A stretch of DNA of 20,000 nt from Wickerhamiella versatilis (taxonomy: Eukaryota): contig JAQOWU010000003.1 in the NCBI GenBank assembly GCA_030867685.1, positions 1,347,226-1,367,225 of the forward strand, given 5' to 3'. The position numbers and the translations under genes are program-made. Shown here piece after piece: positions 1-20,000 of the stretch. The notes beneath the pieces are model-generated. The model made no database searches. It was not told the origin of the DNA and saw only the letters and a program-made list of their open reading frames with translations. Position 1 is the first letter of the stretch. Each line of letters begins with the position of its first letter.

Positions 1-2
1 AT

Positions 3-86
3 GATGAAGAAGGCGACGAGGACGATGAGGGCAGCGTCGCTGAGGGCACCAAAAAGGAGGTTCCACCAGAGTGTAAGCAGCAATAG
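3..86 (+). CDS. NAP1: 3' end of nucleosome assembly protein Nap1 (partial, begins upstream of the window)
   Basis: The frame from position 3 reads DEEGDEDDEGSVAEGTKKEVPPECKQQ-stop (TAG 84-86). An acidic tail ending in PECKQQ is typical of Nap1 C-termini. Only 27 codons are visible. Confidence 0.75.
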   Translation, partial: DEEGDEDDEGSVAEGTKKEVPPECKQQ

Positions 87-229
87 TCGTTGCACTCAAA
101 TTTATGTCAACTATTACGGGCAATTGATTTTGTCAATTTAGCACTTAGCTCGAGAATCTAATTATTCCTAGATGCTGACCACCATAGCCGACTTGAAAAT
201 TTGGACCACATCCGCTGACTCACCCACAA

Positions 230-3229
230 ATGGAGGTGCTTCATCAACTGCTGGCCGGCACCTTTACAGCTGATGTACATACGCGTCACCATGCTGAACA
301 GGCTCTGCAAGAGGCAGAGTCCCAGCCGCAGTTTATTCAAACAATGTTACAACTTGTCATGTCTCCAGAGGTGCAAATACCGATTCGCACCAGTGCAGCT
401 GTGTACCTGAAAAATAAGATCGTACGCGGATGGGACATCCTAAGTGATTCAGATAAGGAGCAGTTTCGGCCGCAATTAATGGTGGCACTAGCCAGTGCGC
501 CCCAAGCCCACCGTGCGTTACTTCGAGAAATGCTAACCAAAGTGATAGGTGCCGATTTCCCCCAGAAGTGGCCCCAATTACTCGAACAGATCAAGGAAAT
601 GCTGGCAAGCAGCCATGGAGAGCAAGTTTGGGCAGGTTTGACCACTTTTATGGTTCTTACGCGCTATTTTCGCTACCAAACTTCCCAGGGACTACGCGGC
701 TTGGAGCCCATCCTGGCCGAGTTCTGGCCAGCTATCCTTCACATTTCCGAGACCTTGGTATCTCAAGGGAACTTGTCACCGGAGTCTGCACTAATGCTTT
801 ATGATTTCGCGAAGATCTATAAGTTTTCAACTGCACGTAGCATGCCCAAGATCTTACAACTGCCTGAGTACGCGGGACGTACGGTCGCAGTTCTCCTTTC
901 GATACTTATGGCCAATCTACCGGCGGAGGAATGGCGAGCCAAGAAGTGGGCTGCTTACGACCTCATGCGAACTCACATGGCATACATTGGCAGTCGCTCG
1001 CGTCTTACGGAAGCCTCGCAAGAACTATCTGATTTCAGAAAAAATTATCTTGCATGCTATACGCCAGAAATTATCAACGTCACACTCCAACTTTTGGGGG
1101 GCTCAGCTAGCTTGCCAGATGTGGTAGTGCACCATCTGGTTAGCTTCCTTGATGCATGTGTTGATCTCAAAGTGACCTGGCAAATCCTCGAACCACATCT
1201 CCCTGGTCTCATTGGCCAAATAGCTTTTCGACTCCTATGCCCCACTGAGAATGACATCGACCTGTTCGATGACGACCCTACTGAATATGTCCATCGATGT
1301 ATTGACTTTACCAATGACTTTTCAAGTCCCGCGAATGCAGCAGCTGGTTTTCTTGGTACACTGGTTCTTAAAAAGAAGCAAGCATTTGAGCCTGCCATTC
1401 AGTTTATGCAGAGTAATCTAATGGAGTTGGAAAGTGGACCCTCTGATTTACCGAATGCTATCAAACTTGCTGGTGCCCTCAGATTTATGCAAACTCTAGC
1501 ACCCGCTCTAACGAGAAAGTCGAGCCCAGTTAGGGATGAAATTGAAAGCCTACTGGCTCGCTGGGTGATCCCTCAGTTGAGTAGTGTCCACGGGTTCTTA
1601 AGATCGAGGGCATGTCAGGTGGTGAACTCACTGGCAGAGGCTCCTATATCAGATAGAAGCATTCTTCAGAGAATTTGGGAGGGAGTCGCGCAGTGCTTTT
1701 TTGATCGTGAAAACTTACCAGTACAAGTTGATGCTGCGCTGACACTTCAAGCTTTGCTTTTGGCACACGAGGATGTTCGGGCAGCCATGGAAAGTCACGT
1801 CACTGATTTTGTACGCGTCTTACTTGACCTCACCAAACGTATAGATCTGGAGAGTTTACTTGGCGTTCTGGACGAGCTTGTTAATGCATATCCTGAACAA
1901 ATAAAGCCATTCGCCGTTGAGCTTGCAGCGAACCTTCGTGATAAGTATCTGACTCTTTCAGCAGAGATCTCAGACCAGCAGGACTTTGACGCAATAGACG
2001 ATAAGATTAGCGCTGGTCTTGGTATATTAAAGTCTCTCAGCGGTTTGAACCTCAGTCTGGAGAATCAGCATGACTTACTTGTGGCACTAAGTGAGACCGT
2101 CTCCCCTATATTCGCATCGACTTATCATAGCATGCATCTTGACTTCCTTCCTGAAACACTGGAATTACACGACAATACGATCTATTCTTGCAAGACAGTG
2201 ACACCCCAATACTGGGAGATTTTTCCCTCGTTGATAGCTGTGCTTCAGGAAAGCAATTTTGATTTCATTGATGATGCCCTTCCAGTATTGGAAGGATATA
2301 CTACATATGGCATATCAGGGTTCGACGATAAGAATTTGAACTTGGTGCTTCGGGGAGTAGTCATGGCGATTTTGGGCACGCAGAATGCTACAATTGATGA
2401 CAAGATATGTGCACTTCAGCTCGGAACTCGCCTTTTCGAAACAGCCGCAATCAACAGCGACTCTTTTGCTATACCTGTTCTCGAAGTTGCCCTTCAACGC
2501 CTCAAGTGGGATGCTGAAAATCTCCCACAAATGAACAAGCGGTACGTAGTGCATCTCATCTCGCTGGTACTTGCCATACTTGTTAAAATGCCAGAAACAG
2601 TCACTTTTCTAGACTCGCATGGGGCGATCCCGTTCCTACTTTCAACATGGTTTTCTAATTTACAGCATTTCACCCGTGTACCTGACCTTAAACTCGTTGA
2701 ACTGGCTTGCTTGTCCATGTTGACAATTGACCAATTGAAGCCACAAGCCCCACAATTACTTTCTGCACTTTGCACGGTTTTGGAAGCATTACCGGAGGCT
2801 CTGAAACGTCGCGACGAGCTCCAAAAGGAAATGGAAGACCCGCATTTCGACGATTTCGATTTCGAAGACGATTGGTCTGAGGATGAAGATGATGGTGTCG
2901 ATGAAGAAGAAGTTGCGCGTGAAAATGATGGCTTTGTTGTGCAAGGTCAGCCACAGATGCAACAGCCCTCAGACCCCTCTGGAACTCAAACTGATGATTC
3001 TACGGAAGAAACTGTCAAGCCATCAGTACTTTCATTCTTCGATAACGACTTCCTGCGTGAAGATGTTTATTCGGGATCTCCTCTGGATTCCCTCGACCCT
3101 TGGCTCGCGTTGAAACAAGCTTTTACCTCAATCCAGGATTCCCAGCCACAATATTACGGTCAGCTAATTTCTGTATTGTCTGATCATAATCGCCAAGTTC
3201 TGGAGTCTGCAATTGAAAGAATAAAATAG
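230..3229 (+). CDS. NMD5: Importin-7/8 family karyopherin beta (Nmd5/Sxm1-like)
   Basis: 999-aa ORF. It has an importin N-terminal signature (AEQALQE...SAAVYLKNKIVRGW), DFPQKWP, a Cse1-like central motif (LFDDDPTEYVHR, FLRSRAC, LPVQVDAALTL) and an acidic stretch near the C-terminus. Confidence 0.88.
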   Translation: MEVLHQLLAGTFTADVHTRHHAEQALQEAESQPQFIQTMLQLVMSPEVQIPIRTSAAVYLKNKIVRGWDILSDSDKEQFRPQLMVALASAPQAHRALLREMLTKVIGADFPQKWPQLLEQIKEMLASSHGEQVWAGLTTFMVLTRYFRYQTSQGLRGLEPILAEFWPAILHISETLVSQGNLSPESALMLYDFAKIYKFSTARSMPKILQLPEYAGRTVAVLLSILMANLPAEEWRAKKWAAYDLMRTHMAYIGSRSRLTEASQELSDFRKNYLACYTPEIINVTLQLLGGSASLPDVVVHHLVSFLDACVDLKVTWQILEPHLPGLIGQIAFRLLCPTENDIDLFDDDPTEYVHRCIDFTNDFSSPANAAAGFLGTLVLKKKQAFEPAIQFMQSNLMELESGPSDLPNAIKLAGALRFMQTLAPALTRKSSPVRDEIESLLARWVIPQLSSVHGFLRSRACQVVNSLAEAPISDRSILQRIWEGVAQCFFDRENLPVQVDAALTLQALLLAHEDVRAAMESHVTDFVRVLLDLTKRIDLESLLGVLDELVNAYPEQIKPFAVELAANLRDKYLTLSAEISDQQDFDAIDDKISAGLGILKSLSGLNLSLENQHDLLVALSETVSPIFASTYHSMHLDFLPETLELHDNTIYSCKTVTPQYWEIFPSLIAVLQESNFDFIDDALPVLEGYTTYGISGFDDKNLNLVLRGVVMAILGTQNATIDDKICALQLGTRLFETAAINSDSFAIPVLEVALQRLKWDAENLPQMNKRYVVHLISLVLAILVKMPETVTFLDSHGAIPFLLSTWFSNLQHFTRVPDLKLVELACLSMLTIDQLKPQAPQLLSALCTVLEALPEALKRRDELQKEMEDPHFDDFDFEDDWSEDEDDGVDEEEVARENDGFVVQGQPQMQQPSDPSGTQTDDSTEETVKPSVLSFFDNDFLREDVYSGSPLDSLDPWLALKQAFTSIQDSQPQYYGQLISVLSDHNRQVLESAIERIK

Positions 3230-3508
3230 AAACTTATAATGACCTAGGTGTGCTGCGCAACTTAGGATTAAATATCCATGCCGTGCTTAGAGGCATGGTG
3301 TATATACAAATACATAAAAAAGAAAGTAATCTAGGATGATATTATGTTGGTGTCAGGAATACATGACGAGTGGGGTAAACCCATAAATCCACTCACGTTA
3401 GGTAGTTCAAAAGAAAGAAAAATAATTTCTGTAAGGAGGCTTACATTTGGTTAAAACTGTCTCCTATTTCGTGCACGACTCATTCGTAGACTCGATGTTA
3501 CCGCTTAC

Positions 3509-5896
3509 ATGAACTTCGCGCATCTATGGAGATGCCCGTCACCAGTCACTGCAGTTGCTGCCCATAATGAGCAGATATTTGCTGGCACAATACATGGTGA
3601 AATCTATGAATACAATCTTGTAACTTGTCAACTTGCTCAGTATTGGAAAGCGCATTCTGCCTCCATTTTGGTATTACACATTTCAGCTGATGGTTATCTT
3701 TTTAGCGGAAGTGGTGATTCGCTCGTAAAGGTGTGGAACCTCCCTTCAGTAATGTTGAAGTTCACATTATATTGTTGCACGGACGTTGGTGATGTTTTTT
3801 CGTTGGCCTACATCCCTGAAAATCGCACAGTGTATTTTGGGACTCAAAACGCTTCCATCCATTGGATGACTCTACCTGCATTAGAAGAGGAGGTCATAAT
3901 TCCCCCAGAGCGTCCGTCGAGTAGTAAGAGTCATCCAGCAGTGCGCCCATCACGATTCTTTGACAGCGCTGGACCAGGTGGGGTGCTGGCACCACAGCAA
4001 CAGGAAAAAACCATATTACAGGAATACCTGGATGCAGATTCGACCCTTGTTGAAATACCGCCAGAGAACTCTATTTCTTTCGCGCATTTTTCAGCTGTCT
4101 CGACGATGGCGGCAATAGGTAAACATTTGCTCGCAACTGGATGTGAAGACGGCGTTCTTAAGTTATGGCAAATTGATAGGGATTCTCCGCCGACTGAGCT
4201 GTATCGCATGCAGATGGATCAGCCTATTCTATCCATGAGCTTTGCTAGTACATGGCAGCCGGGTTGTGGGCTAGAAGATGGTACACTTGTACTATTTGAT
4301 GTTGAAACATTTCAAGCATTGAGTCATAAGGTAGCTAAGACACCAATTTTGTCTCTCAGTTTCATTCATGGCATGTGGTTCACCGCTAGCGGTTCCATCA
4401 CTCGTGCGCTAGACCAAAATTTTGGTTACCTTGCTGAATGGGATACTGAATCTTTAATCACATCTACTTCCTATGTGAAATCTTATTTGATAACAGGCTC
4501 TCAGAATGGTCATATAGCCATTTGGCATATGCCTGATCATGCAGTCAGCGTCGAAAGTAGCCCAAATAGTCCACAGGCATATCTTTCTGATACTAATATG
4601 ATGGAGACATTAAGGCGTCTAGTAGGATATCGCACAGTGAGCTCTCGTGAGAACACATGGTTTTCTGAGTGTCGCCAATGTGCCATAGATATTCGAGATC
4701 TGTTGCGAAGATTTGGAAGCCAGGCTGATTTTCTTCCCATCGATGGAGGTAACCCTATTATAGTGGCGAAATTCTCCCCAAAAAATCCACAAGCGCATAT
4801 TGTATTTTATGGCCATTATGATGTCATTGACGCAAATGATAGTGATGAGTGGGCATTACCTCCATTTAAGATGACGAGCGTAGATGGTTATGTCCATGGA
4901 CGCGGCGTTTCTGATAACAAGGGACCTCTAGTTGCAGCTATTTTCGCAGTGGCGGAACTTTATGCTTCAAAAGAGCTCGATGTCAGCGTTACGTTTCTTA
5001 TAGAAGGTGAGGAGGAGACTGGATCGTACGGCTTTGCTGAGGCTGTATCAAAAGCTGGGATCGAAAAGCCTGACTGGGTGCTTTTCAGTAACTCCTACTG
5101 GATCGATGATGTTCATCCGTGTCTAAATTATGGACTGCGTGGTGTCGTTCATGCGGAGGTTGAAGTAGTAAGTGATACCGTTGACAGACATTCTGGCATG
5201 GAAGGAGGTTCTTCTCGAGAGCCGACAATAGACATGATTAATCTTTTGTCCACACTCACGGTACCAAATTCTGGCAAAATTGCAATTCCAAACTTTGATT
5301 CGCCAGTGCTTCCAGTAAGTGACAAAGAACGAGTATTGTACGAGGAAATTTTAAAACATAATGATGCTGGATCATCAGTTTATGAACTAATGCAAAAATG
5401 GAGATTTCCCTCGTTGACTGTTCATCGCGTAGAGGTCAGTGGACCTGGAAACGTGACTGTGATTCCTGCAAAAGTGAATGCGGCCATCTCACTACGTCTG
5501 GTACCAAACCAAACCTCAAACATGGTGAAAGGGCTTCTTTCTAGCTTTTTGCATAGCGAATTTGCGAAACTTAAGACTTCGAATCATCTTAAGATCCACT
5601 GGCGCGGTAGCGCGGACCCTTGGTTGGGCGATCCAAGCAATGCAGCATTTGGTCTGCTTCATGATGCCACGACTGAAGTTTGGGGTGTACCACCACTTTA
5701 TATCCGTGAAGGTGGTAGTATTCCTGTTGCCCGAACATTAGAACGAATATTTGATGCCCCAGCGGCCCAACTTCCCTGCGGTCAAAGCTCAGACGGAGCT
5801 CACCTTGATAATGAACGTCTGCGTATCACAAATTTTCTTAATGCACGTGCTGTGTTTAAGCTGGTATTTCAGCGCATTGGTTCTAGGAAAACTTAA
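3509..5896 (+). CDS. DUG2: Glutathione degradosome subunit Dug2 (WD40 repeats + M20 peptidase-like domain)
   Basis: N-terminal WD40 repeats (LFSGSGDSLVKVW, LATGCEDGVLKLW) are fused to M20 motifs (FYGHYDVI, GRGVSDNKGP, EGEEETGS, REGGSIP, AHLDNER). This fusion defines Dug2. Confidence 0.93.
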   Translation: MNFAHLWRCPSPVTAVAAHNEQIFAGTIHGEIYEYNLVTCQLAQYWKAHSASILVLHISADGYLFSGSGDSLVKVWNLPSVMLKFTLYCCTDVGDVFSLAYIPENRTVYFGTQNASIHWMTLPALEEEVIIPPERPSSSKSHPAVRPSRFFDSAGPGGVLAPQQQEKTILQEYLDADSTLVEIPPENSISFAHFSAVSTMAAIGKHLLATGCEDGVLKLWQIDRDSPPTELYRMQMDQPILSMSFASTWQPGCGLEDGTLVLFDVETFQALSHKVAKTPILSLSFIHGMWFTASGSITRALDQNFGYLAEWDTESLITSTSYVKSYLITGSQNGHIAIWHMPDHAVSVESSPNSPQAYLSDTNMMETLRRLVGYRTVSSRENTWFSECRQCAIDIRDLLRRFGSQADFLPIDGGNPIIVAKFSPKNPQAHIVFYGHYDVIDANDSDEWALPPFKMTSVDGYVHGRGVSDNKGPLVAAIFAVAELYASKELDVSVTFLIEGEEETGSYGFAEAVSKAGIEKPDWVLFSNSYWIDDVHPCLNYGLRGVVHAEVEVVSDTVDRHSGMEGGSSREPTIDMINLLSTLTVPNSGKIAIPNFDSPVLPVSDKERVLYEEILKHNDAGSSVYELMQKWRFPSLTVHRVEVSGPGNVTVIPAKVNAAISLRLVPNQTSNMVKGLLSSFLHSEFAKLKTSNHLKIHWRGSADPWLGDPSNAAFGLLHDATTEVWGVPPLYIREGGSIPVARTLERIFDAPAAQLPCGQSSDGAHLDNERLRITNFLNARAVFKLVFQRIGSRKT

Positions 5897-6090
5897 TACC
5901 GTGATTGGGCCCAAAATATAGCATTTCAATAGATTAATTTTACCAATGTCTCAAAAGCTTTTGCAACATACTTACTTCAGTATTATCAGTAAATACTACA
6001 ATATTAATTTATTTTTTCGTTGGAAAAATCTCGATCCATATCGTGTAATAGCCTTATCACCAAAGTAGGTAGTCGGTCTCCAGCTTACAC

Positions 6091-8574
6091 ATGATATTTA
6101 CTGGTCGAGCTCGTCGAGGCCGCCCAATAAACTTGAGTGGCAAACAGCAACTGAGCAGGGATGATGTTCTGCGAAGAGCTGAAGCTCAGCGTAAGGAAAG
6201 GGAGACAGTACGTCGTGAGCAACATGCTTGCAGGGTAATTCAAATTAGGTGGCGCTCCTTGCAAGCAGTCCGGAGTGCCAGGCGTGAAATTCTAACTGTA
6301 TTTCTTCAAGACCCCACAGCTGTACCTCCGGAATATTTTGTTCCTGTGCTACCCTGGGCACCAGAATCCCTGGCAATTCAGTCGTTGAAACTCATACATG
6401 GTGGTTCTTCCAGATTGTGTTCTCGACTTGTCAACTTATGCTTAGCTTGTGATGGACATCTGCGCACTGTGTGTTTGGAGGTAATCGCTCAATGTGATAC
6501 TCATCCAAGTGTAGCACTATTGGTTGGTCTACCAGACTCAGAACCTTTACATGTAGCGCTCAGGAAGTGCGCCACCGTTTATCCTAGAGAATTTATACAA
6601 GGGCTCTTGCATTCATCCAAAGAAGTGCCCTTTAGTGTTCTGGAGCCTCTTAAGGATGCACCACTTTTCAATATTGATGGATTGGACGTAATACCACTTG
6701 CAGCCCGATTAGCCCCTTATCCTCAATTCTCTCGCGTTGTTGCTTCATTAATTGCATCTCTAAGTTTCATTCGAGAGGTGAGTGCTAATGAGAGGCAGGC
6801 CCTCTCACCATGTGTATCAAAAGAAAGCATATACCAAGTCTGTGGTCATGAATTAGATATGCAAATTATCGCCAGTTATTTCCTTAACCTCTTCCAGATT
6901 CTGCCAGAGCATAAACCAGAGATTCTTTTGCACTTATCTTTTGCCGTTCGTTCCCCACCTATGGCTGTTAGAGCATGGCATAGTTATATTTCCCATGGTG
7001 GAGAGTCCCTCAGTCTAGCTGTCGAGCTTTGGTCTTGGTGGTTACCAGTAACCCCAGATTCAGAGATTTTTAAGAGTGAGCGCTTAGGTTTCACCCCTCA
7101 GATGTTCGAGAACGTAGCTGAGGAGCTTCGAGACATGTGTTTTGAATATCTTTGGTCGGGTACCACTACACATACCCGCGCTCCTTTTAATTCTACATTT
7201 CTCAATTTTCTAAGACAAATTTATATTCGGGATGCTCGTCGGAAACTATTCTCTGATGGATTTTGGCTTATGGAGCATCATATGGCAACCAATTGGGATA
7301 AAGTTGCTGAAGAACAATGGTGGATACCATCATACGATGAGGAATATGAGCATTCTACGTCGGCACCGGTTCGAATTCTACAAAAGGCGCCGTTTTTCGT
7401 GCAATTCAGCAACCGTGTCGGACTCCTCTATCGACTAATTGATCGCGACAGACAACAAACAAGTTTGTCTTCATTATGGGGACCTCGTGTTCATCATGAT
7501 ATAAATAGAGAGACACTGGTGGATGATGCAGAAACTGTATTCGCAGAACTAGGGCCACGTATCAAAGATGATCTTGCTGTAAGACTAGTATCAAATGGGG
7601 TGCCCGAGGCTGGCATTGATGGCGGAGGTTTGACGAAGGAAGTTTTGACAGCGATAGCTGCTGAAGCTTTCACTCCTCAGTCGCCATACTGGTGCGAGAC
7701 GCCCAGTCATACTCTGATCCCAAACCCAATATGGAGCGAGCGGCCCTGGCCTAACGGGATTGAAGCTGCACGAGCAAAATACCGATTTCTCGGTCAAGTT
7801 GTTGGGAAATGCTTGTATGAAAATCTCTTAATAGATGTTGAATTCTCTTATGTGTTCCTGATGAAATGGGCTGGTGCGTCAGCCACGCGAGCTTCTTTTG
7901 ACGACCTTTATCTACTGGACTTGGACCTATATAACTCACTTGTCAGTTTATTACATCTCAGTCCAAGTGATATTGAAGCATTGGACTTGGATTTCACTAT
8001 TCAAGGCCCAGGTTCTACTGTGGTGGAGCTCAAACCTCATGGGGCACAAGTACAATTGACGGATTCCAATAAACTCGAGTATGCCAGATGTGTTGCAAAC
8101 TATAAATTGAACAATGAAATGGGCCCGCAGACTAATTGGTTTTTGCAGGGCTTCGGAGAAATCATTAACTTAGCATGGCTGCAGATGTTCAACGGATCAG
8201 AAATTCAAATGCTTATCAGTGGGGGTCATCAAGACATTGATATTGAAGACTTGAGAGCACATGCTGAGTTTAGTGGATGGGCATTTGATTCCCCAACGTT
8301 AGAGAATTTGTGGCATGTGCTTCATGAGTTTAATTCTGACCAAAGAAAGGCATTTCTCAAGTTTGTTACCTCAGTGCCAAGAGGTCCTCTTTTGGGGTTT
8401 AAGCATCTTACTCCACGTTTTGGAATTCGCTGTGCAGGTCGTAGCGATGAACGACTTCCAACATCCTCAACTTGTGTGAATTTACTAAAGATACCCGAAT
8501 ATAGTTCGAAGGAGATACTTCGTAATAAGCTTCTGTACTCCATTGAATCAGGAGCTGGATTCGACCTCAGTTGA
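6091..8574 (+). CDS. HUL5: HECT E3 ubiquitin ligase, Hul5/UBE3C family
   Basis: It has an N-terminal MIFTG..R...INLSG and an IQ-like motif (ACRVIQIRWRS). The HECT domain contains EAGIDGGGLTKE and the catalytic LPTSSTCVNLL, and the protein ends in GAGFDLS. Confidence 0.93.
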   Translation: MIFTGRARRGRPINLSGKQQLSRDDVLRRAEAQRKERETVRREQHACRVIQIRWRSLQAVRSARREILTVFLQDPTAVPPEYFVPVLPWAPESLAIQSLKLIHGGSSRLCSRLVNLCLACDGHLRTVCLEVIAQCDTHPSVALLVGLPDSEPLHVALRKCATVYPREFIQGLLHSSKEVPFSVLEPLKDAPLFNIDGLDVIPLAARLAPYPQFSRVVASLIASLSFIREVSANERQALSPCVSKESIYQVCGHELDMQIIASYFLNLFQILPEHKPEILLHLSFAVRSPPMAVRAWHSYISHGGESLSLAVELWSWWLPVTPDSEIFKSERLGFTPQMFENVAEELRDMCFEYLWSGTTTHTRAPFNSTFLNFLRQIYIRDARRKLFSDGFWLMEHHMATNWDKVAEEQWWIPSYDEEYEHSTSAPVRILQKAPFFVQFSNRVGLLYRLIDRDRQQTSLSSLWGPRVHHDINRETLVDDAETVFAELGPRIKDDLAVRLVSNGVPEAGIDGGGLTKEVLTAIAAEAFTPQSPYWCETPSHTLIPNPIWSERPWPNGIEAARAKYRFLGQVVGKCLYENLLIDVEFSYVFLMKWAGASATRASFDDLYLLDLDLYNSLVSLLHLSPSDIEALDLDFTIQGPGSTVVELKPHGAQVQLTDSNKLEYARCVANYKLNNEMGPQTNWFLQGFGEIINLAWLQMFNGSEIQMLISGGHQDIDIEDLRAHAEFSGWAFDSPTLENLWHVLHEFNSDQRKAFLKFVTSVPRGPLLGFKHLTPRFGIRCAGRSDERLPTSSTCVNLLKIPEYSSKEILRNKLLYSIESGAGFDLS

Positions 8575-8723
8575 ATTCTAAAGCATAAATGCCTAAATTT
8601 AAAGTCTAAATTTTGCTCTATGTTGCCAGAGTTTGATATATATTCACCCTAAACCTCCTAGTGAGGACTAAGCCAGCAGCGCCTGAAAAACCATTTATCT
8701 TAGGTTATTCAATCTTTGATCTG

Positions 8724-9863
8724 ATGGCTATGAGTTTAGCTCGAAGAATAGTGTCTTCAGCTCAATCAATAGAACCTCAAAATAATGAGACACAAAATCA
8801 TTCAACTTCTCACGGTAAGCATAGGCAGTCACCTCTCCAATCCACACTGCCTCCAGTGGTCCAACCCCAAACGGACCTAATTAAACAGGTAAATGACGGC
8901 TATGGTGTGGATATAGGTCCCTTTATTCTGCATGAAGAGCCAAAACTGATCTGCTGTAGTAAATGTGATAGTCGGTCAAATCCTCTTCGAATATCAGATC
9001 TTAAGCAACACGTCAAACAATTCCATTCTGTGAATGGCACTCCCAAAAAAGAATTTGAAGATGCGCGAATCCAACTTGTGATGAAGATAGGCAATAGCGA
9101 AGAATATCAAACAATTCCCACAATACAGGGTCCGATTCGGGCACTAAGAGGTTTGAGAATCAATGCAGAAGGAGTAAAATGTGGTGGATGTTCCTGGGCC
9201 CGCTCCCGTTCTAGTTTGGTTCGTGTACAGCAGCACGCCCGGTCAGCTCATGATCGTCCTTATGAGGTAGTTGAGAATGTCAAGGTGCAGGTCGGAAAGA
9301 GAGGCGAGCACGGGTCATTTCTTGTTTATGAAACGTATCCAGAACTACAAAAGTTGCTAGAAAAAAGGCCTGCTATGCCAATGGCTGAGTCTCATCGTGA
9401 TGCACGTCAGCCAGATCCCGAATCTACTTTGGTCAGTAGTGAGGAGGAGTATGGAGCATCAGTAAGTCCACACAGCTCCCTTTCTTCTCCAAAATCTAAA
9501 AAACGCCGAAAGGGGCTGAACTATAAGCCAATCAGTGAATTAGCTAGATCTGTCCTATCCAGCGGGAGTGTGCCAGAGACGCAAATGACACTTGAAAAGC
9601 AGAAATTACTGCGAGTTTATGCAGATACATTAAGCGAGACCGCCAAGTTACTCGATATTCCGGCAACAGAACACCATCGGTGCTTTGTTCGCTCAATGTG
9701 TGCATTGGTAGTTCAAGAGGCAGCCTGGCAGCTTCAAGATACCAGAATGGCCCCCTTCATGGCTTCTGCTGCCCGAAGTATCACTGCTGACCCAGGTTTG
9801 TTCGAAACACTAGTATTAGGTGTTGTTGATGTCCTACAGAATCCAAATGAATTTGGTCCCTAG
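8724..9863 (+). CDS. Hypothetical nuclear protein with two C2H2-like zinc modules (DUF3505/OrsD-like)
   Basis: The ORF-track start at 8661 is GTG; the first in-frame ATG is 8724. Motifs are LICCSKC...LKQHVKQFH, GPIRALRGL, GVKCGGC...VQQHARSAH and VKVQ, plus an NLS-like PKSKKRRK. The domain call is from remembered motif spacing. Confidence 0.6.
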   Translation: MAMSLARRIVSSAQSIEPQNNETQNHSTSHGKHRQSPLQSTLPPVVQPQTDLIKQVNDGYGVDIGPFILHEEPKLICCSKCDSRSNPLRISDLKQHVKQFHSVNGTPKKEFEDARIQLVMKIGNSEEYQTIPTIQGPIRALRGLRINAEGVKCGGCSWARSRSSLVRVQQHARSAHDRPYEVVENVKVQVGKRGEHGSFLVYETYPELQKLLEKRPAMPMAESHRDARQPDPESTLVSSEEEYGASVSPHSSLSSPKSKKRRKGLNYKPISELARSVLSSGSVPETQMTLEKQKLLRVYADTLSETAKLLDIPATEHHRCFVRSMCALVVQEAAWQLQDTRMAPFMASAARSITADPGLFETLVLGVVDVLQNPNEFGP

Positions 9864-10000
9864 TTCGTTTGCATATATTTGCCTCTTAATGTGAGAAATA
9901 TACATCTAATTCAGAATGATAATTACAGGTTTTTTAATGATGGAAAGCAGGACTCAAGGTCGCAAAACTGTGTCGTCGTATCCCCACGCTTTTTTTTGCT

Positions 10001-10759
10001 ATGGAAAATAGCGAAGAACTGTTTGAGAAAAGAAATACTGATCTGGAATTGAGAAATGCACAAAGCTTAGCTGATCGACTCCGAACACGACTAGCTGATG
10101 CTTATCGTGAGCTAGACATGCAGGGCCCCAAATTGCGGCAGTTGGCGCGGACTGTGGAGCAAGCACAGGCTTCAAATCTTAAGAAAGATGCACAAATACG
10201 TAGTCTCCAAGGTGATGTCCGCGAGTGCAGTGCCCGTGTTTCGCGTATGGAAATGCGCGCAAAAAAGATGGAGACTGCACTATCTACAGCCCGCTCAAAA
10301 TATGGCAGCGAGCTGCGCAAACGTGATGTCCAAGAGGAGAAACTTCTACGTGAATTGCGCCGAGTTCAGGCGTCCCCGTCGGTACCAGCACCCAAAATTC
10401 CCACCATGATGTTCCAATCACATGAAGAACGAGCCCTGGTGGTCTTTGATAACGAGCAAAAGAGGCTTGCACAAGAATTAGAGCGCCGTTTGGAGTCTCT
10501 ATGCCATAGATTCAATGCAGCAGAATTCTCAGGTCCACCTATAGATCGGTTGGAGAAGGCTATCGTTGCGATGGAGCAGCGTCACGCAGTTCAACTTCAG
10601 CAAGAAATTGAGCGCAGCGAGGGGCTCCAGAAAAAATTGTGGCAGATGAAAGAGGAGCTGGATGAGAAGACCGCACTTTGCAAGCGGGACGTTGAGACTT
10701 TGGAAAAATGGAGTCAATATGTACGTGATAAAGATCTTCTTCAAGTCGCGGGGATTTGA
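10001..10759 (+). CDS. Coiled-coil protein, possibly ADIP/Msd1-like (afadin/alpha-actinin-binding family)
   Basis: 252-aa ORF that is almost entirely heptad-like and E/K/R/L-rich. ELRKRDVQEEKL resembles the end of the fungal ADIP domain. The gene itself is likely real; the family is tentative. Confidence 0.55.
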   Translation: MENSEELFEKRNTDLELRNAQSLADRLRTRLADAYRELDMQGPKLRQLARTVEQAQASNLKKDAQIRSLQGDVRECSARVSRMEMRAKKMETALSTARSKYGSELRKRDVQEEKLLRELRRVQASPSVPAPKIPTMMFQSHEERALVVFDNEQKRLAQELERRLESLCHRFNAAEFSGPPIDRLEKAIVAMEQRHAVQLQQEIERSEGLQKKLWQMKEELDEKTALCKRDVETLEKWSQYVRDKDLLQVAGI

Positions 10760-10854
10760 ACGCGATGAATTATATATACAAAATGTTTATTTATTCAATA
10801 TCCTCCATTTTGAGGAGGTTAGCTATTTGTTTCATCACCTTAGATAGCAATATC

Positions 10855-10862
10855 TATATAAA
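10855..10862 (+). promoter_or_regulatory. Consensus TATA box upstream of the aldo-keto reductase
   Basis: TATATAAA ends 38 bp before the ATG at 10901. Confidence 0.5.
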
Positions 10863-10900
10863 CCACCATCACGTAATACCTCTTTCATCGTATTGACAAC

Positions 10901-11770
10901 ATGCCAGTACCTACGTTCAAGCTCAATACCGGAGTTAGTATTCCTGCTATTGGATTTGGTACCTATAAGTGTAAGGAAGGGGATGGTCAGAAGGCTATAT
11001 TGGAAGCTGTTAAAGCCGGATATAGATCATTTGATACCGCTACGATATACGGAAATGAGGAAGAGGTGGGATCTGCCTTGAAGCAGAGCGGCCTGCCAAG
11101 ATCAGAATTCTTTATTACGACAAAAGTGTGGATGACTCGCAGTCACGACCCCGAAGCCTCGCTGGATGAGAGCTTGAAACGACTGGGAACTGACTACGTT
11201 GACCTATTCTTGATCCATTGGCCTATAACGCAGTTTCCTGATGGGAAACTTGATCCCAACATAAATTACATTGATTTCTGGAAGGCCATGGAGGCAATCC
11301 CCAAAACTAAGGCGCGGGCCATAGGTGTTTCCAACTTCACGGTTAACAAGCTTAAGAAGCTTCTAGAGACCGCGAAAGTTGTACCTGCGGTGGATCAATG
11401 TGAGCTTCACCCTCGATTGCAGCAACAAAAGCTCGTGGATTTCTGTCATGAGCATGGGATCCTTCCTGAAGCCTTCGCCCCCTTGGGTCACGGTAAACTA
11501 GCTCAAACTGGCGTTGACGAGGTTGCAAAGAAACATGGTGCTGACATGGGCCAGATAGCGATTTCTTGGAATGTGCAGCGTGGGGTTGGAGTGATTCCCA
11601 AGACTTCCACGCCCTCCAGAATGAAGACCAATCAAGAGCTTGTCCATCTCGACAGCGATGACTTGGAAAAGATTAAGGAGCTTGGTAAGAATCCAATGCG
11701 AACATGCCCGCCCAATCCAAGTTGGGAAGGTGGTGAAGATGTATTTGAAAATGATGTAGATGTAAAATAG
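10901..11770 (+). CDS. NADPH-dependent aldo-keto reductase (Gcy1/Ypr1-like)
   Basis: Motifs IPAIGFGT, GYRSFDTATIYGNE (catalytic D,Y), FITTKVW (K), DLFLIHWP (H), IGVSNF, ELHP and VIPKT are all present. Confidence 0.93.
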   Translation: MPVPTFKLNTGVSIPAIGFGTYKCKEGDGQKAILEAVKAGYRSFDTATIYGNEEEVGSALKQSGLPRSEFFITTKVWMTRSHDPEASLDESLKRLGTDYVDLFLIHWPITQFPDGKLDPNINYIDFWKAMEAIPKTKARAIGVSNFTVNKLKKLLETAKVVPAVDQCELHPRLQQQKLVDFCHEHGILPEAFAPLGHGKLAQTGVDEVAKKHGADMGQIAISWNVQRGVGVIPKTSTPSRMKTNQELVHLDSDDLEKIKELGKNPMRTCPPNPSWEGGEDVFENDVDVK

Positions 11771-11835
11771 GTCTATGTAGCCTTTGAGCCTGTGATTTTC
11801 CACTAAAACTCGGACCCTTAGTAATATCTTCAAAA

Positions 11836-12111
11836 ATGTCATTCCTTGGTTTGGGCGGAAAACAGGCCGTGAACGCCGACAAGTTGAAGCTTGAGGCTGC
11901 AGAAACTGAACTTGACACAGTTGCTGACCTCTTCAATAGGCTTATAGACTCGTGCCACCGCAAGTGCATCAGCGGATACAGCGATGGCGAACTTACCGCG
12001 AAAGAGGGTCTGTGTAACGATCGTTGTGTTTCGAAGTATTTCGAGGTAAATGCTAAAATTGGTGAGCAGATGCAACAGCAAGGGCAACAGTTTATGGCCC
12101 AAAGACGTTAA
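11836..12111 (+). CDS. TIM10: Mitochondrial intermembrane-space small Tim chaperone Tim10
   Basis: 91 aa with a twin CX3C motif (CHRKC, CNDRC). It starts MSFLGLGG and contains AAETELDTVADLFN and CVSKYFEVN, as in Tim10. Confidence 0.93.
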   Translation: MSFLGLGGKQAVNADKLKLEAAETELDTVADLFNRLIDSCHRKCISGYSDGELTAKEGLCNDRCVSKYFEVNAKIGEQMQQQGQQFMAQRR

Positions 12112-12736
12112 GCAAGCGCATCTTGACCCCTTCCCATGAATTTAGTTTTGGGCGGGCATCTAAATAGAAACTAGGTCTTTCCGGATGTCTTTGATCTGGA
12201 GTGCCGGTATAAAAGTCTATGATATAATCCACACGCGTTCCGCAGCGGTCGATCACCCAGTCGTGGCGGTCAAATGGTCGGGTGTCACCGAGTAGCATGT
12301 TCCAGCGGGCTTTGGGGCTCAGCTTCGAGGAATCCCCGCTGAAACTCACAAGTTTGGGCCCTCCACATGCGATCCCTTTACCCTTCTCCCATTTTAAAAT
12401 CTCTGACCAGGCCTTCTCGTTAACAGCATTATGAATCGGAATGATTGTGGCCATGTCACGCGCTTCCGGACTATAGTTTTTTCGTAGCATAGCACTGTAA
12501 AACTGTTGTTGGGATGGATATATCCAATTACCATCTTTTCCAGCTCTTGGTATTGAGGAGACCTCCCGTTGACTAGAAAGTTGCTGAGGTATATTATTTA
12601 GTGGTGGTAGGCCCTCTCCACCATTTCCATGATCTAACCACTTCTTAACTGCCTCGGGATCATTATGGTCCACAGGGCACTCTAAAGCGTTCTCTTTAGA
12701 ATCAACTTGAGAATGGTCAACCGGGCACCCGGCCAT
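12092..12736 (-). CDS. CYT2: Cytochrome c1 heme lyase (holocytochrome c1 synthase)
   Basis: The ORF-track start at 12754 is GTG; the first ATG is 12736. It has two CPVDH heme-regulatory motifs, REVSSIPR, NWIYPS, HNAVNE, PFDRHDW and YIIDFY. CGGPKLVSFSGDS and LDARPKLNSWEG favour Cyt2 over Cyc3. Confidence 0.9.
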   Translation of the reverse strand: MAGCPVDHSQVDSKENALECPVDHNDPEAVKKWLDHGNGGEGLPPLNNIPQQLSSQREVSSIPRAGKDGNWIYPSQQQFYSAMLRKNYSPEARDMATIIPIHNAVNEKAWSEILKWEKGKGIACGGPKLVSFSGDSSKLSPKARWNMLLGDTRPFDRHDWVIDRCGTRVDYIIDFYTGTPDQRHPERPSFYLDARPKLNSWEGVKMRLLNVFGP

Positions 12737-14159
12737 GTGGATTCGATTAGTCACCTTCTGGAATGACCCACAGTACTGTAAAAGCAGAACACCTCTCGCT
12801 TTTTGCGGTTAAAAGTAGTTAGCATTGATTTTTGGTGTGTGTTTTTTCCCAATCTATTTAACCGAGGTTGTGCACTAATTCTCCCTTAATTGTGGCAGTA
12901 TGACTTACAGGGATCTTGTAATCCCGACCAGGATCAAAAAAGATAGAGTCTACAATGATCATAATTTCACTTCAGTTCTGACACCATGGTATATATTGCA
13001 TCATTTATACAACGACCTTTTAAAATCCTTTTTTTTCTGGTTAAAATGCCCTTTTTCGAGGAGCTACACGCTGGGACTCAACCCTATCCCATGTAGAGTA
13101 AATCATTGGGTCCACATACATATTTATTGTTGAGATATTTGCGGAGCATGTTCCTAAATTAACCTTATCAGCCCCTTTACCCTACTGTCTGAAACAGCTT
13201 AACTGGCCAAGGAGCTAGCTCAGTTCTTCAAGATCGATACCCTCCACTTCATAAAACACCATACCACTATAGGGTCCACATTCAAGATTGGTCGGATTTT
13301 GGTGAAATATGACACTTGCGCTTCTTTAAAAACATCCCTACTTATGCTTTTTTCTCTCATCTTTAAAACGGTTTTAATAGCGAGTCTGAAAACCCACTTT
13401 ACTACTATATTGTATTGATTTTATTTCCATCGTCGCTGAATTGCTTTTCATCTATCCTTACCTTCTTACTGAAAAGGATTAGCTTTTTACTATATTCGGT
13501 AATCTCCAAGCAACTTTTGCGCGCGCATTCGTGGACCATCAGGTAATTTCCACATTAAGTAAAGTACCCTGAACCCTGGCCACTTGCAGTACTCGTCCCA
13601 CAGAAAGGCATAAATAGCGTCCAATCGCTCCCAATTCTCCATTCTTCTTACACCCACCCAGCACCAGGATCACTTCGCGCTTCCACACAATCGAGATGCC
13701 TTATCATCTTGCGCTACCCAGGTATGACCTGCCGAGGGCCAGGACCACATGATCCCACTCTCAAGTGATAGTATCATATTTATAGCGGACTGCTTCCCGT
13801 TCTCACTCCTGCTTCGAAATTAAGGCTCTTCATTTGTTGAATGCTGGCTCATACAGTACTAACTTAATGTTGTTTGAGCGAGCAATTCTAATAGACACCT
13901 CTCCGCAGCTCCCAACAACGGATGGGACAAAATTCACCGTCTACCATTATTGAAGAGATGAAGCGAGAAGCCAAAGCCAGGAGCAAAAAGCTGGGTGTCA
14001 TGGGCCCACAAAACGAAACACCCAAACTGGATTCGCTTAAATCCGCGCGCGTATCTCTCTTCCATTGGCTATACTCCACTATTCTACCGTCTACCCCTGT
14101 ATTACTGATACTTATACTTCAGTATTGATACAAATCAAAAATTAACGCAAACAATCCTT

Positions 14160-14730
14160 TGAATACTTCTGACTACTGCCTGATTCGTATCATATGTTCT
14201 TCACAAGATGAGGCGTAAGTCTTCGCTCAATGCGTATTCCTGCTTCGTGTTGCGTTCCACAAACACCAATGAATCAAAATTCATAGCAAAATGATCCGAA
14301 CAAATATCGAAAAATGCAAACGATACGGAATAAATCAAAACAAAAAGGAAAATCTCAGTATCACCTGAGTATCTGACTTCTTGACGACAACATCCGACAC
14401 AGACATACCATTCTTACTGAGGACTACTGTCTATACCAAACAAAAATTGCTCGATATCATCTCAAGGTCCTCCCTGAGGCTCTTGAGTTTGGTCAGCGGG
14501 TATTTTGTTTTGGTATTCACGGAGCTTTCCTCTCTCGTGTGCCTAATTTGGGTATAGTGCAAACTCAGATACCTCTCAAATGATGCAAGAGAACAATCAG
14601 ACAGAAACATGTCCAATATCGGTCAGATACATCCGAAATCTGTTGTATCTCCTCACTCCGACAACGGTGGAAAGCCATCCACAAAGAAATCCTAAATCGC
14701 CAGTATCCGGAAACAATATATGTGATCCTT
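14160..14730 (+). mobile_element. Decayed Ty1/copia-type pol fragment (integrase to RT start); also the most diverged first monomer of the array
   Basis: Motif remnants occur in copia order: MIRTNI at 14291 (cf. LIHTDI), LDDNIRHRHTIL at 14380 (cf. IDDYSRYRW), LEFGQRV..FGIHGAFL..VPNL at 14482-14545 (cf. Ty1 FGQPV..RGIPGYAL..YLPSL), then WKAIHKEI near 14668 (RT start). There are many stops, frameshifts and deletions. Confidence 0.55.
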
Positions 14731-15596
14731 TTACTGGTTTCAGGGGTTCTTTGACCGGATGGCAGGATACTTTTTGTCAACTGCTTTAGCAGAGTAGAGG
14801 TTTCACTCAGATCTTGGATACACACAAGCGAATCAAAACTTCAAAAATATCAATTGGATATCTTCGGTTCATTGCCGACTCAAGTCCATTCTGAACATTG
14901 TGCAGAGAAGACACATTGATATTAAGAGATTCTGACAATATGAAGAAAACATTGCTCAAAGCACTCTCAAAGTTTCCTGTAAACTCTTGAATTGGGCTAA
15001 AGGGTCAATTTTTTTTTCTATTAGCAGATTTTCCGTTTATCTTTTGCCTTCTTTGGCTGTAGCAACGAACCAAGCATATCCCAAATGGAATTCTCCTCAA
15101 AAAACAAGAAAGAGATACGTCTATTGTTTGCCAAGTATATCTGAATCTGCTGCATCTCCTCACTCCGACAAATGGTGGAAAGCCATCCACAAAGAAATCC
15201 TATCGCCAGTATCCGGAAACAATACATGTGATCCTTTTGCTGGTTCAGGTTTTCTTTGACCGGGCGGCAAGATACCTTTTGTCGACTGCTTCAGCAGAGT
15301 AGAGGTCTCGCTCAGATTTTGGATACACACAGGAATTTGGCTGTCTCACACTGGTATTCAAAAAATGTCAATTGAATATGTCTGGTTGCCGAAACGTCAG
15401 ACCCACTCGACGGAGGTATATGCATGTATACTGAGAGTTACTGGCCATATGGAGACAAAATCACTCGATATCTTCTCAAAGCTTTCCATAAAGCGTCTGA
15501 GTTTGATAAAAAGATTGAATTTTGTATCTCCATTTACAGGAATCTCTTTTATCCTTTGCCTTCTTTGGTTGTGACGGCAAAGACATCACCTTGCAT

Positions 15597-16141
15597 CAAA
15601 AGAATATCAACTAAAACAATCAAAAAAAGTCAACCAAGAACAAGCAAAATAATTTCAATCAAAATCATTTCAATCAAATACAAAAAAAAATCAACCAAGA
15701 ACAATCATTTCAATCAAAAACAACAAAAAGATATCAATCAAGAACAATCAAAATCATTTCAATCAAAAACAAAAAAAACATCAATCAAGAACAATCCAAA
15801 AAATATCAACCAAGAACAATCAAAATCATCTCAATCAAAAACAAAAAAAAGTCAATCAATCAAAAACAATAAAAAGATCTCAATCAAGAACAATCAAAAA
15901 AAATATCAATCAAATACAAAAAAAGATCAACCAAGAACAATTATTTCAATCAAAAACAAAAAAAAAGTCAATCAAGAGGAACCAAAAAAATATCAACCAA
16001 GAACAATCAAAATCATCTCAATCAAAAACAAAAAAAATGTCAACCAAGAACAATTAATTAAAAAAAAATCAAAATCATTTCCATCAAAAAAAATCACAAT
16101 CAAAAGCAATCAAAAAAATGTCAAACAAAACAATCCAACCA
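15597..16141 (+). repeat. A-rich compound microsatellite tract 1 (aatcaaaa / caaccaagaacaatc / aatcatttcaatc)
   Basis: About 545 bp of shuffled short motifs that are A-dominated with very few G on the + strand. Confidence 0.92.
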
Positions 16142-17060
16142 GTCTCCTCACTTCGACAACGGTAGAAAGCCATCCACAAAGAGATGCTATGTCGCCAGCA
16201 TCTGGAAGCAATGCATGTGATCCTTTTGCTCAGGGATTCTTTGACCGGGCGGCTAGATACCTTTTGTCAACTGCTTTAGCAGATTAGAGGTTTCACTCAT
16301 ATTGGATACACACAAGGGAATCCATCAATCAAAAATATCAATTGGATATCTTTGGTTCATTGCTGACTCCAGTTCATTCGGAACATTGTGCAGAGAAGGC
16401 ACATTGATATTAAGGGATTCTGACAATATGAAGAAAAATCACTCGATATCTTCTCAAAGTTTTCCATCAAACTTTTGATCAAAAGGTTGAGTTTTATGTC
16501 TATATTCACAGGAATCTCTTTTATCATTTGCCTTCTTTGGTCGAAGCAACAAGCCAAGCATATCTCAAATGGTATTCGCCCATCTATTGTATGACAAGCA
16601 TATCTGAATCTGCTGTGTCCCCTTACTCCGACAAATGGTGGAAAGCCATCCACAAAGAAATCCTATCGCCAGTATCTGGAAACAACATATATGATCCTTT
16701 TGCTGGTTTCAGGGTTTCTTTGACCGGGCGGCAGGATACCTTTTGTCAACTGCTTCAGCAGAGTAGAGGTTTCGCTCAGATTTTGGATACAGATATTTGG
16801 CTATCTCACACTGGTATTCAAAAAATGTCAATTGAATATGTCTGGTTGCCGAAAAGTCAGACCCACTCGACGGAGGTATACGCATGTATACTGAGAGTAC
16901 TGGCCATATGGAGACAAAATCACTCGATATCTTCTCAAAGCTTTCCATAAAGCGTCTGAGTTTGATCAAAAGATTGAATTTTGTTTCTCCACAGGAATCT
17001 CTCTATCCTTTACCTTTTTTGGTTGTGGCGGCAAAGACACAGAAAAGCCATCACCTTGCA

Positions 17061-17383
17061 TCAAAAAATAAACAGAAACCAATCAAAATAATTTCCATCA
17101 AAACCCAAAAAAATGTCAATTAAAATCATTTCAATCAAAAAAAATCGACCAAGAACAATCATTTCAATCAAAAACAAAAAAAGATATCAATCAAAAACAA
17201 AAAAAATATCAATCAAGAACAATCAAAAAAAATGTCAACCAAGAACAATCAAAAGAAAATGTCAACCAAGAACAATCAATCAAAAAAAATCATAATCAAG
17301 AACGATCAAAATCATTTCAATCAAAAACAAAAAAACTGTCAATCAAGAACAATCAAAAAATGTCAAACAAAACAATCCAATCA
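17061..17383 (+). repeat. A-rich compound microsatellite tract 2
   Basis: Same motifs and same flanks as tract 1 (caccttgca on the left, caatccaa.cagtctcct on the right); about 325 bp. Confidence 0.92.
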
Positions 17384-18629
17384 GTCTCCTCATTCGACAA
17401 CGGTGGAAGCCATTCACAAAGAAATGCTGTGTCGCCAGCATCTGGAAGCAATAAAATATGATATCCTCTTGCTGGTTTCAGATTCCTTTGACTGGGCGGC
17501 TAGATACCTTTTGTCAACTGCTTTAGCAGATTAGAGGTTTCACTCAGATCTTGGATACACACAAGGAAATCCATCAATCAAAAGTGTCAATTGGATATCT
17601 TTGGTTCATTGCTGACTCCAGTTCATTCTGAACATTGTGCAGGGAAGACACATTGATATTAAGAGATTCTGACAATATGAAGAAAACATTGCTCAAAGCA
17701 CTCTCGAAGTTTCCTGTGAAGTCTTGAATTCGGCTGAAAGGTTACTTTTTTTTCTATTAGCAGATTTTCCATTTATCTTTTGCCTTCTTTGGTCGTAGCA
17801 ACGAACCAAATATATCTCAAATGGTATTCTCCTCAAAAAAACAAGAAAGAGATACGTCTATTGTATGCCAAGTATATCTGAATCTGCTGTATCTCCTCAC
17901 TCCGACAAATGGTGGAAAGCCATCCACAAAGAAATCCTATCGCCAGTATCCGGAAACAACATATGTGATCCTTTTGCTGGTTTCAGGGTTTCTTTGACCG
18001 GGCGGTAGGATACCTTTTGTCAACTGCTTCAGCAGAGTAGAGGTTTGGCCCAGATTTTGAATACACACAGGAATTTGGCTATCTCACACTAAATGTGGTA
18101 TTCAAAAGAATCATCGAAATAATCATTATTTCAAAAAATGTCAATTGAATATGTCTGGTTGTCGAAAAGTCAGACCCACTCGACGGAGGTATATGCATGT
18201 ATACTGAGAGTTACTGGCCATATGGAGACAAAATCACTCGATATCTTCTCAAAGCTTTCCATAAAGCGTCTGAGTTTGATAAAAAGATTGAATTTTGTAT
18301 CTCCATTTACAGGAATCTCTTATCCTTTACCTTCTTTGGTTGTGGCGGCAAATCAGACATATGTTTCAAATGGCGTTATATTCAAGAGAACCATTAAGGA
18401 CAAGAGTCCTATCAGAACTCTGTCGTATATCCGAAACATTTGATGAAATTCATCCACTGTATCTCTTCGCATATTCACAAGGAAACCCTACGCTACTCGT
18501 ATTCAGAAGAAACTGATATAATCGTACTGATATCAGGAATTCTTTTTGATGAGATTGCGATATGTTCTCTGTTGACTGCTCCGAGATAGCAGACCATTTC
18601 TCAAAGATACGGAGAAGCCACCACCTTGC

Positions 18630-18909
18630 AACAAAAAATTAACAAAAACCAATCAAAAGAATATCAACTAAAACAATGAACAAAAATTCAACCAAGAACA
18701 ATCAAAAAAATATCAATCAAAAGCAATCAAAAATGTTAATCAAGAACAATCATGTCAATCAAGAACAATCAAAATCATTTCAATCAAAAACAATCAAAAA
18801 GAATATCAATCAAAACAACAATCAAAAAAAAATGTCAATCAAAACAACAATCAAAAAAAAATGTCAACCAAGAACAATCAAAAATATGTCAAACAGAACA
18901 ATCCAACCA
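18630..18909 (+). repeat. A-rich compound microsatellite tract 3
   Basis: Same motifs and flanks as tracts 1 and 2; about 280 bp. Confidence 0.92.
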
Positions 18910-20000
18910 GTCTCCTTCGACAACGGTGAAAAGCTATCCACAAAGAATCTATGTTGCCAGCATCTGAAAACAATGAAATATGTGATCCTTTTGCTGGTCT
19001 CAGATTTCCTTTGACCGGTTGGCTAGACATCTTTTGTCAACTGCTTCAGCAAAGTAGAGGTTTGACTCAGATTTTGGATACACACAAGGAAATCAATCGA
19101 TCAAAAGTATCAATTGGATATTTCTGTTTGTTGCCGACTCCAGTCCATTTGGACCATTGTGCAGAGAGGCACATTGATACTAAGAGATTCTGAAAATATG
19201 AAGAAAAATTACTCGATATCTTCTCAAAGTTTTCCATCAAACTTTTTGATCAAGAGGTTGAGTTTTATGTCTATATTCACAGGAATCTCTTTATCCTTTG
19301 CCTTCTTTGGTCGAAGCAATAAGCCAAGCATATCTCAAATGGTATTCGCCCATCTATTGTATGACAAGCATATCTGAATCTGCTGTGTGCCCTCACTCCG
19401 ACAACGGTGGAAAGCCATCCACAAAGAATCGTATGTCGCCAGCATCTGGAAATATGTTATCCTTTTGCTGGTTTCAGATTTCCTTTGACCGGGTGGCTAG
19501 ATATCTTTTGTCAACTGCTTTAGCAGACTAGAGGTTTGACTCAGATTTTGGATACACACAAGGGAATCCGTCAATCAAAAATATCAATTGGATATCTTGG
19601 TTTATTGCCGACTCATGTCCATTCGGAACATTGTGCAGAGAAGACACATTGATATTAAGGGATTCTGAAAATATGAAGAAAATCATCTGATATCTTCTCA
19701 AAGTTTTCCATCAAACTTTTGATCAAGAGGTTGAGTTTTATGTCTCTATTCACAGGAATCTCTTTTATCATTTGCCTTCTTTGGTCGAAGCAACAAACCA
19801 AGCATATCCCAAATGATATTCGCCCAAGAAAAAAAACGAGAAAGAGATACGTCTATGTTTGACAAGTATATCTGAATCTGCTGTATCTCCTCACTCCGAC
19901 GAATAGTGGAAAGCCATCCACAAAGAAATCCATATCGCCAGTATCCGGAAACATACATGTCCGGAAACAATACATGTGATCCTTCTGCTGGTTTCAGGTT

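What the first reader, a model, noticed from the sequence alone, without database searches (positions are those of the whole stretch)
12737..20000. Candidate satellite-type regional centromere next to CYT2
Seen: gaps between genes on the left are 143, 279, 194, 149, 137, 141, 65 and -20 bp, then coding stops abruptly for >7.2 kb of AT-rich repeats. Established: several budding yeasts have regional centromeres in gene-free, low-GC areas associated with Ty5/copia-type retroelements. Inference: this could be a centromere where retrotransposon debris has become a satellite with higher-order repeats, an architecture more typical of plants and animals than of budding yeasts.
Basis: inference. Interest (0 to 1): 0.8.

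Follow-up and report, generated by a model that had tools for sequence, protein, structure and literature searches.

The report
Single-chromosome satellite array, candidate yeast centromere
A silent, gene-free gap of 11.6 kb in the middle of one chromosome of a very compact budding-yeast genome is filled with a nested, satellite-like repeat; it may be that chromosome's centromere, which would be an unusual build for a fungus, but the repeat was found on no other chromosome and nothing yet shows that it binds the spindle.

Summary
The window is the end of contig C3, and the next contig C1 overlaps it inside the array (1,171 bp, 99.1%). The gap therefore closes: 11,557 bp from CYT2 to an ERG8-like gene, 1.44/1.11 Mb from the ends of a 2.57-Mb chromosome of a Wickerhamiella/Starmerella-clade yeast. 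The first 1.65 kb is unique. The rest (~9.3 kb, 36% GC) holds 11 monomers of ~480 bp in two subfamilies, plus A-rich microsatellite, in five higher-order units of 1.2-2.1 kb. Each monomer looks like an old inverted dimer of a ~250-bp unit. The gap is nearly silent in two RNA runs and present in independent DNA samples.

Best reading (~0.6): this chromosome's regional centromere, with a locally grown satellite. Main rival (~0.3): a non-centromeric tandem amplification. No Cse4 or Hi-C data were available. The scan's index held no look-alike of this DNA.

The parts
11836..12111 (+). TIM10-like gene, left flank (context)
   Evidence: Pfam zf-Tim10_DDP E 2.5e-18; highly expressed; the name TIM10 rather than TIM9 is from recall
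12092..12736 (-). CYT2-type cytochrome c1 heme lyase, last gene before the gap (context)
   Evidence: Pfam PF01265 E 2.7e-46; best named hit 61% to Wickerhamiella sorbophila cytochrome c1 heme lyase
12737..14389 (.). Unique non-coding left shoulder of the gap, 41% GC, nearly silent beyond the CYT2 5' end
   Evidence: single match in the genome; no repeats above chance; RNA depth; GC
14390..14647 (+). Degenerate monomer relic at the left edge of the array
   Evidence: nhmmer with one monomer, 14390-14584, E 5.5e-10
14648..16142 (+). Higher-order unit 1 (1,495 bp): A monomer 14648-15154, B monomer 15155-15594, A-rich microsatellite 15595-16142
16143..17384 (+). Higher-order unit 2 (1,242 bp): A monomer 16143-16617, B monomer 16618-17050, microsatellite 17051-17384
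16334..16576 (.). Example of the degenerate palindrome inside an A monomer (axis near 16455-16460); a second axis lies about 70-75 bp into each monomer
   Evidence: self reverse-complement score 90, reached by 0 of 100 shuffles; axis tests
17385..18906 (+). Higher-order unit 3 (1,522 bp): A monomer 17385-17891, B monomer 17892-18380, ~250-bp spacer 18381-18628, microsatellite 18629-18906
18907..20000 (+). Start of higher-order unit 4 (2,084 bp in all): A monomers 18907-19387 and 19388-19885, A/B-intermediate monomer from 19886. It continues in G000:C1 (L011), where unit 5 (C1 ~2152-3680), decayed relics (to ~C1:4830) and the ERG8-like ORF (C1:5455-6720) follow
18840..20000 (+). Overlap of the end of contig C3 with the start of contig C1 (C1:1-1171)
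   Evidence: 99.15% identity, 0 mismatches, 10 one-base gaps; contigs of two other samples show one-base insertions relative to the window in this stretch, as C1 does

Best explanation
The 11.6-kb gap is most likely the regional, epigenetically placed centromere of this 2.57-Mb chromosome, and most of it has been overgrown by a satellite born on the spot. SHOWN: position, size, silence, low GC, nested repeat structure, confinement to one locus. INFERRED HISTORY: a ~250-bp unit was duplicated head-to-head into a ~480-bp palindromic monomer; the monomer was amplified in tandem and split into A and B subfamilies; an A+B(+spacer)+A-rich-microsatellite block was then copied as a 1.2-2.1-kb higher-order unit by unequal exchange or conversion, while the edges, which exchange less, decayed. 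INFERRED FUNCTION: Cse4/CENP-A nucleosomes sit somewhere in this silent, AT-enriched, dyad-bearing DNA and build the kinetochore without a sequence shared with other chromosomes, as in the gene-free regional centromeres of other budding yeasts. The other two chromosomes would then use unrelated sequence; the unique 2.7-kb, 34%-GC gap at C7:1,981,022-1,983,695 is a candidate.
For: Interstitial, 1.44/1.11 Mb from ends that carry outward-pointing 41-bp arrays. The C3-C1 join is backed by the overlap, by CYT2-TIM10-ERG8 linkage in an unrelated yeast locus L092, and by proteins from both flanks and from the array all recorded on a contig of the same length, 2,080,119 bp (same contig is inferred from the length). 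The gap is 11,557 bp in a genome with 65-279-bp spacers here; in 88 other sampled stretches (864,729 bp) the longest run without a 150-aa ORF was 4,270 bp. Lowest 2-kb GC is 0.333 here; in those 88 stretches only L151 (0.322) is as low, the next is 0.369. Nearly silent, yet flanked by well-expressed housekeeping genes. Kept in two independent DNA samples, with piece depths near that of the single-copy flank (7.8-20.2 vs 16.4; 22-34.2 vs 30.7, table 8; the tool warns that depth is no copy number). The nearest described lineage has ~6-kb gene-free GC troughs with poly-A as putative centromeres (PMC4022394, Additional file 4). Chromosome-unique centromere sequence is known in yeasts (PMC12711049). 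The genome encodes a divergent H3 with a longer loop 1, a CenH3 candidate. Dyad symmetry is present and is reported as enriched at many centromeres (PMC5889037).
Against: No functional data. The family was found on neither of the other two chromosomes. No A-rich array appeared elsewhere in two genome-wide pattern scans, nor any comparable array in 350 kb of C7 (13%) and 320 kb of C8 (7%), so a genome-wide satellite-centromere architecture is not supported. No candidate was found on C8. Most of this chromosome was not read, so a separate short AT-rich centromere on it is not excluded. GC is higher (36%) than in the Blastobotrys troughs (31-33%). Flanking genes show no clear GC3 trough (0.41-0.44 vs 0.39-0.50 elsewhere). 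The Yarrowia 16-bp consensus has no match under 3 mismatches in the gap. L151 shares no sequence with the gap. The inverted-dimer history has mixed support: a 110-bp-arm dyad scan gave no peak over its threshold, a profile of one half found only 2 of 6 opposite halves (E~1e-3), and the monomers are not independent tests.
Confidence: 0.6

Rival explanations
1. A non-centromeric local satellite: a chance inverted duplication in an intergenic region was amplified by unequal exchange into a nested tandem array, like a small, single-locus version of the Candida albicans Major Repeat Sequence. The true centromere of this chromosome is a short AT-rich gap elsewhere.
For: Single-locus family. Only 11 monomers. 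Nested non-centromeric tandem repeats exist in a budding yeast (2-kb RPS units built of 80-170-bp segments; PMC6896093). The one other GC trough found (L151) is short and repeat-free. A 49-genome fungal sample showed no satellite centromeres (bioRxiv 10.64898/2026.09.17.752431).
Against: It does not explain why a genome with sub-300-bp spacers keeps 11.6 kb of silent DNA, including 1.65 kb of unique sequence, between housekeeping genes in several samples. Five A-rich spots tested on the same chromosome were ordinary, though that is a tiny sample.
Confidence: 0.3
2. One reading: the satellite is decayed Ty5/copia LTR or internal sequence at a Ty5-cluster centromere.
For: Monomer length is loosely LTR-like, and Ty5 clusters mark centromeres in many yeasts (PMC12711049, PMC13017519).
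Against: 0 of 108 frames with a retroelement domain; no integrase match in the genome; no PBS under 2 mismatches; a profile search of 1.84 billion proteins with a 172-aa frame returned 5 hits, all spurious frames of this same array; 0 LTR elements reported in three clade members; Ty5-cluster centromeres are dated to the ancestor of Pichiomycetes and Saccharomycetes, which this clade lies outside (placement from recall); Ty5 clusters are shared between chromosomes, this family is not.
Confidence: 0.04
3. Decayed tandem gene array or hidden repeat-protein gene (for example the 287-aa K/Q/N-rich ORF at 15424-16287).
For: Several open frames over 100 aa exist.
Against: Only 20 of 115 pairwise indels between monomers are multiples of three; variable columns show no clear codon periodicity (43/50/54 and 16/16/26); near-zero RNA; no family or outside homologue.
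Confidence: 0.03
4. Subtelomeric repeat, or an assembly artefact at a contig end.
For: The window ends exactly at the end of contig C3, and that end carries one-base errors.
Against: C1 overlaps and continues the array into essential-type genes; the 41-bp end repeat is absent from the gap; contigs from two other samples carry the array.
Confidence: 0.02

Closest known systems
Putative regional centromeres of Blastobotrys (Arxula) adeninivorans and centromeres of Yarrowia lipolytica (PMC4022394, passages and Additional file 4)
   Same: Gene-free GC trough of several kb with A-rich tracts, no transposons; nearest lineage with described centromeres.
   Different: Those are ~6 kb, 31-33% GC, not associated with inverted repeats or transposons, and carry a 16-bp motif. 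This gap is 11.6 kb, 36% GC in the array, 80% nested tandem repeat, with no good motif match.
Short regional centromeres of Candida albicans/C. dubliniensis (as summarised in PMC12711049, introduction)
   Same: Gene-free regions of 4-18 kb with no sequence shared between chromosomes.
   Different: Those are described as essentially featureless; this one is a higher-order tandem array.
Repeat-bearing budding-yeast centromeres: Kuraishia capsulata 200-bp motif, Wickerhamomyces anomalus 21-bp tandem motif (PMC12711049), Saccharomycopsis schoenii satellite islands (PMC13148404, passages)
   Same: Tandem or repeated units inside a large centromeric intergenic gap; chromosome-specific satellites in S. 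schoenii.
   Different: Those motifs are shared between chromosomes, or make up about 1.2% of the region. None is described with A/B subfamilies in higher-order units filling most of the gap.
Plant and animal centromeric satellites with higher-order repeats (bioRxiv 10.64898/2026.09.17.752431, section on satellite diversity)
   Same: Monomer subfamilies in recurring order, better-kept centre and decayed edges, chromosome-specific sequence.
   Different: Here 11 monomers and 9 kb rather than very large arrays; found on one chromosome only; CENP-A occupancy unknown; lineage without H3K9 heterochromatin (PMC13017519).
Candida albicans Major Repeat Sequence (RPS arrays; PMC6896093, passages)
   Same: Nested tandem repeat with ~2-kb units built of smaller segments, in a budding yeast.
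   Different: MRS is ~50 kb, on seven of eight chromosomes and listed apart from centromeres; this array is single-locus and 9 kb. No sequence comparison was made.
Ty5-cluster centromeres (PMC13017519, PMC12711049)
   Same: Large gene-free repeat-rich gap.
   Different: No retroelement domain, PBS, integrase or inter-chromosomal sharing here.

Membership tests
Regional budding-yeast centromere | Cse4/CENP-A occupancy | not testable with these tools
   No ChIP-type run among the 24 listed.
Regional budding-yeast centromere | Hi-C trans-contact (centromere clustering) peak | not testable with these tools
   No Hi-C data or tool.
Regional budding-yeast centromere | Large gene-free, transcriptionally quiet interval | tested here: met
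   11,557 bp; 0 of 108 frames with a Pfam family; RNA depth at most 2.2 per strand and bin.
Regional budding-yeast centromere | Local GC trough | tested here: met
   2-kb minimum 0.333; only 1 of 88 other stretches is as low.
Regional budding-yeast centromere | Interstitial, not subtelomeric | tested here: met
   1.44/1.11 Mb from the ends.
Regional budding-yeast centromere | Exactly one such locus per chromosome | tested here: inconclusive
   One candidate on C7 (L151), none on C8; only 13% and 7% of these were read, and little of this chromosome.
Regional budding-yeast centromere | Genome encodes a CenH3 | tested here: inconclusive
   Divergent 124-aa H3 at C8:1,601,856-1,602,227 with a 3-residue longer loop 1, beside three canonical H3 hits; best PDB scores do not separate H3 from Cse4 (98.6 vs 96 bits); hallmarks from recall.
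Regional budding-yeast centromere | Yarrowia/Blastobotrys 16-bp palindromic consensus | tested here: not met
   Best match in the gap has 3 mismatches, like matches in genes. It is a feature of those species, not of the whole class.
Satellite with higher-order repeats | Head-to-tail monomers above chance | tested here: met
   11 monomers of 433-564 bp; 1273 vs at most 50.9 bits.
Satellite with higher-order repeats | Monomers more alike between units than within a unit | tested here: met
   A-A 78-92%, B-B 89-96%, A-B 69-80%; the B clade has support 1.0; units 72-84% alike.
Satellite-type centromere (plant/animal kind) | Satellite family on several or all chromosomes | tested here: not met
   Clusters only at the C3/C1 junction.
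Ty5-cluster centromere | Ty5 coding remnants, LTRs, PBS | tested here: not met
   The RVT_2 search was blank but uninformative, since its control was blank too. No direct comparison with an LTR library was possible.
Inverted-repeat centromere (Komagataella, C. tropicalis type) | One pair of kb-long inverted repeats around a core | tested here: not met
   All self-matches of 60 bp or more in the window are on the plus strand; inverted symmetry is only short-range and degenerate.

The most novel reading that the evidence does not exclude
The higher-order satellite is itself the Cse4-bearing centromere of one chromosome, while the other chromosomes use short unique AT-rich gaps. This would be a snapshot of a satellite centromere being born in a fungus, from an inverted duplication, without transposons or H3K9 heterochromatin, and the first located centromere of the Wickerhamiella/Starmerella clade.
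Probability: 0.38. Interest if true: 0.85.

Novelty: new variant of a known kind. Interest (0 to 1): 0.6.

Why it matters
[quoted passage not shown] A 2026 survey saw no satellite centromere architecture in 49 fungi and suggested fungi may be unable to make or keep such arrays (bioRxiv 10.64898/2026.09.17.752431). A small, fully readable higher-order satellite in a yeast bears on that idea even if it is not centromeric. If it is, it offers a tractable model of how satellites arise at a centromere, and a CEN part for stable plasmids in a yeast group used in fermentation.

Tried and rejected
Looking for sister arrays on C7 and C8. BLAST-type searches with a monomer, the left shoulder and the right decayed flank, and motif scans, gave only isolated outside hits. 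One exact 16-mer at C7:1,413,940 lies in gene-dense, non-repetitive DNA. 16 + 40 + 10 stretches of 10 kb and 12 of 2.4 kb were read; none held a comparable array. GC3 as a long-range centromere signal: no clear trough. W-rich patterns to find GC troughs genome-wide: tested on held sequence and dropped as non-discriminating. RVT_2 search: blank with a blank control, uninformative. NUMT origin: no match to the mitochondrial contig. Structured RNA or tRNA array: nothing; the consensus fold has only 6 of 59 pairs with a two-sided change. Synteny: 80 metagenome loci, mostly distant fungi; none from this clade was recognisable. C3:623,416 was first taken for Cse4 and is a histone-fold protein of another kind. 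Cluster look-ups gave no species names. Data 13 of PMC13376923 (AT-rich domain coordinates) could not be read and may bear on candidates for the other chromosomes; supplements of the bioRxiv atlas are closed.


Full report
1. WHERE THE WINDOW LIES. The window is G000:C3:1,347,226-1,367,225, the last 20 kb of contig C3, in a 9.88-Mb assembly of 8 contigs. The genes are those of a budding yeast: importin-beta, WD40-M20 peptidase, HECT ligase, two orphans, aldo-keto reductase, Tim10-family, heme lyase. The best named relative of the heme lyase is Wickerhamiella sorbophila at 61%, so the host is placed in or near the Wickerhamiella/Starmerella (W/S) clade; the species was not established. Contig ends overlap: C3 end with C1 start (1,171 bp, 99.15%, no mismatch, ten one-base gaps), C4 start with C3 start (2,526 bp), C8 end with C5 end (1,232 bp); C2 is 18% GC and taken as mitochondrial. 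This gives three chromosomes of 2.57, 2.64 and 4.63 Mb, the number reported for W/S species (PMC13376923, section read). A 41-bp tandem array points outward at the C1 end, the C4 end, the C7 start and near the C8 start and is absent from the gap. The gap is thus 1.44 Mb from one end and 1.11 Mb from the other.

2. CHECK OF THE OBSERVATION. All eight intergenic distances are right. Coding stops at 12736 and resumes at an ERG8-like ORF (name from recall of the protein) at C1:5455, a gap of 11,557 bp. None of 108 open frames of at least 50 aa reaches a Pfam cut-off. Two RNA runs give at most 2.2 reads per strand and bin over 13006-20000, against 9.5-420 and 1.7-181 over the genes; in run X24 the weakest genes are only a few-fold above the gap.

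3. ANATOMY. The repeat-derived span is 9,281 bp, 80% of the gap. It holds 11 full monomers of 433-564 bp. Six are A-type (78-92% alike), four B-type (89-96%), one intermediate; A against B is 69-80%. They come in five units of 1,495, 1,242, 1,522, 2,084 and 1,529 bp, each A(+A)+B, in the last three a ~250-bp spacer, then 211-548 bp of A-rich microsatellite (60% A on the plus strand); the units are 72-84% alike. Decayed relics lie at both edges. This is a true higher-order repeat in miniature. Indels (20 of 115 multiples of three) and substitutions show no clear codon pattern. A search of 1.84 billion proteins with a 172-aa frame found five hits, all frames of this array; two match exactly, and three differ from this assembly, which suggests variants in other strains or assemblies.

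4. The monomer profile hits the array's minus strand (best E 3.5e-10). Nine of 11 monomers align to their own reverse complement better than all but 0-3 of 100 dinucleotide shuffles, and 10 of 11 fold with z at or below -1.9 (12 shuffles each; one search gave -2.1 on 100). Two axes per monomer cut it into ~250-bp halves that align in opposite orientation at 47-57% identity. With the same axis optimisation applied to shuffles, 10 of 12 axes were reached by at most 1 of 40 shuffles, one by 3 and one by 15; three midway controls were reached by 27, 21 and 2 of 40; 11 of 12 axes beat the best of 20 genic controls. Against this, a scan with 110-bp arms gave no peak over threshold, a profile of one half found 2 of 6 opposite halves and 0 of 12 scrambled controls, and the monomers are related, so these are not independent tests. 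I read the monomer as an old inverted dimer, with moderate confidence.

5. IS IT REAL AND HOW BIG. Contigs from an isolate run and from a food-fermentation metagenome tile the array with few differences, and their unique flank contig stops at 14680, where the repeats begin. Depths of the listed array pieces (7 per run) are near the flank's, so the array is probably not much larger than assembled; the tool cautions that depth is not copy number. A strain with SNPs in the genes also has sparse reads in the array up to about 18,100. CYT2, TIM10 and ERG8 lie within 8.4 kb in an unrelated yeast locus (L092), and CYT2-TIM10 are adjacent in L077; these are 2 of 80 loci, and neither has a gene-free gap within 10 kb.

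6. OTHER CHROMOSOMES. The monomer matched 18 places, all at the C3/C1 junction; the microsatellite 18-mer 24 of 26. Two core motifs cluster only there, with outside hits at about control level. A-run scans found no other multi-kb cluster. These searches can miss diverged families. I read 350 kb of C7 and 320 kb of C8 and found no array. One stretch stood out: C7:1,981,022-1,983,695, a 2,674-bp divergent spacer of 34% GC between an esterase-like gene and an RPL37-like gene (names from recall), without repeats, unique in the genome and unrelated to the array. It and the array are the two lowest-GC 2-kb windows in about 0.87 Mb read. It may be the C7 centromere or just a long promoter or relic.

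7. ORIGIN. The retrotransposon idea fails each test I could run: no domain, no PBS, no integrase match in the genome, no LTR elements in three W/S genomes (PMC13376923 Data 14), and Ty5-cluster centromeres are placed in other classes (PMC13017519). A fold-back duplication followed by tandem amplification fits the anatomy; a MITE-like source cannot be excluded, though no dispersed copy was found.

8. FUNCTION. For a centromere: size, silence, GC trough, mid-chromosome position between housekeeping genes, persistence across samples, and likeness to the gene-free poly-A troughs proposed for Blastobotrys. Against: no shared family, no complete one-per-chromosome set, no functional data, and the Candida MRS as a precedent for a nested repeat that is not a centromere. 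I put the centromere in this gap at about 0.6, and the satellite itself as the Cse4 platform at about 0.38. It works like a regional centromere candidate. It should not be filed as a plant/animal-type satellite centromere or a Ty5-cluster centromere, since defining features of both were tested and not met.

9. LITERATURE AND NOVELTY. Seen: PMC13376923 (passages, first part of one section, Data 14 part 1, Data 16, Data 17 part 1); PMC4022394 (passages, Additional file 4); PMC12711049 (abstract, two sections, passages); PMC13017519 (passages, one section); bioRxiv 10.64898/2026.09.17.752431 (passages, one section); PMC13148404, PMC6896093, PMC5889037, PMC5499181, PMC12983215 (passages). Searches turned up no description of a W/S-clade centromere or of a higher-order satellite at a budding-yeast centromere; the library lacks most subscription papers. 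The scan's index held no look-alike of this DNA and no centromere note for this genome.

10. VERDICT. A real and unusual locus: a 9-kb, single-locus, higher-order satellite with palindromic monomers in the largest silent gap seen in this genome. Probably a centromere, unproven. New variant of a known kind; interest 0.6.

Noticed in passing
G000:C7:1981022-1983695 (L151:1022-3695): 2,674-bp unique, repeat-free spacer of 34% GC between divergent genes; lowest 2-kb GC of all stretches read; candidate centromere of C7.
   Followed up: partly
L023 end (C1), L029 end (C4), L020 start (C7), L021:3142-3635 (C8): Tandem arrays of a 41-bp unit at four of six inferred chromosome ends, all pointing outward, as a telomere repeat would; single copies also occur inside.
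   Followed up: partly
G000:C8:91-3189 vs last 3.1 kb of C7: 99.9% inverted duplicate lying distal to the 41-bp array of C8; likely an assembly misjoin.
   Followed up: no
G000:C8:1601856-1602227, minus (L200:256-627): Divergent 124-aa histone H3 with a longer loop 1 and a very short N-terminal tail; CenH3 candidate.
   Followed up: partly
L092 and L077: The convergent CYT2-TIM10 pair, and ERG8 nearby in L092, are kept in distant yeasts; ERG8 lies on the other side of the pair there, implying an inversion.
   Followed up: partly
window 8724-9863 and 10001-10759: Two expressed ORFs (379 and 252 aa) with no Pfam family.
   Followed up: no
window 11836-12111 / 12092-12736: The TIM10-like and CYT2 ORFs converge and overlap by 20 bp at their 3' ends.
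   Followed up: no
window 18840-20000: The contig end carries about ten one-base deletions relative to C1 and to other samples; the C1 version should be preferred.
   Followed up: yes
P0002 (86% identical CYT2): A sister-species CYT2 sits on a contig of at most 24,922 bp, close to the 25,687-bp contig that ends at the array in this species; it hints at a similar break next to CYT2 but could not be checked.
   Followed up: no

What the first reader, a model, noticed from the sequence alone, without database searches (positions are those of the whole stretch)
14160..20000. Satellite array whose monomer appears to be a miniaturised Ty1/copia integrase-to-RT segment
Seen: at least nine head-to-tail monomers. 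Translated across frameshifts, they give copia pol remnants in native order: CQLLQQSRGF (cf. integrase Zn finger CxxCQLxKQxRxPF), ILDTHRNL (cf. LDLIHxDL), GYLWFIADSSSF (cf. YFLTFIDDYSRF), YPLPSLV and YVSNGVIF (cf. YLPSL, VSRDVIF), and PSISESAASPHSDKWWKAIHKEILS...NNTCD (cf. the RT start PxTYxEAxxSPDxxKWxxAIxxELxSLxxNNTWD). Established: copia order is IN then RT, and this span is normally much longer than 500 bp. Inference: an internally deleted pol segment was tandemly amplified into a non-coding satellite. I know LTR-derived repeats and clusters of whole Ty elements in yeasts, but not a satellite built from pol coding sequence.
Basis: partly seen in the sequence, partly recalled or inferred. 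Interest (0 to 1): 0.85.

Follow-up and report, generated by a model that had tools for sequence, protein, structure and literature searches.

The report
Yeast tandem repeat with copia relic
A silent, low-copy tandem repeat array beside ordinary genes in a small yeast-like genome keeps one short stretch that resembles the start of a copia-type reverse transcriptase, but the claimed integrase remnants are no better than chance.

Summary
The array is real. There are nine head-to-tail monomers of about 450-510 bp, the last cut by the window end, plus two degenerate partial copies. It is not a simple satellite. Two monomer families, A and B, are 69-77% alike and alternate with A-rich 25-bp minisatellite blocks in a ~2.75-kb higher-order unit. 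It is RNA-silent and low-copy.

This is the 24-residue stretch SISESAASPHSDKWWKAIHKEILS in the four B monomers. It aligns to the N-terminal motif of Ty1/copia RT in a profile I built from 16 (whole pol) and 37 (RT start) natural copia ORFs.

The integrase motifs (zinc finger, LIHxD, FIDD, C-terminal pieces) score no better than shuffled monomers. Pfam finds no rve, gag_pre-integrs or RVT_2. A 1.84-billion-protein HMMER search finds only short ORFs of the same repeat.

Verdict: probably (about 0.55) a non-coding array seeded by a small fragment of decayed copia pol near the IN/RT junction. A miniaturised IN-to-RT segment is not supported (about 0.1). Satellites from TE coding sequence are already known in animals and plants. 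Interest is moderate to low.

The parts
14405..14584 (+). Diverged partial monomer (tail part) at the left edge of the array
   Evidence: nhmmer with the monomer profile: monomer positions 299-481, E 4.4e-20
14609..15116 (+). Monomer m1, family A (subtype A1)
   Evidence: 88% identical to m5
15117..15600 (+). Monomer m2, family B
   Evidence: 94-95% identical to m4 and m6
15134..15205 (+). RT-start relic in m2: SISESAASPHSDKWWKAIHKEILS, in frame
   Evidence: 25.5 bits ungapped at copia pol profile positions 555-578, 0 of 500 shuffles; 11.0 bits and E 2e-5 with the RT-start sub-profile
15601..16129 (+). A-rich minisatellite block 1 (unit about 25 bp)
   Evidence: TRF 15710-16135, period 25, 17.6 copies; the three blocks together are 61% A
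16130..16579 (+). Monomer m3, family A (subtype A2); holds a ~150-nt imperfect palindrome at 16391-16540
16580..17070 (+). Monomer m4, family B
16594..16668 (+). RT-start relic in m4, inside the 172-codon open frame 16432-16947
   Evidence: 23.0 bits ungapped, 1 of 500 shuffles; 8.0 bits with the sub-profile; frame
17071..17374 (+). A-rich minisatellite block 2
   Evidence: TRF rows 17060-17372
17375..17853 (+). Monomer m5, family A (A1)
17854..18345 (+). Monomer m6, family B
17871..17942 (+). RT-start relic in m6
   Evidence: 24.7 bits ungapped, 1 of 500 and 0 of 500; 8.4 bits with the sub-profile
18346..18629 (+).
   Evidence: 18472-18594 matches monomer positions 67-184, E 7.9e-5
18630..18894 (+). 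A-rich minisatellite block 3
   Evidence: TRF rows 18629-18903
18895..19348 (+). Monomer m7, family A (A2)
19349..19847 (+). Monomer m8, family A (A2)
19848..20000 (+). Monomer m9, family B, cut by the window end; its RT-start relic at 19862-19933 contains one stop codon
   Evidence: 2.5 bits with the sub-profile

Best explanation
This is a non-coding, transcriptionally silent, low-copy higher-order tandem repeat in a large intergenic region of a ~10-Mb yeast-like genome.

Shown:
- Two ~450-510-bp monomer families and an A-rich 25-bp minisatellite form a unit A1-B-mini-A2-B-mini of about 2.75 kb.
- Copies differ by indels that break every frame.
- A and B diverged without any codon-position bias.
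- The B monomers keep a 72-nt stretch whose translation matches the conserved motif at the N-terminal start of Ty1/copia reverse transcriptase.

Inferred:
- A short fragment of a decayed copia-type (Ty1/Ty5-like) pol gene around the integrase/RT junction became part of a unit. That unit was then amplified by unequal crossing-over or replication slippage and evolved neutrally.
- The A family lost the motif through a 1-nt deletion and spread of minisatellite-like sequence over the motif's first third.
- The rest of the monomer is not recognisably pol. It may come from the unconserved integrase tail just upstream of RT, or from unrelated DNA.
For: Structure.

RT-start relic:
- With an 802-position copia pol profile built from 16 natural ORFs, the four best of 54 translated monomer frames are all this stretch in the four B monomers, + strand. 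Conditional E is 0.0013, 0.0044 and 0.0046 for the top three.
- Ungapped scores are 25.5, 23.0 and 24.7 bits against a shuffle mean of about 15 (sd 1.7). They were reached by 0, 1 and 1 of 500 shuffles.
- With a 68-position RT-start profile from 37 ORFs the scores are 11.0, 8.4 and 8.0 bits. The maxima in controls are 3.9 in 1000 shuffled monomers, 3.1 in 174 translated tiles of the rest of the window and 5.3 in 6972 translated tiles of reversed natural DNA.
- The best pairwise BLOSUM62 score is 56 against a shuffled-query maximum of 49 (0 of 200). All eight alignments printed lie at the same homologous place.
- hhalign P-values are 0.0023 and 0.0082, and this is the only notable hit.

Open frame: the B consensus is open for 199 codons in the frame of the relic (1 of 500 shuffles). 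The window frame 16432-16947 is open for 172 codons (1 of 300).

Non-coding now:
- Each read-through frame has 56 to 107 stops.
- RNA depth is 0-2.2 in the array against 130-560 in the genes at 11.0-12.2 kb, in 2 of 2 RNA runs laid.
- A-versus-B differences by codon position are 34/28/37, p 0.54.

Low copy: short-read contigs of 2 of 2 DNA runs end at 14680, and array pieces have about the single-copy depth.
Against: - The similarity covers only 24 residues.
- With the unbiased whole-pol profile it is about 1 in 1000 per translated tile. Nine of 6972 reversed-DNA tiles would outrank it. That is about 0.016 after 12 independent frames.
- The first stage picked this window because of such matches, so the look-elsewhere burden is large.
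- The stronger sub-profile test was chosen after the hit was seen.
- HH-suite probability is only 5-13%.
- Pfam found nothing.
- No polyprotein appeared in the 1.84-billion-protein HMMER search or in two word-based searches of longer proteins. No parent element is known.
- My profiles come from metagenome copia elements of unknown hosts, not from yeast Ty elements.
- No LTR was seen, and the Ty5-type primer-binding motif is absent (the motif is recalled).
- A monomers hold a ~150-nt imperfect palindrome, which is not expected of coding sequence.
Confidence: 0.55

Rival explanations
1. Chance resemblance. The array is an ordinary species-specific tandem repeat or minisatellite complex with no retrotransposon ancestry. 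The 24-residue match is a coincidence that the first-stage reading selected.
For: - Only one short motif passes. Its whole-profile significance is modest: conditional E 0.0013 per frame, and 9 of 6972 reversed-DNA tiles score at least as high.
- Every other claimed motif is at chance.
- No Pfam hit and no parent.
- Real reverse-complement and reversed-profile controls reach chain scores as high as the real strand (segment U3, A consensus).
Against: - The RT-start sub-profile score of 11.0 bits exceeds everything in 1000 shuffles, 174 window tiles and 6972 reversed natural tiles.
- The match lies in the frame that is unusually open.
- All eight printed pairwise alignments to different copia sequences fall at the same homologous position.
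Confidence: 0.3
2. Each monomer is an internally deleted copia pol segment that keeps, in native order, the integrase zinc finger, the DD(E) core pieces, the integrase C-terminus and the RT start.
For: - The A-monomer bodies give colinear chain scores about one sd above the shuffle mean in 5 of 5 copies. These copies are not independent, and 5 to 51 of 200 shuffles reach the real scores.
- A single frame runs almost unbroken through the A consensus (148 codons, 11 of 500 shuffles).
Against: - Targeted tests of each claimed motif failed. Counts are shuffles reaching the real score: zinc finger 218-353 of 500; LIHxD 17-204 of 500, and with a different peptide in another frame; FIDD 9-241 of 500, again a different peptide; the two C-terminal motifs 91-500 of 500.
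- IN sub-profiles are at chance.
- No rve, gag_pre-integrs or RVT_2 in Pfam.
- The 'YVSNGVIF' stretch is a degenerate monomer junction.
Confidence: 0.1
3. Decayed host gene. The array is the wreck of a large protein-coding gene with ~160-residue tandem repeats and low-complexity K/N/Q/S-rich linkers encoded by the A-rich blocks.
For: - Unusually long open frames on the + strand: 172 codons at 16432-16947 (1 of 300 shuffles) and 199 codons in the B consensus (1 of 500).
- A 303-codon open frame crosses minisatellite block 1.
Against: - No homologue other than short ORFs of the same repeat among 1.84 billion proteins.
- No Pfam domain.
- No codon-position bias between the A and B families.
- Practically no RNA in 2 of 2 runs.
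- Frames are broken in every unit.
Confidence: 0.05

Closest known systems
Satellite DNAs derived from coding parts of transposable elements (PROsat and Pvc 20 from LINE-1 ORF2, chicken HinfI from CR1 ORF2, rye E3900 from an LTR-retrotransposon gag, CficCl-61-40 from a CACTA transposase), as listed in the review PMC9659126 (passages and Table 1 read)
   Same: A tandemly repeated, non-coding monomer that contains a fragment of a TE open reading frame.
   Different: Those cases are in animals and plants and are usually high-copy. They are supported by clear nucleotide or long protein similarity to a known parent. Here the host is a small yeast-like genome and the array is low-copy. Only 24 residues match, and no parent is known.
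Retrotransposon-derived tandem repeats of plants (Ogre 3' UTR arrays giving PisTR-A and Lathyrus satellites; maize CRM1TR/CRM4TR), from PMC9659126 passages and the search listing and abstract start of PMC7004042
   Same: A tandem array is seeded inside or from an LTR retrotransposon and then amplified.
   Different: Those arise from untranslated regions or LTRs, not from pol. Their parents are abundant and identifiable.
Clusters of degenerate Ty5-like (copia-superfamily) elements at budding-yeast centromeres, for example Cyberlindnera sargentensis, Scheffersomyces stipitis and Ogataea polymorpha (PMC12711049, passages read; PMC13017519, abstract and passages)
   Same: Copia-type remnants in a large, gene-free, silent intergenic region of a budding-yeast-like genome.
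   Different: Those are nested or dispersed insertions of recognisable elements and LTRs, one cluster per chromosome. Here there is a head-to-tail higher-order array with no recognisable LTR, PBS, IN or RT domain. Its chromosomal role could not be tested.

Membership tests
Ty1/copia pol-derived sequence | Integrase HHCC zinc finger (Pfam gag_pre-integrs) | tested here: not met
   No Pfam hit in six read-through frames. In the targeted profile range, 218-353 of 500 shuffles reach the real score.
Ty1/copia pol-derived sequence | Integrase DD(35)E catalytic core (Pfam rve) | tested here: not met
   No Pfam hit. IN sub-profiles: 26/300 and 184/300, and 90/300 and 130/300, shuffles reach the real score.
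Ty1/copia pol-derived sequence | Conserved motif at the N-terminal start of RT, upstream of the RVT_2 domain | tested here: met
   Present in frame in 3 of 4 B monomers, and with one stop in the fourth. Absent from 5 of 5 A monomers.
Ty1/copia pol-derived sequence | RT catalytic domain (Pfam RVT_2, YVDD box) | tested here: not met
   No Pfam hit. No significant match in the profile beyond position 578.
Ty1/copia pol-derived sequence | Colinear IN-then-RT order of several remnants | tested here: not met
   Frameshift-tolerant chain without the RT-start piece: 5 to 51 of 200 shuffles reach the real score. Reverse-complement controls score as high.
Ty1/copia pol-derived sequence | LTRs, primer-binding site, identifiable parent element | tested here: inconclusive
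   Ty5-type PBS motif (recalled) has 0 matches at up to 3 mismatches, against 3.9 expected by chance. No tRNA gene. No parent. The whole genome is not held.
Satellite DNA / higher-order tandem repeat | Head-to-tail monomers with a higher-order period | tested here: met
   9 monomers and two partial copies. The ~2.75-kb unit is shown by 99% identical copies 2773 bp apart.
Satellite DNA / higher-order tandem repeat | High copy number, long homogeneous arrays | tested here: not met
   Listed array pieces in two short-read assemblies have word depth 137-160 against 130.6 for single-copy sequence (X2), and 8-20 against 16.4 (X6). Array length beyond 20000 is unknown.
Ty5-cluster type yeast centromere | One cluster per chromosome at the Cse4 / Hi-C centromere position | not testable with these tools
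   No genome is held for the window. No ChIP or Hi-C data are available here.

The most novel reading that the evidence does not exclude
The array is a centromere-associated or centromeric higher-order satellite of a budding yeast. It grew out of a Ty5/Ty1-like pol fragment. It would be an intermediate between the retrotransposon-cluster centromeres now described in several yeast orders and the satellite centromeres of plants and animals.

Nothing here excludes this. The region is gene-free for at least 7 kb, RNA-silent, A/T-skewed and partly palindromic. Nothing here shows it either, and the low copy number argues against a family that is homogenised across all chromosomes.
Probability: 0.08. 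Interest if true: 0.75.

Novelty: new member of a known kind. Interest (0 to 1): 0.33.

Why it matters
If the copia origin holds, this would be a yeast example of a process documented so far in plants and animals, in which a fragment of a transposon's coding sequence is recycled into a tandem repeat. It would also lie in a group of organisms where Ty5-like remnants are now linked to centromere evolution. That makes the locus worth checking against Cse4 ChIP or Hi-C data.

As it stands, the main value of this report is corrective. The striking 'miniature integrase-to-RT' reading rests on frame-hopping motif matches, and five of the six do not beat shuffled sequence.

Tried and rejected
- Whole genome of the window: not held.
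- The genome search on a metagenome locus, to reach control genomes with RVT_2: record not held.
I repeated it with stops read as X. Only weak unrelated hits came back (E 0.06-0.44: DUF6735, MDHAR3-like_C, DUF7506, A1_Propeptide, U3_assoc_6, Pox_A28, A9CJY8-like_N).
- ESM Atlas: no usable hit.
- PDB sequence search: 0 hits at E up to 10.
- Word-based protein searches for longer relatives: none.
- Pattern scan of viral contigs for copia RT: 0 hits. The same pattern in metagenome contigs gave 103 loci.
- tRNA and Rfam scans of the window: none.
- The look-up of sequencing runs: no RNA holder listed.
- My own extra motif (LRDSDNMKK against the third catalytic region) was also at chance.
- A 33-residue match of the monomer tail to profile positions 578-610 came up in the consensus chains. 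It scored below the shuffle mean for single segments and lies in the wrong order, so I rejected it.
- Consensus 'ancestors' of A, B and all monomers did not bring out any integrase signal.
- One search was an empty script.
- The supplementary catalogues of yeast Ty5 elements in PMC13017519 and PMC12711049 could not be seen. They may hold a parent element.


Full report
SETTING. The left 12.7 kb of the window holds compact, intron-free genes: an importin-beta family protein, a WD40 plus M20-peptidase fusion, a HECT ubiquitin ligase, two ORFs without a Pfam family, an aldo/keto reductase and, on the minus strand, a cytochrome c heme lyase. From 12.74 kb to the window end there is no gene, no tRNA and no Rfam family. 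Public runs that hold the array carry one coded species label, with assemblies of about 9-10 Mb. They also include food, food-fermentation and sediment metagenomes. In all, 20 rows from 11 studies hold it or part of it. I call the host a small yeast-like genome. That is inferred from gene structure and size, not from a name.

THE OBSERVATION. Tandem Repeats Finder, whose longest period is 500, reports only short-period A-rich arrays. Anchors and a monomer profile nevertheless show the larger structure.
- There are nine head-to-tail monomers, with anchor positions 14669, 15177, 16164, 16640, 17404, 17914, 18928, 19409 and 19908. Eight are full copies at E 1e-139 to 1e-157, and the ninth is cut by the window end.
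- There are two further degenerate pieces, at 14405-14584 (E 4.4e-20) and 18472-18594 (E 7.9e-5).
- The monomers fall into two families. B (m2, m4, m6, m9) is 94-95% identical within the family. A splits into A1 (m1, m5; 88%) and A2 (m3, m7, m8; 88-89%). A against B is 69-77%.
- Each B monomer inside the window (m2, m4 and m6; m9 is cut by the window end) is followed by a block of an A-rich ~25-bp minisatellite. The blocks are 61% A.
- The first ~40 nt of three A monomers (m3, m5, m7) look like that minisatellite.
- Copies 2773 bp apart are 99% identical (family D12), so the current unit of amplification is about 2.75 kb: A1-B-mini-A2-B-mini.

IS IT POL? DATABASE TESTS. All gave nothing.
- Pfam on all six frames, with stops read as X, gave no rve, gag_pre-integrs or RVT_2. 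The same holds for the four longest natural ORFs tested singly.
- A stop-free 172-residue frame spans more than one monomer (16432-16947). I searched it with HMMER against 1.84 billion representative proteins. The five hits (E 6.5e-18 to 6.6e-5) are ORFs of 82-146 residues from the same repeat in public assemblies. No polyprotein appeared.
- Word-based searches among longer proteins found none. The ESM Atlas and the PDB gave nothing.
- So no close parent element is on record.

IS IT POL? A PROFILE OF MY OWN. No copia sequence could be taken from memory, so I fetched 103 metagenome loci that encode the two classical copia RT boxes. Of these, 89 ORFs carried the boxes. Seventeen ORFs had at least 570 residues upstream. 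One of them contained X and was dropped, and the remaining 16 gave an 802-position protease-integrase-RT profile.
- Against the 54 translated frames of the nine monomers, the four best hits were all the same stretch in the four B monomers on the + strand: SISESAASPHSDKWWKAIHKEILS at profile positions 555-578, the conserved start of RT. Conditional E was 0.0013 to 0.0046 for the first three.
- Ungapped scores were 25.5, 23.0 and 24.7 bits against a shuffle mean of 15 (sd 1.7). They were reached by 0, 1 and 1 of 500 dinucleotide shuffles. A monomers were at chance (179, 177 and 162 of 500).
- A 68-position profile of that region alone, from 37 ORFs, raised the scores to 11.0, 8.4 and 8.0 bits (E 2e-5 to 1.7e-4). 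The control maxima were 3.9 in 1000 shuffles, 3.1 in 174 tiles of the rest of the window and 5.3 in 6972 tiles of reversed natural DNA.
- Pairwise alignments (best 56 against a null maximum of 49, 0 of 200) and hhalign (P 0.0023 and 0.0082) agree.
- The caveats matter. With the unbiased whole-pol profile the hit is about a 1-in-1000 event per tile. The sub-profile was chosen after the hit was seen. The window was flagged because of such matches.

THE INTEGRASE CLAIMS. None holds up.
- Sub-profiles of the IN N-terminus, the second half of the core and the C-terminus gave real scores that 26 to 274 of 300 shuffles reached.
- For each claimed motif I scored the claimed profile range against all three frames of five monomers. 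Counts are shuffles reaching the real score:
  - zinc finger: 218-353 of 500;
  - LIHxD: 17-204 of 500;
  - FIDD: 9-241 of 500;
  - NRxPS-like: 91-418 of 500;
  - SRDVxF-like: 150-500 of 500.
- A frameshift-tolerant colinear chain was significant only when it contained the RT-start piece (0, 5, 0 and 5 of 200). It was not significant for A bodies alone (20, 30, 5, 13 and 51 of 200) or for B bodies (56, 17 and 115 of 200).
- Reverse-complement or reversed-profile controls sometimes outscored the real strand.
- Consensus 'ancestors' did not help.
- The stretch with YVSNGVIF is a degenerate monomer junction, homologous to the ordinary monomer tail read in another frame.

OTHER TRACES OF CODING ANCESTRY. 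The B consensus is open for 199 codons, more than one monomer, in the frame of the relic (1 of 500 shuffles). The real frame at 16432-16947 is open for 172 codons (1 of 300). The A consensus has one frame with a single stop (148 codons, 11 of 500). This fits a coding origin. Yet A and B differ equally at the three codon positions (34/28/37, p 0.54), so they diverged as non-coding DNA.

STATE OF THE LOCUS.
- In two RNA runs of the species, mean depth is 0-2.2 over the array and 0-4.1 in every bin of the 12.8-14.6 kb spacer. It is 130-560 over the genes at 11.0-12.2 kb.
- In two short-read assemblies the unique contig stops at 14680, inside m1. The listed array pieces have roughly single-copy depth (137-160 against 130.6; 8-20 against 16.4).
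- Alternative joints (14687 to 18946, 15626 to 17250) appear in both assemblies. This is what a repeat that undergoes unequal exchange, or that collapses in assembly, would give.
- The family is therefore low-copy, not a classical high-copy satellite.

WHAT IT MOST LIKELY IS. It is a neutral, silent higher-order tandem repeat. One component of its monomer descends from a small piece of a decayed copia-type pol gene at the IN/RT junction (confidence about 0.55). The rest of the monomer could be the unconserved integrase tail that precedes RT in such elements. That would need no internal deletions, but it cannot be tested without a parent. Chance resemblance remains a serious rival (about 0.3). 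A decayed repeat-containing host gene is unlikely (about 0.05).

COMPARISON WITH WHAT IS KNOWN.
- Satellites that contain fragments of TE open reading frames are on record for LINE ORF2, an LTR-element gag and a CACTA transposase (PMC9659126, passages and Table 1 read).
- Satellites from retrotransposon UTRs are well described in plants (PMC7004042, listing and abstract start only).
- In budding yeasts, degenerate Ty5-like clusters mark centromeres in several orders (PMC12711049, passages; PMC13017519, abstract and passages). Those are insertion clusters, not head-to-tail arrays.
- Four full-text searches listed no yeast tandem repeat built from pol.
- This is therefore at most a new member of a known kind.
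- Whether it has anything to do with a centromere could not be tested, because no genome, ChIP or Hi-C data were at hand.

Noticed in passing
window 16391-16540 (m3); equivalent places in m1, m5 and m8: A-family monomers contain a ~150-nt imperfect palindrome. The monomer profile matches its own reverse complement (nhmmer E 1.3e-9, 2.2e-6, 8.7e-6, 2.9e-4). In the self-versus-reverse-complement test, 0 of 100 (m3), 1 of 100 (m8) and 8 of 100 (m1, m5) shuffles reach the real score. B monomers and three control regions are at chance. This is possible cruciform-forming DNA. Its origin is unexplained.
   Followed up: partly
window 15376-16287: A 303-codon stop-free frame runs through minisatellite block 1 and would encode K/N/Q/S-rich low-complexity peptide. 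There is practically no RNA over it, so it is most likely a by-product of the A-rich composition.
   Followed up: partly
window 12740-14400: The spacer between the heme-lyase gene and the array has no Pfam match in six frames, no repeat homology and almost no RNA. It is a silent unique stretch of unknown nature.
   Followed up: partly
window 14687/18946, 15626/17250, 19999/17483: Short-read contigs of two independent DNA runs join distant places of the array. One carries 30 letters that are not in the window between 15339 and 14820. This suggests either further monomer variants elsewhere or strain differences in array length.
   Followed up: no
window 8724-9863 and 10001-10759: Two ORFs of 379 and 252 residues have no Pfam family at E up to 0.001. 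I did not study them further.
   Followed up: no
window 3509-5896: A single 795-residue ORF fuses WD40 repeats to an M20 peptidase domain. From memory, this resembles the Dug2-type glutathione-degradation protein of yeasts.
   Followed up: no
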